Source: Gemmatimonadales bacterium
Lineage (GTDB): Bacteria; Gemmatimonadota; Gemmatimonadetes; Gemmatimonadales; GWC2-71-9
DNA: 64,000 nucleotides
Assembly: GCA_037189525.1 (NCBI GenBank)
Contig: JBBCJC010000003.1
Span: 535,609-599,608 of the forward strand
Direction: 5' to 3'
Below the pieces are notes generated by a model. That model was not told where the DNA came from, made no database searches, and was given only the letters and a program-made list of their open reading frames with translations. Shown one piece after another: positions 1-64,000 of this stretch. Position 1 is the first letter of the stretch. Each line of letters begins with the position of its first letter. The translations under genes and the position numbers were made by a program.

Positions 1-620
1 TGGCGGCCGAAGTCGGAATTCCGCCGCAGCACGTCGACCGCGCCGCGCGCGAGTTACGGCCGGAGATGTCGTCTGCGGAGCTGTCGCGCTCCAGCCAGCC
101 GTGGACTTCCCAGCCGCGGATCGTGGTCGAGCGATGGATCGACGGAGACATCCCCGAAGACGAATACGCCACCATCGTCGATGAAGTCCGAATGACGGTG
201 GGCAACGTGGGGCAGGCGTCGACGCTGGGCCGGTCTCTGGCATGGCGAACGGTGGTGCCGTCCGGTCAGCTGGGTCGTAACATCAGTCTCCTCGTGACCC
301 CGTCGCAGGGCCGCACCCGACTTCGCATCGAAGAAATGGTGAGCAATCTGATGGGAGGCTACTTCGGCGCCATCGTGGGGGGAGGGAGCGGCGCCATCGT
401 GCCCGGAAGCGTAGGGCTTGCGGTTGGTGCGCTGGGCACACCGCTCATGATCCCGGTCTTCCTGCTCGTCGGATACGGCGCTGCCCTCGGGATTGCCCGT
501 CATTTCTATCTGAAGGCGTACAATCGCCGATCCCGCGAGCTGAACGAGTTGGCGGATCGCCTCGTACATCATCTCGTCGAGAGCCGCGACCGGGACGCCC
601 GGCGCCGGCTCCGCCCCTGA
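1..620 (+). CDS. Hypothetical membrane protein, 5' part outside the window
   Basis: The frame of ORF 66..620 is open back to the window edge (AAEVGIPPQHVDRAAREL...). C-terminal Gly-rich hydrophobic segments; stop TGA at 618-620. Confidence 0.7.
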   Translation, partial: AAEVGIPPQHVDRAARELRPEMSSAELSRSSQPWTSQPRIVVERWIDGDIPEDEYATIVDEVRMTVGNVGQASTLGRSLAWRTVVPSGQLGRNISLLVTPSQGRTRLRIEEMVSNLMGGYFGAIVGGGSGAIVPGSVGLAVGALGTPLMIPVFLLVGYGAALGIARHFYLKAYNRRSRELNELADRLVHHLVESRDRDARRRLRP

Positions 621-799
621 GCCGCGGACTTCGGCTCGACGAGTAGCGCTGTCCTGCGCTTATTCTCCGCTTAGTCGCCTTCATGAGGCTTTCTGGGGAG
701 CGGAATCTTCGAGCGAAGGACCTCCTCTTGGAGGTGGAGCGGGCGGGATCGGTTGGCGGAGGTGTGAGGGGAGACGGGCTTCCCACGGCGAGACAGGAC

Positions 800-828
800 T
801 TGACTGGAAATGCGTAAGTTCTTATCGT
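800..828 (+). promoter_or_regulatory. Sigma70-type promoter of infC-rpmI-rplT
   Basis: TTGACT(800-805), 17-bp spacer, TATCGT(823-828), in an AT-rich patch. Confidence 0.65.
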
Positions 829-834
829 TCAAGA

Positions 835-962
835 ATATCGCAAGTGAGGCCTTAATTGGCCTCCACCCCAAGCCAGCGGCGAACGGGTCCTGAATCTGAT
901 CTCCCGGTCCTCACAGGCCTGGGAGCGTTCTGGACGCCCCGACTCGCTTCGGGGCGTTTTGC
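835..962 (+). promoter_or_regulatory. Putative L20-leader-like autoregulatory RNA with terminator hairpin
   Basis: AAGT-GAGGCC-ttaatt-GGCCTC-CACC (842-867) resembles the L20 leader core. Further hairpins at 901-925 and GACGCCCCGA/TCGGGGCGTT followed by Ts (933-961), upstream of infC-rpmI-rplT. Confidence 0.5.
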
Positions 963-1040
963 GTAGGACGCCGGCCGTTCCGGCGCGGGCCCGGGCAGCA
1001 TCGGGATCCGGTAGTCAAACTGAACCTGGAGGTATGGCCA

Positions 1041-1562
1041 CTGAGCACGAACGAGCGCGAACGACGGGTCCGGATCAATCGGATGATCCGCATCAGCCCG
1101 GTCCGAGTCATTTCGGACGCCGGGGAGCAGTTGGGGGTGTTGACCATCGATGAGGCCATGGCGCTCGCGGAAGAGCGCGGACTCGATCTGGTCGAGGTCG
1201 CCCCGATGGCGCGGCCCCCCGTCGTCAAGATCATGAACTACGGGAAGTACAAGTTCGAAGAAGCCAAAGCGGCGCGTGCGGCCAAGAAGAAGCAGCACGT
1301 GATCGAGGTCAAGGAAGTCAAATTCCGGCCGGGCATCGACGAGCACGACCTCGAGTTCAAGGTCCGGCACATGCGCGAGTTCCTGAAGGAAGGGAACAAG
1401 GTCAAGGTGACCATGATGTTCCGTGGCCGGCAGGTGACACGAGTGGATCTGGGACGCGCCGTATTGGATCGGGTCCTGGCGCAGGTGGCCGACGTCGGAA
1501 AAGTGGAGTTCGACGCGCGGCTGGAAGGTCGTACCATGGTCATGGTGCTGGCGCCCAAATAG
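1041..1562 (+). CDS. infC: Translation initiation factor IF-3 (probable CTG start)
   Basis: [14 protein letters not shown]...GLDLVEVAP...YGKYKFE...[10 protein letters not shown] motifs. SD GGAGGT (1028-1033) lies 7 nt before an in-frame CTG at 1041. Confidence 0.95.
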
Positions 1563-1627
1563 CGCCGGCGGTTTTGGGCCCCCGACATGGCGGTCGGTGC
1601 GGGCCCCTTAGGGAAACGGAAGCGACG

Positions 1628-1822
1628 ATGCCGAAGCAGAAGACGAAGCGAGCCGCCACCAAGCGGTTCAAAGTGACGGGAAGCGGCGCGATCAAGCGGT
1701 CGAAGACCAACAAGCGCCACATCCTGACTAAGAAGACGCGCAAGCGGAAGAATCAACTGGGCAAGCCGGCGCTGGTGAGCTCCGCCGATTTCAGGCGGAC
1801 CGAAAAGCTGCTGCTGGCCTAA
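1628..1822 (+). CDS. rpmI: 50S ribosomal protein L35
   Basis: [20 protein letters not shown]...HILTKK; located between infC and rplT. Confidence 0.97.
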
Positions 1823-1837
1823 CGCGGAGACGGATCG

Positions 1838-2191
1838 ATGCCTCGGGTAAAGAGCGGCGTGGCGCATCACGCCCGGAAAAAGAAGTACATGGCGGCAGCC
1901 AAGGGCGCGCGCGGTGCACGCAGCAAGCTCTACAAGGCTGCCAAGGAAACGGTCGAACGGGCGCTGCGGTATGCCTACCGCGATCGGCGTAAACGGAAGA
2001 GCGAGTTCCGCGCGCTCTGGATCACCCGGATCAATGCGGCCGCTCGGCTCCACGATCTGTCGTACAGCCGATTTATGGCGGGCCTCAAGAAGGCCGGCGT
2101 CGAGATCGATCGGAAGATGCTTGCCGATCTCGCCGTTGCCGACGCGGATGCGTTTGCGCGTCTCGCCGAAGTCGCCAAAGGAGCCGCCTGA
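1838..2191 (+). CDS. rplT: 50S ribosomal protein L20
   Basis: MPRVK...[26 protein letters not shown]...[10 protein letters not shown]. Confidence 0.98.
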
Positions 2192-2219
2192 GCGCGTCGG
2201 CACCTGAGACACTGACGAC

Positions 2220-2260
2220 CACCCCCGCGCTCACCCCCTCGGTGGTCGCGGGGGTGATTC
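2220..2260 (+). terminator. GC-rich hairpin after rplT
   Basis: CACCCCCGCG(2220-2229)/CGCGGGGGTG(2247-2256); weak T tail. Confidence 0.4.
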
Positions 2261-2311
2261 GTTGTGGGACCGATCTGACCTTCGACCGATGGTGATGGGG
2301 CCGTTCTCTGC

Positions 2312-3382
2312 ATGGAGCCGACTGGATATTCCGAACTGGATGCGCTGCTGCCGCGGCTCGAGGCCCTCGCGGGTCTCGACGCGGCGGCGCTCGACAATGA
2401 GCGGATCGCGCTGCTGGGGCGCAAACAAGGCGCCCTGACGGCGCTGCTCAAATCGCTGCCCACCCTGGCGCCTGAGGACCGGAAGGCGTTCGGCGCTGCG
2501 GTCAACCGGCTCAAGCAGGCGTTCGAAGCGGCGTTCGAGAGCCGGGACGCTGCCTTGAACGGTGCGGCCGGCCACGCCGAACGCCGCGACCTGACCATGC
2601 CCGGCCGGCGCCAGTGGGTCGGCGCCGATCATCCGGTCACCAAGGTCACCGCCGAGATCTGCGACATCTTCCGCAGTCTCGGCTTTGCGGTGGCGGTAGG
2701 GCCCGAGGTCGAAGACGAGTGGATGAATTTCTTCGCCCTCAATTTTCCGGAAAACCATCCGGCGCTCGATGCGCACGACACGCTCTATCTGACCGATACG
2801 GTCGAGCCCGCGGCGGATGAGCAGGGCCGAGGCGGCAAGCTCTTGCTGCGCACTCACACCTCGCCGGTGCAGATCCGGGTGATGCAGAGCGGACCGCCGC
2901 CCTATCGGGTGGTGATTCCCGGCATGGTCTACCGGAACGATCCGTTCGATCCTTCGCACGCTCCGGCGTTTGCGCAGATCGAGGGCCTGGCCGTCGATGA
3001 GGGCATCGGTCTGGTCGACCTGAAGGCGACCTTGACGCATTTCGTGCACCGGTTCTTCAGTCCGACCACGAAGGTTCGCTTCCGGCCCTCGTATTTCCCG
3101 TTCACCGAGCCGTCGGCCGAACTGGATGTCGAGTGCCAGCTTTGCCATGGCAGCGGCTGTCCGGCCTGTAAACACACCGGCTGGATGGAGATTCTCGGCT
3201 GCGGCATGGTGCACCCCAACGTGCTCACCAACGCCGGCGTCGATGCCGAGCGGTATACGGGTTGGGCGTTCGGGATGGGGCCGGGGCGGGTGGCCATGAA
3301 CCGGTTCGGTCTCCCCGATATCCGGTATCTCTACAGCGGTGATATGCGCTTGCTGCGCCAGTTCGGAGGAGCCGACCGATGA
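2312..3382 (+). CDS. pheS: Phenylalanine-tRNA ligase alpha subunit
   Basis: LLRTHTSPVQIR, FRPSYFPFTEPS, CxxCxxxGCxxC, GWAFGMG motifs. Confidence 0.98.
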   Translation: MEPTGYSELDALLPRLEALAGLDAAALDNERIALLGRKQGALTALLKSLPTLAPEDRKAFGAAVNRLKQAFEAAFESRDAALNGAAGHAERRDLTMPGRRQWVGADHPVTKVTAEICDIFRSLGFAVAVGPEVEDEWMNFFALNFPENHPALDAHDTLYLTDTVEPAADEQGRGGKLLLRTHTSPVQIRVMQSGPPPYRVVIPGMVYRNDPFDPSHAPAFAQIEGLAVDEGIGLVDLKATLTHFVHRFFSPTTKVRFRPSYFPFTEPSAELDVECQLCHGSGCPACKHTGWMEILGCGMVHPNVLTNAGVDAERYTGWAFGMGPGRVAMNRFGLPDIRYLYSGDMRLLRQFGGADR

Positions 3383-5769
3383 ACGTTTCCCGTCGCTGGC
3401 TCGAGGCGTTTCTGCAGCGCCCGCTCGACAGCAAGGATCTGGTTCCGCGACTGGCCATGCTTGGTCTCCCGCCGGATGCGGTCGAGTCGCTCCATGCGGA
3501 GCTGGCGCCTGTGGTGGTCGGCCAGGTGGTGGAGCTCAACCGCCATCCCAACGCCGATCGATTGCAGGTCTGCCAGGTCGATATCGGCGGTGACCAGCGC
3601 CGCCAGGTGGTGACCGGCGCGACCAACGTGGCGCTGGGAGCTCGCTATCCCTTTGCGCCGGTCGGAACCACGCTGCCGAACGGGATCACACTCGAGAAGC
3701 GCAAGCTGCGCGGCGAGGTGTCCGAAGGGATGCTCTGTTCCGCCGACGAGTTGGGCATGGGGACCGATCACGACGGGCTCCTGACTCTCGAAGGCGATCA
3801 TGCGGCGGGGACGCCCATCCTCGAGGTCTTCGATCTGGGCGACGAGCGCCTGGTGCTCGATATCTCGCCGATGCGCGGTGACCTGCTTTCGCACAAAGGG
3901 GTGGCCCGTGAACTCGCTGCGTCGCTCAAGCTGACTTACCGGCTGCCGGCGGTGCCGGGTGTCAACCGGGCCATCGACGCCACGATCCGGCGTGCACCAG
4001 GGTCGTCGGGAACGCTGGCTGAGTGTGAGGCGTTTCCGGACGGGCTCGAGGTGGTCGTCGAAGGGGGAGCTGCGGGGAAGCGGTTCACCGCGGCCGTGAT
4101 CGAGAATGTCCAGGTCGGGCCGTCGCCGGAGTGGCTGGTGCGCCGCCTGGCCGCCGTCGGGCAGCGGTCGATCAATAACATCGTCGACATCACCAACTAC
4201 GTCATGTTCGAAATCGGCCAGCCGTTGCACGCCTACGATGCGAGCCGGATCGGTGGCGGGCGGCTGGTGTCGCGTCTGGCGTGCGAGGGTGAGCGGCTCA
4301 CAACGCTCGACGGGGTCGACCGGACCCTGACGGGTTCGATGACGGTCGTGGCCGACGGGAGCGTGGCTCTTGGCGTTGCGGGCGTGATGGGTGGCGGGCA
4401 CAGTGAAGTCGGTTCGGAGACGACGACCGTGGTGCTGGAGGCCGCCTGGTGGGAGCCCGCGGCCACTCGGCTGACCCGTCGCGCGCTCGGCCTGGCGACC
4501 GAAGCCAGCCAGCGGTTCGAACGGGGCGCGGATCTCTTTTCGTTGCCCGAGTCGTTACGGCGGGCGATCGAGCTGGTGATCGCGGTTGCGGGCGGACGTT
4601 TGGTCGATGCCGTCGATGTCTGGCCCGAGGTGACGCATCCGCCGCGGGTCTTTCTCCGCCAGGCGCGGGTCGCGCAGGTCATCGGACTCGACCTTCCGCT
4701 CGCGGCCATCGAGAAGACGCTGGTGGCTATTGGCGCCACGGTGCTGGCCAAACCGGATGATGCCCGTCTCGCCGTGGATGTGCCCGGCTGGCGGCGCGAT
4801 CTGACCACGGAAATCGATCTGGTCGAGGAAGTGGCCCGGATTTACGGCTATGACCAGTTGCCCGACGGTCTCCGGCCTTTCCGGGCAGGCGCTCAGGTCG
4901 ATGCGCCCAGTGAGCTGGTGTCGCAGACGATTCGGCGGGGACTCACGGCGGAAGGCCTCTTCGAAGCGGTCCTGCTGCCGATTGGTCCTGCGACAGGTGC
5001 GGATGCCGTCCCGGTCCTGAACCCGCTGTCGGCCGATCACGGGTTTCTGCGGGAGCGGCTCCTGCCCGGGCTGATTCGGGAGGTGGAGACGAATTGGTCC
5101 GCGCAGGTGCGCGATGTCCGTCTGTTCGAGATCGGGACCGGTTTCGCCAGGCCCGCCCAGGGTCGTCGTCCGGTCGAAACGCTCCGGGTTGCGGGCGTCG
5201 TGACCGGGGGGCGTCTGGCCGGACACTGGACCGATTCCGGGAAGACACCCGACCTCGACTGGTGGGATCTCCGCGGCCTGTTCGAACGTGCGGTCTCCCT
5301 GGCGAATCCCGGGGCGACGGTGCAAGTTGCGGGAGATCGCTTGGTGGCCATGATCGGCGATCGGCAGGTCGGTCAGGCCGGCCTCGAACAGGGCGATGCC
5401 CCCGTCTGGGCAGCTCCCCTCTTCGGGTTTGAAGTCGAGATCGATCCGAGCGCGCGGCAGGTGCCGCCGTTCGTGCCGCCGCCGGCGTTCCCAGCCGCCA
5501 ACCGCGATGTGGCGCTGGTGGTTCCGTGGACCGTCTCCGCGGCAGCGGTCATCGCCGAGGCGCGGCGGGTTGGTGGCGCCACCCTGGAGGCAATCGAGGT
5601 GGTCGACGAGTACCGGGGAGCAGGCGTCCCCGAATCGGCCCGCAGCGTGGCATTCCGGTTCCGATTCCGAAGTCGGGATCGGACCCTCAAGGACGTGGAA
5701 GTCGATCAGGCGGTGCATCGGATTCGCGCTGCCGTGGAGAAGCATCTTGGCGCAAGCCTCCGGAGCTGA
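3379..5769 (+). CDS. pheT: Phenylalanine-tRNA ligase beta subunit
   Basis: HPNADRL, RGEVSEGMLCS, NNIVDITNYVM, RFERG, DLVEEVARIYGY; C-terminal FDX-ACB domain. Confidence 0.98.
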   Translation: MNVSRRWLEAFLQRPLDSKDLVPRLAMLGLPPDAVESLHAELAPVVVGQVVELNRHPNADRLQVCQVDIGGDQRRQVVTGATNVALGARYPFAPVGTTLPNGITLEKRKLRGEVSEGMLCSADELGMGTDHDGLLTLEGDHAAGTPILEVFDLGDERLVLDISPMRGDLLSHKGVARELAASLKLTYRLPAVPGVNRAIDATIRRAPGSSGTLAECEAFPDGLEVVVEGGAAGKRFTAAVIENVQVGPSPEWLVRRLAAVGQRSINNIVDITNYVMFEIGQPLHAYDASRIGGGRLVSRLACEGERLTTLDGVDRTLTGSMTVVADGSVALGVAGVMGGGHSEVGSETTTVVLEAAWWEPAATRLTRRALGLATEASQRFERGADLFSLPESLRRAIELVIAVAGGRLVDAVDVWPEVTHPPRVFLRQARVAQVIGLDLPLAAIEKTLVAIGATVLAKPDDARLAVDVPGWRRDLTTEIDLVEEVARIYGYDQLPDGLRPFRAGAQVDAPSELVSQTIRRGLTAEGLFEAVLLPIGPATGADAVPVLNPLSADHGFLRERLLPGLIREVETNWSAQVRDVRLFEIGTGFARPAQGRRPVETLRVAGVVTGGRLAGHWTDSGKTPDLDWWDLRGLFERAVSLANPGATVQVAGDRLVAMIGDRQVGQAGLEQGDAPVWAAPLFGFEVEIDPSARQVPPFVPPPAFPAANRDVALVVPWTVSAAAVIAEARRVGGATLEAIEVVDEYRGAGVPESARSVAFRFRFRSRDRTLKDVEVDQAVHRIRAAVEKHLGASLRS

Positions 5770-6052
5770 TGACGCACTGACGGCGCTCGAGCGGGCGGCT
5801 CAGGTCCTCGAGGCCGAGCTGGTCCGCTCACGCGAGCGCGCGGCCGCGGCGGAGACCGAACTCGAGGCCGTCCGCAATCAGGTGCCGGCGTTTTCGAACG
5901 ACGACATTGCGGCGCTGCGCCAGCGGATCGAGGAGGTCGAGGCCGAAAATCTGGCGCTCAGGCGCCGGATCGAGGGCGCGCGTGAACAGCTGGAGCAGTT
6001 GCGCACGCGGGTGCGGTTCATGGGCGGTCAACCCGCGGGAGAACGGCGATGA
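5747..6052 (+). CDS. Coiled-coil protein, ZapB-like
   Basis: Heptad-rich C-terminal part of ORF 5396..6052. TTG at 5747 with GGAG 7 nt upstream; sits between pheT and zapA. Confidence 0.65.
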   Translation: MAQASGADDALTALERAAQVLEAELVRSRERAAAAETELEAVRNQVPAFSNDDIAALRQRIEEVEAENLALRRRIEGAREQLEQLRTRVRFMGGQPAGERR

Positions 6053-6327
6053 GTGATTCGCGTCCCGTCGAAGTGATCATCGGCGGCCACAAACTGCTGG
6101 TGAGTTCCGACCACCCGGCGGAATACACCAAAGCGGTCGCTGACCATTTCGATCAGGCCTTTCAGCGGATCCGCGCGGCGCTGCCGACGGTCGATGCGCA
6201 TCGTGCCGCCATCCTGGCCGGGCTTGCCGTAACGGACGAGCTCTTCCAGGCCCAGCAGGCCGGGAAGGGAGCAACGGCGCGAATACGGGCGGTTGCTGCG
6301 CGATTGGAACAGTTGGTCGGGTCGTAA
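6049..6327 (+). CDS. zapA: Cell division protein ZapA
   Basis: VEVIIGG...AAILAGLAVTDELF; conserved pheT-zapA-rny context. Confidence 0.85.
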   Translation: MSDSRPVEVIIGGHKLLVSSDHPAEYTKAVADHFDQAFQRIRAALPTVDAHRAAILAGLAVTDELFQAQQAGKGATARIRAVAARLEQLVGS

Positions 6328-6399
6328 CAGAAGCGTCCGGCAGTCGGACTCACACCATCAATCGCGGCGACGGCTGTCACCGCGTTCGGAGATACAGCC

Positions 6400-7980
6400 A
6401 TGCCCCTCATGGAAATCGTCCTGGTGGGTGCCGGGGCGATTGGAGGCGTCCTCGTCGCACTGCTTGGCTACTCGGCCGTGTTGCGCTCCAAGCGGCGCGA
6501 TGCGGCCGGGCTGATTGCCGCGGCGCAGGAGGAATCGGCCCGGACGGCCGCGGATGCTCGTACCGAGGCCGACAAGGTCCGGGCCGCGGCCGTCGTCGAA
6601 GGCAAGATGGAAGCGCTCAGGCTTCGTGAAGAAGCAGAGAAGGAAGCCGGCCGCCGCCGCGAGGAAATCGACCGGGTCGAGCGGCGTCTCGACGAACGGG
6701 ATCAGACCCTGGCGCGGCGGAACGAGGAGTTGGATCGCCAGGGCAAGTCGGTTGCCGGGCAGCAGAGCGCCCTGGCCCAGCGGGAAGTGCTCATCGACGC
6801 GCGTCTCAAAGAGGTCGATGCCCTGGCGCACGAGCAGCGGCAGCGTCTCGAGCGGATTGCCGGGCTGTCGGTCGAAGAAGCGCGCAAGCAGTTCTTCCAG
6901 CGGGTCGAGGATGAGGCGCGGGCCCAGGCGTCGGCCCTGGTGCGCGAAATCAAAGATCAGGCAAAGCGGAATGCCGACCGCGAGGCCAAGCGGATCATTG
7001 CAATGTCGATCCAGCGCCTTGCCGCTGAGCATACGGCGGAGACCACCGTGTCCGCCGTGGCACTGCCGAGCGACGAGCTCAAGGGGCGGATCATCGGCCG
7101 GGAAGGTCGGAACATCCGCGCCTTCGAAATGGCCACCGGTGTCGATCTGATCATCGACGACACGCCCGATACGGTCATCGTGTCATGCTTCGACCCGATT
7201 CGCCGCGAAGTCGGACGGCGCGCGCTCGAAGCGCTGATTACCGACGGGCGGATTCATCCCGGACGGATCGAGGAGGTCGTCAAGAAGATCCAGAAGGAGC
7301 TGGAGGAGCAGCTGGTCGAACTGGGCGAGCAGGCGGCCTACGAGACGGGCATCCACGGGCTCCATCCTGAAATGATCAAGCTGGTGGGACGGATGCGGTA
7401 TCGGACGTCCTATGGGCAGAACATCTACGAGCACTCGAAGGAAGTCGCCTGGATTGCCGGGATGATGGCGGCGGAGCTCCACCTCGACGTCCAGCTCGCC
7501 AAGCGGGGTGGCCTGCTGCACGACGTCGGCAAAGTGCTGACCCATGACAACGAGGGCACCCACGTGCAACTCGGCGTCGAGGTCGCAACCAAGTATCGGG
7601 AAAATGCCCTCGTCATCAACTGCATTGCCGCCCACCACGACGACGTGCCGCACGAAACGGCGGAGTCGGTGCTGGTCCAGGCGGCCGATGCCATCAGCGG
7701 CTCCAGGCCGGGCGCCCGGCGCGAGTCGTTCGAAACCTACGTCAAGCGCCTGACCAAGCTCGAGGAAATTGCGTCGAGCTTCGACGGCGTGGACAAAGTC
7801 AATGCCATTCAGGCCGGCCGGGAGGTGCGGGTGATCGTAGTGCCCGAAAAGATCGACGATGCCCGTTCGCAGGAGCTGGCGGAAACCATCGCCAAACGGA
7901 TCGAAGGCGAGCTGCAGTATCCCGGACAGATCCGGGTCACCGTGATTCGCGAGACCCGCGCCACCGGAGTGGCCAAGTGA
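6400..7980 (+). CDS. rny: Ribonuclease Y
   Basis: N-terminal TM segment, coiled coil, KH domain ([13 protein letters not shown]), HD domain (LLHDVGK), [12 protein letters not shown]. Confidence 0.97.
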
Positions 7981-8858
7981 GCGCCAGAATTCTGGACGGG
8001 ACGGCGATTGCTGCGGAGATTCGCAAGGATATCGAACGGGACGTGCGCGGACTGATCGGCCGGGGTGTCACGCCGGGGCTGGCTGTGGTGATCGTCGGCG
8101 ATGATCCGGCCAGCAAGGTCTACGTGGCAAGCAAGGGGCGCGCCTGCCTCGAGGCCGGGATGCACTCGGAAACGATCCGGTTGCCGGACACGACTACCGA
8201 GGCGGAACTCCTGGCCGTGATCGACCGTCTCAATGCCGATCCGGCCATTCACGGCTTCCTGGTGCAGTTGCCGTTACCCAAGTCGATCGATAGCGATCGC
8301 GTCCTGCTCAGGATCGATCCGCGCAAGGATGTCGACGGCTTCCATCCGATGAACGTGGGCCGGGTGTCCATCGGCGATCCGCTGGCGTTCCGTCCGGCCA
8401 CGCCATACGGTGTGCAGCAGATGCTGATTCGTTCGGGCATCGAAACCAAGGGCATGCATGCGGTCGTGGTCGGCCGCTCGAACATCGTCGGGAAGCCGAT
8501 GGCCAGCCTCCTGGTGCAGGATACGCCGGGCGGCAATTGCACCGTGACGGTCTGTCATTCGCGGTCTCGCGATCTGCCTGGACTGACTCGGCAGGCGGAT
8601 CTACTGGTGGTGGCCATCGGACGCCCGGACTTCGTTCGTGGTGATATGATCAAGCCGGGTGCGGTCGTGATCGACGTCGGCATCAATCGCGTCGCGGATG
8701 CGGCTGCGCCCAAGGGTTATCGGATCGTCGGTGATGTCGCGTTCGACGAAGCCATGCAGGTTGCGAGCGCGGTCACGCCGGTGCCGGGCGGGGTCGGGAA
8801 GATGACGATTGCGATGCTGCTGATGAATACGGTCCAGGCGGCGCGGCAACAGTCGTGA
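7977..8858 (+). CDS. folD: Methylenetetrahydrofolate dehydrogenase/cyclohydrolase
   Basis: [25 protein letters not shown] motifs. Confidence 0.97.
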
Positions 8859-10042
8859 AGCGTCGCAGGGTCGCCCCCAACGATTTGTTCGGCGAGGTAC
8901 CGGCTGCGTCGTCGGGCGCCGACAGTACCCGCGCCGCCTTTTCGGTTTCGGAGCTGGCGGGAGCGCTCAAAGAGCTGGCGGAAGGTGCGCTGGGGCAGGT
9001 CTGGGTCAAAGGCGAGCTGACCGGCTTCAAAGCCTACGAAACCGGGCATTGGTACTTCACCCTGCGCGATGAAGGTGCGCAGCTCCGGTGCGTGATGTGG
9101 CGGACCTACGCTGAGCGGCTCCGGGTACCGCCGCCCGAGGGCACTGAAGTCTACTTGCTGGGCACGCCCACGGTCTGGGCGCCGCGGGGCGAGTTGCGCC
9201 TCTCCGCGGTTACCGTGCTACCGACCAGTGGGGTTGGAGTCCAGCAACTGGCGTTCGAGCGGACCCGCGAACTGCTCGAGCGCGACGGCCTTTTCGATCC
9301 GGCCCGCAAACGCGCGTTGCCCGCCTTTCCCCGAGGACTCGCCGTCGTGACCAGCAGTGACGGCGCGGTCATCCACGATATCGTGACGGTCGCGCGGCGC
9401 CGCTGGCCTGCCACCCGGGTGGTCATCGTCCCGGCGCGGGTGCAGGGCGGCGATGCCATCGAGACGCTGGTCGAAGCGCTCGAGATGGTCGATCGCCTGA
9501 CCGACATCGATCTCTGTATCGTCGCCCGCGGCGGCGGAGCCAAGGACGACCTGCTGGCCTTCAACGCCGAGGCCGTCTGCCGGGCCCTGGCGCGCGTGAG
9601 GGTGCCGACCATCTCGGCCATCGGTCACGAAACCGACGTCACCCTGGCTGATCTGATCGCGGACGTGCGGGCGCCGACGCCGTCGGCCGCTGCGGAGCTG
9701 GCGTTACCCGATCGTGCCCAGGTGGCGCGGCATGTGGCGTCGCTGGCCAACCGGCTGGCCGGCGGCCTGCGCCGGCGGATCGACTGGCAGACGGAACGAG
9801 TCGACCGGATTGCCGATCGGGCCCGCCACGCCATGACCGGACGGCTGCAGCGTCAGTCGCACCGGTTCGAGCGGCTTGCCACCGCCCTCGATGCGCTCAA
9901 TCCGCTGGCTGTGCTGGCGCGAGGCTACAGCGTGGCGCAGACCGACGAAGGCAAAGTCGTCACCCGCCGGAGCCAGTTGCCGCCGGGAACTCCCTTTACC
10001 CTCCGCGTCGCCGATGGCGCGATCCAGGCCAGGTCGGAATGA
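8855..10042 (+). CDS. xseA: Exodeoxyribonuclease VII large subunit
   Basis: GHWYFTLRD, ARGGG, SAIGHETD, APTPSAAAE, LARGYS. Confidence 0.96.
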   Translation: MKRRRVAPNDLFGEVPAASSGADSTRAAFSVSELAGALKELAEGALGQVWVKGELTGFKAYETGHWYFTLRDEGAQLRCVMWRTYAERLRVPPPEGTEVYLLGTPTVWAPRGELRLSAVTVLPTSGVGVQQLAFERTRELLERDGLFDPARKRALPAFPRGLAVVTSSDGAVIHDIVTVARRRWPATRVVIVPARVQGGDAIETLVEALEMVDRLTDIDLCIVARGGGAKDDLLAFNAEAVCRALARVRVPTISAIGHETDVTLADLIADVRAPTPSAAAELALPDRAQVARHVASLANRLAGGLRRRIDWQTERVDRIADRARHAMTGRLQRQSHRFERLATALDALNPLAVLARGYSVAQTDEGKVVTRRSQLPPGTPFTLRVADGAIQARSE

Positions 10043-10257
10043 CTGATCCTTTGAGTGCCGATCTCGACCGGCTTGAACAGATCGTCCATGCCCTCGAACG
10101 CGACGACCTCGATCTCGATGGCGCGCTCGCGCTGTTCGAGGAAGGGATCGGGCGGTTGCGAGCCGCCAAGGAACGACTTGCGGAAGCCGAGGCCAAGGTC
10201 GAACGGGTCCTGACCGACGCCGCCGGCGTGCTCAAGCTCACCCGGTTCGATGCCTGA
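10039..10257 (+). CDS. xseB: Exodeoxyribonuclease VII small subunit
   Basis: LEQIVHALE...LDGALALFEEG...AEAKV; follows xseA. Confidence 0.93.
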   Translation: MTDPLSADLDRLEQIVHALERDDLDLDGALALFEEGIGRLRAAKERLAEAEAKVERVLTDAAGVLKLTRFDA

Positions 10258-11152
10258 GGCCGCGGCCGAAGCGCTGCTCGCCGAAGCCCAGTCGATCGCC
10301 GAGCACCACCTTCTCGACCTTGCCGAGCGGTTACGGCGCGAGGTGCCGGGCTCGCTGGGCCAGGCGCTGCAGTACGCGCTGGGAACCTCGGGCAAGCGGA
10401 TCAGGCCGGCGCTGGTGCTGGCCTGTTACCGTGCGGCGGGAGGCCGGGAGCCCGCGGTTGCGCGGCTTGCGGTTGCGGTCGAGGTGATTCACACCTATTC
10501 GCTGGTCCATGACGATCTGCCGTGCATGGACGACGATGCGCGGCGCCGGGGCCGGCCGACCACGCACGTCATGTTCGATGTCACGACGGCCACTCGGGTC
10601 GGGTACCTCCTGGTTCCCGTGGCCGTCGAGGTGCTCTGCGAAGCTGCCGATGAGCTGCGCCTGTCTGCGGCGACCCGTCAGGCCATTGCCGGGACCTTGC
10701 TGGCGGCGAGCGGGATTCGCGGTATGGTCGGAGGGCAGTGGCTCGACCTCGATGCGGAAGGCCGCTCGCTCGAGGCCGCGGAGCTCACCGCCATCCATGC
10801 GCGGAAGACTGGCGCCTTGATCGAAGCGGCCTGCGTGGTGGGAGGGCTCGCGGCGGGAGCAAACCCCGCGATGCTGGCCGGCCTGGCCGGGTTCGGGCGG
10901 GAAATCGGGCTGGCCTTCCAGGTCGCCGACGACGTCCTCGATGCGACCGCCACGACGGCGCAGCTCGGGAAGACGGCCGGACGGGACGCCTCTCTCGGCA
11001 AATCCACCTATGTCCGCTTTCTCGGTGTCGACGGGGCGCGGACCGAGGCGATCCGGCTGGCTGATGCGGCGGTTCGGTCGCTCGACCAGGCGGGGATCGT
11101 CGAACCATCCCTGCCCAGTCTGGCCCGTTATATTGTGAATCGACAGTCTTGA
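10250..11152 (+). CDS. ispA: Farnesyl/geranylgeranyl diphosphate synthase
   Basis: GKRIRP, YSLVHDDLPCMD, KTGAL, FQVADDVLD, GKTAGRD. Confidence 0.93.
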   Translation: MPEAAAEALLAEAQSIAEHHLLDLAERLRREVPGSLGQALQYALGTSGKRIRPALVLACYRAAGGREPAVARLAVAVEVIHTYSLVHDDLPCMDDDARRRGRPTTHVMFDVTTATRVGYLLVPVAVEVLCEAADELRLSAATRQAIAGTLLAASGIRGMVGGQWLDLDAEGRSLEAAELTAIHARKTGALIEAACVVGGLAAGANPAMLAGLAGFGREIGLAFQVADDVLDATATTAQLGKTAGRDASLGKSTYVRFLGVDGARTEAIRLADAAVRSLDQAGIVEPSLPSLARYIVNRQS

Positions 11153-11162
11153 AGGATTCTGC

Positions 11163-13061
11163 ATGTCGCTTTTATCGACTCTTCGGGGTCCGGCCGACCT
11201 GAAACAGCTCTCGCGCGAGCAGTTACCCGAGCTCGCCGAGGATATCCGCCAGCGTTTGATTCAGGCGTGTTCGGTCACCGGCGGTCACATCGGCGCCAGC
11301 CTGGGGTGCGTCGAGCTGGCCATCGCGCTGCTCTACGAGTTCGACTCGCCCTCCGACAAGGTCGTCTGGGACGTCGGGCATCAGGCGTATGCCTGGAAGT
11401 TGCTCACCGGGCGGGATGCCGGTTTCGAAACGTTGCGCCAGCGCGATGGGATCTCGGGTTTCCTCAAGCGGAATGAAAGCGAGCACGATCAGTTCGGGGC
11501 GGGGCATGCCGGTACCGCGATGTCCGCAGCTTTCGGGATGGCGACGGCGCGGGATCTCCTGGGGCTCGATTACAAGGTCGTCGCCGTCGTTGGTGATGGC
11601 GCCCTGACGTGTGGCCTCTCGTACGAGGGGATGAACAACGCCGGACACTCCGACCGCGACGTCATCCTGATCGTCAACGACAATGGGATGTCGATTTCTC
11701 CCAACGTCGGCGCCATCAGCAAAACACTCGGCCGCATCGTCGCGAGTCCGTTCACAAATCGCCTGCGCGACGTGGTGAAGCACTGGACCTTCAAGGCCGG
11801 GAAGGTCTTCGGCGACGAAGTGGTGGAGTTTGCCAAAAATGTCGAAGAGAGCGCGAAGAATCTCTTCTCCGAAGGGATGTTCTTCGAGGAGTTGGGCTTC
11901 CGCTACTTCGGCCCGATCGACGGCCATGATGTCGGCAAGCTGTGCGACACCTTCCGGTTCGTTCGTTCGCTCTCCGGTCCGCGGGTCATCCACGTCCTGA
12001 CGGAAAAGGGGAAGGGCTTTGTTTATGCCGAGGCCAACAAGGAAAAGTGGCACGGCCTGGCAGCCTACGATCCCGAAACGGGCGATCTCCGCAAAGCGGC
12101 CAGCGGGCCGCCCACCTGGACCCAGGTATTCGGTGAAGCGCTGACGGCGCTGGCCGACGACCATCGCGATTTCGTGGTGATCACCGCGGCAATGCCGTCG
12201 GGAACGGGCACCGGCATCTTTCAGCGGAAATGGCCGGAGCGGTTCTTCGATACCGGCATTGCCGAAGGACACGCCGTCACGTTCGCGGCCGGCATGGCCA
12301 CCCAGGGCGTCCGCCCCGTCTGCGCGATCTACTCGACGTTCCTGCAGCGCGCGTACGACAACATCATTCATGATGTGGCCATCCAGCACCTGCCCGTGAT
12401 GTTCTGCATGGATCGCGCGGGACTGGTCGGCGAAGATGGCCATACGCACATGGGCCTCTATGACATCCCGTACATGCTGGCCGTGCCCGGGATGGTCGTG
12501 ACCGCGCCCAAAGATGCCAATGAACTGATCGGCTTGATCAAGACCGGGCTCCGCTACAACGACGGCCCGTTCTGCACTCGGTATCCGCGGGACAAGGCTC
12601 CCGCCGAGCCGTCGCCGATCGATACCATTCCGGCGGTACCGCTCGGCAGCTGGGAAATGCTGCGCAGCGGGTCCGATGCCGCCATTCTCGCGGTCGGGAC
12701 CATGGTGGCGCCGGCGCTGGATGCCGCCGCTCGCCTCGAAGCCGAGGGGGTCGATGCCGCGGTGGTCAACTGCCGCTTCCTCAAGCCGTACGACCGTGCC
12801 ATGCTCGAGACGATCGTGGCGGGGACCAAGCGGATCATCACGGTGGAAGAGGGCTGCGTCGTCAACGGCTTCGGTGCGTACCTGGCGCGTGAACTGAGTG
12901 AAACCCATCCCGAGGTCCAGGTCATCACGCTCGGCGTGCCCGATCAGCTGATCGATCAGGCGCCGCGGGCCGATCAGTTGGCCTGGTTCGGGCTGACCGG
13001 GCCGCAGATTGCCGAGCGCGTCCTGGCGCTCAAGCACGAGTCCAGCTTCGAGGCTCGATGA
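11163..13061 (+). CDS. dxs: 1-deoxy-D-xylulose-5-phosphate synthase
   Basis: WDVGHQAY, GDGALT..NDN TPP motif, YSTFLQRAYD, DRAGLVGEDG. Confidence 0.97.
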   Translation: MSLLSTLRGPADLKQLSREQLPELAEDIRQRLIQACSVTGGHIGASLGCVELAIALLYEFDSPSDKVVWDVGHQAYAWKLLTGRDAGFETLRQRDGISGFLKRNESEHDQFGAGHAGTAMSAAFGMATARDLLGLDYKVVAVVGDGALTCGLSYEGMNNAGHSDRDVILIVNDNGMSISPNVGAISKTLGRIVASPFTNRLRDVVKHWTFKAGKVFGDEVVEFAKNVEESAKNLFSEGMFFEELGFRYFGPIDGHDVGKLCDTFRFVRSLSGPRVIHVLTEKGKGFVYAEANKEKWHGLAAYDPETGDLRKAASGPPTWTQVFGEALTALADDHRDFVVITAAMPSGTGTGIFQRKWPERFFDTGIAEGHAVTFAAGMATQGVRPVCAIYSTFLQRAYDNIIHDVAIQHLPVMFCMDRAGLVGEDGHTHMGLYDIPYMLAVPGMVVTAPKDANELIGLIKTGLRYNDGPFCTRYPRDKAPAEPSPIDTIPAVPLGSWEMLRSGSDAAILAVGTMVAPALDAAARLEAEGVDAAVVNCRFLKPYDRAMLETIVAGTKRIITVEEGCVVNGFGAYLARELSETHPEVQVITLGVPDQLIDQAPRADQLAWFGLTGPQIAERVLALKHESSFEAR

Positions 13062-13927
13062 ACGTCGGCGTCATCGGCAATCCTCGTTATCGTGGCCTCT
13101 CCGCCATCCTTGCGGGGCTTGCCGATCGCGCCGAGTCGCTCGGCATCGCCTTCCAGACGGAGCCGGAACTGGCCTCGCTGTGGGGGCGGCCGATCCCGCT
13201 GATCGATACCAGCACCCTCGACGCAATGCTGACTCTGGGCGGCGACGGCACCCTGTTGCGGGGCGCCCGCTCGCTGGCCGGCCGGCCGGTCCCGCTCCTG
13301 GGTGTCAACCTGGGGCGAGTCGGGTTTCTGACTGCCTGCACCCGGAGTGATCTCGATCAGGCCGTGACCCAACTGGCCTCGGGTGAGTACGAGGTCGAAC
13401 ATCGCCTGGCGCTCAATACCGAGATCGTCGGCAAGGGCGGTTCGCGCTTCACGCTGCCTCAGGCGCTCAACGATGTCTGCGTCCACAAGGCCGGTGTGGC
13501 GCGGATGATCCAGCTCGCGGTCACCGTCGACGATCAGGAAGTCGGACCGTACAGCGCCGACGGCCTCATCATCGCCACGCCGACCGGGTCGACCGCCTAT
13601 TCGCTGTCGGCCGGGGGGCCGATCATCGCGCCCAGTGTTCGGGCTGTGGTCATCACACCCATCTGCGCCCATACGCTCGCCGTGCGCCCGCTCGTAATCC
13701 ATGCCAGTTCCCGGATCGGTATCGTCCCGTTCCAGGGCTCTGCCGGCGACCTGTTGATTTCGATCGACGGGCAGCAGGCCATGTCACTCGGTCCCGACGA
13801 TGTGGTCGAGATCGTCCGGAGCCCCGAGTTCGTACACTTGGTGCGCTTGGGCCCCCGCGCCTACTTCAGCCGACTGAGAGAGAGCCTCCGCTGGGGCGAT
13901 CTCGCGGAGCGCGACGGACGGCAATGA
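13058..13927 (+). CDS. nadK: NAD kinase
   Basis: LGGDGT, GVNLGRVGFL, ALND, DGLIIATPTGSTAYSLSAGGP. Confidence 0.96.
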   Translation: MNVGVIGNPRYRGLSAILAGLADRAESLGIAFQTEPELASLWGRPIPLIDTSTLDAMLTLGGDGTLLRGARSLAGRPVPLLGVNLGRVGFLTACTRSDLDQAVTQLASGEYEVEHRLALNTEIVGKGGSRFTLPQALNDVCVHKAGVARMIQLAVTVDDQEVGPYSADGLIIATPTGSTAYSLSAGGPIIAPSVRAVVITPICAHTLAVRPLVIHASSRIGIVPFQGSAGDLLISIDGQQAMSLGPDDVVEIVRSPEFVHLVRLGPRAYFSRLRESLRWGDLAERDGRQ

Positions 13928-15591
13928 TCACCGAGCTCCGCGTTCGCGATCTGGTCACCATCGCCGACGCCACTTTGCAGCTCGGGCCCGGTCTCAACGT
14001 CCTGACGGGCGAAACGGGGGCCGGCAAATCGATGCTGGTCGACGCCCTGGCCCTTCTCCTGGGCGGTCGCGCCGAGAGTGGAGCGGTCCGGCCGGGTGCC
14101 GCGAAAGCCATCGTCGAGGCGGTCTTTGAGCCGCTGCCCAAAGGGGTCGATCGGGTTCTCGAATCGCTCGGCCTGGACCCGGTCGACGATCGGCTCGTCA
14201 TCCGGCGGGACGTCTCGACCGAAGGCCGGTCTCGCGCCTGGGTCAACGGCAGTCCGACCACCATCGCCGCGCTCGAGCAGATCGGTGGATGGCTGGTCGA
14301 CCTCCACGGCCAGCACCAGAGCCAATCCCTTCGCCATCCCGATGCGCAGCGGCACCTGCTCGACGCCTATGCCGGCGCGCGGGCCGATGCGCTGGCGGTC
14401 GCGGCGGCGCACCGCGCGCTGGTCGAACTGGCTCGCGACGAGTCCGACCTGGTCGAACGGCGTGACGCCGCCCTCAAGCGGGCCGACTATCTCCGCCATG
14501 TCGTTGCCGAAATCGATGCCGCCAAGCTGACCGCGGGCGAGGAGGATCGGCTCGATCAGGACATCACCCGGCTGACCCATGCCGAGGAGATGCGCGAGCT
14601 GAGCGACCGGATCGGCGCGGCGGTCGACGATGATGACGATGGCGTCCTCAAGGCGCTCCACGACGCCGAACGCGCCCTGACTCGGCTCGAGCGACTCGAC
14701 GGCGCGGTGGGCGAATGGCGGAGCTGTCTCGACGGCGCCTACGCATCGCTCGAAGAACTGGCCCGCCTGGCTCGCGACTACGCGCGCGGAATCGAAGACG
14801 ATCCGCGGCGGTTACGCGAGCTGGAGGCCCGCCGCGATGTGCTCGATCGGTTGGCGCGCAAGCACGGGGCAACGGTTGCTGCGATCCTGGAGACCCGGGC
14901 CCAGGCCGCCGCCGAACTCGATCTGGTCGACCGGGCCGAGTTCGACCTCGCCGCGCTGGCCGCGCGCCGGCAGGCCGCGGAGGAGGCGCTCCAGAGCGCG
15001 GCACGCGGCCTGAGCGATCGTCGCCGGGTGGCGGGCGATCGGCTGGCCCGCGCGGTCAATCGCCAGCTTCCCAAGCTGGGACTGCCCGGTGGTCGCTTCG
15101 AAGTCGGCCTGATTCCGTTGGATCCGATCGGTCCGCACGGAGCGGATCAGGTCCAGTTCACCGCGCAACTCAATCTGGGGTTGGAAGCGCGCCCGGTGCA
15201 TCGGGCGGCCTCCGGTGGGGAACTTTCCCGGCTCTTGCTGGCGCTGACCGTAGCGCTTGCCAGGCAGGACGGGGTGCCGACGCTGGTGTTCGACGAAATC
15301 GATCAGGGCGTCGGCGGCGAGGTCGGTCCCCAGCTCGGTACGGCGCTGGCGGAGGTTGCGGCCCGGCACCAGGTGCTGGTGATCACTCACCTGCCTACCG
15401 TGGCGGCGCGGGCCGATCGTCACGTCGTGGTCAGCAAGCGGGCCAAGGGAGGCATTGCCACCAGTGATGTGGAGGTGCTCCACGGCGAAGATCGCATCAC
15501 CGAGATTGCCCGGATGCTGGGTGACGCCGACGGCGACTCGGCCCGGCGCCACGCCATGACACTGCTGGGGCAGGCCCCGGTCCGGCGCTAG
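13924..15591 (+). CDS. recN: DNA repair protein RecN
   Basis: TGETGAGKS Walker A, HGQH, ASGGELSR, FDEIDQGVGG, ITHLP. Confidence 0.97.
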   Translation: MITELRVRDLVTIADATLQLGPGLNVLTGETGAGKSMLVDALALLLGGRAESGAVRPGAAKAIVEAVFEPLPKGVDRVLESLGLDPVDDRLVIRRDVSTEGRSRAWVNGSPTTIAALEQIGGWLVDLHGQHQSQSLRHPDAQRHLLDAYAGARADALAVAAAHRALVELARDESDLVERRDAALKRADYLRHVVAEIDAAKLTAGEEDRLDQDITRLTHAEEMRELSDRIGAAVDDDDDGVLKALHDAERALTRLERLDGAVGEWRSCLDGAYASLEELARLARDYARGIEDDPRRLRELEARRDVLDRLARKHGATVAAILETRAQAAAELDLVDRAEFDLAALAARRQAAEEALQSAARGLSDRRRVAGDRLARAVNRQLPKLGLPGGRFEVGLIPLDPIGPHGADQVQFTAQLNLGLEARPVHRAASGGELSRLLLALTVALARQDGVPTLVFDEIDQGVGGEVGPQLGTALAEVAARHQVLVITHLPTVAARADRHVVVSKRAKGGIATSDVEVLHGEDRITEIARMLGDADGDSARRHAMTLLGQAPVRR

Positions 15592-17210
15592 CGGGCCGGC
15601 GCGCCGTTCTGCTCGCCGAAGAGGCGGGTGTAGAATCGCAGGTCGATCCGGACCAGGTGCGCGTCCGGGAGAATGCCCGTTTGGCTCCGGACGATGCGCT
15701 GATACCGGAAGCTGGCATCCATGGGGAGCTTCCGGCGACCGAGTTTGTCGACGCCGGAATGGGTGTAGGTCAATCCCGCATTGACGGTCATGAAGGTCGA
15801 CTTGCTGCCATCCGCCAGCACCGCCAGGTCGACGCCCTCGACTTCAGGCTGGCCAGCGACGTAACTGTACTGATCGACGCCTCGAGACCAGTAGTCCACT
15901 CCCGCATAGAACATCAGATAGGGCGCCAGACGAAAAAACGGCTGCGCGGACAGGCGGACGACGTCGCCCGGGTCGCGACGGACGCCGGCCAGCGACGTGG
16001 CCGGCGCGATTGGCTGCTCTCGCGGAGTGACGCGCCGGTTCTGGTTGCCGGGCAACTGGAGGTTGTAGCCACCGGTGAGCCGCGCACCAAGCCGGCCCAG
16101 GCTCAGATCCGTCACCAGGGAAATCTCGACGTCGGGCTGGCGATCTCCCGTGCCGACATCGAAGAGCCGGTCCGGCTGGTCGAGCTGCGCGGTGCGAAGT
16201 CGGACCGTGCCGTCCAATACCGTCCGGATGCCGCTGCCGAACGTCGAGGCCGGATAGCGGTCGATCAATCCGATCGAGGCGCCGACCTCGACATCACCGA
16301 GATAGGAGTAGACCGGGGTATCGATCCGACCGGTGCGAATCGATCCATCCGGGTTGGTCAGGTATTCCTCGAAGCCTGCGTAGCCGAGTCGTGAGCCGGG
16401 AAGGGCAGGCTGGCCGGTGGCGCCGGTGACTCCCACGGCCGCCAGGTCGCTCCGCAGGGTTGCCACGAGCTGGAGTAATGCCACGCCGGCCGCCGACGTC
16501 CGGGTCGGGGCAAAATCCGCCGTGGGACTTTGCAGCAACGCGGTCAGGTCGGCCTGCTTGGCCTGGACCCTGGCGGCCGTCTCGATGGCGCGCTGCTTGA
16601 GCGCGGGGTCGCTGTCGTAGTCGCCCGCGGCAATCCGGCCGTTGAGGACGGCCAGCGCGGAGTTCAACTCGATGAAGAACGATTGGGTTGCGGCGCGTCC
16701 GGCGGCGTCGCCGTAGACCGGGCTGGCCGGGTTGAACGCGGCGTTGGCGCCGGAGGAATCTATCACGACGCGAGGCTCCGCATCGACGGCGACGATCGGC
16801 ACCCAGCCGCGAACCGTCAGCCAGCGCGTCAGGCCCAGCGCGCCGCCGATCCCGAAGGTGTTGCGCCCCACGATCTGAGAGGCAACTGCCCGCCCGACCG
16901 ACAGGTTGAGCGCCTCGATGCCGGTGGCTCGGCGCAGCGCGTCTTCACTCGCGCCGAGTGTCGGCAGGAACCGCCGATCGAGGGGCGCATTGAAATCGGC
17001 AACCGCTTCTTCGCGCCCGCCGTTGTTCCAGCGCCAGTCCCAATTCTCGAACTCTGCCGAGAGAGTCCATTGGATTCGACCCTTGGGTACCAAGAGCGGC
17101 AACCCCGGCGCCGAGAGCGGTGCCGGTACCTGGGCCACTGCCAAGGAGGGGATGAGGTGGCTGAGGACGAGGCCGACGGTCAGCAGCGAGGCGCGGAGCA
17201 TAGCGGGCAT
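15588..17210 (-). CDS. Secreted hypothetical protein, probable outer-membrane beta-barrel
   Basis: Signal peptide (MPAMLRASLL...SLAVA-Q), amphipathic strands with aromatic residues, C-terminal DLRFYTRLF. The upstream part of ORF 15588..17771 overlaps the tRNA and is discounted. Confidence 0.7.
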   Translation of the reverse strand: MPAMLRASLLTVGLVLSHLIPSLAVAQVPAPLSAPGLPLLVPKGRIQWTLSAEFENWDWRWNNGGREEAVADFNAPLDRRFLPTLGASEDALRRATGIEALNLSVGRAVASQIVGRNTFGIGGALGLTRWLTVRGWVPIVAVDAEPRVVIDSSGANAAFNPASPVYGDAAGRAATQSFFIELNSALAVLNGRIAAGDYDSDPALKQRAIETAARVQAKQADLTALLQSPTADFAPTRTSAAGVALLQLVATLRSDLAAVGVTGATGQPALPGSRLGYAGFEEYLTNPDGSIRTGRIDTPVYSYLGDVEVGASIGLIDRYPASTFGSGIRTVLDGTVRLRTAQLDQPDRLFDVGTGDRQPDVEISLVTDLSLGRLGARLTGGYNLQLPGNQNRRVTPREQPIAPATSLAGVRRDPGDVVRLSAQPFFRLAPYLMFYAGVDYWSRGVDQYSYVAGQPEVEGVDLAVLADGSKSTFMTVNAGLTYTHSGVDKLGRRKLPMDASFRYQRIVRSQTGILPDAHLVRIDLRFYTRLFGEQNGAPAR

Positions 17211-17285
17211 TGAGGGGGAAAATGCCCGGCTCGGGCGTCGGATGCCAGGGGATCGTGCGCCTGCGTGAGGCGCGATGACCGAGAG

Positions 17286-17369
17286 TGCTCGGGGCGGGAC
17301 TCGAACCCGCATGGGGTTGCCCCCGAGGGATTTTAAGTCCCTTGTGTCTACCGGTTTCACCACCCGAGC
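17286..17369 (-). tRNA. tRNA-Leu (anticodon UAA), CCA not encoded
   Basis: Reverse complement GCTCGGG TG GTGAAACCGGTAGACAC A AGGGA CTTAAAA TCCCT ...long variable arm... GCGGG TTCGAGT CCCGC CCCGAGC A. Confidence 0.96.
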
Positions 17370-17653
17370 GGGAGTCGTGACACGTGGTGAAGATAGTCGC
17401 CGCTCGGACCCGTGGCGAATCCGGTGCAACGAAGGCGGCGTGGTCCCTGTCCAATGCGCAGCGCCACCTGCGAAGACTGCGGATTCCCCGGCCCGATTGC
17501 TAAGGAGGGCCGCCGGAGCGTGCCGATGGCCCGAAGTGTGCTTGGTACCCTGATGTATGCCCGGGAAGCTGCCGGTGTCAGGCGCAGTTGCGACGCGATA
17601 GGCGGGTAGTTTGGGCCGCCGCCGAAATCCGTTTCGGTTTTTCGCTACCGCTC

Positions 17654-17681
17654 TTGACAATATTTGTATACATTGTATGTG
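17654..17681 (+). promoter_or_regulatory. AT-rich promoter with palindromic operator-like site
   Basis: Perfect TTGACA (17654-17659); TGTATACA palindrome (17665-17672) inside ACAATATTTGTATACATTGT. Confidence 0.5.
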
Positions 17682-17837
17682 CAGGGTTTGGCCAGAGGTT
17701 CGTGTTAACTGGGCAGGTAGGTCAGGTGAGGCCGTCTCGTGACTACGCGGGGGCCTTGCCCGGGGCATCATGCCAGGTCCGGCATGTGCGCACCGGGTCG
17801 TACGGGGACCGTTCTCCTTCGGAGGCTCGAAACTGGT

Positions 17838-18056
17838 ATGGCAAAGGCTGCAAAGAAGAACCCGAAGTTCGTCGCACTGGGTCGTAAGGGTGGTAAGGCC
17901 ACGGCCAAGACGCGTAAAAAGTCAGAATGGGCGCGCCTGGGCCGGCTCGGTGGTTTGGCCACGGCAAAGACCCGCACCAAGGCGCAGCGGTCCGCGTCGG
18001 CTCGGAAGGCCGCGTTGGCCCGGCACGCCAAGGCACGCGCCAAGAAGCGGTCGTAA
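17838..18056 (+). CDS. Small, very basic protein with two KGG-like repeats (histone-H1-like or nucleic-acid binding)
   Basis: GGAGG at 17821-17825; 72 aa; LGRKGGKATAKTR and LGRLGGLATAKTR repeats; followed by a hairpin. Confidence 0.8.
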   Translation: MAKAAKKNPKFVALGRKGGKATAKTRKKSEWARLGRLGGLATAKTRTKAQRSASARKAALARHAKARAKKRS

Positions 18057-18065
18057 GGTAGAGAG

Positions 18066-18120
18066 CGCCGAAGGTAACTTTCGCCCCTTGGCATCACGTT
18101 CCAAGGGGCGGAAGGCGCTA
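18066..18120 (+). terminator. Hairpin between convergent genes
   Basis: TTCGCCCCTTGG/CCAAGGGGCGGA stem, flanked by AGCGCC/GGCGCT. Confidence 0.45.
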
Positions 18121-18224
18121 CTTGTCCGAGTCGTCTTCGGACGAGTTGACGTAGTCTTTTTTCCCGATTGTTCCCGCCGAAATTTCAGTTGAACCAGGGG
18201 AGTGCCCGGTTGCGTGGGGAGATG

Positions 18225-20336
18225 CTACGGCGTCCAGCCTGCGCGTAGTCCGGCGTACATTCTCCGACCGTAGATGCCGACCCAGTTGGTCGGGCGCTGG
18301 TCGAGCACGTTGTCGACGCCGAGCACGATGCCCAGTCGCTCGGTGAGATCGACACGTCCCTGTACGTCCCCCGATACGAACGTGCCCTGCTCAGCGCGCG
18401 CGCCATCGAGCTGGCGGAAGGGCGCCGTTCCGGTAATGGCCACCGTCGCCGCCAATCCCATCCGATTGTTCGGGGTGTTCCACGCTCCGCGCACCCGGCC
18501 GCTGTGTCGGGCCCGGCGGGTCAGCGGTTCGCCGGTCGATCGATCTTCCGTGTCGAGGAAGTTGTAGCCGATGGTGAGGTCGGTGGTGCGCCGGGTCCAG
18601 CGCAGGCCGAGTTCCACGCCCTGGGTGATCGCCCGGGACACGTTGCGCGCCGAGTAGCGGATCAGTCCGCTCGGAGCATCGAACCCGAAGTCCGCGAGTT
18701 CGATCAGATCGCGCAGATTGTTGTGATAGGCCTCGGCGTCGAGGGAGACTCCGCCGCCCACTGCCCAGGTAACGCCCCCGGACACCTGCCAGGATCGCTC
18801 GGGTCTGAGGTCCGGGTTGCCGCTCAGGATGTATCCCGCCGTCGGATTCGGAAAATCCCAGAGCAGTTCCTTGAAGCTCGGACCGCGGTACCCTCGGCCC
18901 ACGCCCCCGCGAATCCGGAGCCGATCCGATGCGGTCCATGCCGCGGCCAGGTTTGGCGTGACGGCTTCACCCCACCGTGAGTTCCAGCTGAGCCGCGCGG
19001 CGGGCGTGATGAGCAGGTCGCCCTTGGTGATCCCCATCTGGAGATAGCCCTCTGCCATGTCGTCGGAGACGATGCCGGCCACCTTGCCGGGCGATTCGAT
19101 GGCCCGATGGCTCAGGTCCAGGCCGGCATCCCAGGTCTGCCCGCCAAGCAGGCCAGACCATCCCAGCGAGGCCTTGGCCATCCACTCAGACTGCGACGGC
19201 GTAGTGTCGATTGCCAGCGGGCGCGGCGCGCGGGCCTGGCGGAAGAGATGCTCGTACCGTTCGAGGTACAGACGGGAACGGGCGGTGCTCTGGCCCCGCT
19301 GCCAACGGAGCTCGGCCCATCCGGCTGCGCCGGTATTGTCGTTGAAGCCGTTGAAGCCGTCAGAGGAGACGCGCCAGCGCTGCCGCTCTCGCAGCACATT
19401 GACGTCGGTCCTGATGGCCAGGGTCGGGGTGGCGGCAATCCGCCCGGTCGCGCGCATATCCCACACCCGGCTCAGCGCCTCGTCGGACCACGAGGAGCTG
19501 GCGACTCGGGCCTGCTCACGCCAGGCGCCGGTGATTCGGAAGCTGACCGGCCCGCCGGCCTGAGCCGTAAGCTGTGCATCCCGTCGGCCCATGCTGCCCA
19601 CGTGGACGCGGCCGTCGAGCGCGAGCGGTCCGTCGGGATCACGCGTGATGATGTTGACGACCCCGCCCAGCGCGTCCGAGCCGTACAGGGAGGACATCGG
19701 TCCTTTGACCACTTCGATGTGGTCGGCCGCCACCGTCGAGATCCGGCTCAGGTCCCGGTTCTCGAGCATGGCTCCGACCGTCGGCTCGCCGTCGATCAGC
19801 ACCAGTACGCGCGCGCCGTCGATGCCGCGGATCGCCAGGTTCGCACCGGTCGGGGCATTGGGGAGGATGGCCAGCCCCGGCACCGTCGCGATGACCTGAT
19901 CGAGGGATGCGGCGGCGGCGCCTTCGATCTCGGCAGCCGCAATGCGGGTGACCGCAATGGCCGACTCGCCGGCCCGTTGCGCCCGCCGGCTCGCGGTCAC
20001 CACCAGGTCTGCCAGCATGGTAGGCGCGCCGGTCAGACCGATACGAAGCACGGTGTCGCCCGGGGTCACCACATGGAACCCGGCCCGATAGCCGCCGGCA
20101 CGCACCACCAGGGTGTCTCCCGGCGCCGCCGCGATGGTGAACCGGCCGTCGCCGCCCGACTCGGTGCGATGGCTCCCGGGACGAATGGCGACCCGGACGC
20201 CGGCCAGCGCGCTGCCGGACTCGGCGTCGACCACGATGCCGCGAACCTGGCGGAGCGGGGGCCCCTGTTGCGCCGCCACTCCGGCCGGGAGCAGCGCGAT
20301 CAGAAGACCCAGACCGAGTCGATCGATGCGATTCAT
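18225..20336 (-). CDS. TonB-dependent receptor (probable heme or metal-chelate uptake)
   Basis: Signal peptide MNRIDRL..., carboxypeptidase-regulatory-like N-domain, VVTASR, plug motif IEVVKGPMSSLYGSDALGGVVNIIT, GNPDLRPE, VDNVLD, terminal aromatic strand; ATGA overlap with the upstream gene. Confidence 0.93.
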   Translation of the reverse strand: MNRIDRLGLGLLIALLPAGVAAQQGPPLRQVRGIVVDAESGSALAGVRVAIRPGSHRTESGGDGRFTIAAAPGDTLVVRAGGYRAGFHVVTPGDTVLRIGLTGAPTMLADLVVTASRRAQRAGESAIAVTRIAAAEIEGAAAASLDQVIATVPGLAILPNAPTGANLAIRGIDGARVLVLIDGEPTVGAMLENRDLSRISTVAADHIEVVKGPMSSLYGSDALGGVVNIITRDPDGPLALDGRVHVGSMGRRDAQLTAQAGGPVSFRITGAWREQARVASSSWSDEALSRVWDMRATGRIAATPTLAIRTDVNVLRERQRWRVSSDGFNGFNDNTGAAGWAELRWQRGQSTARSRLYLERYEHLFRQARAPRPLAIDTTPSQSEWMAKASLGWSGLLGGQTWDAGLDLSHRAIESPGKVAGIVSDDMAEGYLQMGITKGDLLITPAARLSWNSRWGEAVTPNLAAAWTASDRLRIRGGVGRGYRGPSFKELLWDFPNPTAGYILSGNPDLRPERSWQVSGGVTWAVGGGVSLDAEAYHNNLRDLIELADFGFDAPSGLIRYSARNVSRAITQGVELGLRWTRRTTDLTIGYNFLDTEDRSTGEPLTRRARHSGRVRGAWNTPNNRMGLAATVAITGTAPFRQLDGARAEQGTFVSGDVQGRVDLTERLGIVLGVDNVLDQRPTNWVGIYGRRMYAGLRAGWTP

Positions 20337-21430
20337 TGAATCTGGGCGTACCGCAAGGTGATGTGACCGCTCGCGCCGGTGGCGCTGTAATAATTGATCA
20401 GTTGGATCTTGTAGACGTCGTTGCCGGCCTTCACCAGGTAGACGTTGAAGGTCGGAGAGAGCCGGTTGTCGCCCGTGAGATTGTAGAGGAAGGGGCCTTT
20501 CTTGTCGGCCAGTGTCGCGCTGAACGGCACGACGCCGCTCCGCCCGGCCAGAAAGGCGCCGTACTCGGCGGCGTCCGCCGCGGTGGTCATGCCATCGAAC
20601 GACTGAGACCCGTCGACCGGAAACGTGCCGGCTCCGCAGGCAACGTTGGGCACGATTGCGAAGCTTTCGGTATCGAACCGGATGTCCCAGCCGCAGCCCG
20701 TGGCCGCGCCGGTAGCGCCCGTGCCGAAATCGAGGGCGACGCTGCCGGCTTCGACCTGGAGGACCGCCGTTTGCTTCGCACCCAGCGTCCCGTTGGGCGC
20801 CTGCGTGCGCCATTCGACCGTGGCGGACGTCAGGGTGGCATTCTGCTGACTGCTGCCGCCGCTCGTGCTCTGAATCACCCGGAAGACGGCGTGGCCGCCG
20901 TTGCTGCTTCGCTTGAGCTTCCACGACATGGTGGCGTTCGCAACCGGGCCCTGCGGACCGAAGCTGAGCCAGGCGAGCGGATTGGCCTCGATCCGTTCCG
21001 ACACGAACGACGCGGCCGGCGGAATGTTGCTCGTTCCGATCGCGTCGAAGGCAGCCTTCTGGTTTTCGGCGGTAAAGCCGAGGATCTGCTCGTTGGTGGC
21101 GTTCTCGTTGTTGGCGAGATTGAAACCGGTGAGTCCCTTCGGCCCCGAAATGCCGCCGTTGAGGCGTACTTCGTAGCGCCGTACGGCCAGATCCCAGGCC
21201 GACGAGGTGCTCGGATTGGTCACCTGGACCGTCTGTCCCGACGCGAGATCGAAGTACACGAAGTTGGCGTTGGATGACGCATCGAGGGTCACCGTTCCGG
21301 AGGGCAACTGGGGGTCGTCGGGACCGGTCGTATCGCTTTCACACCCGGTGAGTACCGCGCCGGCGACCGCGAGTGCGGCCACGCCGCGAATGCGGGAAGC
21401 CAGGCACGGAAGGAACGATGAGATTTGCAT
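20333..21430 (-). CDS. HmuY-family lipoprotein
   Basis: Lipobox LTG-C; YFDL, WDLAVRRYEVRLNGGISG, a second WDIRF, and YKIQLINYY...GHITLRY motifs typical of HmuY. Confidence 0.82.
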   Translation of the reverse strand: MQISSFLPCLASRIRGVAALAVAGAVLTGCESDTTGPDDPQLPSGTVTLDASSNANFVYFDLASGQTVQVTNPSTSSAWDLAVRRYEVRLNGGISGPKGLTGFNLANNENATNEQILGFTAENQKAAFDAIGTSNIPPAASFVSERIEANPLAWLSFGPQGPVANATMSWKLKRSSNGGHAVFRVIQSTSGGSSQQNATLTSATVEWRTQAPNGTLGAKQTAVLQVEAGSVALDFGTGATGAATGCGWDIRFDTESFAIVPNVACGAGTFPVDGSQSFDGMTTAADAAEYGAFLAGRSGVVPFSATLADKKGPFLYNLTGDNRLSPTFNVYLVKAGNDVYKIQLINYYSATGASGHITLRYAQIQ

Positions 21431-21568
21431 CGAAAACACCGTTGGAAAAGGTCAGGCGGACCGCAGCCGGTCCGAAACCGGGAACCTATCGGGGACACCC
21501 CGCGAAAAGGTACCGAACTACTACGGTACCGGGGTTGCTTCTGACGGCGGTCCGAATCACGTTCCCGG

Positions 21569-22318
21569 ATGACCAATACCGAAAATCCGGCGGCGCAGCG
21601 ATCGGCCGACGAACAACGCTTTCTTGCCGCTCCCGGCTCGCGACTCGCCGAGTTCTTCCGTGTCCTCAGGATCGCGGCGGAGTTCGTCCGCGGCTTTCGC
21701 GCCCTGCATTTCGTCGGGCCGTGTGTCACCGTCTTCGGATCGGCCCGGTTTCCCGAGGACCATCCCTACTATGAACTGAGCCGGAAAGTCGGCGAGCGGA
21801 TTGCCGGCCTGGGCCTCACGACCATGACGGGCGGCGGCCCCGGGGTGATGGAAGCGGCCAATCGGGGCGCGCGGGAAGCGGGCGGCCGATCGATCGGCTG
21901 CAACATCTGGCTGCCCAAGGAGCAGCACCACAATCCGTACGTCGACCGGGTCGTCACCTTCCGGTATTTCTTCGTTCGCAAGGTGATGCTGGTCAAGTAC
22001 AGCTACGCCTTCGTGGTGCTGCCGGGCGGCTTCGGCACGCTCGACGAACTGTTCGAAGCGCTGACCCTGGTGCAGACCCAGAAGATCACCGCCTTTCCGA
22101 TCGTGCTGATGGGGGTGGACTACTGGACCAAAATGTTCGATTTCATGCGCGAGACGCTCGTTGCGCAGGGCACCATCGACGAGTCCGATCTCCGTCTCTT
22201 TCGGCTCACCGACTCGCTCGATGACATGGTCGAAGAACTGGAGCGATCGATGGCCGTCAACGCTCCGGGGTGGTCGCAGTCGCCTCGGCCGAAGCCGATT
22301 CTGGGCGAACGTACCTGA
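21569..22318 (+). CDS. LOG family (TIGR00730-type) nucleotide phosphoribohydrolase
   Basis: VTVFGSAR, TGGGPGVMEAAN, YFFVRK, PGGFGTLDE. Confidence 0.93.
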   Translation: MTNTENPAAQRSADEQRFLAAPGSRLAEFFRVLRIAAEFVRGFRALHFVGPCVTVFGSARFPEDHPYYELSRKVGERIAGLGLTTMTGGGPGVMEAANRGAREAGGRSIGCNIWLPKEQHHNPYVDRVVTFRYFFVRKVMLVKYSYAFVVLPGGFGTLDELFEALTLVQTQKITAFPIVLMGVDYWTKMFDFMRETLVAQGTIDESDLRLFRLTDSLDDMVEELERSMAVNAPGWSQSPRPKPILGERT

Positions 22319-22336
22319 TTGGGAGCCGGACCTGCC

Positions 22337-23149
22337 ATGCCGCCACGCCTCGAACCCCTCGCGCCCGGTCGGGCGCCGGACCTGACCGACAAGGAGGCCC
22401 GGGCCGCCGCCGGGACACCCAAGGGCAAGGAAGCCGATGCGTTGCTCGACCCACTGCGCCACCGGATGGAGGTGCTGCAGCACGCGCTGGGTGCGGAGGA
22501 TCGGCGCGCGGTGCTGGTGGTGCTCCAGGGGCGCGATGCCTCAGGGAAAGACGGCACCGTCAAGAAGGTCTTCGGCGATCTGAACCCAGCCTACTGCCGG
22601 GTCAGTACCTTCAAACGTCCCACGCCGCTCGAACTGCGCCACGATTTTCTCTGGCGGGTCCATCAACAGACTCCGCCCGCCGGAGTGATCGGCGTGTTCA
22701 ACCGGTCTCACTACGAAGACGTACTCGCGGTTCGGGTGCACGAGTTGGCGCCGGAAGCTCTCTGGCGCGCGCGCTACCGGCACATCAACGATTTCGAACG
22801 GATGCTGGTCGACCACGGGGTCACGATCCTCAAGTTTTTTCTGCACATCTCGAAAGGTGAGCAGCGGGAGCGGCTCGAGGAACGGCTGGACGACCCGACC
22901 AAGAACTGGAAATTCGACGTGGGTGATCTGGCGGAGCGAGACCGCTGGGACGCCTATACCGCGGCTTACCGCGACATGTTCGTCGAAACGGGGACGGCGC
23001 ACGCGCCGTGGTATCTGGTCCCGGCCGATCAGAAGTCGGTGCGGGATCTGCTGATTGCCGAGGTCGTGGTGGATGCGCTGGAACGGCTCGACCCCCGCTA
23101 TCCCGCGGCGGATCCGGCCGTGCTGGCTTTCAGGGGAAAGATCCGCTGA
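22337..23149 (+). CDS. ppk2: Polyphosphate kinase 2 family (class III-like)
   Basis: QGRDASGKDG Walker A, FNRSHYEDV, KFFLHISK, KNWKF, APWYLVPAD. Confidence 0.93.
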   Translation: MPPRLEPLAPGRAPDLTDKEARAAAGTPKGKEADALLDPLRHRMEVLQHALGAEDRRAVLVVLQGRDASGKDGTVKKVFGDLNPAYCRVSTFKRPTPLELRHDFLWRVHQQTPPAGVIGVFNRSHYEDVLAVRVHELAPEALWRARYRHINDFERMLVDHGVTILKFFLHISKGEQRERLEERLDDPTKNWKFDVGDLAERDRWDAYTAAYRDMFVETGTAHAPWYLVPADQKSVRDLLIAEVVVDALERLDPRYPAADPAVLAFRGKIR

Positions 23150-23158
23150 TCCGGCGGG

Positions 23159-23617
23159 TCAGAACGTGCCGCCCGGTCCCGCAATCAGATAGGCGAGCCG
23201 GTCGCCGTTCATGTAGAACGGGAACTTGGTTGCAAAGGCGTTGACGAATTTGGCGGTGAGCTTGGCGTCGCTCGACGACACCGCTATCGACACCAGGGGA
23301 AAATTGCCCGCCGGGACGTGATCGTAGTCGAGCACGTAATAGGTGCGGTCGAAGGAGGTGTTGAGCCCGCCGGGGAGATACTGCGCCAGTCCCTGCGGAA
23401 TCTGGCCGGCGCCGGCCTCGGGAGGCCAGCCGTCGTGGTCCGCGTAGTAGTTCAACGCCGCCACGGTGACCGAGCGGAAGTCGGCTGTCAGGGAGGCTAC
23501 CCGCGCGGTCGACCGCAGGTCGATGTATTTGAGCATCCCCAGCGTGGCCAGCATGCTGACGATCAGGGTGACCATGATCATCTCGACCAGGGTAAACCCA
23601 CGCCGGTTGCTGCGCAT
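23159..23617 (-). CDS. Type IV pilin / type II secretion pseudopilin-like protein
   Basis: Prepilin cleavage motif RRG|FTLVE followed by a hydrophobic helix. Confidence 0.85.
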   Translation of the reverse strand: MRSNRRGFTLVEMIMVTLIVSMLATLGMLKYIDLRSTARVASLTADFRSVTVAALNYYADHDGWPPEAGAGQIPQGLAQYLPGGLNTSFDRTYYVLDYDHVPAGNFPLVSIAVSSSDAKLTAKFVNAFATKFPFYMNGDRLAYLIAGPGGTF

Positions 23618-24108
23618 CACTGCCGCCTCTGCAGCGCATGGATCGCGCTGGCGGCAATCGACTCGATCGGGCTCGAGGGCCGGAGCCGGATCAGCGAATC
23701 GCCGCTCGGCAGGCTCACTTCGAAATCATGCGCACCAAGCTTTGTGAAACCGATCGCCTGGTTGGTGACACCCGCTTCGTCGAGCGTCGCCGGCAGACGG
23801 CCGGTCCGTGCCTCGTAGTTCCGGATCCGTCCGACCGCATCCACCAGCGTCAGTTCGGCCGATGCGGTGCGAATGGCAGGAGTCTCCACTGGCAAGCCCG
23901 GGCCTACCAGCCATGCGGGCCGGAGGGCAAGCAGGGTTCCTCCCGCAATGAGGAGAGCTGCCAGGGCCACGCGCAGCGCGGTCTGACCCTGACGCGTTCC
24001 GCGCCGCGCCTGGTCGGCGGCTTTGGTCCGCTGGTCGGCCACCGCGGCCTGGGCCGCCTGGTACAGCGCACTCTTGCTGTGTGTCTGATTCGACGTGTTG
24101 CGCCCCAT
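23617..24108 (-). CDS. Hypothetical single-pass membrane protein
   Basis: One TM segment, then RIRNYEARTGRLPATLDE; stop overlaps the pilin start. Confidence 0.7.
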   Translation of the reverse strand: MGRNTSNQTHSKSALYQAAQAAVADQRTKAADQARRGTRQGQTALRVALAALLIAGGTLLALRPAWLVGPGLPVETPAIRTASAELTLVDAVGRIRNYEARTGRLPATLDEAGVTNQAIGFTKLGAHDFEVSLPSGDSLIRLRPSSPIESIAASAIHALQRRQ

Positions 24109-24233
24109 GCTCTCAGCCCCTTTCCGGAGGCCCCACCCCCAACTTAATCGGACGATCCGATTGACCGGACGATTTTTCCGCCGGATTCGCCAGGCGGAGG
24201 TGGTCGAGGCCGTTTCGGAAGCCGGTCGCCTGC

Positions 24234-24242
24234 TGGTATACT
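24234..24242 (+). promoter_or_regulatory. Extended -10 promoter for aroA-cmk
   Basis: TGG-TATACT about 30 nt upstream of the first aroA ATG. Confidence 0.45.
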
Positions 24243-24272
24243 AAGCTTTGACGTGGCAACGTTCTAGACACC

Positions 24273-25604
24273 ATGCAAGACGACGCGGCTGGAGGCCCGA
24301 TGAGCCCCCCTCCGAACGGCTTGCCGGCTTTCATATCGAGTTTCATGCCATCCTTGGACCTGATCGCCGTTCCTGGCGACAAGAGCATCACCCACCGGGC
24401 TCTGATGCTGGCCGCCCTGGCGCGGGGAACCAGCCGGATTACCCGCCCATTGACCTCCCTCGACGCCCGCTCGACCGCCCGGGTGCTTCGCCAACTCGGC
24501 GCCACGATTGGATCCCTGCGCAGCGAGGGAACCGTGCTGGTGACCGGCCGGGGTCGCTTTCGCGAGCCGGTAGCTACGCTCCATTGCGGCAACTCCGGCA
24601 CCACCGCCCGGCTGATGCTCGGGCTGCTGGCGCCCCATCGGTTTGCCAGCCGCCTGACCGGCGATGCCAGCCTGCGTCGTCGTCCGATGCGGCGGCTCAC
24701 CGAGCCACTCGGCGCCATGGGTGCGCGTTTCGAGCCTCTCTTGGCCGACCGGCTGCCGCTCGTGATCCGCGGCGGCAAGCTCGAGAGCATCCGCTGGGAA
24801 TTGCCGGTTTCGAGCGCGCAGCTCAAGAGCGCTTTGCTCCTGGCCGGCATCGTCGGCGATGTGCCGGTGTCCGTCAAAGAGCCGCACGGCAAGGCGCGCG
24901 ATCACACCGAGCGGATGCTGCGAGGGCTGGGCTTCACGGTTCGGGAGCGTGGCGGCTGGGTCGGCCTCGAGGGCGGGGGGCCGATCGCGCCCTTCGAGAT
25001 CGCGGTGCCCGGCGATCCGAGCTCGGCGGCCTTTCTGGTCGGGGCCGGGTTGCTGGGCAGCCGCCAGGTGCGGATCGGCCCGGTCGGCCTCAACCCGACT
25101 CGGACGGCTTTTCTCGATGTGCTGTCCCGGATGGGCGCTGCGGTCGACGCGGAGGTGTCCGGGACCGAACTGGGCGAACCGGTCGGCACCATCGAGGTCG
25201 GGCCCGGAACGCTCAAGGCTACGGTGGTTCCCGCCGGGGAGATTCCGGCGCTGATTGATGAGGTGCCGCTGCTCGCGGTCATGGCCGCGCGCGCCGAGGG
25301 GACCACGCGGTTCGATGAAGTCGGCGAACTCCGGGTCAAGGAGAGCGATCGGCTGGCGCTCATCGCGGAGAATCTGGTCCGGTTGGGCTACCGGGCAGCG
25401 GGTGAGGGCAACACGCTGATCGTGGAGGGGAGTGATCATCCGCCGCGCGGCCGCGTGCGCACCGACGGCGACCACCGCATTGCAATGGCGTTTGCCGTGC
25501 TGGGCACGGTGCCGGGCGCGCGCATCGTGGTCGATGATCCCGACTGTGCCGCCGTCAGCTTTCCGGGGTTCGACGCCGCGCTCCGCCAGGTGCGGGGCCG
25601 CTGA
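24273..25604 (+). CDS. aroA: EPSP synthase (class II); start uncertain
   Basis: PGDKSITHR, GNSGTTAR, SSAQLKS, RDHTERM, ELRVKESDR, DHRIAM. Confidence 0.96.
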   Translation: MQDDAAGGPMSPPPNGLPAFISSFMPSLDLIAVPGDKSITHRALMLAALARGTSRITRPLTSLDARSTARVLRQLGATIGSLRSEGTVLVTGRGRFREPVATLHCGNSGTTARLMLGLLAPHRFASRLTGDASLRRRPMRRLTEPLGAMGARFEPLLADRLPLVIRGGKLESIRWELPVSSAQLKSALLLAGIVGDVPVSVKEPHGKARDHTERMLRGLGFTVRERGGWVGLEGGGPIAPFEIAVPGDPSSAAFLVGAGLLGSRQVRIGPVGLNPTRTAFLDVLSRMGAAVDAEVSGTELGEPVGTIEVGPGTLKATVVPAGEIPALIDEVPLLAVMAARAEGTTRFDEVGELRVKESDRLALIAENLVRLGYRAAGEGNTLIVEGSDHPPRGRVRTDGDHRIAMAFAVLGTVPGARIVVDDPDCAAVSFPGFDAALRQVRGR

Positions 25605-26278
25605 TGACGGTGCGCGTCATTGCGATCGATGGTCCCGCTGCGTCGGGGAAGTCGTCGACGGCGTCGGCCGTGGCCCGTCGAATCGGGGCCTACCATCTCG
25701 ACTCCGGCGCGCTCTATCGCGGCCTCACGGCGGTGGCGCTCGATGCCGGAACCGACGACCCGGCCGAGGTCATTGCCGCCGCCGAGCAGCGCGGTCTGGC
25801 GCTGGTGCGCGACGGGATCGAGATCGTGCCGGTCCTGGATGGCCGGGCTGCCGAGCCGGTGATCCGTTCGGCCGCCGTCACGGGGCATGTCTCCGCGATT
25901 GCTGCGCTCGGACCGCTTCGCGACTGGGTCAATCACCGCCTCCGGGCGGTGGCCGATGGCGGGCACCTGCTGGTGCTGGACGGGCGTGATATCGGCACCG
26001 CCGTCTTTCCCGAGGCCCCGCTCAAGTTCTTTCTCACCGCCACACCGGAGGCCAGAGCCCGCCGGCGCCTGCGGCAGCGGGGGGCAGCCCCCGACGGCCC
26101 GGCCCTCCGGCAAGAAGCCGAGGCGCTGGCGGCCCGGGATGCCTTCGACTCGGAGCGAGCCGTGGCACCACTTCGCCAGGCGGATGACGCCGTGCTGCTC
26201 GATACCACCAATCTCTCCTTCGACGACCAGGTCGCCCGGATCGTGGCGGCCGCCAGGGCGGTTCTGCACCAGTCCTGA
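25604..26278 (+). CDS. cmk: Cytidylate kinase
   Basis: IAIDGPAASGKS, LDSGALYR, DGRDIGT. Confidence 0.96.
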   Translation: MTVRVIAIDGPAASGKSSTASAVARRIGAYHLDSGALYRGLTAVALDAGTDDPAEVIAAAEQRGLALVRDGIEIVPVLDGRAAEPVIRSAAVTGHVSAIAALGPLRDWVNHRLRAVADGGHLLVLDGRDIGTAVFPEAPLKFFLTATPEARARRRLRQRGAAPDGPALRQEAEALAARDAFDSERAVAPLRQADDAVLLDTTNLSFDDQVARIVAAARAVLHQS

Positions 26279-26411
26279 GCCCTCCCGGGCCTCCGCCTTG
26301 TTTGGCGGCCGGCCGGCCAATATCTTTCCTTGCTGGCCTGGATCGCGTCGATCCTGGCGTCTTTCACTTCAACCCCGGGTGAGTTCGTCCCGGGTGCTCA
26401 GGAGGATCTCC

Positions 26412-28121
26412 ATGTCCAAACCCCGCAAGTCAGGGGCTGCCCAGTTCTCGACCGCGACGGGCCTTCGCGTCCGCACGGATTTGTACGACGAGAACTATTC
26501 GGATGCCGATTACGAAAGCATGCTCTCGTTGTACGAGGGCACCATGGCCCAGATCGTCGAGGGCGAGATCGTCAAGTCGAAGGTCCTCCGGATCACCGAC
26601 AACGCGGTCATCCTCGATGTCGGGTTCAAGTCCGAAGGCTCCGTACCGCTCGACGAGTTCAAGGAGCGGCCGCAAGAGGGTGAAGAGGTCGAGGTTTTCC
26701 TGGAGCACCTGGAGGATCAGGAGGGCGCGGTCGTGCTCTCCAAGAAGAAGGCCGACTTCATGCGGGTCTGGGAAAAGATCCGCGTGGCCCACGAGAACGA
26801 CGAGCCGGTGCAGGGCACCTTGATGAAGAAGATCAAGGGCGGCGTGGTCGTGAACGTGATGGGCGTCGACGCCTTCCTCCCGGGGTCGCAGATTGCGCTC
26901 CGCCGGGTGCCCAACATCGACGAGCTGCTGGGACAGAACTTCGAGTTCAAGATCATCAAGCTCAACAAGCGCCGCCGGAACATCGTGGTGTCGCGCCGCG
27001 TGATCCTCGAGAACGAGCGGGCCAGCAAGCGCGAGCACCTGATGAAGGAGCTCCAGCCGCAGCAGGTGCGCAAGGGCGTGGTCAAGAACATCACGGACTT
27101 CGGCGCGTTCATCGATCTCGGTGGCGTCGACGGCCTGCTCCACATCACCGACATGTCGTACGGCCGGGTGTCGCACCCGACCGAGCTGGTCCAGATCGGC
27201 TCCGAGGTCGAGGTCAAGATCCTGGACATCGACTGGCAGCGTGAGCGGATCTCGCTGGGCATGAAGCAGCTCCAGCCGTATCCGTGGAAGGACATCGCCG
27301 AGAAGTACCCGGTCGGTACGCGGGTGCAGGGCAAGGTGGTCTCGATCACCAACTACGGCGCCTTCGTCGAGCTCGAGGCGGGCATCGAAGGTCTGGTGCA
27401 CATCTCCGAGATGAGCTGGACCCGCAACGTCCGGCATCCGTCGAAGATCGTCTCCATCGGCGAGACTATCGAGGCGGTGGTGCTCAAGGTCGACGAGACC
27501 GAAGAGAAGATCTCGCTCGGTATGAAGCAGACCGAGCAGGACCCGTGGATGATCCTGCCGCAGCGGTACCCGGTGGGCACCCGGATCCAGGGCAAGGTGC
27601 GCAACCTGACCAGCTTCGGCGCCTTCGTCGAGATCGAACCGGGGATCGATGGCCTGATCCACATCTCCGACATGTCGTGGACCAAGCGGGTGCAGCATCC
27701 GTCGGAAGTCGTCAAGAAGGGCGACGGCGTCGACGTGGTGGTGCTCAACATCGATGCGGAGAACAAGCGGATCTCGCTCGGACTCAAGCAGGCCGAAGAA
27801 GATCCCTGGCTCAAGATCGGCGAGAGCCTCCCGGTCGGGTCGGAAATCCGCGGTCGGATCGTGCGGATGATGGACAAGGGCGTCGTGGTCGACCTGGGTA
27901 ACGACCTCGAGGGCTTTGCGCCGATGTCGCAGCTGGGCTTCGAGAACGTCCAGAACCCGGCCGACGTCGTGACCGAGGGCCAGGTGGCCGATGTCGAGGT
28001 CATCGAGGTCGATCCGATCCATCACCGGATCGTGGTCGTGGTCAAGACGTATCCGGACGACGAGACCGGCGCGCCGCCCAAGCAGGATCCGCTGCCGCCG
28101 ATTACCGACACGATCGAGTAA
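26412..28121 (+). CDS. rpsA: 30S ribosomal protein S1
   Basis: SD AGGAGG at 26400-26405; repeated S1 domains (FGAFIDLGGVDGLLHITDMS, GLVHISEMSW). Confidence 0.97.
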   Translation: MSKPRKSGAAQFSTATGLRVRTDLYDENYSDADYESMLSLYEGTMAQIVEGEIVKSKVLRITDNAVILDVGFKSEGSVPLDEFKERPQEGEEVEVFLEHLEDQEGAVVLSKKKADFMRVWEKIRVAHENDEPVQGTLMKKIKGGVVVNVMGVDAFLPGSQIALRRVPNIDELLGQNFEFKIIKLNKRRRNIVVSRRVILENERASKREHLMKELQPQQVRKGVVKNITDFGAFIDLGGVDGLLHITDMSYGRVSHPTELVQIGSEVEVKILDIDWQRERISLGMKQLQPYPWKDIAEKYPVGTRVQGKVVSITNYGAFVELEAGIEGLVHISEMSWTRNVRHPSKIVSIGETIEAVVLKVDETEEKISLGMKQTEQDPWMILPQRYPVGTRIQGKVRNLTSFGAFVEIEPGIDGLIHISDMSWTKRVQHPSEVVKKGDGVDVVVLNIDAENKRISLGLKQAEEDPWLKIGESLPVGSEIRGRIVRMMDKGVVVDLGNDLEGFAPMSQLGFENVQNPADVVTEGQVADVEVIEVDPIHHRIVVVVKTYPDDETGAPPKQDPLPPITDTIE

Positions 28122-28144
28122 TCACGCGACGCTGACGCAGTTGG

Positions 28145-28184
28145 ACGTGGCGGACTCCTTCCGGGGTCCGCCACGTTGCGTTTG
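28145..28184 (+). terminator. Probable terminator after rpsA
   Basis: ACGTGGCGGACTCC-ttcc-GGGGTCCGCCACGT followed by TGCGTTT. Confidence 0.6.
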
Positions 28185-28381
28185 GGGGGCGGTCCTTCCG
28201 GTCGGTCGCTTTATGCTCTGGGCGGGCCAGATCGGCGTCCTCGTTCTCCCGCTGACCATCGTCGTCCTGGACCGTCGAGGCCCACCGGCGCGGCGACATC
28301 TGAACCCATTCATTTCCCGTTTCAAACGGCCGGCCGTCGATCCCGTCGCGAGCCGATCGGCGCCCGGTTTAGATTGCCGCC

Positions 28382-29935
<1,554 letters not shown>

Positions 29936-29948
29936 CGGTGACCATTTC

Positions 29949-31448
29949 ATGACGATACGACGTGTCCTGGTGGCCAACCGGGGTGAAATTGCGCTCCGGA
30001 TCATTCGGGCGTGCCACGAAGAGGGACTGGAAGCGGTGGCCGTCTACTCCGACGCCGATCGCGGCTCGCCCTATGTGCGCGCGGCCGACGCCGCGGTCCA
30101 TATCGGACCGTCGCAGGCTGCGCAAAGCTATCTGCTGATCGATCGGATTCTCGATGCGGCGCGGTCGACGGGCGCGCAGGCGATCCACCCCGGCTTCGGA
30201 TTCCTGTCCGAGCGGGCGCCCTTTGCCCGGGCGGTCGAGGCAGCCGGGCTCGTCTTCATCGGCCCGCCCGCCTCCGCCATCGACGCCATGGGCGACAAGA
30301 CCGAAGCTCGGCGGCGGATGGAAGCTGCCGGCGTGCCCGTCGTGCCCGGCGCCATGGCCGCCTTGACCGATCCCGCCGAGGCTGCCGTGCTGGCCGAATC
30401 GCTCGGCTATCCGGTCCTGGTCAAAGCGGCGGCGGGCGGCGGCGGGAAGGGAATGCGCGTCGTTCGCGAAGCTGGCGAGCTGTCGGGAGCGCTCGAGTCC
30501 GCGGCGTCGGAGGCGCTCAAGTCCTTCGGTGACGCGTCGGTCTACCTGGAAAAATTCATCGAAGAGCCCAGGCACGTCGAAATCCAGGTCCTGGCCGATC
30601 ACGAGCGGACCATCCATCTGGGCGAGCGCGAGTGCTCGGTGCAGCGCCGGCATCAGAAGCTGTTGGAAGAGGCGCCGAGCGTTGCCGTCGATGAAGCGCT
30701 CCGCGAACGGATGGGAGCGGCTGCCGTGGCCGCGGCTCGCGCCGTCGGGTATCGGAGCGCGGGCACCTGCGAGTTCCTCCTGGCCCGCGACGGTTCGTTC
30801 TACTTCCTCGAGATGAACACCCGGATCCAGGTCGAGCACCCCGTCACCGAACTGATCTACGGGGTCGATCTGGTGCGCGAGCAGCTGCGCATCATGCGCG
30901 GCTTGCCGATGAGCGTGCCCGAGGGGCCGCTCACCCCGCGGGGCTGGGCCATCGAATGCCGGATCACGAGTGAAGATCCGGCCAACGGATTTTTGCCGTC
31001 GACCGGGCGGATCGAGTATCTCCGCAGTCCGGCCGGCCCCGGCGTGCGCTGGGACAGCGGCGTCGAAACGGGTGACGAGGTGGGTCTCTTCTACGATTCG
31101 ATGCTCGCCAAGCTGATCGTGCTTGGCCGCTCCCGAGAAGACGCGATCGTCCGGATGGAACGCGCCCTCTGGGAACTGGTCGTGGTCGGCGTCGCCACCA
31201 ATCAGTCGTTTCATCTGCGGCTCCTGGCGGATCCCGACTTCCGGGCCGGCAACATCCATATCCAATTCCTGGAACAGCGCCCCGATCTGATCACGGGGCC
31301 GGCGGCGCCCGAGGTCGTCGAGCGTCTGGCCGTGGCGGCGGCGCTGGCTGAGCATGAACGGCGCCTGTCGCACAAGCCCGCCGTGGCGGTCGACGACGGC
31401 CGGGCCAGCGCCTGGTTGGCCCGGGCCCGGCAGGAGGGGCTTCGGTAG
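29949..31448 (+). CDS. accC: Biotin carboxylase subunit
   Basis: ANRGEIA, HPGFGFLSE, GGGGKGMR, ERECSVQRRHQK, EMNTRIQVEH. Confidence 0.93.
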   Translation: MTIRRVLVANRGEIALRIIRACHEEGLEAVAVYSDADRGSPYVRAADAAVHIGPSQAAQSYLLIDRILDAARSTGAQAIHPGFGFLSERAPFARAVEAAGLVFIGPPASAIDAMGDKTEARRRMEAAGVPVVPGAMAALTDPAEAAVLAESLGYPVLVKAAAGGGGKGMRVVREAGELSGALESAASEALKSFGDASVYLEKFIEEPRHVEIQVLADHERTIHLGERECSVQRRHQKLLEEAPSVAVDEALRERMGAAAVAAARAVGYRSAGTCEFLLARDGSFYFLEMNTRIQVEHPVTELIYGVDLVREQLRIMRGLPMSVPEGPLTPRGWAIECRITSEDPANGFLPSTGRIEYLRSPAGPGVRWDSGVETGDEVGLFYDSMLAKLIVLGRSREDAIVRMERALWELVVVGVATNQSFHLRLLADPDFRAGNIHIQFLEQRPDLITGPAAPEVVERLAVAAALAEHERRLSHKPAVAVDDGRASAWLARARQEGLR

Positions 31449-31451
31449 GCG

Positions 31452-32699
31452 GTGACGACCGAGCTACTGCCGATCGACCGGATGGCAGCGGGCGGCGTCG
31501 GCGTCGGGCGCCTGGCGGACGGGCGCGTGGCTTTCGTGCCGCGTACCGCGCCGGGCGACCGGGTCGAGATGCGGGTGATGCAGGTGGCGCCGCGGTTCGT
31601 GCGCGGCCGCCTGGTGCGCATCGTCGAGCCCGGCCCCGACCGGACCGAGCCCGGGTGTCCGCACTATGTCGCCGATGAATGCGGCGGGTGCCAGCTCCAG
31701 CATCTGTCGGCCGAGGCCCAGCGGCTGGCCCGACGCGCCATCGTGGGCGACGCGATCCGGCGGATCGGCAAGCTGGCGGCCGACGATCCGCCGCTGGTCC
31801 CGGCCGCCGCGGAATGGGGCTACCGGGCCAAGATCTCCCTGAGCCGACGGTCCAACGGGGCGGTGGGCTATCATCGGTACGATCGCCCCGGCGAGATCTT
31901 TCCGGTGCGCGAGTGTCCCATCGCGGCTGAGGGCATCAACCGCCTGCTGAGCCGGCTGCGCCAGAGCCGTCCGGACCTGCCGCGTCACCTGGCTCGGCTG
32001 GTGCTTCGGCTCGACCGGTCGGGAGCGGAGCACGTCGTCGTGGAAACCGGGGAGGGGCCGGTGTGGCAGGGCGGCCGCGCGCTCCATGCGGCCATCCAGG
32101 CCGAGGCGCCGCTCACGATCTGGTGGCGCCAGGCGGGTGAGGCGCCGCGGGCCGTGGCCGGGAGTGACAGCGCCTATCCGCCGACGGCGTTCGAGCAGGT
32201 CAATCCGGTCATGGGCGACCGGGTTCGGGCGGCGGCGGTGGAGCGCCTGGGTGCGGTCGGGGGGCGGTCGGTCTGGGATCTCTATGCCGGCATTGGGGAA
32301 ACCAGCACCATGCTCGCCGAAGGCGGCGCGGACGTTGTCAGCGTCGAGTGGGACCGCAGCGCCGTGGCCGAGTCGGCTCGGCGGCAGGCGTCCTTTGGCC
32401 GGCAGATCGAGCGGATCGCCGGCGCCGTCGAGCGGGTCATCGGATCGCTCGGCCGCCCGGACCGGGTGGTGGTCAATCCGCCCCGGTCCGGGATGGCAGC
32501 TGCGGTGGTCGACGGTCTCCGGGAGCGGCGTCCGGAGCGGATCGTCTATGTCTCCTGTGATCCGGCAACGCTGGGCCGGGACCTGGCCCGTCTGGTCGGG
32601 TCGGGGCCGCCGGCCTATCGGCTCGTGAGCCTGGAAGCCTTCGATCTCTTCCCTCAGACGGCCCATGTGGAAACCGTGGCCGTGATGGAGCGGGCATGA
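31452..32699 (+). CDS. TRAM-domain m5U RNA methyltransferase (RlmD/TrmA family)
   Basis: CPHY..CGGCQLQH Fe-S motif, FEQVN, DLYAGIG, NPPRSG, YVSCDPATL, DLFPQTAHVE. Confidence 0.9.
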   Translation: MTTELLPIDRMAAGGVGVGRLADGRVAFVPRTAPGDRVEMRVMQVAPRFVRGRLVRIVEPGPDRTEPGCPHYVADECGGCQLQHLSAEAQRLARRAIVGDAIRRIGKLAADDPPLVPAAAEWGYRAKISLSRRSNGAVGYHRYDRPGEIFPVRECPIAAEGINRLLSRLRQSRPDLPRHLARLVLRLDRSGAEHVVVETGEGPVWQGGRALHAAIQAEAPLTIWWRQAGEAPRAVAGSDSAYPPTAFEQVNPVMGDRVRAAAVERLGAVGGRSVWDLYAGIGETSTMLAEGGADVVSVEWDRSAVAESARRQASFGRQIERIAGAVERVIGSLGRPDRVVVNPPRSGMAAAVVDGLRERRPERIVYVSCDPATLGRDLARLVGSGPPAYRLVSLEAFDLFPQTAHVETVAVMERA

Positions 32700-33211
32700 A
32701 ATACGTCGTGACGATTGCGGGTCAGCAGGTCGAGGTCGAGGTGATGCCCGAAGGGGTCCGGGTCGGCGGGACGCTCCGCCGGGCGGAACTCCGGCGGGTT
32801 CCGGGGACCCCGCTCGCCAACCTCCTGCTGGATGACTCCTCCTGGATCGTGACCTTGTCTCCGGGCAAGCCGGGAGAGTGGGCCCTGCAGCGGCGTGGCG
32901 AGCGGTTCGAGGTCGACGTGGTCGATGAACGGACCCGTCACATCCGGAGCCTGGTGGGCGAGGGCAAGGCCCAGGGCGGGCCGGTGGTGCTCAAGGCGCC
33001 GATGCCGGGGCTGGTGGTCCGGGTCCTGGTGGAGCCGGGCCAGTCGGTCGTGGCGGGCCAGGGCCTGGTCGTTCTCGAGGCCATGAAGATGGAAAACGAG
33101 CTCAAAGCGGCCGGCCCGGGCATCGTCGACCAGATCCTGGCCACGCCCGGACAGGCCGTCGAGAAAGGGGCGCAGCTGATCACCTTTGCCGCACCACCGG
33201 CGGCCTCCTGA
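32696..33211 (+). CDS. Biotin carboxyl carrier protein
   Basis: KAPMPG...LEAMKMENE biotinylation motif. Confidence 0.93.
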   Translation: MKYVVTIAGQQVEVEVMPEGVRVGGTLRRAELRRVPGTPLANLLLDDSSWIVTLSPGKPGEWALQRRGERFEVDVVDERTRHIRSLVGEGKAQGGPVVLKAPMPGLVVRVLVEPGQSVVAGQGLVVLEAMKMENELKAAGPGIVDQILATPGQAVEKGAQLITFAAPPAAS

Positions 33212-33273
33212 CGGCGAGGAGACCCCGACGCCCCCGGACCTGAGCCGCGACAGGCGTGCCGGCCGGGGTTAAA

Positions 33274-33304
33274 CTTGACCTAAGTCAAGCCCCCACAGTA
33301 TTAT
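33274..33304 (+). promoter_or_regulatory. rplM-rpsI promoter with an overlapping inverted repeat
   Basis: TTGACC(33275-33280), 18-bp spacer, TATTAT(33299-33304); CTTGAC-CTAA-GTCAAG palindrome at 33274-33289. Confidence 0.6.
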
Positions 33305-33360
33305 TCATGGCTCCGCGATAATCGCGACGAGCGCCGAACATAGAGGATGCACGCACGGCC

Positions 33361-33804
33361 ATGAAGACTTTTTCGGAGCGAACGCAAGACGTTCAGCACG
33401 GCTGGCATGTCGTTGATGCCAGCGGGGTCCCGCTTGGGCGCCTCGCGAGCACCGTTGCGCAGCTCATTCGAGGGAAGCACAAACCGACCTTCACGCCGCA
33501 CGTCGACGGGGGCGATTTCGTCATCGTCGTCAACGCGGACAAGGTCAAGTTGACCGGGACCAAGCTCGAGAACAAGCGGGCCTTCCGGCACACCGGCTAC
33601 ATGGGTCACGAGCGGTTCACGCCGGTCAAGGACCTCCTGGCCAAGCACCCGGATCGCGTGATTCAGAAGGCGGTCTTCGGGATGCTGCCCAAGAACGCGC
33701 TCTCGAAGCAGCGCCTGCGCGGCAAGCTCAAGGTGTATGCCGGCGAGAGCCATCCGCATGCTGCGCAGAGTCCGAAAGCTTACCCGATCAAGGTGTCCGC
33801 ATGA
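33361..33804 (+). CDS. rplM: 50S ribosomal protein L13
   Basis: WHVVDA..LGRLAS..LIRGKHKPTFTPHVDGGD..GMLPKN. Confidence 0.98.
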   Translation: MKTFSERTQDVQHGWHVVDASGVPLGRLASTVAQLIRGKHKPTFTPHVDGGDFVIVVNADKVKLTGTKLENKRAFRHTGYMGHERFTPVKDLLAKHPDRVIQKAVFGMLPKNALSKQRLRGKLKVYAGESHPHAAQSPKAYPIKVSA

Positions 33805-34205
33805 CCGCGAGTCCCGAATTGCTGCGTTGGCATGGCGTTGGCCGCCGCAAGACCAGTGTTGCCCGCGTCTACCTCACGCCCGGAACCGGGAAGTGGGAAG
33901 TCAACGGCCGGACGCTGGGCGATTACTTCCCGCGTCCCTCGCTGGTCCAGCACATCCAGCAGCCGTTTTCGGCGACCGACACGCTGGGTGCCTTCGACGT
34001 GCGGGCGCATTGTGATGGCGGCGGGGTGACCGGTCAGGCCGGCGCGCTCCGGTTGGGCATTGCCCGGGCGTTGCTCGAGGTCGATGGTATGCATCGCACC
34101 AAGCTGCGCGCCGGCGGATTGCTGACCCGCGACCCGCGTGCGGTCGAGCGGAAGAAGCCGGGTCGTCCCGGCGCCCGGAAGCGGTTCCAGTTCAGCAAGC
34201 GGTAA
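33801..34205 (+). CDS. rpsI: 30S ribosomal protein S9
   Basis: GRRKTSVARV, GGGVTGQAGA, LTRDPRAVERKK..FQFSKR. Confidence 0.98.
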   Translation: MTASPELLRWHGVGRRKTSVARVYLTPGTGKWEVNGRTLGDYFPRPSLVQHIQQPFSATDTLGAFDVRAHCDGGGVTGQAGALRLGIARALLEVDGMHRTKLRAGGLLTRDPRAVERKKPGRPGARKRFQFSKR

Positions 34206-34263
34206 TCACAGCGGATTGGCGGGCGGCTCCGGAGTTTTCTCCTGGCCGCCGCCGATCCGAACG

Positions 34264-34341
34264 ACACACATCGCCGGATCGATTGCGGGGTGCCCTGCGG
34301 GGTTCGTGATCGAGACGATGGCGGTGGCGGATCAAACCCGA
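34264..34341 (+). promoter_or_regulatory. S2 (rpsB / t44-type) leader RNA
   Basis: ACACAC...CGGGGTGCCC...GGGGT...GTGGCGGATCAAACCC has the layout of the rpsB autoregulatory leader; stems ATCGCC/GGCGGT and TCGATTGCGG/TCGTGATCGA. Confidence 0.75.
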
Positions 34342-34366
34342 ATACTTGGAAGGATTTGTTCTTCGA

Positions 34367-35263
34367 ATGGCGCTGCCTGAACTGCAGGAACTGCTCGACG
34401 CAGGTGTTCATTTCGGTCACCAGACCCGCCGGTGGAATCCGAAGATGCGGCGATTCATCTTCGCTGAACGCTCCGGGATCTACCTGATCGACCTCCAGAA
34501 GACCCGCACCCAGATTGCCAAGGCGCAGGAGCTGATCAAGTCGGTGGTGACGCGGGGCGAGAACGTCCTCTTCGTCTGCACTAAGAAGCAGCTCAAGGCG
34601 CTGGTCCAGGTCGATGCCGCCGAGTGCAATGCGCTCTGGGTCACCGAGCGGTGGCTGGGCGGGACGCTCACCAATTTCCAGACCATCAAGCGTCAGATTC
34701 GGCGCCTGCGGGAGCTGGAGCAGGGTGCGACCGACGGCGATTTCGACAACTACACCAAGAAAGAAAAGCTGCTGTTCGAGCGTGAGCGGGTCAAACTGTC
34801 CCGGTACCTCGAAGGCGTGAAGCAGATGAGCCGTCTCCCCGGCGCGATCTTCGTGGTCGATGCCAAGAAGGAGCGGATCGCGATTCAGGAAGCCAACAAG
34901 CTGGGCATTCCGGTGGTCGCGATCGTCGATACCAATGCCGATCCGGACGTCGTGACGGTGCCGATTCCGGGCAACGACGACGCGATCCGGTCGGTGGGCC
35001 TGATCACGCGGGCGTTGGCCGAGACGGTCAAGGAAGGCCGGATGGCGGCGCCGACGCGTGATAGCGCGGACGATGCCGAATCCGAGACCTACAGCACCGA
35101 TGCCGGCAGCGAGGGCGAGGGCGATGGAGATCGTCGCCGGCGCCGGGCGGGTGCTCCGGCTGGCGGCGGCGGGGCCGGTGGCGCCCGTAAGCGGCGGCCG
35201 AAGCCCGAAGCCATCGCGGCGCGGCTCAAGACGGATGGCGATGCACCGGCGGGAGACGCCTGA
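34367..35263 (+). CDS. rpsB: 30S ribosomal protein S2
   Basis: AGVHFGHQTRRWNPKM, RWLGGTLTN, DTNADPD, PGNDDAIRS. Confidence 0.98.
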   Translation: MALPELQELLDAGVHFGHQTRRWNPKMRRFIFAERSGIYLIDLQKTRTQIAKAQELIKSVVTRGENVLFVCTKKQLKALVQVDAAECNALWVTERWLGGTLTNFQTIKRQIRRLRELEQGATDGDFDNYTKKEKLLFERERVKLSRYLEGVKQMSRLPGAIFVVDAKKERIAIQEANKLGIPVVAIVDTNADPDVVTVPIPGNDDAIRSVGLITRALAETVKEGRMAAPTRDSADDAESETYSTDAGSEGEGDGDRRRRRAGAPAGGGGAGGARKRRPKPEAIAARLKTDGDAPAGDA

Positions 35264-35411
35264 CCGGCTCGCCGACCAAGCGCCTCTGATCCAGTTGCCG
35301 CCGCGCAATGGCCCCCGAGGGTCGTTCGCGGCGGCGTCGTATCGGACTGCAGCATCGGCGCCGTTTCCAAGTGTGGATCAATTCTTTACTCCGTAAACCT
35401 GGTTGATAGAC

Positions 35412-36278
35412 ATGAGTTACAAGCCAACACCGAAAGAGATCAGCGAGCTCAGGGCCCGAACCGGCGCCGGTATCGGCGACTGCAAGGCGGCGCTCGAAGA
35501 AACCGGCGGCGACATGGAGAAGGCTGCGGAGTCGCTGCGCAAGCGCGGCATTGCCAAGGCCGAGAAGCGGGCCGGGCGGAGCGCGGGCCAGGGGCTGGTG
35601 GTCATTCACTTAGCCCAGGACGGGCGGTCGGGCGGCATCATCGAGCTCAACTGCGAAACCGACTTCGTTGCCAAGACCGACGACTTCCAGTCGCTCGCGA
35701 ACGATCTGGCGGTGCATGTCGCGGCCCACGCGCCGGAGGGCATCAAGGCCGGATCGATCGACGAGCAGTCGTTCCGCGGGAAGACGCTGGCCGAGGCGAT
35801 CAAGGAAGTCTCGGGCAAGACCGGTGAGGCGATGACCCTCAACCGCTATGCCCGGTTCGTCCAGCCCGAGGGCGTGGTGGCGTCGTACCTCCATCACAAC
35901 GGCCAGGTCGGTGTGCTGGTCGACGTGGCCGGACCCGCGGGCGACGTGCTGCTGGCGCTGGCCAAGGACGTGGCGCTCCACATCGCGTCCGCCGATCCGG
36001 TCGGCGTGACTGAGGCGGACATCCCGGCCGATCTGGTCGATCGGGAGCGCCGGATTGCCGAGGAGCAGGTGGCGGCCGAGGGTAAGCCGGAGAACATCCG
36101 GGCCAAGATCGTCGACGGCAAGGTGCGCAAGTTCGTAGCCGAGCGGACGCTGGTGGGTCAGCCGTTCGTGAAGGACGAGAACCAGTCGGTGGGCGATCTG
36201 ATCGCCGCAGCCTCGAAGGCCGCCGGGGCGACCGTCACGGTGCGCCGTTTTGCCCGCTTCAAGGTGGGTGAGGCCTAA
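35412..36278 (+). CDS. tsf: Elongation factor Ts
   Basis: [35 protein letters not shown]. Confidence 0.97.
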
Positions 36279-36988
36279 TGGGCTTGGCGTATCGCCGAGC
36301 CCTGCTCAAGCTCTCCGGCGAGGCGCTCGCCGGGGAGCGGTCCTCCGGTCTGGACTACGGTATCGTCGAAGGCCTGGCCGGGCAGCTCAAAGGCGTGCAC
36401 GCGCAAGGGCTCCATCTGGGCCTGGTGGTCGGCGGTGGCAATATCGTGCGCGGCACGCACGCCAGTAAGGAAGGGCTCGACCGCGTCAACGCCGACTACA
36501 TGGGCATGCTGGCGACGGTCATCAATGCGCTGGCTCTGCAGGACATCCTCGAGAAAATGGAAGTGCAGACCCGGGTGATGACGGCGATTCGGATGGAGTC
36601 GCTGGCGGAGCCGTACATTCGCCGTCGCGCGGTTCGCCATCTCGAAAAAGGCCGGATGGTGATCTTTGCCGGCGGGACCGGGAATCCGTTCTTCTCGACC
36701 GACACGGCCGCGGTACTCAGGGCGCTGGAAATCGGCGCCGAGGTGATCCTCAAAGCCACCAGCGTCGACGGGATCTACACCGGAGACCCCAAGAAGGAGC
36801 CCGACGCGAAGTTCATTCCGGAGTTATCCTTCCAGGAGGCGATCGTGAAAGGGTATGCCGTGATGGATGCCAATGCGTTCGCGCTCTGCAAGGACAACAA
36901 GCTGCCGATCGTGGTCTTCAACATGAACAAACCCGGCGCCATTGCCAGAGTGCTGTCCGGGGAACGAGTGGGGACGATCGTACGATGA
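36278..36988 (+). CDS. pyrH: UMP kinase
   Basis: [27 protein letters not shown]. Confidence 0.98.
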
Positions 36989-37539
36989 GCCAGATTCCCG
37001 AGATCCAGAAGCACGCCCGGGAGGGCATGCACAAAGCCGTCGAGAATACCAAGCGGGAGTTCAGTTCGATCCGCACCGGCAGGGCCAGCACGCATCTGCT
37101 CGATGTGCTGCGGGTCGAGGCCTATGGCACCCATCTGCCGATCAATCAGGTCGGGATGGTCTCGGCGCCCGAGCCGCGGCTGCTGACGATCCAGGCCCAC
37201 GATAAGTCATTGATCATGCCGATCGAGAAGGCGATTCGTGAGTCCGATCTCGGTCTCAATCCGTCGACCCAGGGCAACCTGATCCGGATTCCGATTCCGC
37301 CGCTCTCGCAGGAACGGCGCAAAGACCTGATCAAGGTGATCCACAAGCTGGCCGAGGAAGGGCGGATCGCGATCCGCCACGCGCGCACCGACGCGTTGCA
37401 GAAGGTCAAGAAGGTCGAACACGTCTCCGAAGACGACAAGACCCGCGCCGAAAAGGACATTCAGAAGCTGACCGACGAGCACGTCAAGCAAGTCGACCAG
37501 CTGGTGCAGGGCAAAGAAGTGGAGATCATGGAGGTTTGA
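36985..37539 (+). CDS. frr: Ribosome recycling factor
   Basis: [30 protein letters not shown]. Confidence 0.97.
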
Positions 37540-38285
37540 CCTCCGATCCGGCGCAGGTGCTGGCGCGCGTGCAGCGTGATGGCCGGGTGCCCGGTCATGT
37601 CGCGGTGATCATGGACGGAAACGGCCGCTGGGCTGCGCAGCGGGATCTGCCGCGGACCGCCGGTCATCAGGCCGGCATGGCGACGGTCCGCCGGATCGTC
37701 GAAGCGAGTATCGCCGCGGGGGTGCGCACCCTGACTGTGTTTGCGTTCAGCCAGGAAAACTGGCAGCGCCCGCCCGAAGAGATCGATGCGCTGATGGCGC
37801 TGTTGCAGGAGTATGTCGCGACCCAGTCGGCCGAGTTGTCGGCCCAGGGCGTTCGGGTCCGCATGCTGGGCGATCTGACCCGCCTCTCGCCGGCTGCGCG
37901 CCGAGCGGTGGAGTTCGTCGAAGGCGCCACCGCTTCGGGCACCACGCTGGCGCTCAACATCTGCATTTCCTACAGCGCGCGGGCGGAACTCGTGACGGTT
38001 GCCAGGCAACTGGCGACGGACGCGGCGGCGGGTCGGATCGACCCCGCCGCGATCGACGAGGCCGATATCGCGGAGCGGCTCTACACCGCGCCCTGGGGCG
38101 ATCCGGATCTGCTGATCCGCACCTCGGGTGAGTTCCGGATTTCGAATTTCCTGCTCTGGCAACTCGCGTACGCCGAGCTCTATGTGACCCCGGTGCTGTG
38201 GCCCGATTTCGGCCCGTCCGATTTCTACGAGGCGTTACTCGACTACCAGCGTCGAGAGCGGCGTTTCGGGCGGGTCTCAGCCTGA
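37536..38285 (+). CDS. uppS: Undecaprenyl diphosphate synthase
   Basis: HVAVIMDGNGRWA, FSQENWQRP, IRTSGEFRISNFLLWQ. Confidence 0.97.
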   Translation: MTSDPAQVLARVQRDGRVPGHVAVIMDGNGRWAAQRDLPRTAGHQAGMATVRRIVEASIAAGVRTLTVFAFSQENWQRPPEEIDALMALLQEYVATQSAELSAQGVRVRMLGDLTRLSPAARRAVEFVEGATASGTTLALNICISYSARAELVTVARQLATDAAAGRIDPAAIDEADIAERLYTAPWGDPDLLIRTSGEFRISNFLLWQLAYAELYVTPVLWPDFGPSDFYEALLDYQRRERRFGRVSA

Positions 38286-38297
38286 GGACGGTTGGCC

Positions 38298-39179
38298 ATG
38301 TCGAATAACCTGCAGCGCATCCTCTTTGCCGTCATTGCCATTCCGATTGCCCTCGGGGTCGTCTACTGGGGCGACTGGCCGCTGGCGGTGCTCGTCGCGC
38401 TGATCGCCGCGCTTGGCGCGAAGGAGATGGTTTCGCTGGCGCGGCACCAGGGCCTCGCGCCGCTCGACAAACATGCCATCGCCTTTTCCACCGTCATTCC
38501 GATCGGGGTTTGGCTGACCTACGGCGGCCAGCCGATTGCCTGGGGTAATTTCGCGCTGACGTCGCTGATGCCCTCGGTCTGGTTTACCCTGGCCGGTACG
38601 GTCATCTGGATTCTGACCGCGACCCTGATCCGTCGCAATCCCGATGAGCGCCCGCTCGGCGTGGCAAGCGTCACCTTACTGGTGCCCCTCTACTGCGCCG
38701 TCCTGCCCAGCTTTCTTCTGGGGATCCGGTATGCCACAGGGCTCGGCCGGAGTTGGGAAGCGACCGCGGCAGTCTTCTTTCCGCTGGCGGTGACCTGGAT
38801 CTGTGACACCGCCGCGATGTACGCGGGCAAGGCCATCGGCGGAGCGAAGCTTGCACCGGTTGTGAGCCCCGGTAAGACACGGGCTGGGTCGGTCGCCGGG
38901 CTGATTGCGGGCCTGGTCACCGCGGTCCTGTTCAATCGGCTGGTGATGACGCCGTTAGGGTTCACCATCAGCGATCTCGAAGCCGTGGCGTTCGGCGTGG
39001 TGCTGTCGGTTGCTGCGCAAATCGGTGACCTGGCCGAGTCGCTCTTCAAGCGGGAGGCGGGGGTCAAGGACTCGAGCGGGCTGATTCCGGGCCATGGCGG
39101 AGTTCTCGATCGCTTCGACGCACTGTACTTCGTGGTGCCGATCGCGGCGATGCTCTACAGCATCTTCGGCGTGATCTGA
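38298..39179 (+). CDS. cdsA: Phosphatidate cytidylyltransferase
   Basis: Multi-TM protein; SPGKT, GDLAESLFKR..GVKDS..IPGHGGVLDRFD. Confidence 0.96.
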   Translation: MSNNLQRILFAVIAIPIALGVVYWGDWPLAVLVALIAALGAKEMVSLARHQGLAPLDKHAIAFSTVIPIGVWLTYGGQPIAWGNFALTSLMPSVWFTLAGTVIWILTATLIRRNPDERPLGVASVTLLVPLYCAVLPSFLLGIRYATGLGRSWEATAAVFFPLAVTWICDTAAMYAGKAIGGAKLAPVVSPGKTRAGSVAGLIAGLVTAVLFNRLVMTPLGFTISDLEAVAFGVVLSVAAQIGDLAESLFKREAGVKDSSGLIPGHGGVLDRFDALYFVVPIAAMLYSIFGVI

Positions 39180-39187
39180 TTCCAGCC

Positions 39188-40321
39188 ATGCGCGGTGTTG
39201 CCGTCTTGGGATCGACCGGGTCGATCGGTTGTTCCACGCTCGATGTGCTGCGCCGGCACCGCGACCGTTTCCGCTTGGTGGCGCTCACCGCCGGTACCAA
39301 TGCCGCAGCGCTTGATGCGCAGGTGGCGGAGTGGCAACCGGTGTTTGCCGGCCTGGTCAACGGCACGGTCGGCGGCAGCCGGGCCAACGGGACGGCCTGT
39401 CTGGTCGAGGCCGCCACCCATCCCGATGTCGATATCGTCGTCAATGCCGTGGTCGGATTTGCCGGACTCGAAGCGACGCTCGCGGCGCTGGAAGCGGGCA
39501 AGCGGGTTGCCCTGGCCAACAAGGAGTCGCTGGTCGCTGCGGCATCGCTGGTCGAACGGGCCCGCCGCAGGGGCGGCGGGGAACTGGTGCCGGTCGATTC
39601 GGAGCATAGCGCGGTGCTCCAGTGCCTCACGACCGACGGCCCGCGTCCGACCCGGCTGATTCTCACGGCTTCCGGCGGACCGTTTCGCGACTGGCCCGCC
39701 GATCGGGTGGTGGCCGCCACGGTGTCCGAGGCGCTGCAGCATCCGACCTGGCGGATGGGTAGCAAGATCACGGTCGACAGCGCGACGCTGGCCAACAAGG
39801 CGCTCGAGGTCATCGAGGCGCATGTTTTGTTCGATCTCCCGTACGATGCGATCGACGTCGTGGTGCATCCGCAGAGCGTGGTGCATGCGTTCGTCGAGTT
39901 TGCCGATGGCAGCGTGCTGAGCCAGCTCGGCTATCCGTCGATGGAATTGCCCATCCTCTATGCGCTGACCTATCCGGAGCGGTTGCCGGATGCGGGCGTT
40001 CGCCGGTTCGATCCGGTCACGGCCGGTCCGCTCACCTTCGAGCCGGTTCGTCACGATGTGTTCCGTACCTTTGCGATCGGCGTGGCCGCCGGCCGCGCAG
40101 GCGGTACGGCGCCGGCCGTGTTCAACGCAGCCAACGAAGTGGTGGTTGCGGCGTTCCTGGCCGAGGAGATCGGATTTGGCCGGATTGCTGAAGTGGTCGA
40201 TCAGGTGCTGGGGTTGCATCGGACCGAACCGGCCGACGACCTCGTCGCGATTCGGCGGGCGGATGCCTGGGCCCGCACGGCCGCGCGGGCTACCATCGAG
40301 GGCACGCGGGCCGGGGTGTAA
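39188..40321 (+). CDS. dxr: 1-deoxy-D-xylulose 5-phosphate reductoisomerase
   Basis: LGSTGSIG, LANKESLV, PVDSEH, HPTWRMGSKITVDSAT, NAANE. Confidence 0.97.
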   Translation: MRGVAVLGSTGSIGCSTLDVLRRHRDRFRLVALTAGTNAAALDAQVAEWQPVFAGLVNGTVGGSRANGTACLVEAATHPDVDIVVNAVVGFAGLEATLAALEAGKRVALANKESLVAAASLVERARRRGGGELVPVDSEHSAVLQCLTTDGPRPTRLILTASGGPFRDWPADRVVAATVSEALQHPTWRMGSKITVDSATLANKALEVIEAHVLFDLPYDAIDVVVHPQSVVHAFVEFADGSVLSQLGYPSMELPILYALTYPERLPDAGVRRFDPVTAGPLTFEPVRHDVFRTFAIGVAAGRAGGTAPAVFNAANEVVVAAFLAEEIGFGRIAEVVDQVLGLHRTEPADDLVAIRRADAWARTAARATIEGTRAGV

Positions 40322-40356
40322 CGCCGTCTGTTACTCGATGGGGGTGGGGGGTGGGC

Positions 40357-40385
40357 TTGCGCAAATCCTAACGACTTCCCAGATT
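40357..40385 (+). promoter_or_regulatory. Putative promoter of the aromatic-amino-acid operon leader
   Basis: TTGCGC(40357-40362), 17-bp spacer, CAGATT(40380-40385); predicted +1 at about the leader ATG (40392). Confidence 0.45.
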
Positions 40386-40391
40386 AGAAAC

Positions 40392-40487
40392 ATGCGCTCG
40401 ACCCGATTCTATTCGTTTGCGACCTATTTTACCTACGCGGCGTATTTTGCCAGCGGGGGAGTGGCTCGCATGCGTAGATCAGGCTGA
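40392..40487 (+). CDS. Phe/Tyr-rich attenuator leader peptide (31 aa)
   Basis: [31 protein letters not shown]: 4 Phe and 4 Tyr in codons 6-19, directly upstream of a terminator and of aroF-pheA-aroH. Confidence 0.85.
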
Positions 40488-40514
40488 CAGTAGCGCCAGA
40501 CGCAAGCGAACCAC

Positions 40515-40546
40515 GGCCCCCGCAAATCGCGGGGGCCTTTTTGTTT
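40515..40546 (+). terminator. Attenuator (intrinsic terminator)
   Basis: GGCCCCCGC-aaatc-GCGGGGGCC followed by TTTTTGTTT. Its 5' arm can alternatively pair with GCGGGGG at 40453-40459. Confidence 0.88.
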
Positions 40547-40567
40547 GCCCAAAGCCCCGAGGATCCG

Positions 40568-41410
40568 ATGACCGCGTTTTCTGCCCAGCTGCCTGCGACC
40601 GTTCCCGTCACCGTCGGGGATCGGTGCTGTTTTGGTGGCACCGATCTCGTCGTGATCGGCGGGCCCTGCTCGGTCGAGAGCGCGGCCATGGTACTCGACA
40701 CCGCGTTGTCCGTGGCGGCGTCCGGAGCGCGGATGCTCCGGGGTGGGGCCTTCAAACCGCGCACCTCGCCCCACACCTTCCAGGGAATGGGCGACCCGGC
40801 GCTCGACCTGCTGGCCCAGGCCGGCGAACGGGCCGGTCTCCCGGTCGTGACCGAAGTGACCGATCCTCGGCACGTGGATCGAGTGGCCGGGGTGGCCGAC
40901 ATGCTCCAGGTCGGCGCCCGCAACATGCAGAACTACGCCTTGCTCGCCGAGGTCGGCCGGAGTGGAAAGCCGGTCCTGCTCAAGCGCGGCCTGGCCGCGA
41001 CGCTCAAGGAATTCCTGCTTGCTGCGGAGCATATCCGGGTCGCGGGGAACGATGCGGTGGTGCTCTGTGAACGCGGGATCCGCACCTTCGAAACCGCCTC
41101 CCGTTTCACGCTCGATGTCACCGCCGTTCCCGTCCTCAAAGCCGAGAGCCACCTGCCGGTCATCGTGGACCCGAGCCATGCGGGCGGGCGCGCCCCGCTG
41201 GTGGCCCCGCTGGCCCGGGCGGCCATCGCGGCAGGTGCGGACGGGTTGATCGTCGAGGTACACCCCGAGCCGGCGACGGCCCAGTCCGATGCGGAGCAAT
41301 CGCTGACGTTCGCCGCGTTTGCGGAGCTGATGGTGCAGGTGGAGCGGGTGGCGCTCGCCGTGGGGCGGACCATCGGTGCCGCGCCGCTGGCCGTCGGGGC
41401 CTCGGTATGA
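40568..41410 (+). CDS. aroF: DAHP synthase, type I-beta, catalytic domain only
   Basis: [52 protein letters not shown]; no N-terminal ACT or CM domain. Confidence 0.93.
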
Positions 41411-41958
41411 TGCGGATTGCCATTCAGGGCGAACTGGGCGCCTTCTCCGAGATCGCGGCCGACTATATGAGCCGGGGCGAGCACGAGGTGGTTCCCACCC
41501 GCTCGTTCCGGGACGTGGTCGAGGCGGTGGAGAGTGGCCGGGCGGATGCCGGTGTTCTCCCGATCGCCAACAGTATCGTGGGGCCGGTGGTGGACAGCGT
41601 CGATGCCCTGGCAAGCGGGACGGCGGTCCTGGTCGATGGCGAATGCGACGTTCCGGTGCGCCTCCACCTGATGGGCCTGGGCGCGGCCACCCTCGACCGC
41701 GTGGCGCACGTCGCATCCCATCCCGTAGCATTGGCGCAGTGTACTCGTTTCCTTGGCGGCCATCCCGATTGGTACGTCGAGACCTATTACGACAGCGCGG
41801 GCGCGGCGCGTGACGTGGCCGCGCGCGGGGATTCTTCGTTCGTCGCCATCGCGGGCGACGCTGCCGCCACGCGGTATCGGCTTGCCATTCTGGCCCGCGA
41901 CGTCCACGATCTGCCGGACAACTCGACCCGCTTCGTGCTGATTCGGAGGCGCCCATGA
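41407..41958 (+). CDS. pheA: Prephenate dehydratase, catalytic domain only (no ACT domain)
   Basis: [29 protein letters not shown]; the protein ends 7 residues after TRF. Confidence 0.88.
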
Positions 41959-42332
41959 CCCGCCGGATGTGGGGCCTTCGCGGCGCCATCACCGTCGACG
42001 CCGACCGTCCGGAGCTGATCCGGGCCGCGACGCGCGAACTGCTCGAGACGCTCGTCACCAGGAACGACCTGGATCAGGACGAGATCGTGAGCGCCATCTT
42101 CAGCGTCACCACCGACCTCGTGAGCGAATATCCGGCTACGGGTGCTCGCGAGCTGGGTTGGGTGGAGGTGCCGCTGCTCTGCACGACCGAGATTCCGGTG
42201 CCCGGCGGCCTTCCGCGGGTCATTCGGGTCCTGCTGCATGTCGAGCCTGCCGTGCCGCGAGCCCGATGGCAGCCGGTCTACCTCCGGGGGGCCACGGTGC
42301 TGCGTCCCGATCTGGTGCCGGTCCCCTCCTGA
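41955..42332 (+). CDS. aroH: Chorismate mutase, AroH class
   Basis: GLRGAITV, FSVTTDL..YPA..AR, VPLLCTTEIPVPG, YLRGATVLRPDL. Confidence 0.94.
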   Translation: MTRRMWGLRGAITVDADRPELIRAATRELLETLVTRNDLDQDEIVSAIFSVTTDLVSEYPATGARELGWVEVPLLCTTEIPVPGGLPRVIRVLLHVEPAVPRARWQPVYLRGATVLRPDLVPVPS

Positions 42333-42509
42333 GGCCGGCTCGATGCCGAGCCGCCGGCTATTTCGGAATGGCTGGCGGTCGGGTTACCCTTCCTGCCGCA
42401 ATTTGTTCCTCGGCGGAACAATCCGCCCCGGCGCTCGGCCGGGGCGGTCGGATCTCCGGCGTCCGGCGGAATATCCGCCCGGATTTGCCCGGCTGAACCT
42501 GGGGTTGGT

Positions 42510-43847
42510 GTGGGCTTAACGATCATCTCGACACTCGTCGTCATCGGTGTGCTCGTGTTCATCCACGAGCTGGGGCATTTCCTGGCCGCGAAGTGGGCCG
42601 GGATCCATGTCCACCGGTTCTCGCTGGGCCTGGGCGCGCCGATTCGCTGGCTCTCGTTCAAGCGCAACGAGACGGAATATTCCGTGTCCTGGCTGCCGCT
42701 TGGTGGGTACGTCAAGATGGCCAGCGACATGGAAGAAACCGATGCGATGCTCGAAGGCGGGGCGGAGCAGGTCGAAGTGCCCCGCGAGCGCCGCTTCGAA
42801 GCCAAGCCGATCTGGGTTCGGATGGTCGTGATCCTTGCCGGCGTAGTCATGAATGCGCTGTTTGCCTGGCTGGTGCTGTCCGGACTGATCTACGTCCGGG
42901 GCCGGCCGACGCTCCCGGTCACCACGATTGCCGGCGTCGACTCGACCCGGCTGCCGGCCGGCGCGCGCGGGTTGGAACTGGTGGCGCGGGGCGATCGCGT
43001 CGTGGCGGTCAACGGCGTTGCCGTGACGACCTGGGAAGAGATGCAGCGGGAGTGGTTGGGAATCCGCGATACCGTCACGATTGACGTGGCGGGCAAGAGT
43101 CCGGTGGTCATTGCCGGCTCGCTCGAAGACCGGAGGACGGCGCTCACCACGATGCGTCCCTTGCTTCCTCCGGTCGTGTCGGATGTGGTGCCGCAGCGAC
43201 CCGGAGCGCAGGCCGGCCTGGCCCGGGGCGATACGATCGTCACCTTCGATGGCGCGGCCGTCGGCGAGTGGCGCGAGATGGTGAGCCGGATCGAAAGCAA
43301 GGCCGATCAGCCAGTGGAACTGCTCGTCGGCCGTCCGACCGGGCGTACCGTCATCCAGGTCACTCCAGCCGCTGAGGACGTGGAGGGCCGGACCGTCGGA
43401 CGCATCGGGATTTACGGACCGCTCCAGCCGGAACTCCGCGAGCGGGTCGGGCTTGGGACCGCGGTGGTCGAGGGCGGTGAATGGACCTGGTTCATTGCGA
43501 CCCAGATTGCCAACACGGTGCGCGGGATGTTTTCGGGGCGCGTCTCCACCCGCGAGGTGGGCGGCCCGATTGCCATCGGCATGGCCGCCGGGGAGAGCGT
43601 TCGGCGGGGAGCCGAGGACTTCCTGGTGTTCATGGCGGCCATTTCCGTCAACCTGGCCGTGCTCAATCTGCTGCCGATTCCGTTGCTCGACGGCGGGCAG
43701 TTCCTCTTCCTGCTGGCGGAAGCGGTCACCCGGCGCCCGATAACGGGACGGGTGCGGGAATGGCTTACCATGGCCGGCTTCGTGGCGCTGGTGATGCTGA
43801 TGGTATTGGCCTTCTCCAACGACATCCGGCGGTTGCTCGGCATTTGA
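42510..43847 (+). CDS. rseP: RIP metalloprotease RseP
   Basis: HELGH, PLGGYVKM, two PDZ-like regions, NLLPIPLLDGG. Confidence 0.96.
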   Translation: MGLTIISTLVVIGVLVFIHELGHFLAAKWAGIHVHRFSLGLGAPIRWLSFKRNETEYSVSWLPLGGYVKMASDMEETDAMLEGGAEQVEVPRERRFEAKPIWVRMVVILAGVVMNALFAWLVLSGLIYVRGRPTLPVTTIAGVDSTRLPAGARGLELVARGDRVVAVNGVAVTTWEEMQREWLGIRDTVTIDVAGKSPVVIAGSLEDRRTALTTMRPLLPPVVSDVVPQRPGAQAGLARGDTIVTFDGAAVGEWREMVSRIESKADQPVELLVGRPTGRTVIQVTPAAEDVEGRTVGRIGIYGPLQPELRERVGLGTAVVEGGEWTWFIATQIANTVRGMFSGRVSTREVGGPIAIGMAAGESVRRGAEDFLVFMAAISVNLAVLNLLPIPLLDGGQFLFLLAEAVTRRPITGRVREWLTMAGFVALVMLMVLAFSNDIRRLLGI

Positions 43848-43965
43848 GGATTCAGGCTCCGTAGTACTACGGTTTCGCATCCCTCCGATCCCGGTGATCT
43901 TGGTCGCGCTGCGCGATCGGTCCGGGTCGAACTCGGGGGATGCGCGCCGAGTGGGGGGGGGAGCC

Positions 43966-45030
43966 GTGAGCGTAGTCCGGGAGCCGCGCGTCGGTGTCCT
44001 GCTCGTCAATCTGGGAACACCGGATACGCCGAGTGTGAAGGACGTCCGGCGCTACCTGCGTGAGTTTCTCGGCGACCCCCGGGTCCTCGATGTCCATCCG
44101 GTCCTGCGCTGGTACCTCCTCAACCTGGTTTTCCTTCCGTTTCGTCCTCGGCGTTCCGCTGCGCAGTATGCGTCCATCTGGACCGCGGCCGGCTCGCCGC
44201 TCCTGCTGCACAGCCGCGCCCTGACCACCGCATTGCAGCAACGACTCGGCTCGAGTGTGACGGTCGACCTGGCCATGCGCTACGGCCAACCCACGGTCGA
44301 TAACGCGCTCGACCGTCTGATGGCGGCGGCGGTCGACCGGATCATCGTGGTGCCGCTCTATCCGCAGTACGCCAGCTCCGCAGGCGGCACCGCCATCGCG
44401 CACGTGATGCGGCGAGCGGCCGAGCGATGGAATGTGCCGCCGATCGAAATCGTCGCCGACTACTTCGACGACCCCCGCTTCATCGAGGCGCTCTGCCGTT
44501 CGGTTCGTCCGGTGCTCGACGGGTTCGATCCGGACTTCGTACTGATGAGCTATCACGGTGTGCCCGAACGCCAGGTGCGCAAATCCGATCCCTCGGGCGA
44601 CTGGTGCCTGCAGTCCGATCGCTGTTGTGAGGGGATCGATCAGGCCAATCGCTGGTGCTACCGGGCGCAGTGTTTTGCGACCAGTCGTCATCTGGCCGCG
44701 GGGCTCGGCCTGGCGTCCCACCAGACCGGGACCGCCTTTCAGTCCCGGCTCGGTTCTGACCCCTGGATCCGTCCGCATACCGATCGGATGTTCGGTCAGC
44801 TGGCCGCGGCCGGGGTGCGCCGCCTGGCGGTCGTCTGTCCCGGTTTTGCGGCGGATTGCCTGGAGACCATCGAGGAAATCGGCGATCGCGGGGCCCACGC
44901 CTGGTCCGCGCTGGGCGGCGAGGCGTTTCAGCTGGTTCCCTGTCTCAATGCCGAGCCGGGTTGGGTCGATGCGCTGGCGGGGATGATCGAGGCCCGGATC
45001 GGAATCGAGGCGTCCGTCGGTAGCATCTGA
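43966..45030 (+). CDS. hemH: Ferrochelatase
   Basis: GVLLVNLGTP, AMRYGQP, PLYPQY, SYHGVP, FQSRLG, DCLETIEEI, VPCLN. Confidence 0.95.
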   Translation: MSVVREPRVGVLLVNLGTPDTPSVKDVRRYLREFLGDPRVLDVHPVLRWYLLNLVFLPFRPRRSAAQYASIWTAAGSPLLLHSRALTTALQQRLGSSVTVDLAMRYGQPTVDNALDRLMAAAVDRIIVVPLYPQYASSAGGTAIAHVMRRAAERWNVPPIEIVADYFDDPRFIEALCRSVRPVLDGFDPDFVLMSYHGVPERQVRKSDPSGDWCLQSDRCCEGIDQANRWCYRAQCFATSRHLAAGLGLASHQTGTAFQSRLGSDPWIRPHTDRMFGQLAAAGVRRLAVVCPGFAADCLETIEEIGDRGAHAWSALGGEAFQLVPCLNAEPGWVDALAGMIEARIGIEASVGSI

Positions 45031-45132
45031 CCTGCCAGTGGCCGGGCTTCACTCCATTCAGGTACTATTCGGATACGGGTGCGGGCCCGATCCGGCGCAA
45101 CGCCCCGAGACGCTTCACCAGGAGGGGTTTGG

Positions 45133-45261
45133 ATGAGCAAGCTGCTTCGCGGATTGGCGGCAGGGTGGGGTGCCAAGAAGTTGGGCGGGGGATGTCTGAG
45201 CACCGTGCTGATTTTTCTGCTTCTCTGGTGGTTACTCGGTAATTTCGAGATCTTCAAGTGA
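45133..45261 (+). CDS. Small membrane protein (42 aa)
   Basis: Strong SD AGGAGG at 45120-45125; MSKLLRGLAAGWGAKKLGGGCLSTVLIFLLLWWLLGNFEIFK; GTGA overlap with the MFS gene. Confidence 0.7.
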   Translation: MSKLLRGLAAGWGAKKLGGGCLSTVLIFLLLWWLLGNFEIFK

Positions 45262-46511
45262 GCGTTCCGGTCTCCGTCGAGCCGGTGTCGGGCGAGTCCC
45301 CGGCACCGGCTGCCGACGGTGTCAGCGGGTATGATCGACGCGCCATTGCGTACCTGGCGGTAGCGCATGGCGTCGATGATTTCTACCAGGCCGCGGTGCC
45401 TGCGCTGGTGCCGTTCTTCGTCGTCGCGCACAATCTGAGCTATCAGGCGGCCGCCGGGGCCGTCCTGGTCTCCAATCTGCTGTCGTCGCTGCTCCAACCG
45501 TTCTTCGGATACTGGGCCGATCGCCATCGGGCGCCGTGGCTCGTTTGGGGCGGGATGGGACTGGCCGGCATCGGCGTGTCGCTGGCGGTGCTGACGCAGT
45601 CGTTTCCGCTCGCGCTGGTCCTCTGCGGTATCACCGGAGTGGGGATTGCCGCGTTTCATCCGGAGGCCTCGCGGGCCACGGCCCAGGCGTCGGGTCGCCG
45701 GCGTGGCACCGGGATGAGCGTCTTCGCGTTGGGCGGAAACGGTGGTTTTGCCCTGGCGCCCCTTGCGGTCGTGCCGCTGGCCTCGAGTTATGGAATTCGT
45801 GCCGTGGCGGTATTGATCGTGCCGGCGCTGGCCATGATGGCGTTCCTGGTTCGTAACGCGACGCAGTGGCAGTCGATTCGGGTTGCCCGTCCGGCTGCCG
45901 GCGCCGGCGAGCATGCCGCGGAGCCGGAGGCGTGGGGGGCGTTTGCGCGGCTGACCGGCGCGGTCGGGATGCGCTCGATCGTCTTTTTCGGTCTCAACAC
46001 CTTTCTGCCCATCTACTGGGCGACCCGTTTCAATCTCGATCTCGCGGCCGGAGGCCTGGCGCTCACCGTCCTCCTGATCGTCGGCGTGGTGGGCACCCTA
46101 CTGGGCGGCCGAGCGGCCGACCGGTTCGGGGCGCGCGCGGTGGTGGTGGTGTGTTCCTGCGCGCTGGGTCCGTTGCTCTGGCTCTTTCTCCAGGCCGATG
46201 ACCGGCTGGTCGCGCTTGGTCTGCTGATTCCGCTTGGTATTGCACTCTCGGCGCCGTTCAGTGTGATGGTCGTGCTGGGTCAGCAGTATCTGCCGCGCCA
46301 CGTCGGCACGGCGTCCGGCGTGACGCTGGGCCTGGCGGTCACCGTCGGCGGACTGGCCGCGCCGGTGCTCGGCCGCATGGCTGACGAGCAGGGCGTGGCC
46401 GCTGCACTCGGCGTACTGGTCTGGACGGCGTTGCTCACGGCGGTACTCTCGCTTACCCTGTCGCCTGTTCCCAGTGCCCGTGCCGGCGGCCCGTCGCGCA
46501 CCGTGACCTGA
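45258..46511 (+). CDS. MFS transporter, Fsr (fosmidomycin resistance)-like
   Basis: About 12 TM segments; AHGVDDFY, QPFFGYWADR, AFHPEA, GGNGGFALAP, GGRAADRFG. Confidence 0.88.
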   Translation: MSVPVSVEPVSGESPAPAADGVSGYDRRAIAYLAVAHGVDDFYQAAVPALVPFFVVAHNLSYQAAAGAVLVSNLLSSLLQPFFGYWADRHRAPWLVWGGMGLAGIGVSLAVLTQSFPLALVLCGITGVGIAAFHPEASRATAQASGRRRGTGMSVFALGGNGGFALAPLAVVPLASSYGIRAVAVLIVPALAMMAFLVRNATQWQSIRVARPAAGAGEHAAEPEAWGAFARLTGAVGMRSIVFFGLNTFLPIYWATRFNLDLAAGGLALTVLLIVGVVGTLLGGRAADRFGARAVVVVCSCALGPLLWLFLQADDRLVALGLLIPLGIALSAPFSVMVVLGQQYLPRHVGTASGVTLGLAVTVGGLAAPVLGRMADEQGVAAALGVLVWTALLTAVLSLTLSPVPSARAGGPSRTVT

Positions 46512-46647
46512 TCCGATCGGCGTCCGGTCCGGGGTCGGACCGGTCTGTCGTTTTCGGTTCTTCGAGCGCGCGGCGATCGGGTCAGGACCGCTGGTAACCT
46601 CGGCCAGCACGGTTCTCGTCGTTCCGGAGTTTGCCGGCCGGGTATCG

Positions 46648-46676
46648 TTGACGATTCCTCGAGCCGGGAGCAACTT
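46648..46676 (+). promoter_or_regulatory. Putative promoter
   Basis: TTGACG, 17-bp spacer, CAACTT, upstream of 46704. Confidence 0.45.
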
Positions 46677-46703
46677 TCCATTCTGCCTTCACTCGGAAAT
46701 CCC

Positions 46704-47813
46704 ATGGCTTCCACTCGCCGTCAGTTCGTTCGGCAGGCATCCTCCGTTGCCGGTGCCGCCGCGCTCGCGCCATTCCACATCTGGGTGCCGCGTTTTCGCA
46801 CCCAGAAGAAACTCAACATCCTGATCCTGGGCGGGACCAACTTCATCGGTCCATACCAGGTTCAGTATGCGCTCGACCGCGGGCACACCATCACCCTCTT
46901 CAACCGGGGCAAGACGAACCCCGCGCTCTTTCCCAACGTCGAGAAGCTCACGGGCGACCGCAACAACGACCTCAAGTCGCTGGAAGGGCGCAAATGGGAT
47001 GTCGTGATCGACATCTCCGCCACCAATCCGGAGTGGGTCGCGCTGTCGGGACGGGTGCTGGAGCATTCGGTCAAGCAATATGTCTTCATTTCGACCCGGT
47101 CGGTCTATTACGACACGAGCCGGGTGCCGATGACCGTCGATGCGCCGCTGTTCTCCCCGGAGAACACTCCGGTACCCGCCGGGCGGCCGCTCCCGTACGG
47201 GCTTGCCAAGGCCATCTCCGAAAAGACGCTGCGTGACCGGTTCGGCAACCGGCTGCTGGTGGTGCGTCCGTCGCTGGTGGTCGGCCCCGGGGATACCACC
47301 GACCGGTTTACCTACTGGCCGTTGCGGATCGAGCGGGGTGGGGAGGTGCTCGCGCCGGGCGATGGGACCGACCCGGTCCAGTTCATCGACGCCCGGGATC
47401 TGGGCGAGTGGGTCATCCGCCTGGTCGAGATGGGCACCACGGGGTACTACAACGCCCTGGGGCCGCAGACGCCCCGGTCCTTTGCGGAATTGCTCCACGG
47501 GATCAAGGCCGTCACCACCTCGAACGCCACGTTCACCTGGGTCGACACCGACTTCCTGCTGGCCAATCAGGTCCGGCCCTACCAGGAAATGCCGGTCTGG
47601 CAGCCGGCCCGGGACGGGAAAGAGGGCTTTGCCCGGTTCGACATCTCGCGCGAGGTGGCGCTGGGGCTCACGTTCCGGTCTCTGGCGGTGACCACCAAGG
47701 ACACGCTCGACTACTACCACGCCCAGACGCCCGAGCGCCAGGCGCAGCTCCGGGCCGGCATCACGCCCGAGCGGGAGCAGGAAGTCCTGGCCGCCTGGCG
47801 GGCGCGCCGGTAG
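46704..47813 (+). CDS. NAD-dependent epimerase/dehydratase (extended SDR) with a twin-arginine-like N-terminus
   Basis: STRRQFV Tat-like motif, LGGTNFIG, YGLAK, RFTYWP, QFIDARDL. Confidence 0.87.
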   Translation: MASTRRQFVRQASSVAGAAALAPFHIWVPRFRTQKKLNILILGGTNFIGPYQVQYALDRGHTITLFNRGKTNPALFPNVEKLTGDRNNDLKSLEGRKWDVVIDISATNPEWVALSGRVLEHSVKQYVFISTRSVYYDTSRVPMTVDAPLFSPENTPVPAGRPLPYGLAKAISEKTLRDRFGNRLLVVRPSLVVGPGDTTDRFTYWPLRIERGGEVLAPGDGTDPVQFIDARDLGEWVIRLVEMGTTGYYNALGPQTPRSFAELLHGIKAVTTSNATFTWVDTDFLLANQVRPYQEMPVWQPARDGKEGFARFDISREVALGLTFRSLAVTTKDTLDYYHAQTPERQAQLRAGITPEREQEVLAAWRARR

Positions 47814-47885
47814 TAGTCCAGGGGGCCGGAATGGCCCTGGCGGACGCCCCTGCTCCCAGCCGCCCGGCCGGGGAGCGGGGGCGTC

Positions 47886-47914
47886 TTGCCTCCCGGATTC
47901 TGGCTATCTATATT
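47886..47914 (+). promoter_or_regulatory. rpsO-pnp promoter
   Basis: TTGCCT, 17-bp spacer, TATATT; preceded by a GC hairpin (about 47843-47885). Confidence 0.6.
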
Positions 47915-47973
47915 GAAAGGCTACAACCACTTACGAACTTTTTAAGCGCGTCGAAGCAACGAGGACACAGCAA

Positions 47974-48234
47974 ATGGGGTACGACAAAGCGGGCGTCATG
48001 GCGAAGTATCGCCAGCACGGCGAAGACACGGGATCGGCCCGGGTTCAGGTCGCCATGCTCACCGAGCGTATCAACTCCCTCACGGATCACTTCCGCACCC
48101 ATCCGAAAGACCATCATGGTCGGCGCGGGTTGCTGAAGATGGTCGGTCAGCGGCGGCGGCTCCTTTCTTATCTCCGCAGCACCGATCTTCAGACGTACCG
48201 AGCGCTGATTCAGGACCTCGGTCTCCGTCACTAA
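47974..48234 (+). CDS. rpsO: 30S ribosomal protein S15
   Basis: [39 protein letters not shown]. Confidence 0.98.
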
Positions 48235-48252
48235 ATCATCGGCTCCAGACGC

Positions 48253-48280
48253 GGGCGCCCCAGGATATGACGGGGCGCCC
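48253..48280 (+). terminator. Hairpin between rpsO and pnp
   Basis: GGGCGCCCC...GGGGCGCCC inverted repeat. Confidence 0.45.
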
Positions 48281-48342
48281 TCGGTGCTTTGGGGCTGCCT
48301 GGTGTGTCGATGACTACCAGTTCACCGATGAGGGATAATCCT

Positions 48343-50424
48343 GTGCATCGTATCGAAACGACTTTTGCCGGGCGGCCGTTGCTGCTCGAAACCGGCCGTC
48401 TGGCCAAACAGGCCGCGGGCTCCGTGCTGGCGCAGTTCGGAGAAACCGTCGTGTTGGCCTCCGTGACGGTGAGCAGCCGCGAATCGTCGCTGCCGTTTTT
48501 TCCGCTGACCGTCGAGTATCGCGAGAAGAGCTACGCAGCTGGCAAGATCCCCGGCGGCTTCCTCAAGCGCGAAGGCCGTCCGAGCGACGACGAGATTCTG
48601 GCGGCGCGCATCATCGACCGCTCGATTCGTCCGCTCTTTCCCGAAGGCTTCAAGAACGAAGTCCAGGTCTTCGTGACGGTCGTCTCGGCCGATCAGGAGC
48701 ACGGCGCCGATGTGCTTGGTGCGCTGGCGGCGTCGGCGGCGCTGGCCATCTCGCCGGTGCCGTTCAACGGACCGATCGCGACGGTACGGGTCGGCCGGGT
48801 CGAAGGCAAGTGGATTCTGAACCCGACCTTCCACCAGCTCGAGTTCTCCGATCTCGACGTGACGGTGAGCGGGAACGGTGAGTCGATCGGCATGGTCGAG
48901 GGCGGTTCGGCCGAAGTGTCCGAAAGCGATGTGATCGAAGCGCTCAAGGTCGCCCAGAAGGGGATCCGCGAGCTGCGTGGCCACATCGAGACGCTGGTGG
49001 CCAAGGAGGGCAAGCCCAAGATGACGTGGACCCGCGCGGAGCCGGACGCGGTGCTCGTCAAGCGGGTGCGCGAGCTGGCCGAGAAGGACATGGCCAAGGC
49101 GATCAACCACAAGGACAAGGCGGGCCGGGCCGGTCAGGTGCGGGCCATTCGCGACGCGGCGGCCGCCGTGCTTGCCGTCGAGTTCCCGGACAAGATCAAG
49201 GACGCCGACGCCGAGCTCGACGAGATCGAGTACCGGGTCATGCGCGGCCAGGTGCTCGACAAGGGCGAGCGGATCGACGGGCGCGATCTCGAGACGGTTC
49301 GTCCGATCTCGATCGAAGCCGGCATCCTGCCGCGCACCCACGGCTCCGCGCTCTTTACCCGCGGCGAAACGCAGGCGCTGGTGGCGGTGACGCTGGGCAC
49401 CTCGGACGACGAGCAGCGGATCGACTCGATCAACGTGGCGGGTGAGTCGACCAAGTCGTTCATGCTGCACTACAACTTCCCGCCGTACTCGACCGGTGAA
49501 GTGCGTCCGATCCGCGGCACCAGCCGTCGTGAAGTGGGCCATGGTGCGCTGGCCGAGCGGGCGTTGCAGGCGGTGCTGCCGGGCTTCGATGCTTTCCCGT
49601 ACACGCTGCGGGTGGTGTCCGAGATCCTCGAGTCCAACGGCTCGTCCTCGATGGCGACGGTCTGCGGCGGCTCGCTGGCGCTGATGGATGCGGGCGTCCC
49701 GATCAAGGCGCCGTGCGCAGGTGTCGCGATGGGGTTGATCACCGACGGCAAGCGGGTGGCGGTGCTCACCGACATCCTCGGCACCGAGGATCACCTGGGC
49801 GACATGGACTTCAAGGTGGCCGGAACGGAACAGGGCATCACCTCGATCCAGATGGACATCAAGATCTCGGGTCTGAGCCTCGAGATCATGACCGATGCGC
49901 TGGAGCGGGCCCGTCGCGGCCGGCTGCACATCCTGGGCGAGATGAAGAAGGCGCTTGCTGCGCCGCGTCCGGAGCTGTCGAAGTACGCGCCCCGGATCTT
50001 CACGATGATGATCAAGCCGGACAAGATCGGCGACGTTATCGGTCCCAAGGGCAAGACCATCCGGGGCATCCAGGATGCCACGGGCGCCAAGATCTCGATC
50101 GAGGATTCGGGTCTCGTCACCATCGCCGCCGTCGGTGGCGAAGCGGGCGACAAGGCGCGCGAGATGGTGTCGGCGCTGGTGGCGGAGCCCGAGGTCGGCA
50201 AGGTCTACGAAGGCCCGGTCAAGAGCACGACGGCGTTCGGCGCCTTCGTGGAAATCATGCCCGGCGTCGAAGGCTTGCTGCACATCAGCGAACTGCAGCA
50301 TGGCCGGACCGAGAAGACCGAAGACGTGGTCAAGAAGGGCGACATCGTGCGAGTCCAGCTCCTCGAGGTGGATGATCGGGGCCGCATGAAGTTGTCGCGG
50401 AAAGCGCTCCTGCCCAAGGAGTGA
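48343..50424 (+). CDS. pnp: Polyribonucleotide nucleotidyltransferase (start GTG 48343 or ATG 48328)
   Basis: FFPLTVEY, RTHGSALFTRGETQ, SNGSSSMA, DMDFKVAG; KH and S1 domains. Confidence 0.98.
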   Translation: MHRIETTFAGRPLLLETGRLAKQAAGSVLAQFGETVVLASVTVSSRESSLPFFPLTVEYREKSYAAGKIPGGFLKREGRPSDDEILAARIIDRSIRPLFPEGFKNEVQVFVTVVSADQEHGADVLGALAASAALAISPVPFNGPIATVRVGRVEGKWILNPTFHQLEFSDLDVTVSGNGESIGMVEGGSAEVSESDVIEALKVAQKGIRELRGHIETLVAKEGKPKMTWTRAEPDAVLVKRVRELAEKDMAKAINHKDKAGRAGQVRAIRDAAAAVLAVEFPDKIKDADAELDEIEYRVMRGQVLDKGERIDGRDLETVRPISIEAGILPRTHGSALFTRGETQALVAVTLGTSDDEQRIDSINVAGESTKSFMLHYNFPPYSTGEVRPIRGTSRREVGHGALAERALQAVLPGFDAFPYTLRVVSEILESNGSSSMATVCGGSLALMDAGVPIKAPCAGVAMGLITDGKRVAVLTDILGTEDHLGDMDFKVAGTEQGITSIQMDIKISGLSLEIMTDALERARRGRLHILGEMKKALAAPRPELSKYAPRIFTMMIKPDKIGDVIGPKGKTIRGIQDATGAKISIEDSGLVTIAAVGGEAGDKAREMVSALVAEPEVGKVYEGPVKSTTAFGAFVEIMPGVEGLLHISELQHGRTEKTEDVVKKGDIVRVQLLEVDDRGRMKLSRKALLPKE

Positions 50425-51677
50425 CCGTGGCTCGGGAGCAACTCGACGAGCGGCTCTACCAGACCACCGCACCGAACGGCCTCGTGGTGCTCACCGAGCA
50501 CTTGCCGGGGCTCCGATCCGTGGCGGCAGGCATCTGGTTCCGCTCGGCGAGTGGTCACGAGCGGCGCGAGCAGATGGGGATTGCCCATCTGCTCGAGCAC
50601 ATGGTGTTCAAAGGGACCGAGCGGCGGACGGCCAAGGAATTGGCCCATGCGCTCGAAGTGCGCGGCGGCGGCCTCGACGCGTACACCAGCCGAGATCATA
50701 CCAGCTTTCAAGCGCATGTCCTCGACCAGGACCTTCCACTTGCCGTGGAGGTTCTGAGCGATCTGGTGCGCCGTCCGCTCCTGCGGGCGGAGGATCTCGA
50801 ACTCGAGCGCAACGTCGTGCTCGAGGAGATCAAGGGCGTCGAGGATACCCCGGACGACCTGGTCTTCGATCTGGCCTCCGCGGCGCTCTGGCCGTCGCAT
50901 CCGTACGGTTACTCGATTCTGGGCACGCCGGACACCGTGAGCGCGCTGTCGGCGGCCGATCTGGCGGCCTTCCATCGCGCGGCGTACCATCCGCGAAACG
51001 CGGTCATCGCCGCAGCGGGCAACGTCGACCATGATCAGTTGCTGGATCACCTGGCCGCCGAAGGGTGGTTCGAGACTTCGCTCGATGGCGAGCGGACCCC
51101 TCCGGTGGTACCGGCTCCCGCGCGCCGCGGCGACAACGCGATGGTGCCGCGGGAGACCGCGCAGGCGCACCTGGTCCTGGGGACCGATACCTTCGCGTCG
51201 CGCGATCCGCGGCGCTACGCGCTGGCCATTCTGATCAATCTGCTGGGTGGCGGGATGTCGAGCCGGCTGTTCCAGCGGGTGCGGGAACAACTGGGCCTGG
51301 CGTACGCGATCTATGCGTATCAGCAGGCCTACCGGTCGACTGGCTTGCTGGGCATCTACGTGGCGACCCAACCCGCCGCGGCGCTGCGCGCCCGGGAGGC
51401 GATTGCGGTCGAGCTCGAACAGCTGGCAGCTGGGGGCTTGAGTGACACGGAGCTGGCCGACGGTAAACGGCAGTTGCAGGGCCAGCTGATGCTGGCATTG
51501 GAAAACCCGTCGAGCCGGATGCACCGGCTGGCGGGTTTCGTGCTCAATGACGATCGATACCGTAAATTGGACGAAGTCCTGGCGGCTATCGACGCAGTGA
51601 GCCGGGAGGACGCGCTCGCGGTTGCCGGAGAGTTTCTGGCGCCGGAGCGGATGACCGTAGTACAGTTGGGCGGCTGA
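50421..51677 (+). CDS. M16 family zinc peptidase
   Basis: HLLEH (HxxEH) followed by MVFKGT; [15 protein letters not shown]; usual position after pnp. Confidence 0.93.
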
Positions 51678-51732
51678 AGGTTCCGGCCGCTCCGGACGTA
51701 AACCAACTTTGTCGCAACAGGTGGAGACGGGC

Positions 51733-52845
51733 ATGATCATCGGCGTACCGAAGGAGATCAAGACCAATGAGAATCGGATCGCATTGGTCCCGGCTGGTGC
51801 GGAGCTACTGACGGAGACGGGTAATACGGTCTACATCGAGAAGGGGGCCGGGCTGGGGAGCGGCTTCACCGATGAGGACTATGTGGGCGCCGGCGCGAAG
51901 ATCCTCGACACCGCGGACGAGGTCTGGGCCAAGGCCGACATGATCATGAAGGTCAAGGAGCCGATCGCGGTCGAGTGGCCGCGGATGCGCGCCGGACAGG
52001 TCATCTACACCTACTTCCATTTTGCGGCGTCGGAAGAACTGACCCGGGCCGTGATTGCCTCTGGCGCGATTGCGATTGCATACGAGACCGTGCAGTTACC
52101 GACCGGCGAGTTGCCGCTGCTCACGCCGATGTCCGAAGTGGCAGGCCGGATGGCGGTGCAGGAGGGGGCCAAGTACCTGGAGAAGGTCTACGGCGGCCGC
52201 GGTGTGCTGCTGGGTGGCGTGCCCGGTGTGCCGCCGGCAGACGTGATCATTCTGGGCGGTGGCGTGGTCGGCATCAATGCGGCCAAGATGGCGGCCGGCA
52301 TGGGCGCCAATGTCACCATCATGGACCTGTCGCTCGATCGGTTGCGCTACCTCGACGACGTGCTGCCCGCTAACGTCACCACCCTCTATTCCAACCGCTA
52401 CAACATCCTCGGCGCGATTCAGCGGGCCGATCTGGTGGTGGGTGCCGTGCTCTTGCCGGGTGCCAAGGCGCCGCGTCTGATCCGGCGTGAAGACCTCAAG
52501 ACGATGAAGCCGGGCGCGGTAGTGGTCGACGTTGCGGTCGACCAGGGCGGCTGTGTCGAAACGATCAAGCCGACCACGCACGAAGATCCGATCTACTTCG
52601 TCGACGGTGTGCTGCATTACGCCGTGGCCAACATGCCGGGCGGCGTGCCGCGGACTTCGACGCTGGCGCTGACCAATGCCACGCTGCCGTATGCCATTCC
52701 GCTGGCCAAGCTGGGCTGGCAGGAAGCCTGCCGCCGCGATCGCGCGCTGCAGCTCGGCCTCAACGTGGTCGAGGGCAAGGTGGTTTATCCCGGCGTCGCG
52801 GAGGCCTTCGGCCTGCCGCTGGTCGACGTCGGCGCGGTGTTGTAG
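51733..52845 (+). CDS. ald: Alanine dehydrogenase
   Basis: [42 protein letters not shown]. Confidence 0.96.
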
Positions 52846-52948
52846 TATGCCGACCTGCCGGACGCACCGAGGGATGGTGCGTCCGGCCGGTCGATGCATT
52901 ACAGGTCGTTCCCCCCTCGGTCAATCCGCTTCCTCCGCATCGACGACC

Positions 52949-53386
52949 ATGACGATTGTTCAGATTCAGCGACTCCCCCACGGTGCGGAGCTGCCGGTGC
53001 CAGCTCTGCAGACGGCAGGCTCGGCAGGTGCGGATATCGCGTCGGCCGACGAGGGCACTCTGGCCCCTGGCGAGCGGCGGATTTTCCGGACCGGTTTTGC
53101 GGTGGCGATTCCCACCGGGTTCGAAATCCAGCTCCGGCCGCGGTCCGGCCTTGCGGTCAAGCACGGCATCACCCTTCCCAACAGTCCGGCCACCATCGAT
53201 TCGGACTACCGCGGCGAACTCATGGTCGGCCTGGTCAATCTGGGCCAGGAGGCGTTTCAGGTGACCCGCGGTATGCGGATTGCCCAATTGGTACTCGGGC
53301 GAGTCGAACCGGTGCAATTCGAACTGGTTGATTCGTTACCAGCGACGTCGCGGGGTGAGGGCGGCTTCGGGAGCACCGGCCTATAA
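52949..53386 (+). CDS. dut: dUTP diphosphatase
   Basis: AGAD, RPRSGLA, TIDSDYRGE, RIAQ, RGEGGFGSTG. Confidence 0.96.
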   Translation: MTIVQIQRLPHGAELPVPALQTAGSAGADIASADEGTLAPGERRIFRTGFAVAIPTGFEIQLRPRSGLAVKHGITLPNSPATIDSDYRGELMVGLVNLGQEAFQVTRGMRIAQLVLGRVEPVQFELVDSLPATSRGEGGFGSTGL

Positions 53387-53522
53387 ATAGTTCGCCGTTC
53401 CATTGTTAAACGCCTCGCTCGGGCCCGGAGGGGCGGGGCGGAGTTGGGTCGGCTGGTGCAGCCTTGTCGAAGTTCTTGCCGGACATTAACTTGCGCATCG
53501 GCCGGGGGGCGTCAGCTATCTC

Positions 53523-54557
53523 ATGAAGTTTCCGTTCAAATTCAAGTCACTCATACCCGCGAACGAGATCGCCGTCGATCTCGGCACGGCTAACACGTTG
53601 GTTTACGTCAAGGGCGAGGGGATCGTCCTCAACGAGCCATCGGTGGTGGCCATCGACCGGGGCAGCGGGGAACCCAAGGCGTTCGGGCTCGATGCCAAAC
53701 GGATGCTCGGGCGGACCCCCGAAGGGATCATCGCGGTCCGGCCGCTCAAGGACGGCGTGATCGCCGATTTCGAGCGGACCGAGAAGATGCTCCGGCATTT
53801 CCTCAGGACCATCATTTCGAAGCATTTCTTCCACGTCAAACCGATGGTGGTCGTCGCGGTCCCCTCCGGAATTACCGAGGTGGAACGCCGGGCCGTGCGT
53901 GACTCGGCCGAGACGGCGGGCGCCAAGGCGGTGTTCATGGTGGCGGAGCCGATGGCGGCTGCCATCGGAGTGGGGCTTCCGGTCGAAACCCCGACCGGCA
54001 ACATGGTCATCGATATCGGCGGCGGCACGACCGAAATCGCCGTGATCGCGCTGTCCGGCATCGTCTGCGACACCTCGATCCGCACCGGCGGTGATGAGCT
54101 GGACCAGGCGATCGTCCAGTTCATGCGGAAGAACTACAACCTGCTGGTCGGTGAGCCGACCGCCGAAGCGATCAAGATCAAGATCGGGTCGGCCTACCCG
54201 ACGGGGGACGAGCGGGAGATGGAGGTCAAGGGCCGCGACTTGGTCTCGGGGATCCCGAAAACGGTTCGGGTGCACTCGACCGAGGTGCGGGAGGCGGTCC
54301 AGGAACCGATTCAGCAGATCGTCGACGCGGTTCGCCGGGCTTTGGAGATCACCCCGCCTGAGCTCGCGGCCGACATCGTCGACCGGGGCATCGTGATGAC
54401 GGGTGGTGGCGCGCTGATTCGCGGGCTCGATCTTCTTTTGCAGCAGGAAACCGGTCTCCCGATTCACGTCGATGAGGACCCCCTGACGTGCGTCGTCCGC
54501 GGTACCGGTCGCATTCTCGACGAGTACGACAAGTATCGGAATGTCCTGACGAGGTGA
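53523..54557 (+). CDS. mreB: Rod shape-determining protein MreB
   Basis: [34 protein letters not shown]. Confidence 0.97.
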
Positions 54558-54558
54558 C

Positions 54559-55401
54559 ATGAGGCCGAGCCTGGGCCGGTCGCTGTCCCGGAGCGATACG
54601 TTCCTTCTCGCGGTGTGCCTGGTCCTGTCGCTCACCGCGCTGGCCTTGCCGTCGCGCTGGACCCAGGCGTTTGCTTCCTCGGTTCGATCGACCGCCCTCG
54701 CCCCGCTCCTCTGGATTCAGACCAACGCCGAAGAGCAGCGCACCAGCCGGCTCCGGCTGCGCGCCATTGCCGAGGCTCGTGATTCGGCCGCGCTCGCGGC
54801 GCAGTCGCTGGCGGCGCTTTCGGCGGAGAACCAGCAGCTTCGCGCTCTGCTCGACCTCCGGCCCAAGGTGGGCTACCAGACGGTTGCCGCGGAGGTGCTC
54901 AGGCAGTCGCTGCCCACCGACGGCAGGACCTTGCTGATCGGGGCGGGGCAGTCGGCGGGCATCGCGGTCGGCGACCCGGTGGTCTCTCCCGAAGGCTTGA
55001 TCGGTCTCGTGATCAGCGTGGACGTCGCGTCCTCGGTGGCGATGTCCTGGGCGCATCCGGATTTCGCGGTCGCCGCGGCTACGGAAGACGGGAGTGTCAT
55101 GGGCATCGCGGCACCGATCAGTAATGTGGGGGCCAACGAGGCCTTTCTCGAGCTGCGCGGCGTGCCCTATCGCGATACCGTCGCGGTCGGTACGCAGGTT
55201 TTGACGTCCGGTCTGACCGGGGTCTATCCCAAGGGCATCCCGATCGGTCGTGTCACCGGCGTTCGCCGCGAAGAGTTGGGGTGGGAGCGGATCTATCGTC
55301 TCAATCCGCTGGCCAATCCGGCCCACGTGACGCACGTGCTGGTCTACCTGATTCGCAGCAGCAATCGATTGTCCATCGGCGAGGCCGATTCGAATCCATG
55401 A
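54559..55401 (+). CDS. mreC: Rod shape-determining protein MreC
   Basis: TM segment, ENQQLRALL, GLIG, TSGLTGVYPKGIPIG. Confidence 0.93.
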   Translation: MRPSLGRSLSRSDTFLLAVCLVLSLTALALPSRWTQAFASSVRSTALAPLLWIQTNAEEQRTSRLRLRAIAEARDSAALAAQSLAALSAENQQLRALLDLRPKVGYQTVAAEVLRQSLPTDGRTLLIGAGQSAGIAVGDPVVSPEGLIGLVISVDVASSVAMSWAHPDFAVAAATEDGSVMGIAAPISNVGANEAFLELRGVPYRDTVAVGTQVLTSGLTGVYPKGIPIGRVTGVRREELGWERIYRLNPLANPAHVTHVLVYLIRSSNRLSIGEADSNP

Positions 55402-55892
55402 CGACGAGCCGGCGGGCCCAGCGATGGCGGGTCGGGGTCGTGATCGCGATCCTGGTAGCTGCGCATTTCTACGTCCGCCCCTGGTTCGGGCGGGCCGGGC
55501 CGGATCTGGTCATGCTCGCGCTGATGCTGGTCGCGATCCGGAGCCGGCCGGGGACGGCCGCCGTCGTCGGGTTCGTGGTTGGTCTCACGGCGGATATCCT
55601 CACCCCGGCGCGCTTCGGCGCCGGCGCGCTGGCGCACACCATCGTCGGGTACCTGGCGGCCTGGGGTCGCGCGGTATTTTTCCCGGACAATCTGCTGGTC
55701 AACGCCGGCCTGTTTGCCGCTGGCCTTTGGGTCCGAAACCTGATTGTATTGATCACCAGTTCGGCGACGCCCGGTGACCTGGCGGAATCGCTCCTGATCT
55801 GGTCGCCGATCCAGGCGTTGTCAACGGCCGTGGCGGGGGTGATCGTCGTGGTGATGTTCCGGGAATGGCTGGCCATCCGGCTGGAAGAATGA
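55398..55892 (+). CDS. mreD: Rod shape-determining protein MreD
   Basis: Hydrophobic; PDL, GFVVGLTAD; between mreC and mrdA. Confidence 0.88.
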   Translation: MTTSRRAQRWRVGVVIAILVAAHFYVRPWFGRAGPDLVMLALMLVAIRSRPGTAAVVGFVVGLTADILTPARFGAGALAHTIVGYLAAWGRAVFFPDNLLVNAGLFAAGLWVRNLIVLITSSATPGDLAESLLIWSPIQALSTAVAGVIVVVMFREWLAIRLEE

Positions 55893-57760
55893 GCAGCGCG
55901 TTCAATCCTTTCCGGGTTCGTGAGCGGAGCGCCATTGCGACCTGGGTGCTTGCCGTGGTGTTCCTGCTGCTGATCGGAGCGTTCTTTCGTGCTCAGGTAC
56001 TGAGCAGCGAGGACTTTCGCCGGCAGTCGGCCAACAATCGCCTCCGCCGGCTGACGCTGGCTTCCCCGCGTGGCATCATTTTCGACCGCCACGGAGTTCC
56101 GATCGCCGAGAATGCGCCGGGGTACACGGTACGCCTGGTGGCGCGGACCGGATCGGGGCAGAGCCCGAAGGACTCGCTGCGCGCCGTCGTTCGGCGGATC
56201 GGCAAGTTGGTACCGATCAGCGAGGATCTGGAGGCGCAGGTGGTCCGCCGGTACGAGATTGCCCCGTTCCAGCCGGCGCTGGTCTTTGCCAATGCGAGTC
56301 TCGAGACGGTGGCGGTGCTCGAGGAGCATCGCTATCTGCTGCCCGGCCTGGTGGTGCGCACCGAGCCGCGCCGATCGTATCCGGGCGGGTCGGCGGTGGC
56401 GCATCTGATCGGATATGTCACCGAGGTCTCCGACGACGACCTCGAGAAGAAACGGTATCCCGGCGCCAAAGCGGGCACGCTGGTCGGCAAAGACGGGCTC
56501 GAGTCTCGCTACGATTCAATCGTGCGGGGCCTCGAAGGTGTCAGTTTCGTCGAGGTCGATGCCCGGGGCCGCATGGTGCGCGACGAGAGCCAGTCGCCGG
56601 CGCTCAAACCCGTAGCGGGCGAGCCGATCAAGACGACCATCGATCTCGGTCTCCAACTCTATACCGACAGTCTCTGGAACGCGGACTACGCAGGTAAGCG
56701 CGGCGGGGCGATCGCGATGATGCCCAACGGCGAGGTCCTGGCGCTCTACTCAGCGCCCACGTTCGATCCGAATGAATTCATCAGCGGGGTGTCGCCGCGC
56801 CGCTGGGGCGAACTCAATACCGACGAAGCGCGCCCGCTCCTCAACCGGGCCGTGCGCGGCTCGTTCCCGCCCGGCTCACCGTTCAAGCTGGTGACGGCCG
56901 CAGTGGCGCTCAAGCGGGGGCTGGTTGACTTCGATTCGCACATGCCGCAGTCGTGCACCGGCGGCCTGCGCTTCGGGAATCGGGTCTTCCACTGCTGGAA
57001 GCGCAGCGGACACGGCTCGCTCGATCTGACCGGGGCGATTGCCAACAGCTGCAACGTCTACTTCTATCAGCTGGGCCTCAAGATCGGCCTCGACAATCTC
57101 CTGAACGAAGTGACGGCAATGGGGCTCGGTCGCCCGACCGGCATCGATCTGGGCTCCGAACGCAGTTCCATTTTCCCGCCGTCGACCGCCTACTACGACC
57201 GGCAGTACGGGTCGCGGGGCTGGAGCAACGCCGTCACCCTCAATCTGTCGATCGGGCAGGGGGAGAACGCCCAGACGCTGCTCAGCCAGGTGCGCTTCTA
57301 CGCAGCGATGGCCGGCGACGGCGTCATCCCTACGCCGTACATCGTCAAGCCGCCCACCGATGCCCAGCGCTCACTGGGTCTCTCGCCGGAACAGCTGCGT
57401 GGCTTGCGGAGCGCGATGCAGGCGGTGGTGGACCGGGGCACGGCGGCACGAAGCGGCGGGCGCGACATCCGGGTGGCCGGGAAGACGGGTACGGCACAGA
57501 ATCCCCACGGCGCGGATCACGGCTGGTTCGTTGCCTTCGCTCCGGCGGACGACCCCAAGATCGTGGTGGGCGCCATCATGGAGTTTGCCTTGCACGGTAC
57601 GGTCGTGGCACCGTTCGTCGTCAAGGTGATTCGCCGCTATCTCGAAAGCCTCGATCCGTCGCTCGCGAAAGTAGACGTCCGGATCATGCTCCAGCCCGAC
57701 TCCGCAACCACGGAGTCGGACCTGCCGGACGACTCGACCGGGCAGATTCGGGAGCCCTAG
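55889..57760 (+). CDS. mrdA: Penicillin-binding protein 2
   Basis: RGIIFDR, PGSPFK (SxxK), SCN, KTGT. Confidence 0.95.
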   Translation: MSSAFNPFRVRERSAIATWVLAVVFLLLIGAFFRAQVLSSEDFRRQSANNRLRRLTLASPRGIIFDRHGVPIAENAPGYTVRLVARTGSGQSPKDSLRAVVRRIGKLVPISEDLEAQVVRRYEIAPFQPALVFANASLETVAVLEEHRYLLPGLVVRTEPRRSYPGGSAVAHLIGYVTEVSDDDLEKKRYPGAKAGTLVGKDGLESRYDSIVRGLEGVSFVEVDARGRMVRDESQSPALKPVAGEPIKTTIDLGLQLYTDSLWNADYAGKRGGAIAMMPNGEVLALYSAPTFDPNEFISGVSPRRWGELNTDEARPLLNRAVRGSFPPGSPFKLVTAAVALKRGLVDFDSHMPQSCTGGLRFGNRVFHCWKRSGHGSLDLTGAIANSCNVYFYQLGLKIGLDNLLNEVTAMGLGRPTGIDLGSERSSIFPPSTAYYDRQYGSRGWSNAVTLNLSIGQGENAQTLLSQVRFYAAMAGDGVIPTPYIVKPPTDAQRSLGLSPEQLRGLRSAMQAVVDRGTAARSGGRDIRVAGKTGTAQNPHGADHGWFVAFAPADDPKIVVGAIMEFALHGTVVAPFVVKVIRRYLESLDPSLAKVDVRIMLQPDSATTESDLPDDSTGQIREP

Positions 57761-58999
57761 ATGCGGACCACGCTCGATCGTCCGCTCCTGATTACGCTGT
57801 TCCTGCTCTGCGGGTACGGCCTCGCCATGGTGTACTCGGCGGGGCAGACCGATGTGCCGTCGTTTGCGGAGCGAGCGTGGATTCGGCAGGCGGGCTGGAT
57901 GGTCGTAGCGGTGATTGCCGCGTCGCTGTCGTTCCGGGTTTCGTTTCGGCTGCTCGAGTGGAGCGCGCCGCTCCTCTACGGGCTGGGTCTGGTGCTGCTG
58001 GTCGTCACCCTCCTGGTCGGAACCGGCGCCGGTACCGCAGCAAGCAGCAAGAGCTGGCTGGCCATCGGCGGGGTGCGCATCGGGCAACCGGTCGAACTCG
58101 CCAAGCTGGGCACCGTGCTCCTCCTGGCGCGCTATCTGTCCGGTCTCCGCCATGCGCCGGCGACCCTGCGCGACCTGGTCACCCCCGGACTGATTGCCGG
58201 CGTGCCGTTTTTGCTGGTGCTCCGCCAGCCCGATCTGGGCAGCGCCATGGTTTTCATCGGCATCCTCTTTACGATGCTGTTCTGGGGCGGGGTGCGTCCG
58301 TCGCTGCTGCTGTTGCTGGCCTCGCCGATGGTGAGCCTGCTGCTCGCGGCCAATACGGCCTGGTGGGCCGGCTGGATCGTCCTCCTCACGGTACTGCTGC
58401 TGGTTTGGCGCACCTATGTGAGCGAGGGGGTCTTCATCTGGCTCGTCAACGCCGCGATGGGCGTGCTGGCCATCATGCTGTGGGATCGCCTCAAGCCGCA
58501 CCAGCAGCAACGTCTGGTCTCGTTTCTCAATCCCGCGGCCGACCCCGTCAACTCGGGCTACCAGGCGATTCAGTCCAAGGTGGCAATCGGATCTGGCGGA
58601 TGGTTCGGTAACGGCTGGCTCGAAGGACCGCAGAAGCGGCTGGCTTTTCTTCCGGAGCAACCGACCGACTTCATCTTCTCGGTCGTGGGGGAGGAAATGG
58701 GCTTCATCGGCGTGCTGGTGGCCCTGGCGTTGTTTTTTACCCTGTTCCTGATTCTGATTCGGGTGGCCCGCCGAGCGACCGACACATTCAGCAGCCTCGT
58801 CGTCTTCGGGGTGCTGGGAATGCTCTTTACCCACGTGTTCGAAAACGTGGGGATGACGATCAATCTGATGCCGATCACCGGTATTCCGCTGCCCTTCTTT
58901 TCGTACGGCGGCTCCTTCGTCCTGGCGTGCGGGCTGTCCATGGGGCTCGTTTTTCGGGTGGCGTGGGATGCCCGCTCCAGTGGCTATGTTGAGACATAG
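57761..58999 (+). CDS. rodA: Rod shape-determining protein RodA
   Basis: QPVELAK, QPDLGSA, PEQPTDFIF, PITGIPLPFFSYGGS. Confidence 0.95.
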   Translation: MRTTLDRPLLITLFLLCGYGLAMVYSAGQTDVPSFAERAWIRQAGWMVVAVIAASLSFRVSFRLLEWSAPLLYGLGLVLLVVTLLVGTGAGTAASSKSWLAIGGVRIGQPVELAKLGTVLLLARYLSGLRHAPATLRDLVTPGLIAGVPFLLVLRQPDLGSAMVFIGILFTMLFWGGVRPSLLLLLASPMVSLLLAANTAWWAGWIVLLTVLLLVWRTYVSEGVFIWLVNAAMGVLAIMLWDRLKPHQQQRLVSFLNPAADPVNSGYQAIQSKVAIGSGGWFGNGWLEGPQKRLAFLPEQPTDFIFSVVGEEMGFIGVLVALALFFTLFLILIRVARRATDTFSSLVVFGVLGMLFTHVFENVGMTINLMPITGIPLPFFSYGGSFVLACGLSMGLVFRVAWDARSSGYVET

Positions 59000-59103
59000 C
59001 AACAGGTTATCTGTCAAGGTCTGGCGCGAACCGACCCCGGCCGCCAGATTCCACCGCTCGATTTCATTTGTGGAGATGATCTTCTTGCGACCCGACGGCA
59101 GCG

Positions 59104-59979
59104 ATGGCCTGGTTTAGAAAAGAACGAAAGCCGCGGGCGTCTCAGCGCGCCCGGCTCGAGATCCCGAAAGACGCATGGGACAAGTGCGAGGCGTGCGATC
59201 ACGTCGACATTCGGGAACGGTTCGAGCGGGCGCTCAACGTGTGCCCGGCTTGCGGCCACCATCGTCGGTTCACGGCCGAGGAGTATATCGAGCTGCTGAC
59301 CGACGCGGGCACCTGGCGTGAGTTGAACACCAATCTCCGCGCGCTCGATCCGCTGTCGTTCGAGCACTATCCGGATCGGACCAAGCTGGCCCAGGCCAAG
59401 ACCGGCCAGCTCGATGCGATGTACACCGGCCTGGCGCGTCTCGAATCGATTCCGATCCATCTCGGCGTGATGAACTTTGCCTTCATGGGCGGCTCGATGG
59501 GGTCGGTGGTCGGCGAGCGGATTGCCCGCCTGGCGCGTCGGTCGGCCGACAAAGGTGTCCCCCTCATTCTGGTCTGCTGCTCCGGCGGCGCCCGGATGCA
59601 GGAGGGGGTTTTCTCGCTGATGCAGATGGCCAAGACGTCGACCGCCATCGCGGAAGTGAAACGCGAAGGCGTGCCGTTCCTGACCCTGCTGACCAACCCG
59701 ACCACGGGCGGCGTCTCGGCGAGTTACGCCATGCAGGGCGATGTGATCCTGGCCGAGCCGGGCGCCGTGATCGGGTTTGCGGGACAACGCGTCATCAAAC
59801 AGACCATCGGTCAGGATCTTCCCGAAGGATTTCAGACGGCGGAGTTCCTGCTGGAGCATGGTCAGATCGACGACGTGGTCCCTCGCGGCTCCCTCCGTGA
59901 GACGATCACCCGGCTCTTCCGCCACATGCTGGGACACAAGGCCGAAGCGCAAGCCGGAGGGCCGAGGGCCGACGGGTGA
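59104..59979 (+). CDS. accD: Acetyl-CoA carboxylase carboxyltransferase beta subunit
   Basis: Zinc finger CxxC...CxxC, FMGGSMG, SGGARMQE, PTTGGV, FQTAEFL. Confidence 0.96.
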   Translation: MAWFRKERKPRASQRARLEIPKDAWDKCEACDHVDIRERFERALNVCPACGHHRRFTAEEYIELLTDAGTWRELNTNLRALDPLSFEHYPDRTKLAQAKTGQLDAMYTGLARLESIPIHLGVMNFAFMGGSMGSVVGERIARLARRSADKGVPLILVCCSGGARMQEGVFSLMQMAKTSTAIAEVKREGVPFLTLLTNPTTGGVSASYAMQGDVILAEPGAVIGFAGQRVIKQTIGQDLPEGFQTAEFLLEHGQIDDVVPRGSLRETITRLFRHMLGHKAEAQAGGPRADG

Positions 59980-61244
59980 GCGATTCCGCGAGCCCGTTGG
60001 TGGAGGCCGTAGAGCTCAGTTACCGCGACGCCCTCGAATTTCTCTTTCCCAGAACGACCGCCATCAAGTTCGGACTCGAGCGCACCGAGCGTTTACTCGA
60101 GGCGCTCGGCAACCCCCATCACGTGATGCCCGTCGTGCATGTCGGCGGGACCAACGGGAAGGGGAGCGTCACGACACTCGTGGTTGCTGCGCTGGCGGCG
60201 GCCGGGTGGCGGGTCGGGACCTATACGTCGCCGCATCTGGTCGATTTCCGTGAGCGGGTTACCGTGGACGGAGTGCCGATCTCGGAAGCTGCCGTCGCGA
60301 TGTGGACCAACCGGCTGCGTGCCCTCATCGAGACCGAAGGCGCCACCTTTTTCGAAGCGACCACCGCGATTGCCTTTGCGGACCTGGCGGCGCGCGGGGC
60401 CGAGATTGCGGTGATCGAGGTCGGACTGGGTGGCCGGCTGGACAGCACCAACGTGGTTCGGCCGCTGGTGAGCGGAGTCACCAAGATCGCAATGGACCAC
60501 CAGAAGTACCTGGGCGACACGCTCGACCGGATTGCCGCGGAGAAGGCGTGGATTGCCAAGCCCGGGGCGCCGTTCGTCATCGGCGAAGAGGACCCGGCGG
60601 TGATCGCCGTGCTGGAATCGGAAGCTGCCCGGGCGGTTCAATCTCTCGATCCCGCAGCGCGGCCCGACCTGCGGCTGGTGCCCGCCGGAGCGGTGTGGGA
60701 GGGGCCGCTGGGCCTGGCAGGCCCGCATCAGCGGCGCAACGCGGCGGTGGCAGCTGCCATGCTGGCTGCCCTGCCGGAGCCCTACCGCCCCACCGCCCAG
60801 GCGACCGCCGAGGGGTTTGGGTCGGCGTTCGTGCCAGGCCGACTCGACCGGCGGGGAAAGTGGCTCTTCGACGTGGCGCACAATCCGGACGGGGTCCGGG
60901 CGTTGGTGCGGGCGCTCGAGGATCAGGGTCCGCCCAAGCCGATCCATGCCCTGGTCTCGATCCTGGGTGACAAGGAGTGGCCGGCCATGTTGGTCGAGCT
61001 CGACCGCGTCATCGATCAGGGCGTCCTCACGGTCGCGCCGTCGGCCGACACCCGGAAGTGGGATCTGGACTGGCTCCGCGCCTGGCTCGAACGGTCGGAT
61101 CGGCCGTCGCCGCACGCCCGCTGGCGGCTGATCGAGGACTTTCCGGCGGCGCTGGCGGAGGTCCAGCAGGGTGCCGGAACGGTGCTGGTCACCGGCTCGT
61201 TTCACACCGTGGGCGACGTCATGGCGGCGCTGGGTTTCGCCTGA
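59976..61244 (+). CDS. folC: Folylpolyglutamate synthase/dihydrofolate synthase
   Basis: GTNGKGS, YTSPHL, EVGLGGRLDSTN, DVAHN. Confidence 0.95.
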   Translation: MSDSASPLVEAVELSYRDALEFLFPRTTAIKFGLERTERLLEALGNPHHVMPVVHVGGTNGKGSVTTLVVAALAAAGWRVGTYTSPHLVDFRERVTVDGVPISEAAVAMWTNRLRALIETEGATFFEATTAIAFADLAARGAEIAVIEVGLGGRLDSTNVVRPLVSGVTKIAMDHQKYLGDTLDRIAAEKAWIAKPGAPFVIGEEDPAVIAVLESEAARAVQSLDPAARPDLRLVPAGAVWEGPLGLAGPHQRRNAAVAAAMLAALPEPYRPTAQATAEGFGSAFVPGRLDRRGKWLFDVAHNPDGVRALVRALEDQGPPKPIHALVSILGDKEWPAMLVELDRVIDQGVLTVAPSADTRKWDLDWLRAWLERSDRPSPHARWRLIEDFPAALAEVQQGAGTVLVTGSFHTVGDVMAALGFA

Positions 61245-61288
61245 TCGAGCGCCGTCCATAACCGGGGGGCCCCCGTCTATATTGGGGC

Positions 61289-62602
61289 ATGGCGATTCAG
61301 GCCCTCCCCGGTTTCCGTGACTTCCATCCAGATGATCTCGCCGCTCGGTCGCACCTCTTCGGGGCGATGCGGCGCGTGGCCTTACGGTACGGCTTTCAGG
61401 AGTACGACGGCCCGCCGCTCGAGTCGCTGGAGCTCTATACCCGGAAGAGCGGGGATGAGATCGTCGGCCAGCTCTACAATTTCCGGGACAAGGGCGATCG
61501 GGAGGTTGCGCTCCGGCCGGAGATGACCCCGACGCTGGCCCGGATGGTGGCGCCCAAAGCGGGCGCCCTCAAGAAGCCGATCCGGTGGTTCTCGATCCCG
61601 CAGCTGTTCCGCTACGAACGGCAGCAGCGCGGTCGTCTCCGGGAGCATTTCCAGCTCAACTGCGATCTGATCGGCGAGGCCGGTCCGCTGGCCGACGCCG
61701 AGATCGTGGCCCTCTGCATCGACGTGATGCGGGAACTGGGCCTGACCGAGGCCGACGTGCGGGTGCGGATTTCCGATCGGCGTCTGTTGACGGGGATCCT
61801 GACCCAACTCGGCCTCACGGATGCGCAGCGGACGCTGGCGTTTCAGGCGCTCGACAAGCTCGGGCGGAGTGAGTACGCTGCGCGGGAGGCGGCCCTCCGC
61901 ACTGCCGGCGTCGGCGACGCGGTGCTCGAGCGGCTGGCGGGGCTTGCCGCCATTACGAGTTGGGACGCCCTCGACGCGGCATTTCCGGAGCTGGGTGCGG
62001 ACGCGGCACCGCTCCGCGCCAGCTGGCAGGCGCTCGAGGCCATGGGACTCGGCGGATTCCTCGATCTCGATCTGACGATCGTGCGGGGGCTCGCGTACTA
62101 CACGGGTACGGTCTTCGAGTTGTTCGATGCCCAGCGGTCGCTGCGCGCCATCTGCGGCGGCGGGCGATACGACAATCTGCTGCAGGCCTTGGGCGGGGTC
62201 GATTTGCCGGCGCTCGGTTTCGGGATGGGCGATGTCGTCTTGGGAGAATTGCTGCGCGAACGCGGGCTCCTGCCGGGGGCGCCGGCCAGCGCGGATGTCT
62301 TCGTGGCCCAGGTCACTCCGGACGACCGCCCGCATGTGCTGGCGCTGACCCATCAGCTCCGGGATGCCGGGTTCCGGGTGGAGTTCCCGTTTGCGGAGCA
62401 GGCGATTGGCAAACAGCTCAAACTGGCCGACGCGCGTGGCGCGCGGGCCGTGGTGGTAATCGGGCCCGATGACCGGGCTCGTGGACACGTGATACTCAAG
62501 GACCTGTCGGCAGGGTCGCAGCTGGCCGTCGAGCCGGCCCGCCTGCCGGACGCACTCGATCACATGGGTATTTCCAGGGTCGCAGCTCGGCTCGAGAGAT
62601 AA
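61289..62602 (+). CDS. hisS: Histidine-tRNA ligase
   Basis: LRPEMTP, FRYERQQRGRLREH, RGLAYYTG, GGGRYD. Confidence 0.97.
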   Translation: MAIQALPGFRDFHPDDLAARSHLFGAMRRVALRYGFQEYDGPPLESLELYTRKSGDEIVGQLYNFRDKGDREVALRPEMTPTLARMVAPKAGALKKPIRWFSIPQLFRYERQQRGRLREHFQLNCDLIGEAGPLADAEIVALCIDVMRELGLTEADVRVRISDRRLLTGILTQLGLTDAQRTLAFQALDKLGRSEYAAREAALRTAGVGDAVLERLAGLAAITSWDALDAAFPELGADAAPLRASWQALEAMGLGGFLDLDLTIVRGLAYYTGTVFELFDAQRSLRAICGGGRYDNLLQALGGVDLPALGFGMGDVVLGELLRERGLLPGAPASADVFVAQVTPDDRPHVLALTHQLRDAGFRVEFPFAEQAIGKQLKLADARGARAVVVIGPDDRARGHVILKDLSAGSQLAVEPARLPDALDHMGISRVAARLER

Positions 62603-62611
62603 GGAATCGTC

Positions 62612-64000
62612 ATGTCGGACAACAAAGCACTCACGACGCGGGCGCAGGACTTCAGCGCCTGGTACAACGAACTGATCGCCCGCGCCGAACTGGCGGACTA
62701 CAGCCCGGTACGCGGCTGTATGGTGATTCGTCCGAACGGGTTTGCGATCTGGGAGCACATGCAGTTGGCGCTCGACCGGATGTTCAAAGACACCGGCGTG
62801 CAGAATGCGTACTTCCCGCTCTTCATTCCGCAGAGCTTCCTGGCCAAGGAAGCCGAGCACGTCGAGGGCTTTGCGCCGGAAACCGCGGTCGTCACGCATG
62901 GCGGTGGTAAGGAACTCGAGGAGCCGCTGGTGGTCCGGCCGACCTCGGAAACGATCATCGGGTCGATGATGGCCAAGTGGATTCAGAGCCATCGGGATCT
63001 CCCGATGCTGCTGAATCAGTGGTGCAACGTGGTGCGTTGGGAAATGCGGACCCGGCTCTTCCTGCGCACCACCGAGTTCCTCTGGCAGGAAGGGCATACG
63101 GCCCATGCCACCGAGGCGGACGCCGAGGCACGGACGCTCGAGATGCTGCAGGTGTATCGGCGGTTCCAGGAGGATTATCTCGCCATTCCGGTCATCTCGG
63201 GGCGGAAGAGCGAAAGCGAGAAGTTCGCGGGGGCGCTGCGCACCTACGCGCTCGAAGGCCTGATGCAGGACAACAAAGCCCTCCAGCTGGCGACCAGCCA
63301 TAATCTCGGGCAGAACTTTGCCAAGGCGTTCGACATCACGTATCAGACTGCGGACGGCGGTCTCGAACACGTCTGGAATACGTCGTGGGGCTCCTCGACC
63401 CGGATGATCGGTGGCATGATCATGGCGCACAGCGACGATGCCGGCTTCGTCTGTCCGCCTCGGCTGGCGCAGTGGCAGGTGGTGATCGTGCCGATCTACA
63501 AGACCGATGCGGAGCGAGTGACGGTATTCGAGGCTGCGACCCGGCTGGCTGCCGAGCTCAAGGCGCAGGAGCTGCGCGTCATGGTCGATATCCGAGAGGG
63601 GATCAAGCCGGGCGCCAAGTACTACGAGTGGGAAGGACGCGGGGTGCCGTTCCGGATCGAGATCGGTCCTCGCGATCTCACCACCAACTCGGTCATGCTC
63701 GCTCGGCGCGCAGGCGGGCCCAAGGCATCGTTTCCTCTCGCGGGACTCGGCGGGCGTCTGCATGGCGAGATCGATGCCATGCAGCGGGCGCTGCTCGATA
63801 CGGCGCGGACCCGACGGGAGGCCAACACGCTGCGTGGCCCCAAGAGCAAGCAGGAGTTCATCGACTACCTGGAAAGCGGTGGCGGAATGGTCTACGCCGG
63901 TTGGTGCGGAAGCCCGGCCGTCGAGGCCGAGATCAAGGAAGCGACCAAGGCCACCATTCGGGTCATTCCGGACCCGGAGTTCCGGTCGGCCACGCCGCCC
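62612..64000 (+). CDS. proS: Proline-tRNA ligase (archaeal/eukaryote-like type), runs off the window end
   Basis: Read from the DNA: MSDNKALTTRAQDFSAWY..., VRPTSET, NVVRWE, EFLWQEGH, SHNLGQNF, SWG. No stop codon before 64000. Confidence 0.95.
   Translation, partial: MSDNKALTTRAQDFSAWYNELIARAELADYSPVRGCMVIRPNGFAIWEHMQLALDRMFKDTGVQNAYFPLFIPQSFLAKEAEHVEGFAPETAVVTHGGGKELEEPLVVRPTSETIIGSMMAKWIQSHRDLPMLLNQWCNVVRWEMRTRLFLRTTEFLWQEGHTAHATEADAEARTLEMLQVYRRFQEDYLAIPVISGRKSESEKFAGALRTYALEGLMQDNKALQLATSHNLGQNFAKAFDITYQTADGGLEHVWNTSWGSSTRMIGGMIMAHSDDAGFVCPPRLAQWQVVIVPIYKTDAERVTVFEAATRLAAELKAQELRVMVDIREGIKPGAKYYEWEGRGVPFRIEIGPRDLTTNSVMLARRAGGPKASFPLAGLGGRLHGEIDAMQRALLDTARTRREANTLRGPKSKQEFIDYLESGGGMVYAGWCGSPAVEAEIKEATKATIRVIPDPEFRSATPP

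Follow-up and report, generated by a model that had tools for sequence, protein, structure and literature searches.

A short leader upstream of aroF in a genome of the Gemmatimonadota has the make-up of a classical ribosome-mediated transcription attenuator, and from its sequence we put the probability that it controls the three-gene operon behind it (DAHP synthase, prephenate dehydratase and chorismate mutase) in this way at about 85%. The leader was found in a window of 64,000 nucleotides, meaning the whole stretch of DNA that was analysed, and positions are those of the window unless a contig is named. All features of the locus lie on the + strand. The attenuation mechanism is a known one and not a new mechanism. 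Regulation in Gemmatimonadota is almost unstudied and the locus provides a compact, testable attenuator in which signals from two amino acids may be combined. Trp and His leaders are present in the genome as well, and the target enzymes lack feedback domains.

Leader ORF and putative promoter

The leader ORF (40392..40487) comprises 31 codons and a stop codon, with the ATG at 40392 and the TGA at 40485-40487. Phe is encoded at codons 6, 9, 13 and 19 and Tyr at codons 7, 12, 15 and 18, so that codons 6-19 hold four Phe, four Tyr and no Trp codons (8 in 14). Translation reproduces both the coordinates and the composition given in the original prediction. Such a density (at least eight Phe/Tyr codons) is reached by six of the 7,439,880 stop-free 14-codon windows in the six frames of the genome, falling at three loci of which the leader ORF is one. 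This density and the helix complementarity described below are not products of chance. The leader uses three TTT and one TTC codon for Phe and three TAT and one TAC codon for Tyr; the corresponding figures for the long ORFs of the genome are 21% TTT and 35% TAT. The genome has a single gene each for tRNA-Phe(GAA) and tRNA-Tyr(GTA). The leader ORF has no Shine-Dalgarno sequence. Leader peptides made without a ribosome-binding site reportedly have a precedent in Corynebacterium glutamicum, to judge from the title under which PMC4046766 lists Morbach et al. 2000.

Alignment of the three leader-carrying genomes separates a divergent stretch, from the dxr stop to 40349, from a near-invariant block at 40350..40385. 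The block is a putative promoter with the hexamers TTGCGC (40357-40362) and CAGATT (40380-40385) separated by a spacer of 17 nt. The hexamers are weak, each matching the sigma-70 consensus at 3/6 positions when read by eye, and a consensus promoter scan called none on the + strand upstream of the leader. We infer a promoter because the block is conserved and because the Trp and His leaders elsewhere in this genome show the same geometry. The -10-like hexamer ends 6 nt before the leader ATG; the transcript would begin at this ATG or just before it, probably giving a leaderless leader mRNA.

Alternative RNA structures

Four regions of the transcript can be drawn into three alternative helices. 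Region 1 (40394..40442), which spans six of the eight Phe/Tyr codons, is the 5′ arm of the predicted 1:2 anti-antiterminator in the pairs of the RNAfold minimum free energy (MFE) structure. Region 2 (40448..40496, RNAfold) is the 3′ arm of the same helix, and within it 40453-40475 double as the 5′ side of the antiterminator. The 3′ side of the antiterminator is region 3 (40499..40523, from the fold of 40453-40523), whose final nine nucleotides (40515-40523) also make up the terminator 5′ arm. The intrinsic terminator (40515..40547), called by a terminator scan, has the stem arms GGCCCCCGC / GCGGGGGCC at 40515-40537, which form nine G-C pairs around a loop of 5 nt, and the T-tract tail TTTTTGTTTG, confirming the all-GC stem and T tract expected there. 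It sits between the leader ORF and aroF, at a distance of 21 nt from the ATG region of aroF.

The isolated 1:2, 2:3 and 3:4 hairpins have predicted energies of -38.7, -39.8 and -21.5 kcal/mol. For the antiterminator (40453-40523) RNAfold returned exactly the four helices that had been listed earlier (7+4+4+5 bp, 20 bp in all). Antiterminator and terminator are mutually exclusive, since 40517-40523 are common to both. The short protector helix CUACGCG/UGCGUAG of the original prediction holds up in part: it can form, with 6/7 of its pairs present in a local fold of 40433-40477, but contributes no more than -6.1 kcal/mol on its own and in the full leader RNAfold favours another register, the long imperfect hairpin that pairs 40394-40442 with 40448-40496. 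The duplex of regions 2 and 3 is far stronger than in shuffled sequences (z -5.6, 0/1000 shuffles as good), and that of regions 1 and 2 is moderately significant (z -2.45, 11/1000 shuffles). The fold of the whole 169-nt leader has an energy of -70.5 kcal/mol, where shuffled versions average -54.1 kcal/mol (z -3.9, 0/200 shuffles as good).

Proposed mechanism

When charged tRNA-Phe and tRNA-Tyr are plentiful, the ribosome would pass the Phe/Tyr codons and reach codons 20-31, where it would mask region 2 as RNA polymerase proceeds through regions 3 and 4. With region 2 masked, the terminator would fold and transcription would end before aroF. A ribosome stalled on any of the Phe/Tyr codons within codons 6-17 would keep region 1 open and region 2 free; region 2 and the newly made region 3 would then form the antiterminator, which would tie up the terminator 5′ arm and so permit read-through into aroF. 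Without translation, regions 1 and 2 would pair with each other and the terminator would form.

The ribosome was modelled as a mask on a transcript ending at 40526, with footprints reaching +10, +13 or +16. In this occlusion model the outer antiterminator helix has a probability of 0.99-1.00 with the A site at codons 6-15, a result stable across all three footprints, falling to 0.84 at Tyr18 and 0.36 at Phe19. The antiterminator probability is 0.00 with the A site at codons 20-28. The modelled polarity is thus the right one for attenuation, with the antiterminator open at the Phe/Tyr codons 6-17 and blocked at codons 20-28. At equilibrium the ribosome-free truncated transcript still favours the antiterminator (0.97-0.99), so that the terminated state expected without translation would depend on folding kinetics. 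When the full transcript is modelled at equilibrium, most stall positions favour the terminator. Codons 12, 13, 14 and 17 are the only ones at which the antiterminator has a probability of 0.3 or more, and read-through would therefore have to be kinetic.

The downstream operon

The first gene, preceded by the Shine-Dalgarno sequence GAGGA at 40559-40563, encodes a DAHP synthase of 280 aa (40568..41410) that consists of the type I-beta catalytic core, with a match to PF00793 only and no N-terminal regulatory domain. It is followed by a prephenate dehydratase of 183 aa (PDT, 41407..41958), which is a catalytic domain (PF00800, residues 4-182) with no ACT domain, and by an AroH-type chorismate mutase of 125 aa (CM_1, PF07736, 41955..42332). 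These Pfam domains bear out the assignment of Phe/Tyr synthesis genes downstream of the leader. Both DAHP synthase paralogues of the genome carry a ferredoxin-like domain (PF18152), unlike the operon copy, and the operon DAHP synthase and PDT are without the allosteric domains found in their paralogues and orthologues. In the genome, which is 98% complete, the operon PDT is the only PDT match and the operon chorismate mutase the only CM_1 match; the genome has no CM_2 match and no PDH_N (PF02153) match. A PDH_C (PF20463) match on contig C5 (775986-776288) marks a TyrA-like gene and a Biopterin_H gene is also present, on which grounds the idea that Tyr arises solely from Phe was dropped.

Sensing of both Phe and Tyr by the leader is plausible. 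A wider reading, to which we give a little less than even odds, is that of a two-input OR gate in which a shortage of one of the two amino acids, be it Phe or Tyr, is enough to lift termination. The operon, with enzymes that have all lost their allosteric domains, would then be controlled chiefly by the leader and would be the cell's sole source of chorismate mutase and prephenate dehydratase, and leader and genes together would be a portable cassette placed between dxr and rseP in one subclade. If the two-input reading is true, leaderless leader-peptide attenuators would partition DAHP synthase isozymes among end products in this lineage, the other case being the Trp-leader DAHPS-trp operon of the same genome. 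In enterobacteria DAHP synthase isozymes are partitioned by feedback inhibition and repressors.

Conservation and distribution

The leader is present in three genomes, so the lack of conservation in relatives that the original prediction had said would count against it is not what is seen. In the genome G005 the leader is 96% identical and the peptide identical; in G021 the leader is near-identical and the peptide has a single substitution (A25V). When 400 additional genomes of the order were searched at the DNA level, a full-length leader copy came from one, G005, and the other 29 matching genomes shared a short part of the query only, mostly the terminator-like stretch; G021 came from a protein search and is outside this sample. 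The sole 2:3 position that varies on both sides, 40465 with 40510, reads C.A, U.C and C-G in these three near-identical genomes and is not compensatory. No aroF relative above 68% identity was present among the 80 matches listed in a metagenome scan, and the relatives returned by a scan of genome contigs had at most 70% identity.

Orthologous aroF(-PDT-CM) loci of other Gemmatimonadota carry different Phe/Tyr(/Trp)-rich uORFs, each with a strong terminator. The uORFs that the original prediction proposed to look for upstream of aroF in related genomes are found, near-identical in G005 and G021 and analogous at the orthologues elsewhere in the phylum. Leader peptides of the orthologous loci have their composition in common and not their sequence, as expected if the codons alone matter. 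In a wider survey an aromatic uORF with a terminator lies upstream of 26/173 DAHPS loci, compared with controls of 0 (reverse complement) and 1 (downstream). Leaders of mixed aromatic type ahead of type I-beta DAHP synthase genes are widespread across phyla, which is useful for genome annotation and for engineering of the aromatic pathway. Antiterminator potential was compared across lineages by the duplex energy between the terminator 5′ arm and the sequence that separates the terminator from the last aromatic codon, relative to 300 dinucleotide shuffles. This crude test, with guessed region boundaries, gives z <= -2 in only 12/27 aromatic leaders and a median z of -1.33, and the leader under study scores -2.0 in this narrower form. 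Such complementarity across lineages may lend weak support to attenuation.

Six public runs labelled as RNA match the locus, with small shares of 0.06-0.23. Four of them (X1, X2, X3 and X6) each yield a single low-depth leader contig of 151-239 nt that is at least 99% alike, from which starts, ends, strand and level are not readable, and the same four runs have nothing comparably alike over aroF. In one run the contig has 26 unlike letters upstream of 40347.

Alternative explanations

The rival that carries most weight, although we consider it unlikely, is an attenuator that in practice senses Phe only, its Tyr codons adding little. This is the behaviour reviewed for C. glutamicum aroR, where, in the account given in PMC11802643, the aroF operon goes up under Phe limitation and is indifferent to Tyr despite a Phe-Tyr-Phe leader. 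It also fits an operon in which PDT is specific to Phe and no enzyme is specific to Tyr, the TyrA-like gene lying elsewhere, on contig C5. However, the four Tyr codons are interleaved with the four Phe codons and are kept in 3/3 genomes, one of them through a synonymous TAT/TAC change, and the modelled antiterminator forms as readily at Tyr12 and Tyr15 as at Phe13. The operon's chorismate mutase, the only one found, is needed for Tyr too, and orthologous loci repeatedly have leaders that are Tyr-rich or mixed.

That the hairpin and T tract merely terminate or insulate the cdsA-dxr unit, next to a fortuitous Phe/Tyr-rich ORF, is very improbable: the hairpin lies 194 nt from the dxr stop with no other terminator between and the ORF has no Shine-Dalgarno sequence, but one of only three loci of such Phe/Tyr density in the genome would then stand by accident directly before Phe/Tyr genes, and the leader ORF is conserved whereas the dxr-proximal spacer is not. 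The complementarity of region 2 to the terminator arm in region 3 beat 1000/1000 shuffles, where the aro cassette is absent rseP comes 60-267 nt after dxr (25 of the 27 other dxr loci examined), and analogous leaders occur at orthologous operons that are not syntenic. Only marginally less remote is a small hydrophobic or aromatic peptide acting in trans, or a freed leader RNA acting as an sRNA, with attenuation secondary. Trans functions of the trpL peptide and RNA of Sinorhizobium are described in the accounts of PMC7298713 and PMC7968998, and the contigs from the RNA-labelled runs, which span just the leader, hint weakly in the same direction; against this, nothing points to a target and the leader peptides of orthologous loci are alike in composition and not in sequence. 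Control through sequestration of the aroF ribosome-binding site or through Rho, in place of the intrinsic terminator, is as improbable as the insulator. The MFE structure does hold a further 9-bp helix (40502-40510 with 40540-40548) that encloses the terminator, but the GAGGA sequence lies outside every predicted leader helix and the stem with its T tract is that of a canonical intrinsic terminator. Ribosome-mediated attenuation by Phe/Tyr codons remains the preferred reading.

Other leaders in the same genome

A Trp leader lies on the - strand of contig C3 (116409-116483), with three Trp codons in a run, a fourth after a Pro codon and a terminator; the operon behind it is DAHPS(FXD)-trpE-trpG-trpD-trpCF. 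A His leader on the - strand of contig C1 (590568-590654) has seven His in eight codons and is followed by a terminator and hisG-hisD-hisC. Both resemble the Phe/Tyr leader in the upstream geometry (a -35-like TTGnCn, 17-18 nt, a hexamer, 6 nt and the ATG) and in the succession of a short ORF with cognate codons, a strong terminator and a biosynthetic operon. Unlike the Phe/Tyr leader, they each have one regulatory amino acid. A Cys leader candidate on the - strand of contig C2 (314712-314762) is followed by a gene for a Big_2-domain protein and not by a cys gene, and was set aside as chance.

Comparison with known systems

In Rfam 15 the leader scores 17.5 bits against Phe_leader (RF01859, gathering score 55), showing no sequence or structure homology to the E. 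coli Phe_leader, and 19.9 bits against Leu_leader (RF00512, gathering score 50). All seven matches listed (E up to 10) in the scan for a T-box or other cis-regulatory RNA are far below gathering scores. By its predicted mechanism the leader works like Phe_leader and Leu_leader but it is no member of either family. The literature search, with subscription surveys (e.g., Lopatovskaya et al. 2010) and supplements outside its scope, found nothing joining Gemmatimonadota with leader-peptide attenuation. A match for Gemmatimonadetes together with "transcription attenuation" concerns ECF sigma factors.

The novelty first attached to a mixed Phe/Tyr leader was overstated, as the aroR-aroF system of C. 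glutamicum, with a Phe-Tyr-Phe leader before a DAHP synthase gene, had already been described (PMC4046766, Mentz et al. 2013; PMC11802643, which cites Neshat et al. 2014 for the attenuator). Going by these descriptions, both systems have a short mixed Phe/Tyr leader ORF directly upstream of DAHP synthase and ribosome-mediated attenuation, predicted in the present case. They differ in phylum (Actinomycetota versus Gemmatimonadota), in the codons, a single Phe-Tyr-Phe triplet in aroR as described against four Phe and four Tyr over 14 codons here, in the PDT and chorismate mutase that the Gemmatimonadota operon adds, and in that Tyr, by the account of PMC11802643, is without effect on the C. glutamicum operon. 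The Acholeplasma uORFC-13-1 motif, itself a prediction, is presented in PMC8632094 as a candidate uORF with a conserved Phe residue adjoining an intrinsic terminator upstream of aroF; it belongs to another lineage, is a different motif and, as presented there, is related to Phe only.

A parallel in logic is the four-region mechanism of E. coli trpL and pheL, as summarised in PMC11802643. The layout that the original prediction likened to it is found in full, comprising a uORF with regulatory codons, the 1:2, 2:3 and 3:4 alternatives, a terminator and cognate genes. As in pheL-pheA and trpL-trp, the regulatory codons are in region 1, the 1:2 and 2:3 helices are of comparable stability, and there is a stronger 3:4 (in isolation -21.5 kcal/mol here). 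The Gemmatimonadota leader differs in that it is predicted to sense two amino acids and has probably no 5′ UTR and no Shine-Dalgarno sequence. Its ORF spans all of region 2, which places the stop codon in the antiterminator loop, unlike in E. coli pheL and trpL.

The Phe/Tyr leader and its operon

A small ORF of 31 codons, read by translation on the forward strand from its ATG to a TGA (40392-40487), lies 5′ of aroF and carries four Phe and four Tyr codons interleaved in codons 6-19, with no Trp codon. It is followed on the same strand by an intrinsic-terminator-like site (40515-40537), whose stem of nine pairs is made of G-C only and closes a 5-nt loop, with the tail TTTTTGTTTG. Both elements had been proposed in the original prediction; the ORF was found as described, and a consensus scan recovered the terminator with its T tract. 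A GAGGA motif (40559-40563, forward strand) precedes aroF, which encodes a type I DAHP synthase of 280 aa (PF00793; ATG at 40568; 40568-41410). The genes for a prephenate dehydratase (PDT) of 183 aa (PF00800; 41407-41958) and an AroH-type chorismate mutase of 125 aa (CM_1, PF07736; 41955-42332) follow in the same direction, with stop and start codons overlapping at the junctions. The operon is flanked by cdsA (38292-39179) and dxr (39188-40321) upstream and by rseP (42510-43847) downstream.

The leader is very probably (about 85%) a working leader-peptide attenuator. The proposed interpretation is supported by the ORF itself, the competing complementarity of the antiterminator and terminator, the polarity of a ribosome-occlusion model, the cognate genes and the analogous leaders before related genes. 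The aromatic run is rare in this genome of 4.65 Mb and 65.5% G+C: in a six-frame translation of the whole genome only 6 of 7,439,880 stop-free 14-codon windows hold at least eight Phe or Tyr residues, and these fall in three loci including the leader ORF. The other two, on the reverse strand of contig C1 (about 450420-450460) and of contig C2 (about 385650-385670), are a repeat rich in Tyr and Gly and a membrane-like stretch rich in Phe and Ala. The leader favors the rarer codons, with three TTT to one TTC and three TAT to one TAC, against 21% TTT and 35% TAT in the long ORFs of the genome. ARAGORN finds one gene each for tRNA-Phe(GAA) and tRNA-Tyr(GTA), so that both Phe codons hang on a single tRNA and likewise both Tyr codons.

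Alternative RNA structures and ribosome position

All three alternatives, the anti-antiterminator or protector (regions 1:2), the antiterminator (2:3) and the terminator (3:4), can be drawn with RNAfold. The segment 40380-40548 folds at -70.5 kcal/mol (shuffle mean -54.1, z -3.9, none of 200 dinucleotide shuffles as good), and its minimum-energy structure is a long imperfect 1:2 hairpin plus the terminator. Region 1 (40394-40442), which carries six of the eight Phe/Tyr codons, pairs here with region 2 (40448-40496), and the Tyr18 and Phe19 codons lie at the tip. The predicted protector CUACGCG/UGCGUAG is a possible register and turns up when 40433-40477 is folded locally, but alone it is worth only -6.1 kcal/mol and the minimum-energy fold prefers the long hairpin. 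The predicted antiterminator fared better: in isolation 40453-40523 folds into exactly the four helices proposed (GCGGGGG/CCCCCGC, GUGG/CCAC, UCGC/GCGA and UGCGU/ACGCA), overlapping the 5′ arm of the terminator at 40517-40523. Isolated energies are -38.7 kcal/mol for 1:2, -39.8 for 2:3 and -21.5 for 3:4. The complementarity of regions 2 and 3 exceeds that of 1000 out of 1000 shuffles (z -5.6 and -5.3, depending on the partner shuffled); regions 1 and 2 are less markedly complementary (z -2.45, matched by 11 of 1000 shuffles).

Ribosome position was modeled with the A-site codon, the 15 nt before it and the 10, 13 or 16 nt after it barred from pairing, and the outer antiterminator helix was read out in a transcript ending at 40526, which does not yet contain the 3′ arm of the terminator. 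With the +10 footprint its probability is 0.99-1.00 for an A site at codons 6-15, which include six of the eight Phe/Tyr codons, 0.84 at Tyr18, 0.36 at Phe19 and 0.00 at codons 20-28. The values at codons 6-15 hold for all three footprints, and the longer ones reduce the probabilities at codons 16-19. The model thus has the polarity required for attenuation: a ribosome stalled at the aromatic codons would leave region 2 free, and one that has moved past them would cover it. Equilibrium alone does not yield the whole switch. The truncated transcript with no ribosome also favors 2:3 (0.97-0.99), so for an untranslated transcript to be terminated 1:2 has to form first. Once the transcript is complete, the terminator prevails at equilibrium for most A-site positions, and read-through must therefore be decided kinetically, like in textbook attenuators.

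Close copies and the inserted cassette

The top named relatives of the DAHP synthase (61-70% identity) come from Gemmatimonadaceae and Gemmatimonadales assemblies, which places the window in the Gemmatimonadota. Orthologues of about 92% identity occur in only two (G005 and G021) of 41 genomes covering the source genome itself, its genus, family and order, and both keep the gene order dxr-leader-aroF-PDT-CM-rseP. Alignment shows the Phe/Tyr-rich ORF conserved, the peptide being identical in G005 and altered by A25V in G021, but no compensatory changes in the stems. Across the three genomes hardly any letter changes between about 40350 and 40550, while the spacer 3′ of the dxr stop cannot be aligned. 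The few leader differences include a synonymous TAT/TAC at Tyr12, two changes in the terminator loop and one in the terminal loop of the antiterminator. Positions 40465 and 40510 read C.A, U.C and C-G, a pattern that is not compensatory. A DNA search of 400 further genomes of the order for whole-leader copies returned G005 only, and among the matches listed from a metagenome scan none was more closely related. With three near-identical copies and this non-compensatory pair, covariation support is lacking.

The leader and operon lie between dxr and rseP (40322-42509 in the window) in only these three of 30 dxr loci. In 25 of the 30, rseP directly follows dxr with a gap of 60-267 nt; the remaining two are assigned to neither arrangement. 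The arrangement resembles the insertion of a cassette, attenuator included, in one subclade.

Analogous leaders before other DAHP synthase genes

In further genera and families of the phylum, orthologues 63-70% identical are preceded by different aromatic-rich small ORFs, each followed by a strong hairpin and T tract. The aromatic residues run FFFYFYY (L004), FFFFFF (L009), FWFYYYFFY (L006), WYFFYF (L034) and FFFYF (L037), and L031 and L033 have F/Y/W mixtures. The order aroF-PDT-CM recurs in L004, L034, L037 and L038, and aroF-PDT in L031 and L033. All fetched DAHP synthase loci with at least 450 nt upstream (n = 173) were surveyed for an ORF of 8-50 codons with at least five F/Y/W in 10, ending no more than 110 nt before a perfect-stem terminator. 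The rule fits 26 loci, against none when these regions are reverse-complemented and one in downstream regions. Matches include, by record title, Acidobacteriota, Bacillota and Gracilibacteria, so mixed aromatic leaders before DAHP synthase genes are widespread. In a narrower duplex test, upstream complementarity to the 5′ arm of the terminator reached z of -2 or lower in 12 of 27 aromatic leaders. Outside the phylum, mixed F/Y/W leaders with terminators stand before type I-beta DAHP synthase genes of several others (L051, L075, L086, L099, L101 and metagenome loci L143-L204).

Trp and His leaders, enzymes and feedback

A scan of 359 terminator-like sites in the source genome for upstream codon-biased small ORFs recovered the Phe/Tyr leader together with one leader for Trp and one for His. 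In the Trp case (contig C3, 116409-116483, reverse strand) three consecutive Trp codons and a fourth after a Pro codon are followed by a strong terminator and by an operon that begins with the gene for a DAHP synthase carrying a ferredoxin-like regulatory domain and continues with trpE, trpG, trpD and trpC/F. In at least eight more genomes of the genus the same Trp-rich leader motif stands upstream of this paralogue. On contig C1 (590568-590654, reverse strand) the His leader, with seven His in eight codons and a terminator, precedes hisG-hisD-hisC. The three share a geometry of a -35-like TTGnCn, 17-18 nt, a -10-like hexamer, 6 nt and ATG; for the Phe/Tyr leader the part ahead of the ATG lies within 40350-40391. 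None of the three leader ORFs has a Shine-Dalgarno sequence; aroF itself has its GAGGA. It is exactly these 6 nt, between hexamer and ATG, that vary among the three near-identical Phe/Tyr leader copies. The leader mRNAs are predicted from this layout to be leaderless or nearly so.

The operon holds the single PDT match and the single chorismate mutase match (CM_1) of the genome, which is 98% complete and has no match to CM_2. Chorismate mutase is needed for Phe and Tyr alike. A dual reading, in which Tyr counts on its own, is reasonable, at about even odds. A TyrA-like gene (PDH_C match) lies outside the operon (contig C5, 775986-776288) and PDH_N (PF02153) has no match in the whole genome. 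Contig C5 also carries a gene for a Biopterin_H protein, an aromatic amino-acid hydroxylase (484269-484811). The branch leading to Tyr may be an unusual one.

Feedback inhibition is carried by ferredoxin-like domains in DAHP synthases and by ACT domains in PDT. Of the three DAHP synthase paralogues only that of the operon lacks the former, and the operon PDT lacks the latter; the L033 orthologue has ACT and that of L037 is fused to CM_1. With these domains absent, RNA-level control would matter more in this operon. Enzymes stripped of allosteric domains lend the leader moderate interest, as do the cassette between dxr and rseP and the presence, in a genome from a phylum still unstudied, of three attenuators, with DAHP synthase paralogues split between a Trp and a Phe/Tyr leader.

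Comparison with known systems

The Phe/Tyr leader reaches no model in Rfam 15, and the literature searched, with subscription journals and supplements outside its reach, holds nothing on leader-peptide attenuation in Gemmatimonadota. The leader is proposed to work as trpL and pheL do in E. coli, by the mechanism set out in a review (PMC11802643). An older survey of Actinobacteria detected attenuators for neither Phe nor Tyr genes (PMC1262725), and for Acholeplasma aroF an upstream ORF with conserved Phe beside a terminator is described (PMC8632094). The closest described case is aroR of C. glutamicum. This leader, with Phe-Tyr-Phe, precedes the DAHP synthase gene aroF and was predicted from RNA-seq (PMC4046766). 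The review ascribes aroR to Neshat et al. 2014 and reports that Phe limitation raised transcription and that Tyr availability had no effect (PMC11802643). The suggested novelty is overstated, since aroR is already described as a mixed Phe/Tyr leader 5′ of aroF. The kind of mechanism is known, and the Phe/Tyr leader is not a new kind.
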